From contig RDEW01000008.1 of NCBI GenBank assembly GCA_011109175.1, positions 175,145 to 239,144 on the forward strand: 64,000 bases of DNA, given 5' to 3'. Both the position numbers and the translations under genes were made by a program. Source of the stretch: Dicyema japonicum. Lineage: Eukaryota > Animalia > Dicyemida. Below the pieces are notes generated by a model. That model was not told the DNA's origin, searched no databases, and saw only the letters and a list, made by a program, of their open reading frames with translations. Each line of letters begins with the position of its first letter. Position 1 is the first letter of the stretch. Below, in pieces: positions 1-64,000 of the stretch.

Positions 1-695
1 ATTGTCTTTTTCCTGTTGTACTGTAATATATTTTCTTTTATATTATATTAATGGATAATCAAGCAGTGTGAACACTGTTATTAAAATGTCTAAAATATAT
101 ATATTTTGATAACCTATAAATATGGATTATTCTCCACTATTTTGATTTTTTAAAATTATTGCCCAATTTTTTCTATCACTATTTTGAAATTTTATTGTAA
201 TTTTTTAGAAAATTAGCATGAATGCAAAAAAATTATGAGGATTCTTTGCTCTTCCGTACTTTGCTATGTTATTTCTTGACAAGTTTTGTTTATTTCACGG
301 TTCTTGAATTCCGTCGCTTTTATTCTGAATCCATTAAAATCAGCGGCATATGAATTAAGAAAACTTCGATGAAATTTTATTAGAATTCTTTTTTTTAAAT
401 CGGATTCATTAATTTTTAGGATTTTGTTTATTGCTCATATTGACATGTTGAATATTTTACTTAATTGTGTTTGCGTAATGTTTTTATTTTTTTATATTAA
501 AAACTTCGAGCTTTTTTTTGAAAACTATATGTTCTTCGATTGTTTTTTGCATTATTTTTACGTGCACACATCAAGCAAAATTCAAATAAATAGTTTTCGT
601 TAATATTATTTTCGTGAAAAATTGATTTTCTTAAGATTTTAGTAATTTATAAAAAAAAATTCGTCAATCCAAATTGAACGAAAATTTTGCCAAAT
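1..695 (-). mobile_element. pogo/Tigger-derived repeat (degenerate N-terminal HTH region); inverted copy of 49038-49716
   Basis: The reverse complement aligns along its length with 49038-49716. That copy reads KLKVFNIKNKNITQTQLSKIFNMSIGTINKILR, a psq/CENP-B-like HTH, and then hits stops. Confidence 0.65.
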
Positions 696-1027
696 AGTTA
701 ATAAACAGAAATATACAGCGGCCACCTTGACTGCGTGGTTATTTCTGTTAAGATGGTGAGCCAGATTCGCTCAAATGGCCATTTGTTGAAATAAATTATA
801 TGACGATCCGTTGAGGAAGCTCGAGAACTAGCATCAAATCATTTGCTTAAAAAAATTTATTAGTATAGTTACAGACACTAAGAAAATGGTTAGGGTGTCC
901 AATGAAGAATACATATTTGCTTCTAATCAACTAGTAGAAGTGGCATGTTCAACATGTAGATGCTCTGGAAAGAAGTGACTGATTCAAGTATAGACATGGA
1001 TTGAAGATCGATTGGTGGTACTGTGAG

Positions 1028-1230
1028 GCTATTGGTCGGGAAAGTTAAGTTAATGGTCAGGAAAGTGACGCTTTGTCAAAAAAGTGACGCTATTGGTCAG
1101 GAAAGTGACTCTATTGGTCGGGAAAGTGACGTTAATAGTCAGGAAAGTGACGCTATTGGTCAGGAAAGTGACGCGATTGGTCAAGAAAGTGACGCTATTG
1201 ACCAGGAAAGTGACGTTAATGACCAGGAAA
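1028..1230. repeat. 21-bp minisatellite, about 10 units, consensus GCTATTGGTCAGGAAAGTGAC
   Basis: Units are directly visible. Unit 3 is 2 nt short, and the GTTAAT variant recurs at units 2, 6 and 10. Confidence 0.95.
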
Positions 1231-2229
1231 CCCCATATATAATTTAAAAATTTTTTAATATGGACAACCATATTAATAAAATTTATTATACACGTTATGA
1301 TTGTGTCTCTAGTGGGGCAATGTTGCTTTTGTATTTCTTTATATTAATATTTCTTCATAATTTAAAGTGGTAGATTTATCAAACTATTATCAAATAATCC
1401 TTTGATACCTCATTTCATTACAGTGCTTTTAATTATGAAGAATTTATATAGAACGTACTGATATATTTTAAATTTTGTCAATTCTCTCCCATTTTGAGTT
1501 TGTAAATTGTGATTGGTCCAAAAAATGAAGATAAATATTACAAACAACACTGCCCTATTCCTTGAAACATCATTGTGATACCAAGCAAAACTATTTTTCC
1601 GCGTTTGTTCTAATTATTATATGTATTTGCTCCAATTTATTTTATTATCGTTCGCGTTTGTTCTAATTTATTCTATAAATTTCTTATTTCTTCTTATATC
1701 CACGATTGCTTTCCTCCACAAGTTGAAATGTTGGGATAAACATGTTAAGGATACATTTCAATGTTTTATATGATCCTTTAATTTACCCATTGCTTTATTA
1801 TACGGGCCTTGATATCCTTGGAGACACTCTTTACTGCGGAAGATCGTTTATTCATTTTGGAGTCTTAATTTTGTTTTATATTATTATAACGAAAGTACAT
1901 TTCTGTGACATTATTAGCTTTATCCTCCAATTCACATCATCTTGCTTTTCACTACTTGCCATATTCAGTGGAGATTACGTCAGAATGAGCATGATCCGTT
2001 AAAATTATTCGCAAGGTTGATTCCTATGAAATTGAGGGAATTATATTCTACAAAATTTCTATTATTTCAAAAATAATGTTAACTGGTGGATGGGAAAAGT
2101 TTCGCAATATAAAAAAATTTCATCATTCGAACAGTGACTATTTCATACAATTCCAATACATTCCAAATAATAGAAAGAAGCTGACTGATGGCTCAATTAA
2201 TTGTTTAATGCCAGCAGAAATATATTTTG

Positions 2230-2790
2230 ATTATTCCTAGTTTTCTTGAGTAACTTCGGAGATGCAGTCGATTAAATTAAAATTTATTTCTTGTCGCATG
2301 TCATAACTTCTCTCATAACTTTCAAACCATCCTTGGAAGCCATAAATCAAGAATGGTTCTATACAAGCTGTATACACATAAAGAAAAGTTTCCGGACTCA
2401 ATTGAAAACGTAGAAGAGATTTCAACATTGCCGTAGCTTTTTTTCTTCATTTTCTTGATATAATTAATGAACGAGCCCTTTAAGTTCACACGAACACCAG
2501 ATATTGTGACTGTTCCATGCATTTGATCGCTCCAGTATCAATAAAAAATCTTTGATTTGTTCTTGTAATTCACAATCCATGAAGCAGTACATTTTTTCAA
2601 GAGATAAAGATAAACCTTCATCTCGGCATCAACATTTAAATTATTTCTACATGTGTCGAAACACGTTTCCAGGAAATCGATCTATTAATACTAAGATCGA
2701 GCAAAAGAATATCATCGGCATGTATTAACATTTTCGAATTTAGGTGTTCAAACTTCGGGATGTCACACATAAAGCAATTGAATAAATAGA
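2230..2790 (-). mobile_element. degenerate LINE RT 3' fragment (related to the 35.7-39.1 kb element)
   Basis: Reverse strand reads MLIHADDILLLD (YADD-like) and VYTACIEPFLIYGFQGW (post-RT YxxxxxPxxxYgxxxW), with frameshifts. Confidence 0.7.
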
Positions 2791-2794
2791 GTAT

Positions 2795-2880
2795 TCGCTA
2801 ACCAACGCTTTAGCGTTTGATTTTAGCGTTCCACCTGCCCTTGTGATTGAGGGTGTCTTGGTCTCGCCGTTATCCCCCGA
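2795..2880 (-). mobile_element. rve-type integrase fragment (Ginger/Gypsy-like)
   Basis: Reverse strand reads GITARPRHPQSQGQVER*NQTLKRWLA, the motif around the catalytic E of the DDE integrase. Confidence 0.7.
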
Positions 2881-2914
2881 TCACATAATAATGTTGAAAC
2901 TTCAGTGTTACAAA

Positions 2915-3100
2915 ACTCTTTTTCAACCTTTTATTACGCTTAATCGCTTTATTGACTCAAAATAATTTTTTTTGTTTTTGAAGAAACAAGGGACCGATTT
3001 TTCGACCTCGTCTATTTTCGACCCTTTTCACGCTTAATCGATTTATTGACTCAAAATAATTTTTTTTGTTTTTAAGGAAAGAACATGGGACCGATATTTG
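2915..3100. repeat. about 95-bp imperfect tandem duplication
   Basis: ACGCTTAATCG(C/A)TTTATTGACTCAAAATAATTTTTTTTGTTTTT...GGGACCGAT occurs twice in tandem. Confidence 0.85.
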
Positions 3101-3184
3101 GAAGCAAAATTTAGTGGTTGTTAATGTTTTCAAGTGATAAATTTGTCGGACAGTATCAACAGCCCGGACGCTATCACATACGAC

Positions 3185-3300
3185 ATTTATTAACCCCGGA
3201 TACACCTAGAAAGAAGTTAAATTAAACAATTAATTAATAAGATGCCCATACTTGCAGTTGTGGAAAACCTTCCAGTGGAGTGGGGGAGAACAAATGAAAG
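3185..3300 (-). mobile_element. 3' terminal fragment of the stem-loop LINE family (5' arm of hairpin deleted)
   Basis: Matches 12610-12775 in reverse: CTCCCCCACTCCACTGGA...CCACAACTGCAA and CTTCTTTCT(A/C)GGTGTATCCGGGGTTAAT. Confidence 0.75.
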
Positions 3301-3819
3301 CAAATTTCATATCATTTTTGATGCGCAACGCCGGTCGGAAGTCGCCTTCAAATAGTTTGCGGTTCACTCTCTCCAAGTTTGTCCGGACCATTCAAATAAA
3401 CCGGAGGATTGGAAATCAGAATGTCTTGATTTCATTACTTCCGTCTTGGTAAGAGAATGCACATAGGAAACCTGGATGTTCTTCATTTTTGAAGAAAGGG
3501 AGTTCCCAAGTGAGCATGTAGTGTCCAGTTCTTGAGTGTAATTAATTTTTAAATATTGAGTTTGTGGTAGTAGGAAAATTTGAATATGTAATTTATTAAA
3601 ATTTTATAATATGCCGGCAATTATGAATGTAATTCCTATGTAATTGTTCGTATTAATAAGTTTTACGTCAGTTATGAGTTATAATAATAATTGATTTTAT
3701 TCATCATTTTATATTTACATATTATTTATCTACAAGTCAGTGAACGCTCACTCACTAGCCATTAACAAATTAATAGCACAGTAATGGAAATATGTGAATT
3801 TGTAAACCAGTAAGTGTCG

Positions 3820-4126
3820 ATCCTTTTGGGGGAATTAAACTCGAAAGATACCTCGTTTGGTTGTCGGGGACGAACAGAGACTGCATTGTTTTGAAGGATA
3901 TGTTTGCGTCTTCTGGGCTTTCCGTTGTGACGTCCTCGATTCTGAATCACTTCTAAGTCACTATTCTCCATATGGGAATGGAGTTAATATCGGAATCTGT
4001 TCATCAATTTTTGGTGATATTAGTAGTGATCATCTACCAATCCTTTGTAAACTCAGCCTAACTCCTTTACAGATCAAGTCTGCTCCAGTAGGCTATGATC
4101 TGACTAGTATAAACTGCGACCATTAA
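3820..4126 (+). mobile_element. degenerate APE endonuclease fragment of a LINE
   Basis: GELNSKDTSFGCRGRT (GDxN-like) followed by SSDHLPIL, the C-terminal SDH motif of APE. Confidence 0.55.
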
Positions 4127-4235
4127 CAAAAAAGGATTGCTATATATTTGGAACGTTTTGGGAATTTTTGTAATCCGAAAATTTGTATGTCACAATGTAC
4201 AGTGAATTCCCTCTAATTGGCCAATTCTCAAATAA

Positions 4236-4496
4236 CAGGACACACACTTTATTTAAGTAAAGAACAGTTAATTTTAACTAATCCTAGAATCAAAGAATGA
4301 TCCTCACTTCTTTTTTCCTTTTTCTTGTGTGTAGGTCCTTTCTAGACAATCCAGTTCCGCAGTGAGCATCCTCTGATGACGGCGTCAATCTTCAAACCCT
4401 TTTAGCGGAACCTTCCACCAGGTGAACAGCAGCGAGAATCGAACCCGTAATTTAAGTCACTTTAGCCCGACACCTAACCACTATGCCACCCGGCTC
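4236..4496 (-). mobile_element. tRNA-derived SINE copy
   Basis: Reverse complement has A box TGGCATAGTGG and B box GGTTCGATTCT, and the body aligns to the 27743-28060 copy. Confidence 0.9.
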
Positions 4497-4849
4497 GTCC
4501 ATATTGAAATCATCTAAAATTATATTCCTTCAAAAAGAGATGCAAATCGTCAAAATTTCCTGAGCTTGATACTATGATATTAGAATGGATGGATTTGATG
4601 GATTCTAATGGTATTTTTAATTTGTTTATGTTGCTGAAAATTTATCAATTAGTGATTTCAAGAATTCTAAAAAAATTTATTACATAATTAAAAAAGACAT
4701 GGTTTTTGAATAAAGAAATGATAACTGACACAGACCTGACCTAAAAGGATTTGAGAAGACTTTTAAGAAATTTCCAAACATTATAAAGAAGGCGAAAATT
4801 ACAATATGGACGAGATAGGGCTTTATCATAAACTGATTACCTCCATATA

Positions 4850-5820
4850 ATAATAATAACACCAGAGACCACGGTTACACAAACTAACTAATCACTTGAT
4901 CCCAGCACGTTCTAGCAGAGACCTCGTCTTAGCCCGATGCTCCTCCCTCGTCCCTACACAAGCACGTATTGGTCGAGTGACTGGAACTTCGCAGTCACGA
5001 CGGCGTGTTCCGTGGTTCATTCTTATCAAGGCTTCAAAAGGCATTAGTGGTTGGAGTTCTACAGGAATCCAGCGTACCGTGAATTTGGAGGCTCTTCTCT
5101 GGCTAGCCTCGATCTTCAAGACATTCGTCCAAGAGATCAGTGGACCCCATATACCACATGCATAAGAGATGCATGGTTCTATGAATTGTTTATATATATT
5201 GCTCAAAACAGAATGCTTTCCGATCTTCCATAAGCATGTGAGACATTTCAGAACATTAGTTTTCTTTCGCATTTCGTAATTACGTTTTCAACATGGGGAG
5301 CGAATGACATATGTATGTCAAAAGTCACCCCAAGAATCCTTTGGGATTTTCTGAAAGGAATAGCTTCCTTGATTGTTTTCCTTCAGTTCGACCGTCCGTC
5401 TTCCCAGTCTCTTGTCTGAAGTAAATAGGGTTGTGACGGACTTTTCGCTGCTAGTAGTTAGGCGATTCTTCGATAGCCATTTGTCAAGACGGTACATATT
5501 TTCTTGCAATTTCGAGATGGCAATTTGGATGTCCTGATCGCGTGACGCAATGACGATGTCGTCGGCATAAGTTAGAATAACATCATTTTTGGAGTCTGGA
5601 GTAGGGAGGTTGAATAAAACTGGAGACAAAAAGGATCCTTGGGGAACCCCATTAGGGAGAAGCCGTGAAATAGATTTTGACTGTCAAATGCAGACGCGTC
5701 CGCTCCGACCACTAAGGAAGTTAGCTAGCCAGAGTTTGAGCTTTCCAGGGATCTTTGTTGGTAAATTTTCCAAGTAAGAATTCTCCTTGACACAGAGTAG
5801 AAAGCCTTGTGGACGTCTAT
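4850..5820 (-). mobile_element. 5'-truncated APE-type LINE (RT and C-terminus), same family as 13090-14625
   Basis: GVPQGSFLSPVLFNL, YADDIV, YKQFIEPCISYACGIW. The C-terminus VGTREEHRAKTRSLLERAGIK* aligns with VGTMEDHRRRMAQVIAKTGIT* at 14558. Confidence 0.85.
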
Positions 5821-6660
5821 AAATTGGCTTTAAACTGATTATTTTGATAAAAAATAATATTTTACTTTAGTGGTTTTATAAATAAATTTTTTTTAATTTC
5901 CCAAATTGGCCGAATATAGTTCAGGAACAATTTTGGGCCAATTTAAGGGACTTGACTGTATTTATATTTTTTAAAATCCAGGTAGCGGATTTATATTTTT
6001 TTAAAATGATTTTTTAAATTGATTAGTGGCGTTTTACGTATTTGTCATTTTAATTTTAGTAATATTGATTAGTGTAATTGAATTGTGAATTCTTTTAATT
6101 AATAATAGATTGGAAAATGTATCTTTCGAACAATTCAGTTGATCAATTTTTGACAGGTAACATAGATACGTAACAATAATGTAAGAAACTTTCATTAAGG
6201 GTGAAGCAAGAATGCTCATGATTTAAATGCCTATCCAGAGTTTTTTGAACAATGCACAGTGATTAGCCCTGAGCTACGCACAGCTCGCATTTGTAAATGT
6301 GGAGGATAGGCATGCATAACGAAGATGATCTAATTTTTTTGATCGCCTCAACGCCTCTCGTGATCTCACTCCATGTTTTTGGGGTTTCTAAGGAAAAGAC
6401 ATGTCCAACTTTTCTCCAGAAAACACCGCTAAAGGCTGCGATTGTGATCCATGCAGGTAGTAGGAGCTGACTAGTGGGGCGAGCTAATATTGATTTCTCC
6501 ATAATAATGAAATGGTAATTTTGTCAAAAAAATTTCAATAATTTCCTAATAGATGAACTCAATATCGTATTAATTGTCTTCAAGAGGTACGTCCGTAGAG
6601 AGAATTTGTAAGACACGAAACAGTCCATAAAGAAAAAAGGAATGAAGCGTTAGATGGAAG

Positions 6661-6957
6661 GGTACTTTTGCGATGCATGCTTCACGAAATAAGGCTCTAA
6701 ATGAATTAATGAAATTTTTTGAAATATGTCATTGTTTCTATGCAGCGTGATGTTCGGTGGACAATATCTAACGATCGCATTTATTAATTCATCAAAGTAG
6801 TTGTCCAAATGGCTCACTTGCCTTGTCCACAAATTCTACAAAATAAGTCGGAGTATTTAAACCATAAAATTGTTTCTCTGTCGAAGCTCCACATGTATAT
6901 GACAAGAATACATTCATTTAGAGCCTTCTTTCGTGAAGCATGTATTGCAAAAGTACC
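6661..6957. mobile_element. 297-bp MITE with 46-bp TIRs starting GG and near-perfect 8-bp TSD (Merlin-like)
   Basis: 6661-6706 and the reverse complement of 6912-6957 differ at 3 positions. Flanks are GATGGAAG and AATGGAAG. Confidence 0.75.
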
Positions 6958-8249
6958 AATGGAAGTTCAGTAGGAAAAAAAGTGGAGTGTGCGTATCAAA
7001 AAGGGTTTTTTTGGTTTGTTTCTTAATAAACTGACTTATTTTTTATATTGCAATATAAAATTAAAAAAGAATCTATAATGAGTCAAATAAAATATAATTT
7101 ATTTAATTATATTAATCAAAATTTATATTTTTAAATAGTTAATAAAATACATTTTACACGTTGTAGTCACTTCCTGTGGTGGTATTTTTTATATTTGTCT
7201 ATATCATTATTTCTTCACTATTGAAAATGCAGGATATATCAAAATTTTATTAATAATACTTTGATTCATCAATACATTATGTTTTTTTTCAATTATGAAG
7301 AAATTTTGTTAATGACAACTTATTGCAGTAATTTCATTATGCCCTTTTATTAATTCCTTCATTATCAATGTATTCATATTCAAAAAATCCTCAAATTTTA
7401 AAATATCGAAGATCCATCAGTCACTTATCCTTTCCTCGGTTACACATGCCAATCTAATGTCCGCTCTCTTTGTTTCTTCGTAGAACTATTATTCTCAATC
7501 TTCAATAACCATTATGCCATGCTTCCACAACCTATTTTTAACATCTTTTACTGGAAAAGATTGGAAAACTGGACAACCTTAGTCCTTGTAAATCTATTAG
7601 CTCTCCAAAATCAAGCCATGAACTCACTTGCGTCATTTTGTTTTTTCACATCACATGAATCCAATTGCCTGAATAATTCGTCTATTTCAATCTCGGTCTC
7701 ATTTCATCATCTAATATTGTAATCATTTAAAATTCAAATTTAGAGAAAAACATGAAGATATCAAATATTTTAAGATTTCAGTAAATCTTTCTACTTTTCC
7801 TTGTACCCAGGACATCGTTTGTCCGAAATTTTGTTTATAGAAATTTTGTTATTTACAAATTCTGAATAAATGCCCTAAATTAACATCATATTGTGCACAT
7901 GTATGAACATTTGAATAATAATCAACAAGATTTCATTACAGCACGTTGTTGTCGAGACGAGTGAAGTCTCCTGGCCCAAGACGGACTCTTCTAAGATCAC
8001 TTGGGTCAGTGATTTCGAAAGTTAGCAATGAGCGTCGAGAAAATGTATGGTTGTTCCAAGGGATTTCTCTGACATTCTTCAGGGGTAACAGCCATTTTTT
8101 CCTATCAGCTGGATTATTTTGATTTTCTTTTTCGCAAAAATTGTTTTCCATTAAAAGATAACAAAAAGTAAACAATTTGTGTAAATATTGAATTTCAATT
8201 GGGTTTTATAAAACAACCCTATTTCCCTTAGATCAGGAATTAGTTTAGT

Positions 8250-11200
8250 TAGTTTAAATCTTCTTAGCGTAGCCTTAAAAGAGTTTCGCCAACATCCTCG
8301 ACCACGCCATTTTGTTTCTGGCCCTCATTCGAACATCATCCAGGTCGTCTGCTGTCACAATGTACGACCGATTGTCTCGGAATCATCTTTTAAGCAAACT
8401 GGAAGTTTATTTCTTGGTCTGTTTCGAAATCCGTGACTTCCGGCGCAGTAGAAGTATTCTTCCATAGTCGGGTCCAATCTGAGAATATGTCCAAATAGTT
8501 GCCATTTCTATAGAATAACGTCCATGCTAATTGGTGTAGATTTACATAGAGCATATACATTCCCGTGAAAATGTTACCTACAGGGTCAATAATTCATAAG
8601 ATAAGCGAAAATGTTACTTTTTGATAATTTTTATTATTTTAAAAAACAAATATGCTTTTTAAATTTTAGCCAACCTAATTTTATCTTTTTATTTCATCCC
8701 TTAAAAATGGGATTTTTCAACTTTTTATTTTTAACGAAAACTAACCCGTGCATGTTACCGCCACTTTACTCAAAATTCAAGATAAACCGAGATTTTGTTA
8801 AAAAATTGTAAAATTAATATTTAGAAGTTCCTCCTTTATTGCAAATAACTTCGTCAATTCGTTTAGGCATGGATTTGTATAATAATTGTATATATTCATT
8901 GTCCATACTGTTCCAAATATTTTGAGCGGTTATCCACAGTTCTGAAACTTTTTTTGGAATGTTATCCTATATTTTTGATTTTAGATAACTCCAACAATTT
9001 TCAATAATATTCAGGTCTGGAGATTGTAGAGGCCAATTTTCTAAAACTGTGATCTCCTTGTTTTGGAGTTATTCTTTTGTAGACTTTGAAGTATGTGAAG
9101 GAGCACCATCTTGTTCTAAAAAGTATCATTTTTGATAAATTTCAACAAGTCCTTCAGAAAGAATTCGTTGATATTTAACAGAATTAACATTTCCAGTGCA
9201 TAAAACTAGCACTCGTTTTCCATCATTTCTAATTGCACCCCAAACCATAATAGAGGGTGAATATTTAATTGTCCCAGTTGTATACTTTGTTTCAAATCGA
9301 GATCCTGGAGGTCTTCTAACATTCTCTCGATTCGCGAATCAATGAAATCCGACACTCATCGCTGAAAATTACATTTTTCCATTCGAAGAGTATTTTAGTT
9401 TTGCACCACAATTTTCTTTTTTTTGAGGCTCAGTAAGCAACGGTTTTTTGACAGCTGCTCGTCCGAAAAGATTATTTTAACGTAATATTCTTTTTACAGT
9501 ATCATTACTGATAAGATGAGAAACATCACAGTCTGTTCGGATCTGATTAGATGTTTTTTGGATTGCACACAGAATTTCGGACAAAAATTTTGCATTTTTC
9601 TGCCCAGATTTAGGTCTATCATTGCAGTCATATCCTTCGATATAGCGCTTATGGATTTCACGAACTGTACTTCTGCCTATTCCGAGAGTGCTAGCAACTT
9701 TAGAAATCGAAGTCCCATTTTCAATAAAAAAAATATGATTTTATAACGATTTTCAACTGAAACACGTGTCATTTAACGTTTTTTTAATTTTGTTGTTTTA
9801 GAGAATTTAAAAATAAAATAATTACTACTTGACTTCAGATATATCTAATTCCTTTAGATGCCGGTAACATTTGCACGGCTTAATTATCATTAAAAAATAG
9901 TGGAAAAATCCCATTTAAGGGATGAAATAAAAAAAATAAAATATTGATTAGGTTGGCTAAAATTTAAAAAGCATATTTGCTTTTTAGAGTAATAAAAATT
10001 ATCAAATGAAAGTAACATTTTTGCTTATCTTATGAATTACTTGACCCTGGCGGTAACATTGCACGGGACTGTAATTTTTCGTTTGAGATTTTTATCGGCC
10101 AGAAGATTCCAGTCAGTATGCGCAGTTGACTTCTGTGGAAAGTTTATAGCCTTTCAAAATTGTTTTTCGAGGTTCCCCATGTTCTGGAATTGTATATCAG
10201 TATTGGCTTGATAAACGTGTCGTATAATCTGACACGTAGTTTCAGTGAAACACGTCTTTTTCTATCCATATGTTGTACATTCTTTGAAGTATATGGTTAT
10301 CACCACATTCCTTTGACAAATATCTTCGGGGTCTCCTAGTAGTGAGCCGTGTTTTTTTGTCCAGAGTTCGTCATTTTTTGACTTGGCTCGTTCGATTAGT
10401 GTGTAGTCCATTTTTGTAATATTTATGTGCAGATCCCATTTATTTAAAGAGTTTAGGCTTGGACTAAAACTCAGTCAAGTTGGCTATTCTGGTCATTACA
10501 CACAAAGTTTACATTATCCGCGTATAACAATTCAATTGTATCTTCGTATTTAGAACCCATTTCCTTTCTCAGCTCCCTGAGGGCAGCTTCGAGGTATATG
10601 ATGAATAAAACTTGGGTTAAGGAATCACCTTGTGGAGTTCCCATGTTGATGCTGAAACTCTTTAAATGGTTAGTTCCTATTTTCATGGATAGACCAGCTT
10701 CAGAAAATAATAGACTTATCAGGCAGTCCTCGTCATGCTGTTCCTGTAAATACCCATGAGTTTTTCTCTGTTGATGCTGTCAAAAGCCTTCGTTAGATCA
10801 ATTCTTAGGATATAAATGACTTTCCTGTAGTTGTGACATATTGATGTCAGCCATCGATGACTCCACTCGATATCTTCTAAACCCACTTTGACTTTGGGAA
10901 ATGTATTTTTCCACTGGCTCTCGGATACGGTTAACCACTATGATCGATAATGTCTTCCTGATAGTTGAGAGTAGAATAATAGGCCTTAATCAATCCAGCG
11001 ATCCCTCTTTTTTCCCAGGTTTGTGTATCGGAATTAAGACTTCATGTCCTAATAAAAGTGAACAGTGAAGTTCCATCGACTCGTATAACCGGAGCATGTT
11101 TTAGTATCTCGCTCTGTGATGCCATCATAGCCAGCTGAACGATTGTCTTTTAGGTGTATGAATGCATTTGTTTTTTCCTTTATTGTAATTTTTTGTAAGA

Positions 11201-12460
11201 TGTCTTGGATTTCCAATAAATTTAGGTATATTCACCCCCAACTGAATTAAACTGTACCTCGAAGTGTTTGGCAATATGGTTTGCTTTATCCTCTGGGTTT
11301 TGTAAATAATGACCCGCGTTGTCGCAGATTTTCAGCAGCTTTTTCGCAGTTCCTCGTGTAAGTAATTTAACAGGGAAAACATTCGTCTTCCATACTGACA
11401 GTTTTCAATTTCAGTCGCCTTATCGTCCAAATATTTGTGCCTAATGTCATTCGACCGTTTTTTATCAAATATGATATTTGATTACGTTTTTTCTTTAATG
11501 CACTTTTATTCGAATTTTAACTTCCCAGTTTTGAACGTATTTCCTTCTGCAGTTCCGACAATTCTCTTATTACGGGGTCATGAATAACTATTCCGGTCTT
11601 TTTCCTGGTATCCAACAGTCTCTGTCGCCGACAGTGTTAAGATATCCAGTCGAAGGGGTGCTACTGGTTTAAACATCCCGCAACCGTTTAGAGACATTTT
11701 GTTGGTATCTCTTTTTCCGAGTGTCAAAAGTCAACAATTCCACAGCCATACGTTATTTAGAGTTACTCTTTTTCTTTACTCCTTCAATTCCGAAGTATCG
11801 TTTAGGATTTAATCTGGCCACTGTCAGTTATAGTCCTTCCATAACTCATAGAGTCTGACAACAGTCTCTTTAAAGAGATTGGGCAGATAATATAATCAAT
11901 TTGGTTATAAATATACGTGTTATCGCCGTCTTTGGACTTTCTTGTGCCAACCCAGGTGGTTTTGTGCTTTGCAGGGTATTCAAACGTGGTTTTGCATAGA
12001 TACAAATTTGATGAATTACAAAAATCAACGATAGAGTGTCCAGAGAGATTTCGATATCCTCTGCCATGTTTTCCCATTTCTTAATCCTTCTCATGTCTGC
12101 TTTAGCATTCCAATCACCACAGAAGAACGTTAGTGTAGATTTATGAATTTGCATATGTGTTTTCAACAGGATTTTGTAAAACTCGTCCAACTCGTCCATA
12201 TTTCTTGAAACTCTGCCCATGTGCGGAACATATAGTTGATAACAGTCATCATAGTATTGTTCGTGGGCGATAAACGGAATTGCATTACTGCCACACGATC
12301 ATTGGCTCCATACTTTATACACGTAGTTGATTAGGTTCCAGTTGATTGCAGAACCAAAACCGTAGTGACGATTGTCTGATGGGAGTAAGATATCCTGTAG
12401 TTTCTAAATGGTTCTTCGTCTCCAAGAGCATTATTTGTCTCTTGTAAGCAGCTATTTAAA
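8250..12460 (-). mobile_element. degenerate RTE-clade LINE, interrupted by a Tc1 element at 8558-10071
   Basis: CLQET, CGDWNAK, IYNQIDYII, GTPQGDSL, LYADNV and WQLFGHILRL motifs. Removing the Tc1 and one TA restores the reading KISNEK-LYALCKS. Confidence 0.9.
8558..10071 (-). mobile_element. Tc1 IR/DR DNA transposon, 1514 bp, pseudogenised DD34E transposase (about 8810-9745)
   Basis: TIRs of about 206-212 bp carry internal direct repeats CCCGTGCA(A)TGTTACCGCCA, and the TSD is TA. Protein motifs: ISKVASTLGIGRSTV (HTH), IFSDE, EQDGAPSH, QSPDLNIIENCW, with in-frame stops. Confidence 0.92.
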
Positions 12461-12790
12461 TAGTCGCGTGGCGCCATGTGGTGCTTCGTGGCTAATTGGT
12501 TGAAGTTTCAGTTTTGTTTTCTCTGTCCTCCTCTTTCTTCCTATTAGAGTGGCGTCATGTGATCCAACTGTCTAGGTGGCGCCCACTGCCAGGCCGGTAC
12601 GAAAAAGGATCATTTGCTCTCCCCCACTCCACTGGAGTGGTTTCCACAACTGCAACTATGGACGTCTTTCACCCTTTGTGTTGATTCCGGATGGACTCTT
12701 TCTGTAAAAGTGGAAACTGGATACACTTAATTAGTTGTTTACTTTAACTTCTTTCTCGGTGTATCCGGGGTTAATTAATGATAATAATGT
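12460..12790 (+). mobile_element. 3' end of a divergent member of the stem-loop LINE family
   Basis: A frame ending ...SVKVETGYT* is followed by the terminal hairpin (12717-12768), GGGG and an AT-rich tail. Confidence 0.7.
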
Positions 12791-13089
12791 AAGCAGCAGA
12801 TATTAATTTTGTAACGTGACAGATCTTCAGATAGTTGTTCCCTCTTGCTTAGAGATGAGAGGCCTCGAACTAAGAGTTTGAATTTTAGCATGATAAATAC
12901 ATTTTTTCCAAAGAAAAACAGAAGCACGTCACCACTTCAACCAACAAGTTTATTAAAAAAATTTAATAGATCAAGAATTATTGTTAATTGCGACAAATTA
13001 ATATTATTATTAAAAAACACTTTCATAATTGCGCCAAAAACTCCATATATTAATAACTCCGGTTAGTGTGGATTTTGAATGTTAGCGTG

Positions 13090-14625
13090 GTGTCATGTGG
13101 CTCACCAGAAACGGTCTCACCCATTCCAAAATGGAACGAAAAGAGCCAACAGCTTCTCCCCACCGTCCGGTGGTCCTCTCATCTCCTGTGTCTTCGACCC
13201 TGTCTGGTGTCCCCATTTATCAAAACTTTTGATTCTTCTATGTGGGGACGTCGAAAACAATCCTGGTCCATGGAGATGTTTTACAATTATACAACTGAAT
13301 ACGAATGGGATCAGGAAGAAAATCTTTGAACTCCGGGCACTCCTCCGCGAAAATGAGGCTGACCTCGCTTTAATACAGGAGTCAAAGCTATCTCCCTCCA
13401 TACCAACACCCTCTTTTCCCGGATGGTTTCCTCCGCGTAGGTCCACCGCTACATACTTGGCTACCCTATCGCAGTTCATTGCCGATGGTTTTAACACCCA
13501 TCCCCCGTTTCACAAACCACAATCTTGGTTTCTATTGACATCAACAAAGCTTTTGACATTGTTTCGAGAAAAATCCTGGTAGGAAAAATATTTTCTACTA
13601 ATATTCGTCCGAATGTGAAATTATGGCTTGCCAACTTTTTGTCTGGAAGACGTGGAAGAGTAGTCAGTGGTGATCTCAGATCTAGATCACGATTACTACC
13701 GAACGGGGTACCACAGGGGTCTCCACTTTCACCAATTCTATTCAACTTATTCCTACACGACAAACCTAATGATGGAGACGAAGATTCCCTCCTATTTTCC
13801 TACGCAGACGATGTAGTCATTGCATTACGGAACCGTTCGACGCAAGTCACATCTTTAAAAACTCAGACAAAATTGAACATTCTCCACGATTGGATTGTTG
13901 GCAATCGACTAACGATTTCTGCAACCAAGTCTATCTGTTCCACATTCATGTCGGACCGTCGTTCAATGATGAACCGAGTCTTTTCATTGGTCCCACTCGG
14001 ATTCCAGTGACAAGGTCCCCCACTGTTTTTGGAGTCAAGTACGACAGCCTTCTCAAATTCAACTCCCACGCAACAGACATGATCACCAGGGGCCTCCAGA
14101 AAGCTAACGTTATACGCGCCCTTGTCCGGAGGACCACGAGGAACATGGACTTTTCCGTTTCTACTCTCTACCAACAAACAATCGCGCCTGCCATTGAGTA
14201 TGCCTCCGTTGCATGAAGATTCGGGCTATCGGAGTCTTTGGTCCAAAGAATCAACTCGATATACCGGAAAACAATCAGTATGTTTTCCCTACGTAATGGA
14301 TCAACAGTCGACCCACTACTCATGGAAGCTAAGATCCGTAGTCGTGGCTCCGGATTTCTTCGCCTCTGTGAGGAAGATGGAAATCCGCTTCGCTTGATCC
14401 TTTCCAAGGCAAGAAAAAACCGATTGGATAAAAAATTCCCCTCCCCGATCGGATTCCTCTGCAAGAGCGAGAGAAGGCTCTTCCGGAAAGTAGTGGGGAC
14501 GATGGAAGATCACAGACGTCGAATGGCACAAGTGATTGCGAAAACTGGGATCACCTAACTGTATGACGCTTTTGTCTTTCTTTCTCGGTGTTCCCGGGGT
14601 TATTAAAATAAAATAAAAATATATT
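13090..14625 (+). mobile_element. internally deleted APE-type LINE with 2A-like peptide (clade unresolved: L2/CR1/ingi-like)
   Basis: LLILLCGDVENNPGP precedes IIQLNTNGIRKK...IQESKL (APE N-terminus). The sequence then jumps directly to RT: RRST, SIDINKAFDIV, GVPQGSPLSPILFNLFL, YADDVV. The ORF ends KTGIT*, followed by a hairpin and A-rich tail. Confidence 0.88.
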
Positions 14626-14677
14626 AATAACTTTAATAAATTACAAACTATTTACTTATATGTAATGTCAGATATTG

Positions 14678-14788
14678 AACACGTTGCTGGTTAATGGTTG
14701 TTGTTGATAAGAATCATCTAAATTCATCGAATTATGCGGACTTCTGTGCCGAATTGAGTAAAGAAAACCCCAATCGAACGTCCGCCGA
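14678..14788 (+). mobile_element. 5' snippet of the R4-like RLE element (also at about 40200-40300)
   Basis: Aligns with the reverse complement of 42455-42562 and reads MVVVDKNHLNSSNYADFCAELSKENPNRTSAE. Confidence 0.8.
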
Positions 14789-14793
14789 AAAAA

Positions 14794-14935
14794 AATCCCA
14801 CCAGCAAGTGGGATTCTTCACGTCTGACGATCCTTCCTTTGGCATAGGTAGCCAGAGTACCTATGCCACATAGGAGTTTCACTACTCCTACCTTCGGCAC
14901 TTCGAGCCTAACTAGTGTAGTAAGCCGCCCGAATA
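14794..14935. ncRNA. candidate structured RNA element: cluster of four hairpins (unidentified; second copy about 40297-40440)
   Basis: Perfect stems AATCCCAC/GTGGGATT (8 bp), GGCATAGGTA/TACCTATGCC (10 bp) and TAGGAGT/ACTCCTA (7 bp), plus an imperfect fourth. On the minus strand the last hairpin is followed by a T8 run. Confidence 0.35.
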
Positions 14936-15349
14936 CATGATTGTTGTGTTTTACCTATATTTGAAATTTTCTTATTCATATGACATATAATCGATACTGG
15001 GCAAGTTCTAAATCATAAGTTGTTCCTCATCGGTAATTGTGACAATAGACATGATCTTTTTTCGTAATTTAGAAAATTCTTTGTGCGAGAGTCCCTGATT
15101 ACACATCTCAGAGTTACGTTCAATAATATCGAGGCCGCATCTTTTAGGATTTCATAAGCCACTCAGTTTAACCGCATCGTCCCATCATCCAAATATCAAT
15201 AATTGATAAAAGTGCCATTTACAAGGCCTGCCTCGTCGACTTCTACTAAAAGACCACGGTAAAACCAAACTAATTATCACGTGATCTCGACGATGACTTC
15301 TCTTCAATTGTTCCAAAATTTTACTCCTAGTTTCCTGGAGGGAGTTCGA

Positions 15350-16640
15350 CCCCTGAAAACGAATTGATATTTTTTAGATCCCCGATCATCAGGAGTGTGA
15401 TGAAGCATGTATTCCTTGACAAAAAAACAACTCCTATGCAAATCGCTGAATAGATTACAAATACTTGACTCACAGCACTATTCCTCATGAATAGAAGTTT
15501 TAACATTCAGAGAATCGCTTATTTACTCAGGGCAAAACCGTAATATTCCCAACTAGAGCAGTTTGAGCATTTTGATTTGTCTTTCCTCAGCTCTACGGAG
15601 CAAATATTTAATGTCAAATTCGACGATGCTACATGGAAGCAAGCTACACTCTCAGTTAGATTTGGGAACCTTGGAATCCGTCGTACTTTGGACGTCTCAC
15701 TTCCTGCACATCTGTCTTCACTCACGGCCTGTAAACCTTTGGTCAGGAGGATTCTACACTCCCTACCCGATTTCTCAATTGACCTAGACATAATTTACGC
15801 ACGGAAAGCCTGGAATGCCACCAACCTCTTCCTACCACTTTTACAAGACTTTCAGCCAAACCTGGACAATTTATTATGTTGGACTCTTACTGGAATCAGC
15901 CAATCAGCACCGACGCGCTTGTTTGCATTCGAGGAATTCCCCGAGAGAGGTGCCTGCTCAAAGCCATTCCCAATGGAGTTCTGGGTACCTTCCTGGATGA
16001 TGGATGCGTCTGTATTGGGATCTCATTGCGACTGTGATTAAAAGTATGTATTCAACATCCGTGCCGATACGGAGACAAGATCGACTGTTTTGGCCTACAC
16101 TCTCTCTCCTGCAGGAAGAGTGCAGGCATATTTCCCAGACACATGGCCATGAATGAACTCGTTAGGCGAGCTTTTGACGCCGCCGGACATCCCTCCATGC
16201 TCGAAACTGTCGGCCTTTGCAGACGGGACGGTAAACCAGATGAGATTAGAATCTTTTCATTTGAAGGCAAGAAACCATTTGTCTGGGACGTTACCTGTAA
16301 CGACACAATTGCGTCTTGCAACCTACTCTAGAGTGCCTCTGAAGCCTGTTCTGACACTGAGAAGTCCAAGAAGATGAAACGAGAATAGTACGCTGTCTTA
16401 CCCAATTATTTTTTGTTTGTTCCACTCGCCGTTGAGACGTCTGGTTCCCTTGCCCATGGGACGCAGGAATTCTTGAGTCGTCTAGGAAATCAGATCGTTA
16501 CACGAAAAAAGAACCTCGTGTTCGCATCTGGCTATTCAAGCGACTCTCGCTCGCTATCCTGAGAGGGAATAGTCACGCAGTCAGGGCAGCGTCTATATAA
16601 CCTTTTACTCTGCTTTCTTACTTCAAATTAGTCCAGTATA
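15350..16640 (+). mobile_element. degenerate CRE-clade RLE retrotransposon (RT C-terminus, CCHC, PD-(D/E)xK endonuclease)
   Basis: WKQATLSVRFGNLGIR, RHMAMNELVRRA, DGKPDEI, VWDVTC, LAVETSG, with frameshifts. Confidence 0.85.
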
Positions 16641-17961
16641 ATAGTTTTTATAAAAAAAATTAATATTGATTAAATGACAGGTGATATGTAACCAACACGG
16701 GATGGGTAACCCATGCGGGAACGACATTTATATCCTCCTACCAATGTGGAATCATTCATATTCCAATAAGTAAAGGCTGTTGTTATTACTTTGTTGAAAT
16801 CTTGTTAAATAATTACTTTTTCATGCACCGTGAATACACTAAGTAGTGAATTTGACACATTTATTTATCCTATTGAATTTTCCATTAATAAATAATTATT
16901 CCAAAGACCAAAAGTAAAACCAAACAAATTCCCTGATTTTGACGTATTCCAGAAAAACCTTCACACAAGAACAGTGATCCAGAAGACGTCCTCCAAAAAG
17001 CTGAGATCGATTCAAGAGCTCGTTAGCAGGGAACGAAATTGTCTCCATGTGGGATGAATAGTTTACTTTTTTAAATGCTGACAGACATTTGCCGTCTCTT
17101 GAGTTAGAAGGATTTAATGACGACATTGGATAGAACGAAAATGATAAGTCAAATAACATGTAACACATCAAAGCATTTGCCGCCTTGACAAGTGATTGGA
17201 AAATATTTATGGAGAGAAATTCGTCATGCTGACAATTTTTGACTATAATAAAAGATATTTAATAAAAAATTAATGAGACACATCACATCAATATCTACAT
17301 TGAGCGAACCAATCCACTGTAGTAAGAAAGCGAGATATCTTTTTTAAAAGCCGTAGTGGCACTGGGCGTTTTCTCGATTCATGTGGATCCTTATTGATGT
17401 TTAAGGATTAGAGAAAGCAAAAAAAGGAAAGAATCCTAGTTAATGTAGGTGGAAGTGTAGGAATCTAACTCGCAGCCAATCGTGAGTGAAAGCACTACCC
17501 ATTATCTAACATCGAAAAAGGAATCATCAAGAAAAAAGAGTTAAACCATCAATTAAGAGACTTCGACAGGAATGAGAGGTTTTTGCTGTGTTCTATCATA
17601 GTACCACAGCTTTTCTGAATCCAATCGTTATTCTTAAATAAGAATTTGGAAAGACGTTGGTTTTTTCTCAAATTTACATGTTTTGCCGACTTGTATAGCT
17701 GATTAGTAGAAACGATAGGATTCGGAGCCGCATAGTAATGAAGCTGGAATTGTTGTTCAAGATTCTCACGTTGTCGAGTAATGGAGGAATAGTTAAAGAG
17801 AGAAATTGATAATGTTAACTATATTTTCAATAATTAAAGATATTTAATAAAAAATGGTAATGAAATATCTTTTATCATAGATATTTAATATATAATTATA
17901 TCAAAAAATTAAGATAAAAATTTAAATAAAATAAAATTTGACCTAATAAAATTTAGATTAC

Positions 17962-19276
17962 ATGAACAGGACTATTCTTTATATCATAATTATTCTGTTT
18001 AGCAAAATAGTCAAAATAAAATGTGATAAGAAATATATTAATTGATTCATATGTAATTTATAAGAATCCTTCTAAAGTATATTTTCGTTAACTTTAGGAA
18101 TATAGTTTATCAAAGTTACAATTCGATGAACAAATTGATGTATGGCAAACTATTGGTACGTATTTGTTTTCATTCACTAACATAAAATTTAAACTTCTTT
18201 CATACTTCTACAATGAGTTTTATGCTTTTGACTTAGTAACAAACATTGATTATGGTACGTTTTTAGTTGTACTTAAGCTGGTATGCAATATAATAGTATC
18301 ATAGAGATTCCTAAAACTAAATTTGGGGAATACTACCGATGTGGTTATGCTCATTTTAATTTTTCGAATAATATATCTGTTACATTCTATTCACTCAGGT
18401 TGCAATATCACGATAATGGTTTTTTTCCTTATTTTACTGGGAAAGGTTTTTTATTAATTTTATTTAGCTAATGACTGTAACCCAAATAATGACCCAAATA
18501 CGCCGATTTTGTTTTTATTTAACCAAAATACAATCCGAGCAGTAATAAGTGGAATTATCAAAATATCATATATATGACAATAACCAAATTGTACACGTTT
18601 GCATTGATTCTTAGATAACAGATGAGTATTTCGATGATTATTACTATAACTCAAAACATAATTATAGTGACAATAAATATATATTGTATGGTAGATTATT
18701 CTAAAATATCTATTACGGCGTATAAACAATATGGGAATGAATATCGTATTAATAGATTTTCTGTTTGTGTTGGGTATAAATTAAAAAAATGTGTTTCACT
18801 TAAAAAGCAATTTAAACAAATTAAAATGGGCGGATATAATCACTGTGGATCCATCTCACAAAACTATAAAAATGTGTCTATCGAAATTTCATCTTTAAAA
18901 TTACAATTATTCCGTGATGATTTGATTTTTGAATTTATTGGAGATGGTAAATAAATCCGACTGAATTTTAGATGAAGGATGCTTTGAAGCACAATCATCT
19001 ACTGAAATTAAAGAGCAAAAAACACGATTAAACATCATTAAGATGGTTAGTAACCTCGACTAAATTTTAGATAAAATAAGTTTTGAAGAACTATTATCGT
19101 CTGAAAGTAAATCCGTAAAAAAACTGTCGAAACATCAAATAATTGGAATCGTGTGTGGAGTTGTCGCACTAGTGGTGTCATTGGTACTATTTATAATGCT
19201 TACTGTCGTCATTGCTAATATTTATATCAAAATGAAATCTTGTAAAAAATCATTCTTCACCGAACCATTCATTTAG
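17962..19276 (+). CDS. type I membrane glycoprotein with two tandem LAMP-like domains; 7 tiny introns; apparent +1 frameshift near 18570 and uncertain 5' junction (possible pseudogene or sequence error)
   Basis: N-terminus is signal-like (MNRTILYIIIIL). GT-AG introns: 18077-18097, 18255-18277, 18446-18467, 18591-18614, 18667-18694, 18947-18971, 19050-19070. A GxYxxC...(L/M)xLQ...FxG...C pattern occurs twice (GEYYRCG..LRLQY..FTG..DC; GGYNHCG..LKLQLF..FIG..GC). TM helix IIGIVCGVVALVVSLVLFIMLTVVIANIYI. Confidence 0.7.
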
Positions 19277-19559
19277 TAAAGCTAATTATGATTCTTTTTT
19301 GGTTAAATTGGGTTAATGGTTTATTTAATTAAAATATTCACTAATTGATTTTTTCGCAGCTGAGATGTGTCAGTTTCTTGGCTCACATCCAGATATGTTC
19401 TTTTAACTAGAGACCTGTTCATTTTGTCTCGACTCTGTATGGATTTCCAAATTATTATTTTAATATTAATATACACAAATAAATTTAGACCTTTTAAATT
19501 TCGTAGGTCGTTATTTTCTTTTATGTTACTATTTTTTAATATAATAGATAAATTTATTA

Positions 19560-21260
19560 TTAGGAAACATGAGTAGTTAATTACTGAGTCCAGCGGATAT
19601 GATCGAGTGGCTGTTACCTTTGACTACTGCCAGGGATATCCTTTGAAAAGCCACTCGGTTTCCCGACGCTCCCTCGAGCTTTGGTAAATAGACACCCAAG
19701 TGCTCTAAGGAAAGAGACTGTCTTGGGGCCAAAGACTCCGCTCGTCTCGACGACCACTGGCTGTACATGGAAACGGTTTAGGAGGCTGCTGTATTTCTTT
19801 ATTTTTGAGTTTTCATATAAACGGGCGGCCTCTCCCGCTTTCATTGCCGACCTCAAAAGTTTCGACTGGGAAAAGTTGTCAGTACAGGTAGCATCCCAAA
19901 TTAAGCATTTGCCCCGAGAGAAGGGGAAGACAGTAATTCCATCGGGTCGCTTCCCATCATCCCTACTCAAGCCCGTTGGCTCTAGAATGGATGGGTATCC
20001 CGCCAACTCGAGGGCGCGCTTCACCACTTCATTTATAGCCTTGTGTCTAGCAAATCGACCTGCGCTTTTTCGACAAGAAAGGGCATGATGTCCATAGCAG
20101 TCGACCTTCCGGCCGCATCGGCACTCATGGGGTTGACAAACTTTCAATCCAAGTCTGATGGAGACTCCGGTGCGGACCGTTTCATCGTCTAGGTGAGTTC
20201 CCACGTTTCCAATGGGTAGGGCATTGATCCAAGCCCCGCTCCACTCGCATCTTGCAGTAAAAAGACAGGCTCGTCGGTGTTGGTTAGATATTTTCAAAAG
20301 CCTCTCGTATTTATCCTCGCAAACAGACTCATAAAGGTCTCTCTGCCCGGGTTGTTTGACTTTAGGGTGTACCAAATCTTCGATCTTTGACGACTCTGAT
20401 GGGAGCTGGAGAATCATCATGATCAAATTCTGATTGGAGTCCAATGAAGATTGATATGCCGGGTGTGCTAAATCAGATAGTGAGAGAATTCCGAGTCCAC
20501 CAAAGCGAACGGGCAAGGTTGCTTGTTCCCATCCTTGTTCGTCGAATTCGACATTAGTAATACGTTCGGTCGTAGACCAGAATAGGGAGTCAATCGCCCC
20601 GAGTTGTTGCATTTTCAGGTAACATGGAGCTCCTCGAAGATCGTAATTTAATTTCTGCGTGGATAAAGCGTTTTTCATGAGAAAAAAAAGGTATGTGCAT
20701 CCAGCATCCCAAGGCGTAAAAAAGTTTTAGCTTTAAACCAAGCGTATCCAATTGGGTTAGTAATTTCTGTAGACAGTCATATACATTGTTAGGATGACCT
20801 CCCAGGGTGCAATCATCCAAATACCACACGTTCAGCGGAGTAGTAAGGCATCTCATGACACGGTCGACACCGAGGCAGAACAATGCCAGTCTTAGTGGGT
20901 CTCCTTGGTGAACTCCACACGACGAGGGAATGAAGTATTTCCCATGTACAAGACTGGACGGTTTTCCATACGAACAATGAACATAATTATATATAGACGG
21001 GTAATGGGTAAGACAATCTTCCAAAATTACATCGCGCCGTATGGTATTGAAGGCGTTTTTTATGTTAATCTTGAGGACCACACAAGGCATGTTCGTTCTG
21101 TTTCCAGTAAACATCCGAACGGCATGAACCGCCGCCTCACATCCACCAGGAGTACCGACCCCTACTTGGGTTGGTCGCAGTTGTTTGACAAGCATCGGAA
21201 GGATTGCTCTGCTAGCAAGTTTAGAAGCTGCAATCAGGTTTTAACTGAAGAATTTCTGTA
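19560..21260 (-). mobile_element. 5'-truncated CRE-clade RLE retrotransposon, best-preserved copy
   Basis: QVGVGTPGGCE, INIKNAFN, GVHQGDPL, WYLDD, CRCGRKVDCYGHHALSC, RHKAINE, RPDG, WDATC, VETSGVFG. Confidence 0.92.
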
Positions 21261-23327
21261 GTTTATTATTTAATATTGTAGAAACAGTATCACCCAACCT
21301 GAGGTTAAAATTATCATTTTATTTTTAAGGATCCTCAATCAAATAATTAGTTTCTTGTTTTGGCTTCTTGTCTCGGCATTTGGTTATTTTCACGATTTTC
21401 TGTTAAAATAAAATTTTTGGCTTAAATTGTTTCCCTTTAATAGAATAGTCTTCTAACATCAAAGTTTCAATATATTTTTGCTTGCCAATTATTCGAGTGA
21501 TTAATTGGTTGAAAGGTTGAGGTGGTGGCATACCTCTATTGCACCAAATGTCTACTTTGCTTTATGATGTGAAAGCATTTGCCTTCGCTCTTCCTGTGAG
21601 CATGGACAAGGTAATTGACTTTGTAAATATCGGAAATCCCACGTTTCGGATGCACGTAGAATGCGGGTTCGAATCCTGGCCAGGACAAAATAAAATGAAC
21701 TTGAAGGATCATCTATCATAAGCTCATATATAAGATAGGTAACATGTGTGTTGTTGATGAAATGTAAAATCTTTAGAATAATGTTTACATGAAAAAATTG
21801 TTGTGATATTGTTTTTGGGAGTTAATATGTAACCATATAATGTTGGTACTTAAGAAAAAGCATTTTCTAATTACTGTTGTTTCAAGCGGAGTATCTTTTG
21901 GACACTTCTAAGATTTGTTTTTATGATCCAAGATTTTATAAATGAAAAATATGTTTGTGATGAGTAAAATCACGTACTCTTCAATATTAGTTAGGTCAGG
22001 TTATCAAAAATAAACAATTAATTGATTTTAAACTCAGCAGATGCCGGTAATTGTGGAACAGATTTAGGTTTGTCTCATAATGAAGTGATCCATTAAGTGG
22101 AACTTTTGCATTTTCTCAATTTTCCTCATATTTGTCCAAGATATGGACGGTCTCCATGAGGCGCATGCATGAGATACATGGCTCGATGTACTGTTTGTAC
22201 ACGTTCATCAAGACTGGGTGACTACAACTCTTCCATATTCCCGATAAACTTTTAAATGCGTTAACTGGGACAGCTGATGTAAGAAGTTTCGGAACGAGAA
22301 AGCGTCAGATCCAATTTGCTGTGGGTTTGAATCTCGTTCGGTACAAGTTTGGGGAACTTGGACAAATATACTTTGAAAAGGAACAAAAGAATTATTTATA
22401 TTTTTAATTCCCATGCATTCTTAGGAATAATATTGATATTCCAGGTTAACAAAATTGTTGGATAATAATTGATTGATTTTACGTTTAGAATTTTTGCATG
22501 AAGAGGTATTAATTGATGACATATGTGAAAGAAGTTGCTTGATGGATCGTCATCAATCAATGAATTTTAAAATTACGTACCTGAATAGAAATTAGGGAAT
22601 GACTATTTTATCAGAGTAAAAAAAACTTTATTTCAAAATGGGTTTAGGAGTTAGGTTTAGGGGTTTTTTTTCCTAACCGCCAAATTCTGGAATTCGAAAA
22701 AAAACTGTCTGTTAGAAAAATTTATTATTTGATAAACCAATTATCAATGCTGATGTTAACCCCATTTCCTTTCTTCAACGCTTTTGAAATTTAATTTACC
22801 CCTTCTATTCCATTTAAATTAAATAATTCAGACTGTTTAAATAGAGATCACTTGGAGGTTATTTCCTTATTGCTTCAATCACCTCTTGAGCGGTTGGTAG
22901 AATGGGTAAAAGAGTTGTCAATGTAAAGAAAAATGAGATTCTGTCCCGACTCAAAAACCCTCGCATTTGCAAATAATTTTCATAACGCCTGGATATGGAT
23001 ATCCTCCGTGGCTTGGCAATGCTCACTGTTTCCTGGTAACTAAACCATAATTTGTTACTAGACCGGTTTGCGTTCCGTCTATTGTGGTTTGGACTGGTAG
23101 AAGAATAAGAAAATTGACAACGCTAGGTCAATTTTGTCGGCGGAACCATCTGACTAGTATTTAGTTTTTGTTTTAAATGTCTTAGTTTTTTTTTCAAATA
23201 TAACATTATTCAATTTTTCATACTTAGCAAGTTTAATATAAAATCAGAATTTTTAGGCAGACGCTGCGGATTCTATAAATTTCTTGAGGATTCAGGATTC
23301 TGAGGAATTTTATATAATACTTGAGAG

Positions 23328-23860
23328 CAGAGATTCCTATCCTGTTTTCCGCGAAGTTCCAAAAAATTTTAATTGTTTTTTCAAAAGAATAATTTTTCAA
23401 AACGAATTAATTTAATTTGCGTGTGTCCAAATGTAGTTTTGTGAAAGTGCATATCTTAAAGTTCGATCGTATCGAAAGTTATATTGCCTTTGGTTTCACA
23501 TGGACTGGGGACATAGATTACCCACTGCCATTTTGTGTTGTTTAGGGAAAAAAACTTGCGAATGGTGCTAAAAAAGAATATTTTTTGCGGATATTCGACC
23601 TGAATAAAGTTCAAGCATCCTGTTTTACAAAAAAATTCAAAATAAACGAAAAAGCACTGCATGCTAGTTATGCTGTTGCTGAAATTACCACTAAAAATAT
23701 GAAATCGAAACTGTTATTTTGCCTGCATGCAAAGAAGTAGTGAAGATAATTTTCGGAGAAATTGCTGCCGCTGAGCTCGACTTAATTCCTATTTCTTATA
23801 ATTCTGTGAGCATACGCATCAACGATATGTCTGATGATATTGAAAAATTTTAAAATTTGA
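23328..23860 (+). mobile_element. hAT (Charlie/Buster-like) transposase 5' fragment
   Basis: GFTWTGDIDYPLPFCVV (BED-like region) and KALHASYAVAE...ETVILPACKEVVKIIFGE...NSVSIRINDMSDDIE. A CAG-initial TIR-like end lies at 23328. Confidence 0.8.
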
Positions 23861-24089
23861 TTCCGAATTAAGAGATGAATTAATCGACTTTAAAATTATA
23901 CATTTTATAATTAACTTTCAGAAAACCTCAGTTTTGGCAAATTCGAAGTTTATAGAAGTTTTTAAAATTATGTAATTTGATCTCTCAGATAATATTTTAC
24001 TTTCCAACCACCACCTTAAGCAATAATTGATCATCACCAAACTTTAAAACCACCGGCTTAAACAATAAGTAATCATCACCAAACTAAAG

Positions 24090-24470
24090 ATTGGTATGCA
24101 ACTTGCTTATAAAATTTATTCGAGATTTGTATCATCCATAAATAATGTCGGAATTTCCTCCGATTGATATTCCAATAATGAAGTAATATTTTTTCTTCTT
24201 TTTTCTTTATTTAATTCACTATTGCCTTTCTCTGGTCCATCCCTGATATCTTTCAAAGAATAACAGGCACCATCCAAGTGGACTCGAATAGTTTCTTTTG
24301 AAATATTTAAGCTGAAATTAGAATTTAAAAGAATATTTAAGCTGAAATTTGAATTTTAAAGAAAGGACACCATCCTTCTCATCAGCAACGAGATCAATAA
24401 CGGCCGGTCGTTTAACCTTGAATATTATAAATATGAAATACAGTCGTAGAGTTTTTTGCCGGTAATTCAC
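24090..24470 (-). mobile_element. IS630/Tc1-like transposase fragment
   Basis: Reverse strand reads ISKETIRVHLDGACYSLKDIR..PEKGNSELNKEKRRK and IPTLFMDDTNL, the first catalytic D region. Confidence 0.6.
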
Positions 24471-24769
24471 CATTCAAAAGTACAGACCCGTGGCGAACTT
24501 CTCAAAGAAGACACTGATTCGTTAAGAAATTGTACTCTCTTTTGATTTTAAACAAATGTGAAGACCGCTTCGAGTCAGTTCGATTTAGAAAAAATTCAAT
24601 TCTTTTAATCGACCGATTGGGAAGTGATGACTATAGTGAATGTCGAACTCGTCACATAGGTCATCCTTGTCATCGTGAAAGTCATCCTATTAATTATTAA
24701 ACTAGTACACATAAGTTTCTAGTAATCCTTATATTGCCACCAAATGTATAAAGGCTATATGGAATTCTC

Positions 24770-25380
24770 TCTTGAATAGGACGGATGTGCTTTTTTCAGG
24801 GAAATTCGAAACAGTGCGTACATCCAACGAGAAACCACCACTGCTTAATTATAATAAAATATTGATTAATTTGGATTTACCGAGAAAACATTTAAAAATT
24901 GATAGATTAAGATTAGAAAGTAGAAATACGCCAAAAACCGCTCATCTATTGGACATCACTTCGATGGCGAAGAATTTCTTGTGAGACGACAATGTTACTG
25001 AAGTCAATGTAGTCTCACTTGGAACGAAAAATGGAAAAAGTACCTTTGTGAACATTTATGTGTCTCCGCCTGGTTCTTCCCCGAAGCAATATGCTATACT
25101 CAATTTATCCACTTTGGCTTCATTGAACGACGTGATCATGGGTAGGAATATCAACGCAAAATTACGTTCCTAGCATAGCAGAACTACAAGTAAAACAAGA
25201 ATTAGAAGAAACAATCTCTCAAATGTTTAGACACATAAGGTGTTCTCTGGACAATTGTCTGTCTTTAACCACACGAATTTCATTCTCCATTTGAAAACCT
25301 TCTGGATACTTTCCTAGGCAGATTTACCCATTTCCAGCGAAACCTGGATTGCAGTGACAACCGCGATCTCCGTCTACGGT
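24770..25380 (+). mobile_element. degenerate LINE APE fragment
   Basis: FVNIYVSPP and NINAK motifs resemble the APE xxNIYxPP and GDxNAK blocks, with many stops. Confidence 0.45.
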
Positions 25381-26439
25381 TTCACACAAAACATCTAGGT
25401 GACACTTTGTAGAAACACAATTTATTCTCCCATTGTGTATGCAGTGGCATTTTTTGCAAACGGTTGAATAGACGGTTTCAAATAATATGATTTCTTATAA
25501 CAAGACCACAATCTTCACGCTCGGCGCAGTCACTCCCGCTATATATAGAATTTGGAGTAAAATCCACTATTTCACCAACATCCCGATCTATATCCAATGG
25601 AAGAAGGGGATTCCTAAATAACTTTAGAATGCGAGTAAATGTTTTCTTCTGACCAGATATGATATCCTCCAAACAATCTTGTCCTATGATGGAGGCATCT
25701 GAGTTTCTCCACGAATGCTCAAAGGCATTGTATTCCTTTGACATTTTTTGTTTTTATACGGCTTTGTTTGCACACACATTTACATAACCGTGTTCAAAGT
25801 CATCAATGGGTTCTTCATTTGCGTTCCTATAGACTCCAGGGACATTTTTGTCAGAAAATCTGGTTCTCACAAAAGAAAATATGTTACTACGCGCTATTGA
25901 TTAAGGAGAGACAACCATGAGATCGCTGATTGAGAGGACATTTCCATACAAGTCATGGATTGCTTTACAATAATTTGGAAATTTAATAAATCTTTACAAA
26001 TAATGGTACCCGTCTTTTGCAAAAAATAGATATAAAATGATCCCTTGGAATTAAAATCTGCAAGTGTGATTTATAATTTAATAAAAGTGGACAATGGTCA
26101 CCATCCACTACTTCAGATTTGGCCAGAGCACAAGCTTCTCAGAGAACAGAAGTTGAAAGAGAACGTATGGCTAAAGAATCAATGTTCATTTACAGAAAGT
26201 GATTTAGATGAACATAGTGATTCTTTGGCTTTTCACAGAACTTGCGGAAACGCGCTCATTCCTTCGTATGAAAGACCTTACTGACGACATGAATCAAAAA
26301 GTTAATAATTAAACGAAAATTGTTAATTTTTAATTTCTCTAGCAAATTAAAAAACATTAATATATAATCCTTAATCCTTTGCGGCAATAATTCTGCCAGA
26401 CCCGAAATTGAAAGGACTTGGAAGATCATCTGCCTCAAA

Positions 26440-26680
26440 CTGTATAGAATGAAAAAATACTAATCCACTAGTGGGCAGTTCATTTTTGAACCAGTCGTTT
26501 TCGAAACATCAGGAGTCATTGGAAGGAGATCACTAACCTAACTGAAACACATTGAATCGTTTATCGTAAAGTGGAAAAGAATAAGAGATAAAGGAACAGG
26601 ATTATTAAATCCATTTCCCTACAAATCGTCAACGAAATGTGATTTCAATTCTGAGAGCGGCTAACAATGACTGGAAAAAA
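26440..26680 (+). mobile_element. CRE 3' fragment
   Basis: QFIFEPVVFETSGVIGRRSL is near-identical in kind to QYTFEPVAVETSGVIGSRSL at 28880-28945. Confidence 0.75.
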
Positions 26681-26829
26681 TATCCGTAAAGAGTTATCTA
26701 AATACATCATGCATCCATAGAGGCTTTTAAAAATTATGTACCCAAACATATTATGATATTTTGGCGATTTTATTATTAAGAACGTTCGATAAATAATAAT
26801 TTAACTTTTAATTCCCGTCGTTTCACTTT

Positions 26830-27110
26830 TAAGATACCAGAAGGAAGTTGCTAGGCACTATCTTAAAGTAAATTTGGAATATTTGGATACGAAGAAGGCA
26901 CAACTATCTCGGACTACGACTAAAATTTTATAAAACGATTACCCGATCCATTCTGTTATACAACTCGTGGACCTGGAGGAAAGTAAACAGGAGCTGGAAA
27001 ACTTAGCAGGTTTCATCAACGTCACCTTTCAAAATAAAATGTCCAAGGAAAATATAAATGAAAAATTATACAAAATAGGTAATACTAAATCAACAAGCCA
27101 TCAATAGTGA
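26830..27110 (+). mobile_element. degenerate RTE 3' fragment
   Basis: LGLRLKFYKTITRSILLYNSWTW matches the RTE block KLRIYKAFVIPVLTYNSGTW. Confidence 0.6.
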
Positions 27111-27356
27111 CGTCACAGAAATAGAATGTAAGCCGTATATCACGAATAACTAGGCATTGAGTCGTTGATTAAAAAATTGATGAGTTTTAATGATTTCTGA
27201 AAATAATATATTGACAAATCGTATAAATATAGTGTTTGTATTTGAAGATCTTATTACAACAAATTCCGATGATTCTATATTTGTAATGTTCATGATAAAT
27301 ATTCAGGATTTGTAGTATTATCGTTGATGAAATGAAATGAATGCATTTAAAAAAAA

Positions 27357-27428
27357 TCCGCGTTGGTCTAGTGGTTAAGATTTCGGATTTTCATTTCGGA
27401 TACCCGGGTTCGATTCCCGGACGCGGAA
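27357..27428 (+). tRNA. trnE: tRNA-Glu (TTC)
   Basis: Acceptor stem TCCGCGT/ACGCGGA, D loop with TAGTGG, anticodon loop TTTTCAT, T arm CCGGG-TTCGATT-CCCGG. A T-run terminator follows immediately downstream. Confidence 0.95.
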
Positions 27429-27742
27429 TTTTTTTAAATCAAATTTCAATTATATTAACTCTTGAGGAGCCGCACTTAATTTAAGATATGTTAAGTTAGT
27501 CATTGAATAATTGTGATTTAACTTTAACGTGATAATAAAAATTTTGTGTTATAGAACGAAGAAACTTTATAAAGGAGGAAACAGTTATTACATATGATTA
27601 TATGTTGAGAGTACGAATACACAAATTGGAATTAGTTATTTTAATATAAAATATTTAAAGCTAAAGGACAGACTCTTTTTTACAGCTGAGTCGGACTACT
27701 TGCCAACTGCATGATAAATTAAATCGATACAATCTCCGGATT

Positions 27743-28060
27743 GGCTTAGTGGTTAGGTGTCGGGCTTAAGTGGCTTAGGCTACGGGTTCGAATCTCGCTG
27801 CTGTTCACCTGGTGGAAGGTTCCACGCATCTACGATGCAGAAATGGTTTGACGAGTGACGCCGTCATCAGTGAATACTCACTGCGGAACTGGATTGTCTA
27901 GAAAAGACACTCACACAAGAAAAAGAAAAAAAAGAAGTGAAGATCATTCCTTGGTTCTACGATTAGTTAAAATTAACTGTTCTTTACTTAAATAAAGTGT
28001 GTGTCCTGCCTATGCGGAGCTATAAAATACTATGGCTCTCGTGAAAAGGCTTTAAAAAAA
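27743..28060 (+). mobile_element. full-length tRNA-derived SINE with 12-bp TSD AATCTCCGGATT
   Basis: TSD at 27731-27742 and 28061-28072. A box TGGCTTAGTGG, B box GGTTCGAATCT, 3' hairpin GAGCTATA/TATGGCTC and an A tail. Confidence 0.92.
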
Positions 28061-28249
28061 AATCTCCGGATTATAGAAATGCAAAAAATATAATAAACGA
28101 TAAAATGACTATTCTAAGACACTCACCATGCGATTATAAGGTTACCTCTGAGTTTTTGAGTCCTTAGTAGGCTATTTACATTATAGTGGAGGGTCTATGA
28201 AATTACCTGCTACACTCACAACAGATTAAAGTTACACCAATGCCAATGT

Positions 28250-29130
28250 TCTGGGAGCGTGATCAGATTGTTTAATTTTAATAAATAAAAAAGATTGTTT
28301 AATTTTAATAACAAACAACGAGACTGGAACGAACTTGTATGTTCGAGGACCATCGATGAGCTATAACCACAACTCGACCAGCATCGTCTGGCTTGTCTGG
28401 CTACCGCATCAACAAACGTAAGTGGTGCATGGCTCAAAGCATTCCCGTGCATTTCACTCGGAACTTTTCTGGACGATGACTCCACGAGGATTTGGGTTTG
28501 CGTCCGCCTCGGAATCGATGTTTGCGCAATCCATCGCTGTAGATGTGGAGGAATAGTCGACGCAAAAGGACTCCACGCACTTTCCTGCAGAAGGAGCGCT
28601 GAAGGAGCCTGAGACATAGTGCAATCAACAAGGTTATTGCGTGGGGACTAGAAGCTGCCGGATTCCCTGTCCAGATGGAGCCCCTAGGACTTGCCACGGC
28701 AAACAGAAGGCCGGAAGGAGCGACTCTGTTCCCGTGGGATGCTGGGAAGTACCTGGCATGGGATGTCACCTGCGTAGATAGCTTCTCCCCTTCCAATATT
28801 ACAATGAGTGCGACAAATCCAGGCTCAGCTGCAGAGAAAGCAGAAATACTTAAAGCAAAGAAGTACACATGCCTCGGCGAGCAGTACACATTTGAACCAG
28901 TCGCAGTCGAAACTTCGGGAGTCATAGGAAGCAGGTCGTTAGCCCTGCTCAACAAAATTGGATCGTTAGTCGCTAAAAGGAGAAAGATGTAAGAGAGAAT
29001 GGCTGGCTCATTGAGCGCATCTCCTTACAAATCGTAAGGGGAAATGCGCTCTCAATCCTGAGAGCAGCCAGTAGCCTTTAAATATTTGGTTTATTCTTCA
29101 ATAAATTGTTATTGTTTAATAAAAAAATAA
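28250..29130 (+). mobile_element. CRE-clade 3' fragment (CCHC and RLE)
   Basis: AWLKAFP, HRCRCGGIVDAKGLHALSC, RPEGATLFPWDAGKYLAWDVTC, VETSGVIG, then an A-rich tail. Confidence 0.9.
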
Positions 29131-30342
29131 ATAAAAAATATCGTAAAATAATAAGGTAATCAAAGTAGACTAAGGGTTCTCCCAATTTCTCGAAAGCATT
29201 TTCTGGAAGAGCTAATTTTAATTTTGGACTCTCCTCTCTTGTTCACCTATAACCTACTCCCAATTTAAATCCAATAATAATTAATCGATTGATTGCTTTA
29301 TTAGTTTTGATTAAGTTTATTCTTAAAGATTTGAAAAATGCATAATTCGTGATTATTTGAAAATTTTGTATTTTTAATGATAAAAATTTAAATGAATTTT
29401 ATTTCCCATAAACAAATTTTGTTGTTAATTTAAATTTAAAAATTTTATTTGGTTAACCTATAAGTAAATAAAATTAAAGTGCAATTGGCGGCAAATATAT
29501 TTTTAACGATGACTGGTTTATTTTTTTAATTTTGTATTTTTGTTGTAATTTACCTGAAATTACCAATTAATGGAAATCAATCCAACATAGTCAAATTTAA
29601 CCACAAATTTCTGAAATGTCACGTTTTCGGTGATAAACACAAATTAATTCATAAAATGCGTGTTTCGATTTTTATTATCGAATTTATTAAACATCCAACT
29701 ATAAACTCTTAATTATATCCCTCACATATACATTCTAGTTATTCGTTGAAAGACGTCGAAATTCTCGGAATATAAGTACATGTTCCCCATCTGATCACCT
29801 GGTGGAACTGGTGACTCAGTTTGGTGCAGATTTGCCAATTGATCCGAGCGTAGGAAAGGAAAAAATGAGAAGTCGATGACTTTTTTCCATATGGACGAGG
29901 TCTTGCAGAAGGGAATTATCCAGTTAGACCGACTAGTACTGAGCGAAGTAATTCCGGTTGACTTACTTGTGGAAACAAAAAGAGGTACTACTCGAATTAC
30001 GGGGTACCCTAAAGACCAGAGAGAACAATGAGAGCAATTGCGAGAGTTGAGACCACCTAGACGATTTGCGTTCCCCCAGATATAATAAAGCCACTAGCAT
30101 GCCCCTGTAAGATACCTTCTGCATATTGAGAATCTTAAAGAACATTGTACATATTTAGGATGTCTCCTAAGACTATTAGTGAGTTTGGAAGACAAAGATC
30201 AAGAAAATAAGAAATCCAGTTTCTCACGAATAGATTCTTTACCACGTGAGAGAACTTGAAATTATATTTATGTTGTTGCTAATAACAGTATGCTTTCTAG
30301 GTTTTTGAAATGTCGCTTGTCAATAAATGAGTTACCCCCCAA

Positions 30343-30411
30343 ATATCACTTGACAGGATTTTGGTAAGCCTGCTTCGCTATCGGCTCCCCTACCAAAATC
30401 CAGTAAGATAT
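30343..30411. ncRNA. isolated pre-miRNA-sized hairpin (unidentified)
   Basis: Perfect 11-bp stem GGATTTTGGTA (30356-30366)/TACCAAAATCC (30391-30401), inner AGCC/GGCT stem, and imperfect outer pairing. Confidence 0.3.
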
Positions 30412-30860
30412 CAACCTAATTAACGCTGTAGCATGAAATTGTCTTAAACGAGTTTAAAAAATGAACTTTAGCTTCAAATAAGTTTCAACATTAGCCATGA
30501 ACTGGAAATGTTACACAAAGCGTTACGCTGACTTACAATATTATTAGTTCTTCAAAAACAGTCAAAACTAGTCAATCCGAGGGGAACGTCTTATGTCTAC
30601 CAAATCAATCCCAATAGTCAATTACAGGCTTCCACTACCGAAGATAGGTGGAGAAGTAGGTCCACCTTCTTCCATTTGCATCACACGTCGTCGCACATCA
30701 CTTCATCCTTCGGAGGAAGAGTTTTCACAGTGTAATCTTCACCAGTGGAGTTGTTAATTATAATTCTTAAATTGTAGCAAAATTTTAAATTTATCAAATT
30801 TTATTAAAAATATGATTAAATAAATTAAACAGAATAATATCCGTAAATAATAAATTAAAT

Positions 30861-32005
30861 CTATTCGATTTTTCGAATAGAGTCTCCATCAGGCCGACCT
30901 TTAAAGATTTGCGATATTGAATTAGATCTCCCCAAATTATTCTCTGGGTAAAATCCCGACGTCTCCCAACTGGTAATCTCGTCCTTTTTCCCTTCAAATT
31001 CTAACATTTACTACTTTTGCTGTCATTAAGGGAATTAGGGTTCTTCGATCTTCTCTTCCTGGTTTGCACGCATTCTTTTTTCAACGAAAGAGGTCGATTC
31101 GCCTGAATTCAGTAAATTTAGTACATTGTGGAGTTTCTTGTACAATCCACAAGCATTACAGACAGACTCCCCCGAACTGGTCCTTCGCCATAAGCTAGTT
31201 TGGTTAGTAGAACAGTTCGCACAGATCATGTTAGTCCTTTTAGTATTCTACTCATGTTTTAGCTCAGAAACCTTTCGTTTAGGCTGTCTGTTGATGTACT
31301 CGCTGTTTGTGGAGGATGTGAAGCTCTCTTCCAATCCGCATTGAGTGCATATGAAGCCTGTGTAATCCACGTTGTAGTTCAGTAGGACATCTCTGCACAC
31401 CGGGCACATTGAGTTTGACTTTGAACCTCTCTCGTACAATGAGCCTTTATAAGCTACCCCCATACCGTAGTTGGGGAGTGATTGATTCAGCCATGAGAAG
31501 TTAAGACCCGTATTTTGATCAAAATTTGAGATTCCTTGCCCGTATCTAAAATATTTACTAATTTTACCTTGCCGAGTCTCCAAATATGGGATTTGCTATT
31601 CGATTTGTGAAATTCTTGGGAAACGGAGTCCACAAATATTTTTCGTTAATGTCCTGAAACTGGGGGATATTCCGATCTTGTTCATTCCTGACCCCAGTGA
31701 ATGAGGACCACTTATTGTAAATGTACAGTGTACCCTGTTGTCGAAATACTGAATTCCAGGATAGTTCAAATCGTTGTCTGAAAATAAAATCCAAAAATAC
31801 AAGAGCTAGAGAAGGTTGGGTTAAAAGTCGGGACTTCTTGGTAGAAGTGCTGGGAGGGAAAGTTTTTGGGTAAATTTTCCTGTTTGATTTCTTCCTTAAA
31901 CTCACTGCAGGACTCATTCTGATTCGAGAGCATGTTGTCCGAATTGGTGAAATACTGCCAATAGTTGTAATCGTTGAGAGATTGGTTTGAGTCGCCTTGG
32001 TTCAT
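30861..32005 (-). CDS. GATA: GATA zinc-finger transcription factor; canonical C-finger, degenerate N-finger; 5 tiny introns plus a probable sixth (without it the stop is at 31001)
   Basis: Introns 31778-31800, 31711-31733, 31546-31567, 31248-31271 and 31103-31124 join the ORF-track fragments into one frame. C-finger reads [33 protein letters not shown]|[18 protein letters not shown]. Confidence 0.93.
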
Positions 32006-33329
32006 CTGAAGCAGTGAGCATTATAAAGATATGGCAAATAATCGCAAGCACTGATATATATGATTATATGCTAATCTACTCAAAATATCTCCATTATAGC
32101 CTGATATGTAATCTTACAGGATTGTGTTATCTGTTTATCGACGTTCCCCGGCTTTTAAAGTTACTCGATAATTCGCTCTTTCTTATCTCAAAACCTCTCT
32201 CAGCCGAACAGAAAACAACCTGCACTCAAATTTTTTGGATTTCTCGATATTTCCCGCTTAAAATTAAGGTTTTTTGTTATTTCTCAAAATCCTCGTTTTT
32301 AACAGGAAAATTGGGACATTTTGTCAATTTCCTCAAATGGGATTTCTAATTGAAATATTTATTTTCTTTATCGCTGTATTAATGGAAGTGCTAAATGATA
32401 AGACGACCGCACTTGATAAGGAAATTGTTTCCAAACCATCATTTCTGATATACAGCAAATAAGGCATGGAAGTTTGCTTTACGGACTAATCTTCTGTCCA
32501 CGAACAAACTGAAAGTCATCTCTGACTAATGAGCTGATGGATTTCTCATAGAAGCCGGTCATTGAAGGGAAACGATTTTCCGTCATTTGTAATAAAAATC
32601 TGATTCTATTTGAGCTATAAAGACTCTTCCTTGGATAACTCGGGAAATCTGCAAAATAGAGGATTGGATAGCTAGTCATGTCACGTGACTCCATTTTAGT
32701 GGTGACCATTACTGAGAAGTATGGGGACATCAAACTGAAATTTAAAAAGTGAAGTGATTTTACTGGTTGATGAGTGCCTTGAGTAACCCAAATGTCGGAT
32801 ATTTAGACGTTTGATAGTCACATTAGACTTAATGATGGCGAATGGGCATCTAATTTGTCTATAAATTCCCGCTTTAATATCAGTCTAATTGTAAATTGGT
32901 TTCACGGTTATGCGAGAATCTAGAAGACATTGCGGTAGAACAGGCTGGATTTTCTAAATCCTTACAAATTTACGACAGATAATATTAAAAGTTAGATGAT
33001 TGTCCATAATACGTTTCCCTGTCCGGAATGTGAGACATTGAGAGGTCCCAGTCACCCTGCCAGGCACAGGTATAGCCTATATTGGCTTAGCTTGTGTATT
33101 TGGTTGAGTAAAAGTGCCTACAGCCTAGTATGAGTGCACTATTGAGATTATTACCCTGTACTATTAATTTGAGAGTAATAAGCGAATCAGTCTGTCTGTG
33201 GCATATGATCTTACTTATTAAATTCATGCTTATCAAAAGTTGGTAGACAGAATTACTTAGCATACTAGACGATATGCTTCCTTGTATATGTTTTCATTCT
33301 TAAGGTTCTACAAGGTTGCGCAGTTTAAC

Positions 33330-33520
33330 GAGACCCGGGCAAAAGGCGGTGCTTAGTTTGAATCTCACTTCTGTACATTCCGACTGAAGATTCCACGCAT
33401 CTACGATGCTTTGACTTGACCAGGCGGATAATTGGTCGCAAGTTAAGGTGAGACTTTCTCTATTGTGCAGAATGTCTAGTTAGCCGCATGGTGGATGAAA
33501 GTCTTCGTCTTCTATCTTCC
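33330..33520 (+). mobile_element. degenerate SINE copy
   Basis: TTTGAATCTC...GATTCCACGCATCTACGATGC matches the SINE core at 27785-27840. Confidence 0.55.
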
Positions 33521-35729
33521 AGTTACATAGAGAGATGACAAACTCAGGAGACAGTAAAACTTGAAATTTTAAACGAAGGAAGCGTCGATTCCATGTAGGA
33601 TCCAGGCTCGAATCTTAGGCTAACTGCTGAGTTACTTTTAAAAATAAAAATCTATAAATTGATCAGAAAATTATTTTTTATATAAAAACTTTAATTTTGA
33701 TTATAAATAAATTTTATTATTTAAACAAACAAGATTAATGCTTGCGTGGTGTCATGTTGTTTTTATATTTGTAAAAGAAGTGTGCACTATAAGCCAGCTA
33801 TAAAATTATAAACATATTTCAATAGATTATAGCTTACGCTTTGTTTCCGGCAAAAAACCAATATATGCCTTTCGTCATCAAAAATAAAGAATTTTGAAGA
33901 TTTTTAAGGTTAACTTTAACTTTTGTCTATAGGGTGACCAATCTCTATTATTTTGATACCTCTGATAACTTCACATATGAATAAACCCTACTCGTCTACT
34001 GTGAGTAAAGAGGCCCAAAGAGATTGGACTTAGAGAAATTCAAGACAATTGGGATTACTGATTACAGGTGACGAAGACTTAAGGAAACAAAGAGATTATC
34101 CATATTCGTCTTCAAAAACTCAAACACCTCTGGTCAAGCAAGAGACTAATCTATTATGCATGATTCCACAACACGTCTGAAATTCTATGATGCATTTATA
34201 ATCTCAAAATATAATGTTAATACATGGGAACTATTGCTTTCCTCAAAAACAATTTCGTGAGGTCATCGGTGGTCAATATTTGAAAAGAGTCTATAACTGA
34301 AGTATTTTTTACAAGATCAGAAGATTATCTGGGACAATCATCGAAGATAGTTGTAAACTCGTTGTACATGTTCTACGCCTACACTCTGTGCTGGACAGGT
34401 GAAAGGACCCAAACTCAGATCCATAACAGAAGCTATAAGGTTCTGAGCGGATTTGCGATAGGTTCTTATGGAATCTCAATTGGAATATTCAATATTTTAA
34501 AGAATATAATTTTTTGTTTTCTTGTGCTGTTACTGCTTACAGACCTAACAAATTTCCGATGACTAACAATCATGCAGGGACTATTGAAAATGAGCTAAAC
34601 TACTGCTTCTCGATTTGTTTGACTGAATAATTTTTAAATATTACAACTGACGCATTATTACTTTTATAACATATAATATCAAATATTTTACAAGTTTTGG
34701 ATGATTTATGCTCCAAATTTATAATCCAACTTCAAAATGATAATTAACTCAATTTCTCTATTCAATGGTTTTTATTAATCAACCTTTTACTATGTGAGCG
34801 ATTTCATATGAATTACATTCGTATTTACGGGGGATGCTTAAAAATTGACCATGATACTCTTATATATCAATATAACTCAAATATTACATAAATTGTATAT
34901 CCAACATAGTTTATCGCCCAGTATTTCAGTTTAATTTCGAATCATGTATACATTGATATCTGCTCCATTGTAATGTTTGCCTAACATTTAATAAATCAGT
35001 TAACATCACTCGAATATTAAAGAATGATTCTATTATGGACTATAATGTTGTGATTTTGAGTAAAAAGTACGGAGTAATATCTACACTTCCAATAATTCAC
35101 ATTGGTTTTAATCCTTAATGCACCAGACTTTTTTTAAATTGACTACCACGTGGATTTAATCTCTAAGAGTGTTTAAATTGGTAAATTGTATTTTACTAAT
35201 AACTTTAACTGTCTATGGTGTGGTACCATGTGGTCCACGTGTCTAAGGTTGTGCTGCTTTCTGCTTCAACCACTCGAAAATCAAGTTTGTCGAGTATTTT
35301 TTCCTCAGAACAAAGAAGTGATATCGGCTTGCAAGACGACGGGAGGTCATTGAGTCTTACAAATTTCAGAATTGATTTTATATCTGGGAATCCGAGACGG
35401 TATTTGTATGATTATAACTTAATGTTTAGTTTAAAATTAAAAAAATTTATAAATTAATAAATTTAAATGTATGCATGGTTGGATACGCAGGACGTGGAGT
35501 TTAATATATCAAATTAGAATGAAAGCTGAATGAACTAAAGTGGGATCTTGAGAGAGCAGAATATAATGTTATATGATAAATATATGTTTAGGCAAAAATA
35601 GCTTATTTGAACGATTTATTGTAAAGGACAAAAAGTTAATCCGAGAATTTCTCATTCGTATTAAAATTCCTGAAAATGCTTTGATTTCTGCTAATAATTG
35701 AGACCGGCATTGTTCGAACGTAATTTTAT

Positions 35730-38700
35730 TTACTTTTATAGGAAATATGATTGATAACACTGATACTTCTAAATGAGGGATGGAAGAGATTTACTTAAGG
35801 GTCTTAGTTTTCATTATATGTAGAGGTTATCGGAGTTGATGACTTTAGGGTTGACTTACGGGATTCTCTTGTCCGTTTAAAATTAGGCCTTCAACGGCAT
35901 AAAGAGCATGCTGAGAACAATATTGACAGGATTGAAGAAAATACGAAAATTGATAATCTTTTCAAAAGAAAATGCACCAAATGAAACAGAAATTGATGAT
36001 AAATTCATATTCAGTCCTAATTCCCAGTATTCACATCATCATGTTAATGAACATACTCTGCCGTTAAGCCAAAAGCTTGATGAATCAAAAAGAATGAAAG
36101 AAAGATCAACAACATGTTACGAATTAGGTACTAATAAGTCTGCCTGTTAGGCCTAGACTCTTCATCCCAGTACCCTTTTTCTGACAATCCATCCTATGTC
36201 TATTTACTTTGACGTCCTGATTCGGATGTCCTCCTTGATCGGCCTGACAAGTTTGTTCTCTTCCTCCGTCAGGGCTTCATGTAATTTCTTACCGAGGGCT
36301 AGTTTTATCGCCGTCTTCTCTCCAGTCGGCGAGAATCCTTTCTCTCGAGGGGGTGTAGAACCATCCCTCGCTTCCGTAGATCAGTCTGGGAAGAATCACA
36401 TTCCGGAAGATAAAGAGCATGAATCGACGTCTAGCTTCAGTCTTTGGGTGCAGTAAGTGCCTGCAAAGGCTTTTTCTTCGCCTTCAATGTCCTTCATGTA
36501 TGATCCTCTTCATCGACTGAAATCCTTAGTATTCAATGACGAAACTCTCGTATATAGAGATGTAGGTTCCTCCTGATGTCTACCCGACTGCTTATCCTCA
36601 AATAACTGATTTTTCCGTCGAGAGTTTCATGCCTCTCTGATCGCATCAACCCCGGACTTCGTCAATAAAAACACCTAGTCGCCGCTCTGAGATGTATGCC
36701 CTCAAAGATGAATCCAGAATTAGAATGTCGTCCGCGTAAATCATTAGCTTGGTTCTGACGTTCTGCGGAGACGGAAAATCTTCCATAAATATGTTAAATA
36801 GCAAAGGGCTAAGAATACCACGTGGGATATCCTCCCAGATAGATAGTCTTTCACCCATAGGAACATTTCTCTGGTTATTTTAGACCGACCTAGTTGACGA
36901 AATAACGCCTCGTGCCATACACTGTCGAACAAATAAGGCTCAACTGGCTTTTCTTCTCCAGTGAATTTATAATTTCGTAGTTTAGTGAGTGGATACAATC
37001 TCTACATGATCTTCCCGGACGGAAACCAAATTGATTAGGTCGTAGAAAGTTGCTCCCCTCTATATACCGATTCAGTCTCTTAAATACAATACGTTCCATA
37101 ATCTTTGATGTAGAACATATGAGACTTATCGGCCTATAACTGTGTGGATCCTTCCTTGCTTTTCCTGGCTTGAGGATCATCTTAACAATAGATCGTTTCC
37201 ATAAGGGAGGCACGTGTCCGACCCTGAAACTCGAGTCGTACATCTCTCGTAGAACAGACAATAGTTCATCAGAACCTTCTTTGAACATAATCATAGGAAT
37301 GCCATCAAATCCTGAGGCCTTGCTCTTGTATTCACGAATTGCTGTTCTAACTTCTGCCATTGAGACTTTTTCTGTCAAACTACCCAGATCTTCCATAGAG
37401 TAATCCATGAAATTAGGCAACTCCTCTGAAAATTTTTGATTTATAACACTAATAGGATCGACACCCTGTATATTCTCTAGTTGACTTCGGAATACCGAAG
37501 GAACTTTTTCCAATGGGATTGTCCTTCCATTATGATCGGCTAGCTTAATGTTTTTCGCTTTTAAACCCCATTCGTTAGCCTCCTGTACATTTTCCAGAAA
37601 CAAGGGTTTTTCCAGTTAACCTTAGAAACTGCACTCTTCAATTTATTTTCGGCGTTTACTCTCCAAGCTTCTTGTAACATTGTTTGGATCAAATCAATTC
37701 TGTATTTCAAGATTTTCCTGTCCCACATATCAATACATCGTCTGTGCTTCGCTTTCAGAGTATTCCTCTCGCGAATAAGATCCCGTATTATAGGTGGCAA
37801 GAATCTTTGCTCTTCAGAAAGCTTTTCGAGTAAACCTTCCTTTAAATCCAATGTTCGCCTTTTATAGTTAACTTTAGCCTAATTTTCCCGCTAAAGCTAT
37901 TTAAATTTGTTATGGATTTGTTATCATTAACTAACTCATCTTCTGCCTGCTGGATCTATTGCTTTCCACCTGAAACCCTCTCTATTAGTTACTTGAACAG
38001 ATGACCACCTTGTTAGTCTCTGGTATGTGGATTTAGATAACGAAAGTTTGTTTTTGAATAACCAAGTAAACTCCTTGTCCCAAGTTTCACATACAATGGA
38101 AGTTTGTCCCACTTCTCTGCATTGTATTCACAGAGGATGGTTGTAACTTGTCGCAGGCATCTTAAATGGGAATGTTATATCTGGAATTGTGAACTTTGAT
38201 AATTTATATTATTCAGAATTAACAAAAATGTGAGAGTTGCACCGTTTGAATGCTGTGGAACATTTGCTGAATTCTAGTTTTGTGATGTCCCTGTCTGGTG
38301 ATGGTTGTATCAAGATGACCAATTGACAGCGTTAAGCCTTGATAAACCTTTCAGTTGATAGATGTTGCAATTGTGAATTCAAAGACAGAAGGACGGTTTT
38401 CGATGAGTGTGGCCGATGGAAAATTGGTGATTGGATAACACGTCGACTGTTGAAATAAGGTCAATGGATACGTTTGATGTTGTTTTTGAGTTGAAAATAT
38501 GTATTTTAATAATTTTAATTAAAAGGTTTTTCTAATAAATATTTTAAAAATATTTTTTTCTAAATAAAATATTTATTTAAAAAAATTAAAAAGTTTTTCT
38601 GTTTGTCATGTCATTTTACCAAATTGTATCTGTTTATGTTGTGACTTGTTTAGATGGGGTAGTTCGATTTTAACATGAATGGAGGTATTTATGTTTGACT

Positions 38701-39120
38701 ATCCTAGAGATTCAAAGAGGCACTAATTGTCCAATTATATCAGCAGTGTTGGATGGTTGTAGACTTGCAGGTTGTTGCAAGTTATTCATTGTAAGGGACC
38801 GATGGTTGTAGACTGCAGGTTGTTGCAAGTTACTCATTGTAAGGGACCGATGGTTGTAGACTGCAGGTTTTTGCAAGTTATATCATTGTAAGGGACCGAT
38901 GGTTGTGTGAAAGTATGGATTTATTAAACACATGAGTGTGTCTGAATTTGAATCTGAAAGGATTAATTTTGATGAATGAGTTGTTTCTGTGGGATTAGAT
39001 AGACTGAGAGATCTCTGTGGTGTTTCCTTTGGTGGTGGCTCATTGTATTGCTATATGGAAGTTATTTCACTATCAGAATGGTTAATCAGTGATTATGTGT
39101 TTATTTGTAGTTGTCATCCC
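35730..39120 (-). mobile_element. degenerate near-complete APE-type LINE (Jockey/I/CR1-like)
   Basis: ASGFDGI, YRPISL, QFGFRPGRS, LFDSVWH, GILSPLLFNIFM, IYADDIL and ILPRLIYGSEGW. The upstream region is decayed. Ends are approximate. Confidence 0.8.
38752..38906. repeat. 48-49-bp tandem repeat, 3 units plus partial, in the LINE 5' region
   Basis: GATGGTTGTAGACTGCAGGTTGTTGCAAGTTA(C/T)TCATTGTAAGGGACC repeated. Confidence 0.92.
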
Positions 39121-39530
39121 TAACGTTAGGAATTTAACAATTTTATTTAAGTCTCAATTAATCGAATCCTCTTAGAGTCAGGCTCATAGGCACTTTCTGA
39201 GTTGTAGTAAATATTTTGGACCGTCATGGTAAACTGTTTAGAGATTATTCTCAAGTTCTCTATGCTCTGTCCTAAATCGCAATTAGCGCGGCCTGGATTA
39301 AGCTGAGCTTCTGGGATGTTTCCGCATGATATGTGAATGTAGTACAAGGGTTTAACAGATTATGGTCAATTGTATAGACCAGGCATGTCAACTCAAGAAG
39401 TTCTAGGGACGCACAAGATAATTTAAGTATAAGACGGGAAACATTAACAAATCTGAAAAGCACCGTAATCTGGAATGAAGTGTATTTAATAATTACACAA
39501 CGCCAATTATAACAATTTTAATCATTTCCA

Positions 39531-41380
39531 GACAAGGTCCCCCACTGTCCTTGGAGTCAAGTACGACTGCCTTCTCAAATTCAACTCCCACGCAACAGAC
39601 ATGATCACCAGGGGCCTCCAGAAAGCTAACGTTATACGCGCCCTTGTTCGGAGGACCACGAGGAACATGGACTTTTCCGTTTCTACCTCTACCAACAAAC
39701 AATCGCGCCTGCCATTGAGTATGCCTCCGTTGCATGGAGATTCGGGCTATCGGAGTCTTTGGTCTAAAGAATCTACTCAATATACCGGAAAACAATCAGT
39801 ATGTTTCCCTACGTAATGGATCAACAGTCGACCCACTACTCATGGAAGCTAAGATCCGTAGTCGTGGCTCCGGATTTCTTCGCCTCTGTGAGGAAGATGG
39901 AAATCCGCTTCGCTTGATCCTTCCCATGGCAAGAGAAAACCGATTGGAGAAAAATTCCCCTCCTCGATCGGATTCCTCTGCAAGAGCGAGAGAAGGCTCT
40001 ATCGGAAAGTAGTGGGGACGATGGAAGATCACAGATGTCGAATGGCACAAGTGATTGCGAGGAAACTGGGATCACCTAACTGTCTGACTCTTTTTTCTTT
40101 CTTTCTCGGTGTTCCCGGGGTTATAAATAAAATAAAAATAAAAATATATTAATAACTTTAATAAATTACAAACTATTTACTTATATGTAATGTCAGATAT
40201 TGAACACGTTGCTGGTTAATGGTTGTTGTTGATAAGAATCATCTAAATCATCGGAATTATGCGGACTTCTGTGCCGAATTGAGTAAAGAAAACCCCAATC
40301 CCATCAGCAAGTGGGATTCTCCACGTCTGACGATCCTTCCTTTGGCATAGGTAGCCAGAGTACCTATGCCACATAGGAGTTTCACTACTCCTACCTTCGG
40401 CACTTCGAGCCTAACTAGTGTAGTAAGCCGCCCGAATACCTGATTGTTGTGTTTTACCTATATTTAAAATTTTCTTATTCATATGACATATAATCGATAT
40501 TGGGCGAGTTCTAAACCATAAATTGTTCCTAATCGGTAATGGTGACAATAGACATGATTTTTTATCGTAATTTAGAGAATTCTTTGTGCGAGAGTCCCTG
40601 ATTACACATCTCAGAGTTACGTTCAATAATATCGAGGCCGCATCTTCTAGGATTTCATAAGCCACTCAGTTTAACCGCATCGTCCCATCATCCAAATATC
40701 AATAATTGATAAAAGTGCCATTTACAAGGCCTGCCTCGTCGACTTCTACTAAAAGACCACGGTAAAACCAAACTAATTATCACTTGATTCCGACGATGAC
40801 TTATCTTCAATTGTTCCAAAATTTTACTCCTAGTTTCATGGTGGGAGTTCGACCCCTGAAAACGAATTGATATTTCTTAGATCCCCGATCATTAGGAGTG
40901 TAATGAAGCATGTATTCCTTGACAAAAAAACAACTCCTATGCAAATCGCTGAATAGATTACAATTACTTGACTCACAGCACTATTCCTCATGAATAGAAG
41001 TTTTAACATTCAGAGAATCGCTTATTTACTCAGGGCAAAACCGTAATATTCCCAACTAGAGCAGTTTGAGCATTTTGATTTGTCTTTCCTCAGCTCTACG
41101 GAGCAAATATTTAATGTCAAATTCGACGATGCTACATGGAAGCAAGCTACACTCTCAGTTAGATTTGGGAACCTTGGAATCCGTCGTACTTTGGACGTCT
41201 CACTTCCTGCACATCTGTCTTCACTCACGGCCTGTAAACCTTTGGTCAGGAGGATTCTACACTCCCTACCCGATTTCTCAATTGACCTAGACATAATTTA
41301 CGCACGGAAAGCCTGGAATGCCACCAACCTCTTACTGCCACTTTTACAAGACTTTCAGCCAAACCTGGACAATTTATTAT
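39531..41380 (+). repeat. 1.85-kb direct duplication of 14009-15877
   Basis: Near-identical text, including identical ORF translations (15563/41066 and 15519/41022). The copy ends at the single n at 41381. Confidence 0.95.
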
Positions 41381-41599
41381 NTTGTAGATCCCATCACAAC
41401 CAGGGGCCTTACAATTCGGCAAATATGAATCTTTGTTCAAATACATTTTTCGAGAATTTCAACACCAGTCATCCTTTTTCCAATATTAAAACTTTCCGAA
41501 TTTAGACTCCTTTTTTCCATAATTCTTCGCAAAAATCTGCGCATTTTTCATTATCAATTGAGATATTAATATTATTTTGTCCTGAATTCAAGTTGTTGT

Positions 41600-42562
41600 A
41601 GAAGGACCTTTCTATTCAATTCGACCATTTGTTTGTCCATACGAAAATTCATTTTCGATTCAAATATCGATATTTTTTCTCCAAGACTTTAATCTTATCT
41701 TGGATAAAAGACGTAATTCTGGTCCTTTTTCCGGATTGTTTTTTCCTGTAACCAACTATCGTCAGTAGAAAGAGTCTTCGTAAAAATCTTTTCAATAAAA
41801 ACAGAATGTGATCTCCATTGTTCAATTTTCTTAGTCATATCCTCTATCCATTTTAAGAGCTCAAATTTCTTTGTAGTAAGAGATTGATAGGCAGTTTGCC
41901 CAGCATGAATAATAGAGGAAATTTGATCAATCGACGTTGGGTGATAGACTTTAATCCAAGCATTAATAGCATGGTTCAGGCATTCGAGAATATCCACCTT
42001 TACATAAGGAATTTTCTTCGTACGGGGTCTTGAAGAATGGTCAATTGAATGATTCGTCGGTAACTCATCAATAAAAGTAAGTTCACAACAAGTATAAAAC
42101 CTGTCCTCAATAAACGTCGAAGACATATCAGGCTTAGAATCTGAGGTCACCTTCGTATCATGTACATTGCTTGGTAATTGTTGACGTTTTTTGGGGTATA
42201 TCAGTCTTCTGAACTCAGACATTGTTATTTCCTCTCCAAACGTAGACTTGAACCATTCCAAGAAAATAGCCCACCCACTTCTGGGGACACGACCGAGTCT
42301 AGAGCGCGTGCTTTCAATAACCAAGGTAGGCAGTTTTTCTCGACAATCAGCTGTTGAGAAAGACATTATTGTTCGAAAAACCGGAAATTTCGTGTTGATT
42401 TGCTGAGGACGAATCCTAGCAGCATCCACGTCGAAAACATGTCGGACAAACTCGGTGGCCGTTCGATTTGGGTTTTCTTTTCTTAATTCGGCACAGAAGT
42501 CGGCATAATCCGATGAATTTAGATGGTTCTAATCAACAACAACCATTTACCAGCAACGTGTT
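41600..42562 (-). mobile_element. 5' part of an R4-like RLE retrotransposon ORF
   Basis: 244-aa ORF containing RPRTKKIP, which I recall from the N-terminal region of R4-like elements. Its 5' end is repeated at 14678 and 40200. Confidence 0.55.
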
Positions 42563-42649
42563 CTATATTGTTATAAAAATTAATATTAATATTTTTATAT
42601 ATGTATATTAAAAATTATTTAAAATAATTAAATTACACGTTTCACAATA

Positions 42650-44129
42650 ATTAGCGTGGTACAAAATAGAAAAAACGCCTATCAATTTTCAAAAGAACAT
42701 GGACAACACACAGCGTAATTTATCTCTTTATTTCAATGTTTCTCTTGGCTGCATAAACAAAATTTTGAAAATTTCTGAAGGGATACTTAGTATTCTAGAT
42801 GATCAAAAAAGAAGAAAATGTACTTGCCCAAGTCTCAACCATTCAACGGAGATTGACAAAAAACTCGAAGAGAAGCTAGATGAAAATTTGCTAGTAATGT
42901 CGATAAGAGATGCAGCAGAAAAAAATGAATGGAAAACTACCTGAAAAGAGATGCCATCGTTGATTCGTATGTTGCAGCACAGAATAAACGATAAGAGGGG
43001 TCAGAGAGCGCAGAGAAGAGTCCAAGCGTTTGCAGGACTTGCGGCATGAGGCCAAATAACTACCTCTTTAATTTTTCCTTGCTAATAAAGTTGTCAAAGT
43101 AAAATTAAGGGAGATATATTTGAATGGTTAGTTTAAAAGCGATCATTTGGATATACAATAACGAATATCTTTTAAAGTCCATGTCTCTAAAAATGGCGAA
43201 AGTTTGTAATATTCAAGTATTTCAAGCATCAAATGGATGGCTTGAAAAATTTAAAAATGAATATTGCTTCCCGTGCTTTATGTAGGGAAAATGGATTTGT
43301 TGAAACCTCAGTGATTGAGAACTTTACAGTAAGTTTAAATACATAATTGTAACAATATTCTTCAAAAAATAACACTCACACGATTTAGAGTTTACCAATA
43401 TCGAACTTTTTTTTATCCAACAGTTAAAACATCAAAATTACAACCCCTTGATCAAGGAATAATAAAATCAATCAAAGTCAAGTATATAGAAACTCGTATG
43501 TGCACACTTGATTGCATTTTATACTAATGATGCCAATGTAGATCACGAAAAAGTTACGGAAAAGTTGAAGAAATTTACTCTATTGAATTGCCTGATAATC
43601 ATAAATCAAGCTTGGCTTGAAATATCAGAATTGACAATTACAAATTGTTTCAAAAAAGCTTTTGAAAATGCATTAATACAGAACCTGACAGAAATAGAAG
43701 AAAAAGATGATGAAAATTTTATGATTCATGAAAATAATCAAATTGATGATGAAAACTTAATACATAACTTTTCGAGAAAACTAAAACAGTATGACGAAGT
43801 TGAAGTGGAAGAGATAGATGAAAAAATTTATGTTCCGACAGTATATGAAGTTAATGAATATACCAAGGCCCTCGAATTATGGTTTTTTAGAATAATTATG
43901 AAAGAAGAGAAAAAGTTTACCAAATACAAAAAATTTTAAGAAATTATCATACTAATCATTCACAAAAAATATCCGATTACATAAAAAAGCATTTAATTTA
44001 TCTTTGTAATTACTCTATTATTGTTGATTGTTATTTTGATTCTTTGTTCTATTTTTTGTTCACAATTGAAGATTAGTGAGCATCGTGTTTTTATGTGGAC
44101 ATTTTGTTCACTATAGAGAGGGTTGACTG
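42650..44129 (+). mobile_element. pogo/Tigger transposase pseudogene with right TIR
   Basis: TQRNLSLYFNVSLGCINKILK (HTH), FQASNGWLEKFK and TSKLQPLDQGIIKSIK. Right end reads CAGTCAACCCTCTCTATAGTGAACA in reverse complement, followed by TA. Confidence 0.88.
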
Positions 44130-44329
44130 TATTTAAAAAAGATGTGTCTCAAAATAAAAATTATAATTGGAATGCGATAAATTTTAATGCAAGCAGAAAC
44201 TATTAACCTAAGAATCTATGAAATAACATTATACAGTAATCCTTAACTTCACAAATAAATCTTTCTCTCATATGCAATCTAAATCATTCCAAGCGACTGA
44301 GCCAAAGTACCGTACGGTTTGTTGAATGC

Positions 44330-45300
44330 GTGTGAAATAGCACCAAAGAAATGGTTCCTCGCGGAAGGGTCGATATCTGTTGACTAAATTTGTAAGAGAT
44401 CTGATTAAGATTCGCCGCCTCAGCAGGGAATCTGAGATGAGATCTTTTACATGCCCAGGCCGTAAACCATCAAGTTTACAACTACTGGAGCCGCAGAAAA
44501 ATCGAACTCCATTATCAATTGACTACTTTGAAATGACGAGGACAGGAAGACTGCTAGTTTCTTAGTAATCGTGTCCTAGGTTGAAGCCGAATAGGGGGTA
44601 ATAGTGTTATCTGATTCAAGCACCCACATATTTGGATATCATTTGTACAGCGGAATTCTTCATAAAAGAAGGAATTGGTTAACAATGAGGCCATTATTGA
44701 ATGATTCATGCCTTTTGTGAGCGTTAAATGTGAGCAGTAAATATCAGATATTCCTAAACGCCTTACTTTTTTAAAGATCAATAAAAAATCATATTCCTTT
44801 AATGGGATCCTGTCTGTGCCTTCGTTCACTTGTTTGTTCGCCTGAGTTATAAAGCATATAAACTCTAATACATTTGTAACACATGTGAGTTGACGGGGCT
44901 TCATTCTCTCCATGGATTGTGAAGAGATGGAGTGCTGCCAGTGCTTCATCGATTGCAAATAATCATCAATCCATCCGTTATTACTAATCCATTAGAGTCA
45001 TAGACCTCATAGAATTCGCAGGGAATGTTGACTCCAAGGTAAGGACTCTCAACACACTCCCCGTCTTATTAAAATCAGTTTTACTGATTTAATACACTCG
45101 GTCGTCATCTTCGGACTTTGTTATTTTGGAGATCTAAAAAGCCATCAAATCAGTGTGGTTTTTTGCACCTCTTAAAGAACTCGTGAAAACAATCATTTTG
45201 CGAAAAAATTTTGTGAACACAATCTCTTTTCGGAAGTCCTAAAGAATGATACCCGATCGGGTTTCTCAATAGACGATCTCGGAAACACTTCCACGAAACC
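44330..45300 (-). mobile_element. degenerate CRE-clade fragment (pre-RT region)
   Basis: Reverse strand reads GSSSCKLDGLRPGHVKDLIS...SLTNLVN, matching the CRE GSxGGxDGLRPxHLKDL block. Confidence 0.6.
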
Positions 45301-45719
45301 GTTAAGAATCATGGAATGAGAATTCGGTCATTATTGAAGCTTGGATCACCTAATAGCAAAAAATCAAAATGATTATTATTATTACCTAATTCTTTTAATA
45401 CAATAGTACATTATTCGGCGTGTGGTTGCCACCTTGTTTGGTCGTTTTTTTAAATTAATTTTATCTTTATGTGATATATTATTACATATTTGTTTCGATA
45501 TTATGTCACCTTCTGTACGTGGTACTCTACAAGAACCAATCAAAATAAAAATTAGTTCTCTGGATAATTCAGATTTTTCAGAGTTGAATGGTTAAAAAAA
45601 CGTCAACATGAATAGAGTGTCATTTTAATGATATTTTTATTATTCTTAATTAACAAAAAACTTTATTAATATTAAAAAAAAAACTTATTTTATTTTTGCA
45701 CATGGTTTTAAGCTTCAAG

Positions 45720-45860
45720 TTGAACATGGATGAGTTGCGTCAGATAATCGAATTTCTAGGAAATGGATATCTTGATTCGTCGCTTTCAAGAAAAAGAATA
45801 TTTTTGGAACACCAAGAGCACCGTGGGTTCAAGGCCAGTTTGAGAGGTATCATCTATAAA
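45720..45860 (+). mobile_element. internally deleted integrase (Ginger-like) fragment
   Basis: MDELRQIIEFLGNGY lies next to TPRAPWVQGQFER, an integrase E-motif variant. Confidence 0.4.
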
Positions 45861-46609
45861 ATAATTTATAGGTTAAATCAATATCTTAAAAATGGATATC
45901 ATCCGTTTCTTCTACTGAATTAAAAAATGCGAAAGAAAAGAAGATGATGAAGAATCGCTGAACGTAGGAAACAGAGTCCAACGAAAAATGGGTCATTATA
46001 TGAGCACTTGGAGACTACAGTTTTTCTAGTAGTGGAAATACAAGCAACTATGCTCAACATATATGGTGGCAACTCTGATAGTCCACCATAGGCGAGTTAA
46101 AAATTATTTTGATTGACTTTCCATTCATGAAATATTTTATCTTTTTTGGTTTAACGTGGAGATTAGATTTAGTTGTTATTAGGAATGAGATTAGGTATTG
46201 ATTATGATTGATTTTTAAATAGTGATTAGGAATAAGATTAGCTTTATATTATGTCGAGCGCACTGTGAGCAACCGTGCACAACGCGCAACAAATCATGTG
46301 TCAATCAAAATCACGATTAATTTCTGAGATAAGATACTCTAGAGATAATTTGTTGCATCAAAAATTATTTATATTTTTTTCACCATTGGAATAATTTTTC
46401 ACCAGTTGATAAACAAACCTAAATTTTTTTTACATTCTAACCTCTTGATAATAAAATTAAACTTCTACATTCTCACTATATGGACTCTCAAATTTATTCA
46501 GCCTTAGAGAAGAATTAGTCCCATAATCTTGTAAAACTCGAATCTACGTTTCATTATTTAATAAAAAATGATCCCCTATAAAAAACGTGTATTTACCATG
46601 ATGAACATT

Positions 46610-46915
46610 CATCTTCGATGTACTCAAACGGGTAGAGACAGAAATTTCGCTAAAAGGAAGAATCGGAAACACAGATTGGCGTTCTTGGAGCATGTTGTCT
46701 GCTCTGATTCCATGAAGAGAACCATTATGCTGAGCAATATTACTGGGAAGAAAAGACCTGGCCCACCGAGGACTCGGTGGCTATCCACGGTGGAAGACCA
46801 CGGGAATGCCTATATCAAGGCTATTCCAAATTGCAACGGATCGGGGAGAGTGGAGGACACTCGTTCATGAGATCTCTAAAGGTCGGACACGAATTAATTG
46901 GACAGCATAACATAA
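46610..46915 (+). mobile_element. RTE (BovB-like) 3' fragment, paralog of 48590-49037
   Basis: HRLAFLEHVVCSDSMKRTIMLSNITGKKRPGPPRTRWLSTVED and an ACATA-repeat tail. Confidence 0.85.
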
Positions 46916-47499
46916 CAAAATGGAACCCTTTGGGAAACTCAGATTCAACTCAGATAACAGGACTGGTTTCGAGGAAATTATAGAAGCGTATTCTCCAAGA
47001 ATTCTGTGAGCATTGAAATACCGGAAGTTGAAAAAGTCGAGTCCATCGGAGGTAGGGACGTTGAGTTCAAAATAAGAAGGCTTGTTGGATGGTTAGCATT
47101 CTTATGTGAATCGATCCTTATTGAAGAATCAAATAGGTTTACAACGAGACGGTAATTGATGCATCCTCGATTTTCATTTAGATTTATTATAAAGCCAAAG
47201 AATTGGGTGTAAAGATACGTGTATTGTCAGCTTTTTAAAACTGTCGTAGATTCATGCTGCATCAGAGAGTGACATTTATTGAAATAAGAAACCTACCTTC
47301 TCAAAAATCAATTTTTTGGAATTCTTTACCTTTTCAAATCTGTGTCTATTAGATACGATTTGATACGTTGAGAGATTGTAGTATTATTCGATCTCCTTCT
47401 GGTTCTCTCTAATGGATAGTAAAGAATAGAAGATATTGTCCCCTTTCATTCCCTTCAACAGAAATCGTTGTTTTTCCTTTTAGAAGCCACAACAACCAA

Positions 47500-47745
47500 T
47501 CAGTCTCCAAATTCCGAATTCTTCAAATCTTCCACTTCAAATTCAAGACTACTCCCCAATGGGTTCCTGCAAGGCTCCCCTCTGTATCCTTTTTTATTTA
47601 ACTTATTTCTACACGATTTACCTACTATCAATGATCAGGACACTATGTTTTTATTTTATGCGGACGACCAGATTATCACTGCAAGGGGCAAATCTCCCTC
47701 CAGGGCTGTGGCGGTGGTTCAGTCACACCTCAACCATGTGTGTGA
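47500..47745 (+). mobile_element. RT fragment of the 2A/stem-loop LINE family
   Basis: SRLLPNGFLQGSPLYPFLFNLFLHD...FYADDQII versus SRLLPNGVPQGSPLSPILFNLFLHD at 13.7 kb. Confidence 0.85.
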
Positions 47746-47939
47746 GGCTCCGAGATCTTCCTTCTCGAATTTAGAAAGGAGGGGACAAAGGAATTTTTAT
47801 GAACATATGGATGCTACTTCTCTTATGTTCTTGGAAACCATTGCTTAGTTAAATCCGACTAGATCTTCCGAAATTGTGTTGAACAATCTGCCTTTATGAA
47901 TTTGTAAAGGAATTACCACGAGCTTAAGCCGTTTCTACA

Positions 47940-48300
47940 AAGCAGATGGAAACTCCCTCTTGTAAAGGTTCTAGTTGGATCAAAAGCGGAGGCTACTTCG
48001 CTCGTCCGACATGGTTTCAACATTCTCACGTACCAATAACAAGCGAATAGTACAGAAGAGGCCCACTGAGGTGTTTCAACTGCAAACGCTATGGACACAA
48101 ATCTTCCTTTATAAAGAGATGTCACAGTTGCGCAGGGGAACACGACCTGACTGCGTGTGAAGAGACTCCGAAAACACAATGAATTGCATAAACTGTGAAT
48201 CGTCCTCAAATTGTGCCAGATATGGTGGATGTCTAGCGACCAAAAAGTCTGATAACAAGAGATTAACGTAAAACTATGGACAGGTGATAATAGGCGATAA
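47940..48300 (+). mobile_element. gag-like LINE ORF1 fragment with three zinc knuckles
   Basis: RPLRCFNCKRYGHKSS, RCHSCAGEHDLTAC and CINCESS..ARYGGC. Confidence 0.75.
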
Positions 48301-48589
48301 TGGGAGAAAATAAACGGCAAAGACAGTTACGTCAAAGACGGTACCAAAAAAATATTTGAAAATCGAATGAAATCCCACCCAATCTATCAGAGAAGGTTTA
48401 TACCGAAATATCAAAGATTATGTCACAGTTTAACTATCTTGCGCGATTACACAGATGAATTTAATGGGATAGTAATCTTGGTTTTGAAGAAGTAAGGTCA
48501 CCAAAATGTTGAAACAAGGACTAAAAATGGTGCTAGTGAATGCCCGATTCCTAAGGAAAAGGCATAATGAACTAGTACTACTTTCTAGG

Positions 48590-49037
48590 GCCTCCAATCG
48601 TGTTCCCGGTTTTTTTATACGGCGCAGAATCATGGACATTGAAAAAGGCGGATAGGCGAAGAATTAATGCTTTTGAGCTGTGGTGCTGGAGGAGGTTACT
48701 AAGAATCCCTTGGACCTCCAAAGTAACAACCATCAATGTACTCAAACGGGTAGAGACTGACATTTCGCTAGAGGGAAGAATCGTAAAACACAGATTGGCG
48801 TTCTTTGGGCATGTTGTCCGCTCTGATTCACTGGAAAGAACCATTATGCTGAGCAATATTACTGGGAAGAGAAGACCTGGCCGACCAAGGACTCGGTGGC
48901 TATCCACGGTGGAAGACGTCACGGGAATGCCTATATCAAGGCTACTCCAAATTGCAACGGATCGGGGAGAGTGGAGGAAACTCGTTCATGAGATCTCCAA
49001 GGGTCGGACACGACTAAATTGGACAACATAACATAAC
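48590..49037 (+). mobile_element. 5'-truncated RTE (BovB-like) with intact 143-aa C-terminus
   Basis: FPVFLYGAESWTLKKADRRRINAFELWCWRRLLRIPW...GRPRTRW...GRTRLNWTT*, then an (ACATA)n tail. Confidence 0.92.
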
Positions 49038-49716
49038 ATTTGGCAAAATTTTCGTTAAATTTGGATTAACGAAATTTTTTATAAATTACTAAAAATCCAA
49101 AGAAAATCAATTTTTCACGAAATATTAATAACGAAAACGATTTTTTGAATTTTGACTAATGTGTGCACGTAAAAATAATGAAAAAACAATCGAAAACATA
49201 TAGTTTTCAAAAAAAGCTCAAAGTTTTCAATATAAAAAAATAAAAACATTACACAAACTCAATTAAGTAAAATATTCAACATGTCAATAGGAACAATAAA
49301 CAAAATCCTAAGAATTAATGAATCCGATTTTAAAAATAAGAATTCTAACAAAATTTCATCGAAGTTTTCTTAATTCATATGCCGCTATTTGAATGGATTC
49401 AGAATAAAAGCGACGGAATTCAAGAACCGTGAAATAAACAAAACTTGTCAAGAAATAACATGGAAAATTACGGAAGAGCAAAAAATCCTCATAATTTTTT
49501 TTCAATCATGATAATTTTTTAAAAAATTACAATAAAATTTCAAAATAGTGATAGAAAAAATTGGGCAATAAGTTTAAAAAAATCAAATAGTGGGGAATAA
49601 TCCATATTTATAGGTTATCAAAATATATATCTTAGACATTTTAATAACTGTCTTCACACTGCTGATTATCCATTAATATAATATAAAAAAATTATATTAT
49701 AATACAACAGGAAAAA
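49038..49716 (+). mobile_element. pogo/Tigger-derived repeat, inverted copy of 1-695
   Basis: Direct alignment with the 1-695 copy plus the HTH-like translation. Confidence 0.65.
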
Positions 49717-49762
49717 GAAATAAAATGTAGAAAAAGCAAGGAGACAACAACAACGTCTCAAA

Positions 49763-49900
49763 ATTATTATTATTATTATTACCCCCAGGATCACTGGGTC
49801 AAAGAGAAAGAAATAAAAGTACTCATCTAACTAAGTGATCCCAGACCGACAAAGGTGATGACGAGTCCGGGGGGGTCGAGAATCCTGAACAACTCTTTTC
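49763..49900 (-). mobile_element. heavily 5'-truncated 3' end of the stem-loop LINE family
   Basis: Frame ends SGIT*, followed by hairpin CTGGGATCACT/AGTGATCCTGG, GGG and a (TAA)n tail. Confidence 0.75.
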
Positions 49901-49971
49901 ATTTGAACAGCTCTTCTCACGTCTCAAAATACACGCCAAATAATGCAATAATTTATCGATAGGTTCGTCAT

Positions 49972-52900
49972 TTATTATTTTATTTAAAGCACTCCCGAGA
50001 AGTCATAAAATTAATCAAGCCTCCCTTGTGCCGTATTTCTAGCCATCCTCTCTATCAGCCTTTTCCAGGACCCTCTACTTCGTGCCAGTTCCCTTAAGGT
50101 ATCTAGGTCGTCTGCGGAAGTGAGCTTCAGTCCCACAGCCGACAGGTCTCCATTCAAAATAGTTGGGAGTGTGACTCTTGGTCTTCCACGGAAACCGGCT
50201 CCCGTATGCATTAAGTAGTTTTCCATGGCAATATTCGCGGGTACTTGAGCATTTAGACGTAAGATATGTCCAAAGAGACTCCATCTTGATCTGAAGATCT
50301 CCTCGGATAGTATACCAGATTTGCACTTCGAGTAGAGGTCATTGTTTGAGATCTTCTTAGGCCACTTGATCTTGATTACTGATTTCAATTGTGTCCTGTG
50401 GAAAGCGTCAAGACGGTCCATCTCTTGTTTAGAGATTCCCCAAGTGCCTGAATTGTAGGTCAGGACGGGGATGACAAAAGCCTTATATATTCTGAGTTTG
50501 GTGTTTAATCCCATCCTCTTCTTATGACCCCACATATTCGATACTTTCTTTAGTGCACACATTGCGAGGATTTTCCTCCGAGAAACATCTTCTGAGTCCC
50601 CGAGAAGCGAACCCACCTTCTTTTGCTTTCTCCAAGACTCGTCCGATCTTCGATCATTGCGTGTAAGTGTTGTGAACTCTGTTTTATCGGTGTTAACGGT
50701 TAAGAACCATTTCGAGAATACGTGTGGAAGAACGTTAAGCATGTGTTGAAGTACTTGAATATCCTCAGAAACAAAGTCCAGGTCGTCCGCGTAGATTATC
50801 TCGTTATAATTGTTGCCAACCAGGGGTCTGAACTCTCTTAGTGCGGCCTCAAGGTAGACAATAAAGAGGACCGGGGATAGTGAGTCCCCCTGTGGAACTC
50901 CACGTGAGGTCGAAAAAAAGTTAGAGGTAGAGTCACCAATTTTGACGGCAAGTTGAGTGTTCCGCATGAGTAAGTGTATTATTTTGACATCGTCAGGCAG
51001 TAGAAAACTCTCCAACACTTCCATAAGTTTTCCACGGTCCACCGAGTCGAACGCACGGGACATGTCGATACCAAGTATCTCAATAGATTTTTTGTATTTT
51101 TGGCACAGGGCACAATACCACCTGTGCCCCCATACCACGTCAGCCGTGGACCTGCCCGTCCGGAATCCACTTTGGCCGTCCGAAAGAAATATGTTCACCC
51201 TCTCCTTTATTCGGTTTAAAGCAATGAGGGATAATGTTTTTCGTATGGAGGTTAGGAGTATAATAGGTCTGAAGTTGTGAGGGGGCCTTTACTTTTTCCC
51301 GGTTTTTGTAGTGGAATTAGCCACCCTTTTCCCAGTTCCAGTTCATCTGCACCCTCGAGAGACCGGTTGAAAATGTTAGTAATCATTTCAATTAGCTCCT
51401 CCGGGCCGTATTGTAAAAGTTCTGCAGTAATGAAGTCTGGTCCGGCAGATCTTCCGGTATTTAATTTTTTAATAGCTTGTTGAGTTTCGGATATGGTAAT
51501 AGGGCTAGTTAGAGTGTACTTGTAAGACTTCCGAGATTTCATTGCTTGGTCAGCCGCGTCCTGTTTGTTGAACATAAGGTCAAAATGGGATGCCAGAACG
51601 TTTGCTTTGTTAATGGTCCCGATAACGTCGTGACCAAGGTTGTCATGGACAGTTAACGAAATTGGACAGTTTTCTCTGCTAAGAAGCCGGATTGCTTTGA
51701 ACATTCTTGGTCCGTTCTTGTACTTTAATATGTCTGAGATTTTCTCCTCAGCTTCATTTTTGGCAAGGAATCTTTGTATTTGTTTGATCTTCGTTAAGAC
51801 TCTCCCTCTCTGGGTGCGCAGTACTTTGATATCTTCCGGAGCGTTTGTGTTTTCCATCCGGAGTCTGAGCTCTTTCTGTGTTACAGAGAGTTGTCCGATA
51901 TCCGGATTACATTGTTTGTGACGAGATTTGGTGATGTGACCAAGCACACTAAAGGCTGTGTTTTGGATAGCAACCACTATTTCATCCCATAAGCTGTTTG
52001 TCGGCTGATTTTGGTTAATACTGTTGATGCTATCTCTCAGAACTGCACTATAACGACATTTGGTGGATTCTTCGTAGCGTAACCTCTCAGTGTCGAAACG
52101 TACTGAGGTAAGGCCTTTGTGTTTCCCGTGTATTCCATGGATTCTTTTAAGTACTAGCCGGGCGACCACAAGTTTATGATCGCTACTTGTTTCAAGTCCA
52201 CCGTAAGATCTCGAGTCCTGTAGGAGGGCCTTCTGATGTTGCTTGCAGATAATATAGTCGATCTGATTGTATATATTGACTGTGTTTCCAGATTTGCCTT
52301 TTCTGGTACCAACCCACGTGGTCCTGTGTCTTGCCGGGTGCTTGAAACAAGTGTTGCATATGAGTAGGTTGAATGCCGTGCAAAATTGTATTAATGCCTC
52401 TCCGGGGATGTTACGGCGGTTTCTACCGTGGGATCCAATACACGTTTCACCAGGTCTTGCTTTTCCGGCCCTGGCGTTCCAGTCCCCGGCGATAAAAAGA
52501 AAGTAAGAGGATGAAAGTGAGTTGTACACACTTGTGAGAGTAGAGTAAAACGTATCCAGTTCTTCGATATTCGTTGATACACGTGCTCCGGTTGGGGCAT
52601 ATACATTTATGATGGAGATCACTGAGTTGAGTTTGTTTCCGCATTTGATTTGTAACACCGCGACACGGTCAGATACTGCCCATACTCTTGAGACACAGTG
52701 AAACAAGTGCCGATGAACAGCAAATCCGAGCCCATAGTGCCTGCAGTCTGGTGTGAGGGTCAAAAGGTAAAAATTCTGAAACAGTTCTGCAGATTGTTCG
52801 GTTATTTTCGTCTCTTGCAAACAACAGACAGAGATGTTGTATTTACTCAGATCACGCGTCAATTGTTGTTTCTTGTAGCACTGATTGAGGCCTCGGCAGT

Positions 52901-52988
52901 TGAGGGATCCAAGAGTGAGGGGAGAAACTGGTAAGCAATACGAAGAAGACATAGTGCAAGTAGAGGGACGTCACCACCTCAACCAGTA
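49972..52988 (-). mobile_element. full-length RTE-clade LINE (APE-RT, about 980 aa) with 13-bp TSD and one frameshift
   Basis: TSD ATAGGTTCGTCAT at 49959-49971 and 52989-53001. ORFs 51252-52952 (APE: GSLNCRGL, CCLQETK, AGDWNA, NQIDYI, SDHKLV) and 50011-51198 (RT: QSGFR, DMSRAFD, GVPQGD, YADD) join if one base is added to the G5 run at 51281-51285. Confidence 0.97.
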
Positions 52989-53099
52989 ATAGGTTCGTCA
53001 TAATTTAAAACAATTTTAAAACAAATAAAATAAATTAATTAATAATTATATCTATAATTGAAGTGTGGTGTATCACTAGTAAAAGAGCGAAGAACATCG

Positions 53100-53477
53100 T
53101 GAAAAGTTGAGGTAGAGGAGATCTGTGCAGTATGTAAGATAAATTAATCACTTATGCCTCTAGGTGCATTTGAACTAGAGAGAACAATCAGTTTGGGTAT
53201 TATCGCACAATTGTTCAAGTTCAAAGACATTTCATTAATGTGTTTGAGACGTTTCTGGATAATTCAAAGACGATTCTGGTTAATGAAATAACTTTAAACA
53301 AGTAGGCGATGTCTGGACAAATAATTTTTAATGTTTTTGAAATTACCATCGCAATATCATTTTCAATTAATGATTTTTTGTGGTTCATACCCATTAAATC
53401 TGGTCGCATTAGTGCTAGTCAAGGTCTACTGAGGGCCGCACCTATGCTTGTCGAGAGCCGCGTGTTTGACACGCCTG
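53100..53477 (-). mobile_element. hAT (SPIN/Charlie-like) left end and transposase fragment
   Basis: Reverse strand begins CAGGCGTGTCAAAC, a hAT-type TIR, and reads LKIICPDIAYLFKVISLTRIVFELSRNVSNTL. Confidence 0.6.
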
Positions 53478-54109
53478 TACTAATCGATAGTGATATGTAA
53501 TATGTTGATTATGTTGATTCTCCTTAAATTGTATTTTCTAATATTTTTTAAAAATTATTAAATTTTTATTAAATTATTAATGTATATTTTTTCTAAGTTT
53601 AATAAAAAATCAAAAAAAGTTGAAAAATTTATTCAACGGCGGATTCCTCCAACATACGGTGACATATACTAAAGACACAACCCCACAAGTCATGGAATTG
53701 AATCCAGAACAAGAACTACAGTTTGAAATAAAATCAATGATAGTTGATTTTTTAAATCCCACGTTTTTTTGACAAAAAGAGTCAGAATCTTATTGATTCC
53801 AGGGTGTCCATCAGAATGTTCTTTGATTAAAATTTAATTAATTTTTAATCTCAAATTCACGAACAACGTGCTTGATTAAGCCATCAGATTCTTGCTAAAA
53901 ATAATTGGTCTTCAATCATTCTTAAATTATTGGATCTTCTGATTTTTCGTCTTTCCGATTCAGATGCATCAGCTGGATATTGTGTCTTTTGAGGGTAATA
54001 TCAACTGCATTGTATTCTTGAATAGAAGAAATGTGTAGGGGAGATACCATAAGATTCACAATAATTAAAAAATTTATAATTTAAATATATTTTAATTATG
54101 TGGCAAAAT

Positions 54110-54640
54110 ATTGCATCGATATTACGTCAGAAGACACAATTAAGTCGTACGGTGCCTTCACTTCTATTTTTGCAAAGAATACGGTCTCAAAAACGAAAAG
54201 AGATTAAAAACCCACTTAGTCCAAACAATTATGATGAGTGATTCGGTAGAGATAAGGGTTGATATTTTTATCAAAACCGATATAAACATTGAACACAACG
54301 AGCCTGATTTATTTATCTACGACAAAAAGAAAAATCAAATACTGTTAGTTAAATCAATCAAAATTACCAACAAGTAAAATTCGAAAAATTGAGAAAGTAT
54401 GATCTTTTGTCGAAAGAACTGGAAAATACACCATGCGAAAGTGAGGATTGTCCCAATAGTACTGACTTGAGATGGATTAACCTCACATTCATGGGAACAT
54501 TCCAGATCTCTAAACATAAGCGAAAAAACCTATACGTATATTCAATCATTGGTTATACGTAAAACTTTAGAGTCGATGATTGTTTCATACAGAAATAAGA
54601 CGGGTTTTGTCGAAAGAACTCAAGAGCTAAAAAGGAAATA
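54110..54640 (+). mobile_element. R4-like RLE 3' fragment
   Basis: RRHN*VVRCLHFYFCKEYGLKNEKRLKTHLVQ, HNEPDLFIYDKKKN, KYDLLSKEL, IVPIVLT*DG, YIQSLVIRKTLES. Confidence 0.8.
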
Positions 54641-54699
54641 AATAATATCTATACGCGGATAGATAACAAATAGAATGAATATTCTATTAAAGTTTGTTT

Positions 54700-56100
54700 T
54701 ATTGACAAATACAATGTCCGAAGTATGATTAACATGACTTGTAATTTTTATCTATAAATTTTCTGTTTATTTTTTGATATTAAGATTTCCTTGCGCAAAT
54801 GACTCAATAAGAAATCAGATTAAGATTTTCGATTTGTTATTTTGTACCTTCGTATCTGTGGCTATTGTTGTATCCACTCGAATCTCTACAGACTCGCTTG
54901 CAACAATAGACTTCACGAAGTGTGTATTGAATCTCTTAATCTTCTTAATTATATATTGACAACACAGGTGCAGATGTATGTTTTTAACTACCTCTTTATG
55001 TCTTCGCAGGTAATCTCTGTTTGACACTGTTCCTGCAGAATTGCACTTTTCGCCACTATTGTTTAAAATAAATTACGGTCTTTTATAAGACACGACAATT
55101 CTTCTATCTTGAGAATTGTTCCCACGTGATAACCACTGAGATGATTCTCTAAAGTCGACGTTGTTTCATCCAGACATTCGAAGAGTTCCATGCAATTGCT
55201 TCCTCAGTATTTGTTCCATTCAAGATTTCTCCTGGAGCTCTTTTAGTAAGTCCAGATGCATAACAGCGGATTCTTTATATCTTTGATTGAGGAATTCTAC
55301 GATTGTGCCAATTGTGTTTTCTTTGATTTATCACACGTTGATTCCCTGATTTCTTCAAACAATGATTCGACATCTTTCCAGTCTCGGAAGAATTGTAATG
55401 TATCCTTCAATTTATTGGTAATGGATACCAATCATCTTCCAAGCTTAATAAATCCTATTCTGTGTAAGAAATTTCTATCTACATCTATTCTGTGAGTACA
55501 TTAGTAGCAGATTTTTCGACATTTATTTTAAGTCCAGCGGATTCAAAAAAAGAATCAACTGCCATCATCATAATCGTTGTGTTTTTTTTCTTTCTCGAGA
55601 GAATATTTTATCAGAAGGTGGATTGTTACATAGCTAGAGGATCTAGGGTCATGGTTGTCAATAACCAATATCGCATTTAGTATCATGCTAAGAAGGTCCA
55701 TTGCAAGCACGAAGATCTGCGGTGACAGAGTCACTCTGCAGTATCCCTCTCTTTATGTTGATTTCCCAAATTTTTGATTAAACTTCAATTCAATTTATTT
55801 CGTGATCAAGTTTTCACGAAATCTACAATCTAGTAAGGGGGTCCAGTGTTATGGAGTACCGAAAAAAGTCATGATCAACTGAATCGAAGGCCTTCTTAAC
55901 GTCAATCCACACAGTGGCCAAATTATACATGTAATGGGTCTTATGTCTTTTGGGGTATGGTACACGTCTTTCTTTGGAATAAAATACGTGTTCCAGTGTA
56001 GAACCAGTCATCATGAGTATACCTTCCGTGAATTAACTTGGAGACCTCTTCATAGCGGTGGTCATAAATTGATGTGACTTTTTTGAGAAGTGATGGTTGT
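54700..56100 (-). mobile_element. degenerate R4-like RLE element (RT to CCHC region), tail-to-tail with the 54110 copy
   Basis: VWIDVKKAFDSVDH and DYLRRHKEVVKNIHLHLC...VEIRVDTTIATD. Confidence 0.8.
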
Positions 56101-56204
56101 AAACCCCATAACATCCGCTAGCTCTCCAGTTCGAGCTGTTTAACTACTTCAAGATGATCTCTTTGCTAAACTATGCAAATATGTCTTCTGTAAAAAAACT
56201 GCAC

Positions 56205-56600
56205 TTATAGGCAGAGCCATAGTATCTATAGCTCCGCTCAGGAAGGACACACACTTGATTTAAGTAAAGAACAGTAATTATGACTGATCGTAGAAGGAGA
56301 ACTACAAAATGCTCTTCGCTTCTTTTTTTTTGTTGGATCTATGTCCTTTATAGATGACCCTGGACCGAATCACGCTGCTTTAGATTTTGTCTGGAAGTTC
56401 TACGCATCTACGATACTTTGGTGACGTGACGCAGCTATTAGTGAATATTTCACCTCAAAACCGGATTTTCTAAAAAAAAGAGATGAGCTTTCTTTGGTTA
56501 TTCTTTCTACGATTTGTTATCATAACTGTCCTTCACTTTAATAAAGTGTGTGAATGGGGAGCTAAACGTAATATGATTCTCGCGAAAAAGTGTGGCTTTT
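56205..56600. mobile_element. two diverged SINE fragments in opposite orientation
   Basis: 56205-56335 is the SINE 3' part on the minus strand. 56395-56600 is the core and 3' part on the plus strand (CTACGCATCTACGAT...AATAAAGTGTGTG). Confidence 0.7.
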
Positions 56601-56899
56601 CCCTAGAATAAGTATTATTTAATAAAATATTCATTCATACTTTCCAAATGAATATTTATCAAAAGCTTTGGTAACTGTTCCGTGCTTTAATATTCACCAT
56701 CCTGGCTTAGTGAATTGTTTAATTAACAATCGCAGTCATTCCTTTGTAATTCTCTAAGCGAACAACCTATATGCTTGAGATGGATTTAGACATCCTGTCC
56801 GATCACTTATTAATGAGGTCGAGTAAATAATAAATAAAGATTAAATAACAACTCCAAATAATAACAAAAGTCCAAATAATAACAGAAGCCCAAATTTAA

Positions 56900-57715
56900 T
56901 TAAATAACTAATATTCCCACAAGGAAAATCATTAATTTACCCAATATTGTACGTTTTATAGAACTATCAACATTAGGACCTATAGAAATAAAATTAAATT
57001 TTACTTTTAACTGTATTTTTAGTTGTACAATCAGTTTCTATAAAATAAATTATAATTTTACCATTCAGTGAATAAACTTGTTCATTCTTAGGTATCGTGG
57101 AATCACACGTTGATTCTAATAATTATAATAAATTTAACTTTTTCCAGAAAAACTTGTGCCATTTTTTCCATCAAATAGTTGAAGTTTCATATAATAAATT
57201 TTCGCTTTATAATCCGGGCCAAGTTTTATCAATAAGTTAGGACAGTCAAAGTGAGTATTCTTCGATGCTTTGTTCAAATAATCAGTATCACCACCAGTAA
57301 TCCAATTACCTGAGTTCAAATTATCATATTACCATCGATAAAGATCACGAATTTTTGTATAATAGCCTTTCCATCAACAAAATTTAAATCTAATTGAATT
57401 CCTTTATTATCTGATAATAAAGATATATAATGTTGTGGAGATTTCCCATAGCTAATCGTAGCATTATTCAAATTGATTTCATGAAACTTGGTTTATAACA
57501 CTTAATACATCATCATTTGGATCAATATATGTCAAATTTACGATTCCCTGAAATAAGACGGAGAAGGTCTGATCATTAGACTTTATTGGAATTATCCATG
57601 TAGGGACAGGACAATCGCTCTTTTTATATCCGATGACTTCAGTATTTATTTTTGTAGAGAATAATATATTTATCAAAATCACTATAATTTGGCTATAACT
57701 TGTTATTAGTTTCAT
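56900..57715 (-). CDS. secreted/GPI-like surface protein with one LAMP-like domain; 5 tiny introns; about 230 aa
   Basis: Signal-like N-terminus. Introns 57487-57508, 57310-57332, 57116-57138, 57038-57061 and 56980-57004 give an open frame: ...THFDCPN...YMKLQLFDG...FSGKKSTC.... The C-terminus is hydrophobic, ILGKLMIFLVGILVI*, with no cytosolic tail. Confidence 0.8.
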
Positions 57716-58694
57716 TGATAATAACTTAATCTTTTATATTTATTGTATATTATGTCTAAATAAATAAAATTTAATATTTATAATTTTGTTTTAATTTAAT
57801 AAAAATTAATTTTTTTCAGGATATTTAAATTTTGGTGAATTTAAATGAAAATTAAAATATCTAAAATAATCGTTAACAGTAAATATTAGGTTGAAAATAT
57901 ACACTGAGTAACCTGTCTAATTGAGGTGATTTTAAACAGAGCATTGGACATCAGACTGTTGTTTTCTTACATAAAAATTCTCAAAATTTGATTTTTTTGA
58001 TACGATTTAAAATTATAATGCGATTTAACAAATCCGATATATTTTTTCAAAATATTAGTTATTAAATCATTAATATATATGTTTTAATTTGTAAAATTTT
58101 GTAGAGTGGCATTTGCGAGTGTTTTCTAGACTATTTTTGTGGTCCTTAAGAAGGTTCAAACTTTTTGGTTTTGTTGCAGTACTTATTAGTTCTGTCTTTC
58201 TACTTCTTGTGTTATATTATCTCCGTTTTCTTTGGGTTTGCCTGTCAAGAATAACTGGAATATTCTTCAAGTATCTAGTCTGGTCATTTGAAATATTAAT
58301 TTCTTAAAATGGTCTCGAGATGTGCTCATCTAATTTTTTTAATCTTCGATTTGTCGACCATGCCAATTTTCGATGGTTAAAGGTGATNCTTCCCAACTGT
58401 TACGATATCTCCATCTTTGAAGTCATTTTATGAGCACAGGCAATTTGTCCACATACTTTTTTGAAGCACTAGATAACTCCATCATAGATAAACAGTCCTT
58501 TAAGAAGGCTAAAAAAATATGAACTCAGTCATCTATGCTAGTTCAATGCTTATGCTCAATTATCATTCCTTTCAAAGTTTTCTTCAGTACAAGTGAGAAT
58601 ACGGTTCGTAGTGAGGTATTTACCAATTACGTTGTCACTAGTAAAACTCGTAATACTGTAAAAAGAAGCTGAACTTTTGTTTTTTTTGTTTTTT

Positions 58695-60159
58695 TTAAAC
58701 ACTCCCGGGAAATCAAAAATTAATTAGATTAATTAAGTTCCCCTTGTGCCACGTCCAGTATCCTCCCACACATCCTCTTCCATGTTCCCCTGTTCCGGGC
58801 CATTGCTCGTCTCCCGGGAATTTAAAAATTAATTAGATTAATTAAGTTCCCCTTGTGCCACGTACAGTATCCTCCCACACATCCTCTTCCATGTTCCCCT
58901 GTTCCGGGCCATTGCTCGTAGTGAGTCAAGATCTTCACCATTTCGTAGAGTTTTGTTTATTCGGATTAGGTCATCATTTAGTACTGAAGGCAACGTCACT
59001 CTAGGCTTGCCACAAAATGATCCCTTCAGTTGTGCGAAATGGTTTTCCATTGCAATGTTTGGTAGAGTCAACATATCCATTCGTAAGATGTGACCAAAAA
59101 GTATCCATCTAGCCATGAGAATCTCCTCTGATAATGGCCTTAAGCCACATTTTTTGTACAGTTCTGAATTTGATATCTTTTTCGGGAAATGTATTCTCAA
59201 AATGTTTCTTAGTTGATTTCTATGAAATTGATCCAGATTGTCCATTTCNNNNNNNNNNNNNNNNNNNNNNNNNNNNNNNNNAATGTATTCTCAAAATGTT
59301 TCTTAGTTGATTTCTATGAAATTGATCCAGATTGTCCATTTCACGTTTCGTAATCCCCCATGTCCCACAGTTGTATGTCAGGACTGGAACCACGAATGTT
59401 TTATACAATTTTAGCTTTGTATTCGTAGTTATGCTCTTCTTAGAACGCCAGATAGTTAAAAAATTTTTATATGCAGCAGTGGAAAGGATTTTTCTTTGGG
59501 TAACATCTTCTGAGTCTCCAAGTAGTGAACCAACTTTTTTATGCCTTCTCCATGATTCATCGTAAGTGCGTACAACTCGTAAAAGTTTTGTATATTCAGT
59601 TTTGTCTTGGTTGACAACTAAGAACCATTTAGAAAAGGTAAGTTCTTGAGAAAGTGATGAAGAATTTCAACATCTTCAGAAACAAAGTCAAGATCGTCTG
59701 CATATATTAACTCGATTATTTTGTTGTTCTCAATTAAAAGCCTGAAATCTCTCAGTGCAGCCTCCAGGTAGATTATGAATAGAACTGGTGACAGAGTCTC
59801 CTTGCGGAATTCCACGTGAAGTATAAAAGAATTCTGAAGTAGTTTTTCCGAGTTTGGTTGCTAGTTTCGTATTCTGCAGTAGTTTTTGTATAATTTTGAC
59901 ATCATCCGTTGTTAGGAAGCTTGTGAGTACTTCAAGAAGTTTGCCTTTATGAACTGAGTCAAACGCTCTGGACATGTCTATTCCAAGAACATATATGCAC
60001 TTTTTATATTTTTGGCATAAAGCACTTGATCATCTGTGTGTCCAAATGACATCGGCAGTGGATCTGCCTGACCGGAAACCACTTTGTCCTGGTGACAGAA
60101 AATACTCCACCTTGTCTTTGATTCTTTCCAATGTAATGATTGACAAGATTTTTCGCAGC
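58695..60159 (-). mobile_element. 5'-incomplete RTE copy with N gap and tandemly duplicated 3' end
   Basis: QSGFRSGRS, DMSRAFD, YADDL, YNCGTW and LFGHILR. The last about 110 bp are present twice (58701-58809 and 58810-58919). Confidence 0.9.
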
Positions 60160-60160
60160 N

Positions 60161-60988
60161 AAAAAACGTAGAAAGACATTCGAAGAGGCACCACAAGAAC
60201 CAGACACAGTGGCGCATGGTATATCTTCTTGCATATGACCACAGGCGGGTGGAGACTGATCAAGAGCGTAAATGCAATCCAGTCATCCTTCAACGTCACT
60301 CTAGAACTCCGACCAAACCAATATCTCCGTGCAATCGACAACGGAAAAACTGTTCCTGGCAAAATTCATGAGCTTGGTCTTTAAAATCCTTTACATATTA
60401 GGAGAAGAACCTGATCAAGAAGAGATATTTGCATGTGTGAGGATCGACCATAAAATTGCGCTGAAAACTGGATATGGCAAATATTTGGGAGTCGATCTAA
60501 AAGATCAGAGCGTTGTGGGGATTGCTGATATTTACACTGAAAATGAGATGTGGTGTCCTGTTTTTGAGAATGTAATAAGTTTTTTGACTTTTTAGCACAA
60601 AATGGCTTTGTTTGGTAATAATGGGATGTTTGTGACCTGGTCGGGAATAGAAAATGACCCCATTGCCTGCACCAGCCCCGCTGTGAGCGAAAATGAGGTC
60701 ATTAATGTTGGGGATCTTTGTTATCTGTAGATGAGGACTAATGCGTTAGAATTCTCGAACTTTGAGGATGAGAAGTTCTATGGAACCACATTGAGGGGGA
60801 CAGAATTTAAATTTGTGTATGTCGTTAGTGTGGATTGTAGGCAACAATATCAGAGTTTCTTGAATAGGAAGATCAAGCTAAGTGAAGAAGATCAGACGGC
60901 ACTTGCCCTAGCTGATGAAAAGGGGAAGTTGCATGAGGAAATGCTCAATCGTCGCTGTAAAGTAAAATCTGACAAATTCTGTAGTTGA
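60161..60988 (+). CDS. FRG1: FRG1 (FSHD region gene 1, fascin-like) ortholog, 5' end lost at the n join; 5 tiny introns
   Basis: Introns 60219-60244, 60377-60401, 60572-60595, 60707-60730 and 60817-60840. Spliced product includes KKRRK...GGW, YLRAIDNG, KIALKTGYGKYLGV, WCPVFEN|HKMAL and LHEEMLNRRCKVKSDKFC, matching the FRG1 hallmarks IALKSGYGKYL and LHETLLDRRAKLKADRYC. Confidence 0.95.
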
Positions 60989-61070
60989 TTATTTAACTTT
61001 ATTGATTTTCATGTGAAAGTTGGCTTTAGGTAATTATTTGCTGATTTTTTTCCTAAAAATTTGTAGCTGT

Positions 61071-61082
61071 TTTATTAATAAA
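61071..61082. terminator. palindromic TTTATTAATAAA, possible bidirectional poly(A) signal
   Basis: Gives AATAAA on both strands between the FRG1 stop (60988) and the convergent stop (61126). AT-rich context weakens the claim. Confidence 0.35.
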
Positions 61083-61125
61083 AATCAAAGAGTCACAAGT
61101 AAAAGGTATTATTTTACAACAGCAT

Positions 61126-61700
61126 CTAGCTCAATCTCCTCTTCTTGGGACCAGCCTCTATTGCCCGTTTAGGTTGTTCACGTGACGCCCACTCCGCATT
61201 CAGAGGCTACCCTGGGTTGACATTTTGTGCCATGTTTCTCCTCGCCAGGCATTGATATTACATTCTCCAGCTTGCATATTCTCCATAGTCTTACGCATTA
61301 CTAACGTTTGTGTATATGCTTTCACCATTTCCTCAACCTTGAGGGCATCCAGGTGAACCTTGATGAATCTTGAGACTATTCTCGAATAGTGATATAATAA
61401 TGAAATGGACAAGGCGTATGACAAATTGATGAAGGCATGTAGTAAAATCTTTAGTATCACTATTAACCCCGTATACTCCAATAAAGAAGTTGACAGCTAA
61501 GTGTATCCCGTCACAGAACGTAAAAAGTTTATAGCCGCGTGAGGCCAACGTTAGTGTGGTGCTATGTAGCTACTTGATTGGAGATTTATTTTGTTTCGTA
61601 TGTTTCTCTTCTTCCCTCTTTCATAGAGTGGCTCCCAGTACGAAGGTGACACAAAAAATGATCATTTACTCTCTTCTACTCCACTAAAAGGGTTCTCATA
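61126..61700 (-). CDS. probable unidentified spliced host gene convergent with FRG1 (3' part only)
   Basis: GC-richer, coding-like block with no TE motifs. Terminal frame reads ...EWASREQPKRAIEAGPKKRRLS* (NLS-like). I could not resolve the exon structure. Confidence 0.35.
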
Positions 61701-61838
61701 ACTGCAAGGTCTTNNNNNNNNNNNNNNNNNNNNNNNNNNNNNNNNNNNNNNNNNNNNNNNNNNNNNNNNNNNNNNNNNNNNNNNNNNNNNNNNNNNNNNN
61801 NNNNNNNNNNNNNNNNNNNNNNNNNNNNNNNNNNNNNN

Positions 61839-62500
61839 GCCTGGAGCTTCCTATCTACCCCCAACTGCTTCAGATAACCCTTGTGGTACTTTGTTGCAAT
61901 TCCTTCCCACGTCATTACTATAGGAATAACGAGGACCTTGCAACCAAGCATCTGCCCCATCTCGTTTGCAAGAAAGTCATACTTCCTTTTTTTCTCCACC
62001 TCCACAGTCTGCAAACGGCCTTGAAACGTAATGCCAACCTCTATGATAAGGACTTGGCCAGACTCCTTATCGTGTACCACAATGTCCGGTTAATTGTGCT
62101 TGACTAGCACCGAGGTACGGATAACATTGTCTACCTTAATTTGTACCCTGGTGTTCTCTACTACAGATTGCACCTTATGAGTCCGCAACTTTCTGGTGTG
62201 GCGAATACCATACTTATTGCATAGTAGAAGATGAAGACTCCTTACTACCTCGTTATGCCTCCACACATAATCGTGGCAGAGCATGGATCCACATCGAGTG
62301 GCTAAATGATCAACCGACATGCTCCTTGACTTACAGTGGGGACATGTATTTGTTGATCGACCCCAAAAAATATTGCGGTCTTGCATATACGTGTACAGCG
62401 CCTCCGATCGAGGTGAGTTGTCACTGTATTTTAGCCATATTGTCGACGACTTAAGGTCGACATGTGATTTGTTTAATGCTCTGAAGAGGACCATATGATT
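61839..62500 (-). mobile_element. R4-like RLE 3' region with continuous reading frame
   Basis: QDRNIF, CPHC...VDHLATRC, RHNEVVRSLH, KHNKPDIMV, IEVGIT, EKKRKYDFLANE, IPIVMTWEG. Confidence 0.9.
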
Positions 62501-63367
62501 ATGATTATCGATTTATATAATCAATTAAAATGTCTATATACAATTAACAATTAAGGAAAATAGCTGATTGGCTAGAAGTCAATTAGTGAGCAATAGTTGT
62601 AAACTCGTAGTCAAAAAACGAAAAGGCTATTTAGAGTGTCCCATAAAAGGAAAAAGGGATTTTTTTTATCAATAAGAGATTATTTTTTATAAAGAATAAG
62701 GCGCATAAACTAANATTGGTTAGAGGTCAATTAGTGAGCAATAGTTGTAAACTCATAGTCAAAAAACGAAGGGGCTATTTAGAGTGTCTCATAAAAGGAT
62801 AAAGGGATTTTTTTATCAGTAAGAAATTATTTTTTATAAAGAATAAGGCGCATAAACTAATCAAAACGCACTTTCCTCTGCTTGTTATCACTGCATTTTG
62901 ACGTGGACTAATCTCACTCGAGAGGCTAGCAAACACCCCGAAGAAATAACAACATTCTTTTTTGCTAATGGTCGGAACCTAGTTTAAGAGGCTACGTGTA
63001 TATGCCATAAAGCATTTCTAACGATGATAATGATCTAAAAGCTATAAACCTTAATAATGTAAATTTCCCTAAACATTTCCAACTATGATCGAATTCTAAA
63101 GATGCTTTATTAAAAGTCTTCAGTAAACAGTAAATTGATTGTCGTCGTATGTGCGCACGTTTGTCGCGGAAAATTTGTCTCTCCAGGTCATGCTTTTAAG
63201 CAAACCGAGTTTCAGAATAGAAGAATGGCAAAAAAATAAAATAATGAACGTTACTTAATATATAATTTATGAGATTCTTCTAAAATATAATTTAATCAGA
63301 TTTTTGAGCAAACGGATCAATTACAAAATTGGATGAAGTTACCATATAATAGGGGTCACCAAAGATT

Positions 63368-63650
63368 TTAAATCGATGGTTGGATCTGTGTGGAGCAAAA
63401 AAATATAAGAGAATTAGTTAGCTTGCTCCAAGCTCTTCTGTTCTTAGCTAGGTCCCTCAGTGAGTCCAGATCGTCACCAGATAGCAATGTTTTCTTCACG
63501 ACTTTCAGATCGTTTTGTAAAACGACCGGGAGGGTTGTTCTCGGTCTTCCATGAAAGTTTTTACATTGGAGGAGGAGTTCTAATCTTCCATTGCGATATT
63601 CGGGAGGTGGAAACATCGGACACCACTTGTGTCTACGAAAAAATTATTTT
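63368..63650 (-). mobile_element. RTE 3' fragment
   Basis: GRPRTTLPVVLQNDL...DDLDSLRDLAKNRRAW aligns with the 50011 and 58838 RTE C-termini. Confidence 0.85.
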
Positions 63651-64000
63651 ATTTTATTTATGTACATTTATTTTTTTGAAATAACGCTTGTGAGTTATAA
63701 TTTGGTTACCAATTGTTTAGCGCTCAAAAACCGATGGCCAAAGTGAAAAGGCACAGATTTCCGGGAGTATGGAAGCTTCACTTTCTTCAGTGTTATGTGG
63801 TATACGTATTTGAAGCTCGTTGATACCGAGGCGTTTTACGGCTTTAATTACAATTCAGTCGTCGATCATTTGAAAGACAGAGGCAAAAAAATAGCGTCCT
63901 CAATTTTTGAATGGTTCAAAGAATGCGAATTTGGTCACTAAAGGTAAATGTGGCTCTCATTTTATTTTGGAAAGTCAAAGGCAGCGTGTGTTTTTTTTAA

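Follow-up and report, generated by a model that had tools for sequence, protein, structure and literature searches.

The 3' tails of the L2-clade LINEs UnaL2 and ZfL2 form stem-loops that retrotransposition requires and that the ORF2 protein binds (PMC4176376, PMC1636434), and ZfL2 has been studied both by retrotransposition assay and by binding in vitro (PMC4176376). A U-U mismatch and a bulged C in the UnaL2 stem are needed for efficient mobility (PMC1636434). In CR1, a hairpin and a microsatellite have been described (PMC8665684). SINEs and LINEs can have a common tail with compensatory changes, and such changes are an accepted sign of stringent recognition (PMC3747384). Transposons make up about half of the Dicyema japonicum genome and have so far been described as repeats only (PMC6736024).

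A 64-kb stretch of this genome (the window) was found to contain several copies of a 3'-terminal hairpin, carried by LINE families here called B, C, and D and by a SINE-like family called A. Like the tails of the L2 clade (eel UnaL2 with UnaSINE1 and UnaSINE2; zebrafish ZfL2-1 and ZfL2-2), the Dicyema tails form a terminal hairpin, built of a lower and an upper stem and followed by a short tandem repeat; they are shared with a SINE-like element and keep their stems while the loops vary. The mismatch and bulge of UnaL2 have counterparts in a mid-stem U-U in several Dicyema families and a bulged C in family D. However, there is no detectable sequence similarity between UnaL2 or ZfL2 and the Dicyema hairpin, and Rfam has a family for neither. 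The UnaL2 and ZfL2 stem-loops, as described, are in the 3' UTR, whereas in Dicyema the last ORF2 codons form the 5' arm of the hairpin and the internal loop begins with the stop codon. The CR1 elements of birds, crocodilians, and turtles also end in a hairpin and an octamer, and the nearest named relatives of the family B ORF2 are avian and turtle CR1-type reverse transcriptases (RTs) rather than L2, at only about 30% identity; the CR1 microsatellite is ATTCTRTG, while that of Dicyema has an A/T-rich unit of 3-5 nt and its hairpin overlaps coding sequence.

The reading that we favor, with a probability of roughly 0.7, is that the hairpin is a 3'-terminal RNA element conserved in a group of related APE-type LINE families, and that the SINE-like element has copied this tail.

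Hairpin copies in the window and the elements that carry them

The original prediction had placed arms, stop codons, and tails at 12.7, 14.5, 40, and 49.8 kb, and all of these were exact to the base (Table 1). It had assigned them to one LINE family, which did not hold: the hairpin occurs in many LINE families and in a SINE-like family. Moreover, the 14.5-kb and 40-kb copies represent a single insertion, because the 1.9-kb duplication that contains them (95.7% identity over 1,887 nt) takes in 1.28 kb of non-LINE flank beyond the LINE tail.

Table 1. Hairpin copies in the window and associated features. Minus-strand hairpin parts are given in the order in which they are read.
Feature	Position	Strand	Details
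Decayed family A tail	3189-3252	-	5' arm damaged; covariance-model match 34 bits, E 5e-7
Family A head match	3239-3297		
Family D hairpin and (TTA)n tail, decayed	4846-4905	-	5' arm 4905-4895; TGA 4894-4892; 3' arm 4873-4862, one bulged C
RT-coding remains upstream of family D hairpin	4934-5764	-	
Family A, full-length SINE-like retroposon	12453-12787	+	335 nt, non-autonomous, no ORF2; unit defined by a 21-copy alignment
Family A target-site duplication	12443-12452 and 12788-12797		TGTAAGCAGC
Family A hairpin, 12.7 kb	12717-12768	+	5' arm 12717-12727; TAA 12728-12730; 3' arm 12758-12768
Family A internal loop and upper stem	12731-12757	+	
Family A GGGG and A/T tail	12769-12787	+	
Family B LINE copy, internally deleted	13079-14558	+	N-terminal leader and endonuclease start joined to RT
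Family B last ORF piece	14238-14558		C-terminal end ...AKTGIT*
Family B hairpin and tail, 14.5 kb	14545-14621	+	5' arm 14545-14555 (Gly-Ile-Thr codons); TAA 14556-14558; 3' arm 14587-14597, then GGGGTTATTAAA and (AAAT/AAAAT)n
Family B hairpin and tail, 40-kb duplicate	40066-40150	+	5' arm 40066-40076; 3' arm 40108-40118
Duplication carrying the family B tails	14002-15881 and 39526-41384		
Family C, 5'-truncated LINE fragment	49763-49906	-	140 nt; 95% identical to L058:886-1025
Family C hairpin, 49.8 kb	49844-49785	-	5' arm 49844-49834; TAG 49833-49831; 3' arm 49795-49785, then GGG and (TAA)n
Unrelated LINE	50011-52952	-	
Decayed A-like tail	61462-61513	-	arm CGGGATACACT, then TAG
Diverged A-type head	61555-61707	+	

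The arms had been proposed to encode the ends of ORFs. At 14.5 kb this was borne out (TGIT*), and other family B copies have open frames of 430-476 amino acids with the same stop. The supposed TGYT* at 12.7 kb is instead part of the non-coding family A retroposon. The SGIT* of family C lies here within the truncated fragment, but a less decayed copy elsewhere (L058:886-1025) has a 301-amino-acid ORF with the end RSGIT*. The fragment adjoins an unrelated LINE whose ORF stops earlier. Thus among the independent copies in the window only the one at 14.5 kb ends a LINE ORF. A weaker version of the hairpin had been suggested at 4862-4905; it is real, but it is on the minus strand (a plus-strand fold of 4855-4915 gave nothing) and belongs, in decayed form, to a fifth family, D. 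This copy encodes AGIK* and has a C-to-A change at stem position 10, while the master form encodes AGIT* and pairs over 11 bp with one bulged C. Two further decayed tails were found, one beside a match to the family A head and the other adjoining, tail to head, a diverged A-type head.

Rfam identified a single tRNA and no other family in the whole window at the gathering score, and no family at E ≤ 1 over 12380-12800. Single-sequence folding gave the 12.7-kb hairpin 11 bp and -20.5 kcal/mol, and the z-scores of the hairpins were modest (-4.0, -2.3, -0.6, and -1.9), weak for several copies.

What family A has in common with LINE families B and C is limited to the hairpin and tail. Its 62-nt tail has more than 100 identical genomic copies, and target-site duplications of 10-14 bp surround five family A copies. 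In carrying a LINE tail of about 65 nt together with target-site duplications, it fits the common-tail model of Ohshima and Okada. In their SINE/LINE pairs, CR1- and RTE-clade partners predominate. Unlike the common-tail SINEs, family A has a head, folding into a strong 34-nt hairpin (z -4.1), in which Rfam and ARAGORN detected no tRNA, 5S, or 7SL match, and its exact stem variant was seen on no LINE found: the pattern GGATACACT followed by TAG had 16 matches, mostly SINE variants. From the common loop and tail, a B-like LINE is the probable mobilizing partner.

Genome-wide distribution and anatomy of the hairpin

More than 2,000 well-kept copies of the hairpin, in at least ten families, were found genome-wide, with family discovery based on 269 kb of sequence and on pattern listings. 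An anchor pattern in which the variable stem positions were left free matched 2,243 genomic sites, compared with 305 for the reversed control; a second pattern matched 331 sites versus 7 for its control, and the 5' half of family D matched 544 versus 0. Many copies are young (94-97% identical).

The lower stem is 11 bp long, and its 5' arm comprises the last three ORF2 codons, mostly Gly-Ile-Thr, plus two bases. On the sense RNA, the stop codon opens an asymmetric internal loop. Above it is an upper stem of 3-8 bp, which was present in every family folded and is unrelated in sequence between families, capped by an apical loop of 5-7 nt. The tract TTTCTTTCTC, which had been described as kept in the loop, is kept in families A, B, and C, but the other families have a different internal-loop sequence. 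Downstream of the 3' arm come a G run, UUA or UAA, and an A/T-rich microsatellite, in agreement with the GG(G) and A/T-rich tail originally noted (GGGG in families A and B, GGG in C, then the microsatellite). Across 30 family B copies, GGGG and 8 more bases come directly after the 3' arm, and beyond them a microsatellite of variable length gives way to unique flanks. The single T-T (U-U) mismatch reported for the 14.5/40-kb type is present in all of the approximately 30 other genomic copies of family B, and some families have a U-C mismatch or a bulge.

Covariation and selection on the stem

Sixteen representatives were aligned with MAFFT, without use of the structure in the fitting. Paired bases occupied 89.5% of the stem cells, compared with 82.9% in shuffles, none of 500 of which reached the observed value, though this control overstates the significance because the sample is small and the families are related to one another. 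When the partner arm was slid out of register, 32-47% of cells paired. The covariation score was 0.42, against 0.29 in shuffles and at most 0.22 with slid partners. Changes on both sides occurred at 5 of the 11 pairs, versus 3.2 in shuffles, and 44 of the 500 shuffles also reached 5. The bulge in the 3' arm of family D caused MAFFT to misalign that arm, and the pairing counts are therefore conservative for two rows.

The prediction that stem positions change while pairing is kept was confirmed by compensatory changes across at least ten families. In an unbiased set of 100 genomic sites, stem position 11, the third base of the Thr codon, formed G-C, C-G, T-G, or T-A with few exceptions, and one series of families (F) showed steps from G-C to G-U to A-U at positions 4 and 5. 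Between families, no block other than the hairpin is conserved. Hairpin and tail were 58-74% identical between families, while the 150 nt upstream were 48-53% identical, compared with a shuffled baseline of 49%, and the ORF2 proteins of families B and C were 38% identical. A LINE in an octopus genome had a tail 81-90% identical to dicyemid copies and an RT region only 67-68% identical. Together, these comparisons provide evidence for selection on the hairpin.

The same data bear on whether the hairpin has any function. It might be an inverted repeat retained from a recent common ancestor, with decay still to come, as the almost invariant 5' arm and the youth of many copies would allow. However, the region upstream has already reached random-level identity while the hairpin was kept, changes in the arms are compensated or G-U-compatible, and both the divergence of ORF2 and the octopus tail are at odds with recent ancestry, making this explanation very improbable. 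Separately, the near-invariance of the 5' arm may be due in part to constraint on the protein or to recent common descent.

An inverted repeat is also present in DNA, and could in principle act there as a cruciform, as a hairpin for second-strand priming, or as a mimic of the target. Against this, G-U pairs made up 23% of the stem cells, and these become A-C mismatches on the other strand or if the duplex is extruded; on the antisense strand, pairing fell from 89.5% to 70%. The pairing is therefore specific to the sense-strand RNA, and we consider a DNA-level role highly unlikely.

Proposed recognition of the tail by the ORF2 protein

The original prediction had likened the hairpin to the tails recognized by stringent-type LINE RTs, and every comparative test run supported this likeness. 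A hairpin that is conserved in structure, is always terminal, is shared with a SINE-like element, and ends insertions bounded by target-site duplications or unique flanks is most likely, by analogy with UnaL2 and ZfL2, a handle by which the copying enzyme finds its RNA, that is, an element for stringent-type 3' recognition and priming. The ORF2 protein would bind the stem-loop, with the lower stem providing general recognition and the loop and upper stem providing family specificity. The adjoining microsatellite may be the start site of target-primed reverse transcription, and slippage during priming would explain the variable length of the tail. Possession of this tail would allow non-coding family A to be mobilized in trans.

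A different possibility is that the hairpin and A/T tail define or protect the end of the transcript, through termination, a polyadenylation signal, or an exonuclease block. The terminal position of the hairpin in all copies and the AATAAA in the tails of families A and B are consistent with such a role, but (TAA)n or (TTA)n makes up the tails of families C and D, which lack AATAAA. Family-specific upper stems and loops and a tail shared with a SINE are predicted by recognition by a cognate protein, not by generic stability, and the variable length of the microsatellite is in keeping with slippage in priming. A role in 3'-end formation or stability is thus unlikely.

Relatives of the ORF2 proteins

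A word-based protein search with family B ORF2 returned LINEs from marine metagenomes at 35-48% identity and an Octopus sinensis protein that is 53% identical over 40% of the query. In the protein atlas, only generic RT clusters without clade signal were matched. In the closest non-dicyemid relatives, the stop codon is inside the tail, 14 nt before the tail, or about 100 nt before the tail.

Candidate hairpins in these relatives were rejected. For the marine-metagenome relatives L067 and L068, whose G+C-rich 3' UTRs are about 100 nt long, it is possible to draw stems containing the stop codon, but these fold no better than shuffled sequences (z -0.7 and +0.1). In the closest relative, L069, a possible hairpin lies wholly inside the ORF before GGTTATTAA(CTAA)n, with a z-score of only -1.05 for a single sequence.

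Overlap of the hairpin with the ORF2 stop codon

A 3' hairpin alone would be unsurprising, since recognition of LINE and SINE tails is well established, and the tail recognition proposed here is of a known kind. The unusual feature is the overlap of the hairpin with coding sequence. The proposal of a dual-coded protein and RNA element was upheld: a covarying stem-loop is conserved at the 3' end, and its 5' arm is formed by the last codons. In at least ten diverged families, the same 11-nt stretch is both the Gly-Ile-Thr codons and half of an RNA stem, and the stop is always at the junction of stem and loop. Text searches of a limited literature set found no paper on a LINE stem-loop overlapping a stop codon.

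This layout raises the question of whether translation is involved. The ribosome could melt the 5' arm, with refolding then handing the ORF2 protein its RNA, or the hairpin could tune termination or read-through. In every coding family seen, the stop directly follows the 5' arm, as had been claimed, and stops in other frames are also frequent on the 5' side of the internal loop, for example in families C and D. However, family A keeps the layout and amplifies well without an ORF; mobilization therefore does not depend on translation through the arm. In addition, the stop is placed elsewhere in the closest non-dicyemid relatives. A translation-coupled role thus appears doubtful. Such coupling could act together with recognition by the RT.

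Recognition by the ORF2 protein remains the preferred reading, and only a small chance is given to the more specific idea that the position of the stop is itself functional, with the terminating ribosome keeping the hairpin open until the ORF2 protein is released. If this were true, refolding beside the nascent ORF2 protein would be a built-in physical mechanism for cis preference, and non-coding family A would be a parasite that offers a pre-folded hairpin in trans. With a tail of about 65 nt, intact-looking ORFs, and a SINE partner, these families are a compact system in which termination-coupled cis loading of the ORF2 protein could be tested. The overlap is also a natural experiment in RNA-structure versus protein constraint, in which the changes are limited to synonymous third positions and, in the non-coding arm, to those compatible with G-U pairing. 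At a more practical level, the hairpin is a handle for annotating the transposons of this genome.

Distribution of the hairpin in the window and in the genome

Re-inspection of the window (G000:C356:175145-239144) showed that the hairpins of the original prediction were all positioned exactly. The 11-bp lower stem was the minimum-energy fold in all four of the copies at 12.7, 14.5, 40 and 49.8 kb, with folding z-scores of -4.0, -2.3, -0.6 and -1.9, respectively (ViennaRNA). The "weaker version" at 4862-4905 was also a hairpin, though on the minus strand; it belongs to a decayed copy of the LINE family D that has lost pair 10, while the master form of this family has 11 paired bp and one bulged C. 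A covariance model trained on the four window copies detected two further decayed tails. One of them, which is A-like, lies tail to head against a diverged head of the family A type (61555-61707, plus strand), past which a run of N extends from near 61714.

Hairpins and related features in the window and in comparison sequences
Feature	Position	Strand	Description
Family A hairpin (12.7 kb)	12717-12727; 12758-12768	+	5' arm CTGGATACACT; TAA; 3' arm GGTGTATCCGG
Family B hairpin (14.5 kb)	14545-14555; 14587-14597	+	5' arm CTGGGATCACC; TAA closing ORF 14238-14558; 3' arm
Family B-type hairpin (40 kb)	40066-40118	+	Type as at 14.5 kb
Family C hairpin (49.8 kb)	49844-49834; 49795-49785	-	5' arm; TAG; 3' arm
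Family D hairpin (4.9 kb)	4862-4905	-	CTGGGATCAAG, TGA, 18-nt loop, 12-nt 3' arm, (TTA)n tail
Decayed tail	3189-3252	-	Covariance model match
Decayed A-like tail	61462-61513	-	Covariance model match
Three-frame stop stretch	49833-49823; L065:1512-1522	- (window copy)	Families C and D
Dicyemid matches to octopus LINE body	G000:C26:33213-34127; C24:817672-818139; C15; C28; C45		Scaffolds of the dicyemid assembly

Genome-wide searches covered all 67,542,437 bases (377 scaffolds) of the assembly; for Dicyema japonicum, a genome of 67.5 Mb in 377 scaffolds with 49% repeats has been published (PMC6736024). Above 70 bits, the covariance model had more than 150 genomic matches, of which over 100 were identical to the family A tail in the window. 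A strict pattern, in which only CAC, the stop, GTG, GG and GTWW were fixed and the variable stem positions were left free, was found at 2,243 sites, compared to 305 for the reversed control. A pattern leaving out families A to D still matched 331 sites (7 for the control), and the 5' half of family D occurred 544 times (0 for the control). Pattern listings and 269 kb of fetched DNA showed at least ten families with differing loops and with TAA, TAG or TGA as the stop. The hairpin is thus not the trait of one LINE family, as had been proposed, since it is present in many LINE families in addition to the SINE-like family A.

Elements carrying the hairpin

The 14.5-kb hairpin is the end of a family B LINE. 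Other family B copies contained open frames of 430-476 aa (lengths bounded by the fetched flank) with an RVT_1 domain, ending ...RRMAQVIARTGIT* exactly at this stop. The leader ORF of family B includes a 2A-like motif, ...LLCGDVENNPGP (13210-13270), just upstream of the endonuclease start. The 40-kb copy is not an independent insertion but the product of a segmental duplication: 14002-15881 and 39526-41384 share 95.7% identity across 1,887 nt, of which 1.28 kb lie past the LINE tail. Part of the duplicated flank (14672-14788) is repeated, inverted, at 42452-42568.

The 49.8-kb copy is a 140-nt, 5'-truncated fragment of family C (49767-49906), 95% identical to a fetched sequence (L058:886-1025) in which a 301-aa RT-bearing ORF ends ...RSGIT*. 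The neighbouring LINE with APE and RT at 50011-52952 (minus strand) is from a different family, and its ORF ends some 130 nt short of the family C fragment. It is nearly intact, in a 566-aa piece (APE) and a 395-aa piece (RT) ending ...AQGRLD*, and has a 52-55% identical relative at 58838-60110 (minus strand). Also present in the window were a tandem array of about 12 units with a 21-nt period (990-1251) and a tRNA-Glu(TTC) gene (27357-27428), the sole Rfam match.

The 12.7-kb hairpin is not a LINE ORF end, as its "TGYT*" had suggested: the frame stays open over 13-58 codons only, with no RT encoded in it. Instead, a 335-nt element (12453-12787), flanked by a 10-bp target-site duplication, has this hairpin as its tail. 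Twenty further copies could be aligned over about 300 nt and diverged beyond, several of them within target-site duplications of 11-14 bp. The family A head contains a strong, G-U-rich 34-nt hairpin (12461-12494, z -4.1), and no tRNA, 5S or 7SL was found in the element with Rfam and ARAGORN. Family A is therefore a SINE-like non-autonomous retroposon.

Conservation of the stem

Stem changes with pairing kept, as observed in the window, were also found in a MAFFT alignment of 16 representatives that was not fitted to the structure. Standard pairs made up 89.5% of cells, compared to 82.9% for shuffled partners (0 of 500 shuffles reached the observed value, a figure that is not a probability because the families are related) and 32-47% for partners slid by 1-3 columns. 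The pairing count is conservative, as the alignment misplaces two family D rows. Five of the 11 pairs had changes on both sides, and the covariation score was 0.42, compared to 0.29 for shuffles and at most 0.22 for slid partners. In the unbiased strict-pattern listing, a G at position 11 (third base of the Thr codon) was partnered by C in about 17 of 18 rows and by T, a wobble, in one; C was partnered by G in nearly all rows, and T mostly by G or A. Two or three families had U-U or U-C at this position. At positions 4 and 5, the F families had G-C, G-U and A-U in stepwise combinations.

G-U pairs accounted for 23% of cells, and the antisense strand would pair in only 70%. These values indicate that the selected molecule is the sense RNA, and a structure acting at the DNA level, for which paired arms would also be expected, is correspondingly very improbable. 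An upper stem of 3-8 bp, within what had been described as the loop, formed in every family folded, with unrelated sequences (GAC/GUC, GUUA/UAAC, an 8-bp all-A/U stem, an 8-bp G+C-rich stem).

Hairpin and tail were 58-74% identical between families, while the 150 nt upstream were at 48-53%, close to the shuffled baseline of 49%; the ORF2 proteins of families B and C were 38% identical. Hairpin and tail are thus the sole conserved block between families. It is highly doubtful that the hairpin is an inherited repeat that has yet to decay, since the sequence immediately upstream is already at baseline.

Overlap of the hairpin with the coding sequence

Coding families end in GIT*, EIT*, RIT* or WII*. 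In families B, D, F and G the arm-coded residues are preceded by a helix-like motif (e.g. ...MRSLLERAGIT*), which was also found in non-dicyemid relatives (...FLRTAGVI*, ...FLRDVGVT*). Families C and J have lost this motif and kept the arm-encoded residues, which points to RNA-level constraint on the 5' arm. Variation in this arm was almost confined to the synonymous third positions 5 (Gly codon) and 11 (Thr codon), and compensating or G-U-compatible changes fell on the non-coding 3' arm. The non-synonymous double change, ATC to TAC, is in the non-coding family A, where the 3' arm fully compensates.

The position of the stop codon might suggest a role coupled to translation termination; this is unlikely, and such a role may supplement rather than replace the main mechanism. 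Families C and D have stops in all three frames within 11 nt after the 5' arm (e.g. TGA-T-TAG-T-TAG), and a palindrome with CACGTG inside it, ATCACGTGAT, arises from the arm end and TGA in families D and N.

A full-text search of a limited literature collection found no description of a LINE 3' stem-loop with a coding arm abutting the stop codon; on the transposons of dicyemids, LINE ORF2 copies were mentioned and nothing more was described. What is new is the overlap with the ORF; the tail hairpin itself is of an ordinary kind.

Proposed function

The anatomy of the hairpin matches that of a stringent-type LINE tail. The ZfL2 stem-loop is essential to mobility and is bound by the ORF2p region between EN and RT; this recognition is general for the stem and specific for the loop (PMC4176376). 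UnaL2 needs a U-U mismatch in the middle of its stem, and a bulged C, to move efficiently (PMC1636434). Families B, F and K3 have likewise fixed a mid-stem U-U, and a C is bulged in family D. In CR1, a hairpin plus microsatellite has been proposed as the site that the RT recognises (PMC8665684), and the accepted sign of stringent recognition is a tail common to SINE and LINE with compensatory changes in its stem (PMC3747384). Based on these precedents, the hairpin is probably (about 0.7) an element for ORF2p binding and priming, which the LINEs would use in cis and family A in trans.

Downstream of the 3' arm, 30 family B copies had GGGGTTATTAAA, a variable-length repeat of A3-4T units, and then unique DNA. 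Such a pattern would result from slippage as target-primed reverse transcription begins, a process that has been proposed for UnaL2 and its UGUAA repeats (PMC1636434). That a hairpin at this place serves 3'-end formation or stability is possible, though improbable.

Relatives outside Dicyema

Family B ORF2 matched marine-metagenome LINE proteins at 35-48% identity. An Octopus sinensis protein was 53% identical across 40% of the query, and RT proteins of birds and turtles followed at about 30%. Bird and turtle genomes are dominated by CR1, and on these protein matches the elements are probably of the CR1/L2/Jockey-type supergroup; a protein-atlas search gave only generic RT clusters. The ends of the metagenome relatives are either CUGGGGG, then five bases and (CAA)n, or GGTTATTAA(CTAA)n; a G run before a microsatellite is therefore common to them and the dicyemid families. 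Their stops were placed elsewhere, about 100 nt or 14 nt ahead of the tail or within it, and no homologous stop-overlapping stem was demonstrable in those examined. The layout with the stop directly after the 5' arm is therefore specific to the dicyemid lineage, and may extend to octopus. The closest non-dicyemid relative, a JGI metagenome contig (L069, ORF2 44% identical), has no 3' UTR, its ORF ending inside GGTTATTAA(CTAA)n (L069:2490-2575). Immediately ahead of this tail, about 19 bp may pair in a hairpin that would be wholly coding (z only -1.05, single sequence).

A decayed LINE was found in a contig of the host species, Octopus sinensis (VCDQ01001570.1, L071:12761-14625). The non-repeat flank of this contig was absent from the dicyemid assembly. 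The likeness may reflect host contamination of that assembly or LINE transfer between host and parasite. The body is 82-96% identical in nucleotides to a few dicyemid sites, mostly on small scaffolds, with one on C24 as well (817672-818139). The tail is 81-90% identical to many dicyemid copies and the RT region 67-68%. The tail hairpin (L071:14545-14598) resembles that of dicyemid family F, with the same loop type (covariance-model E 0.07).
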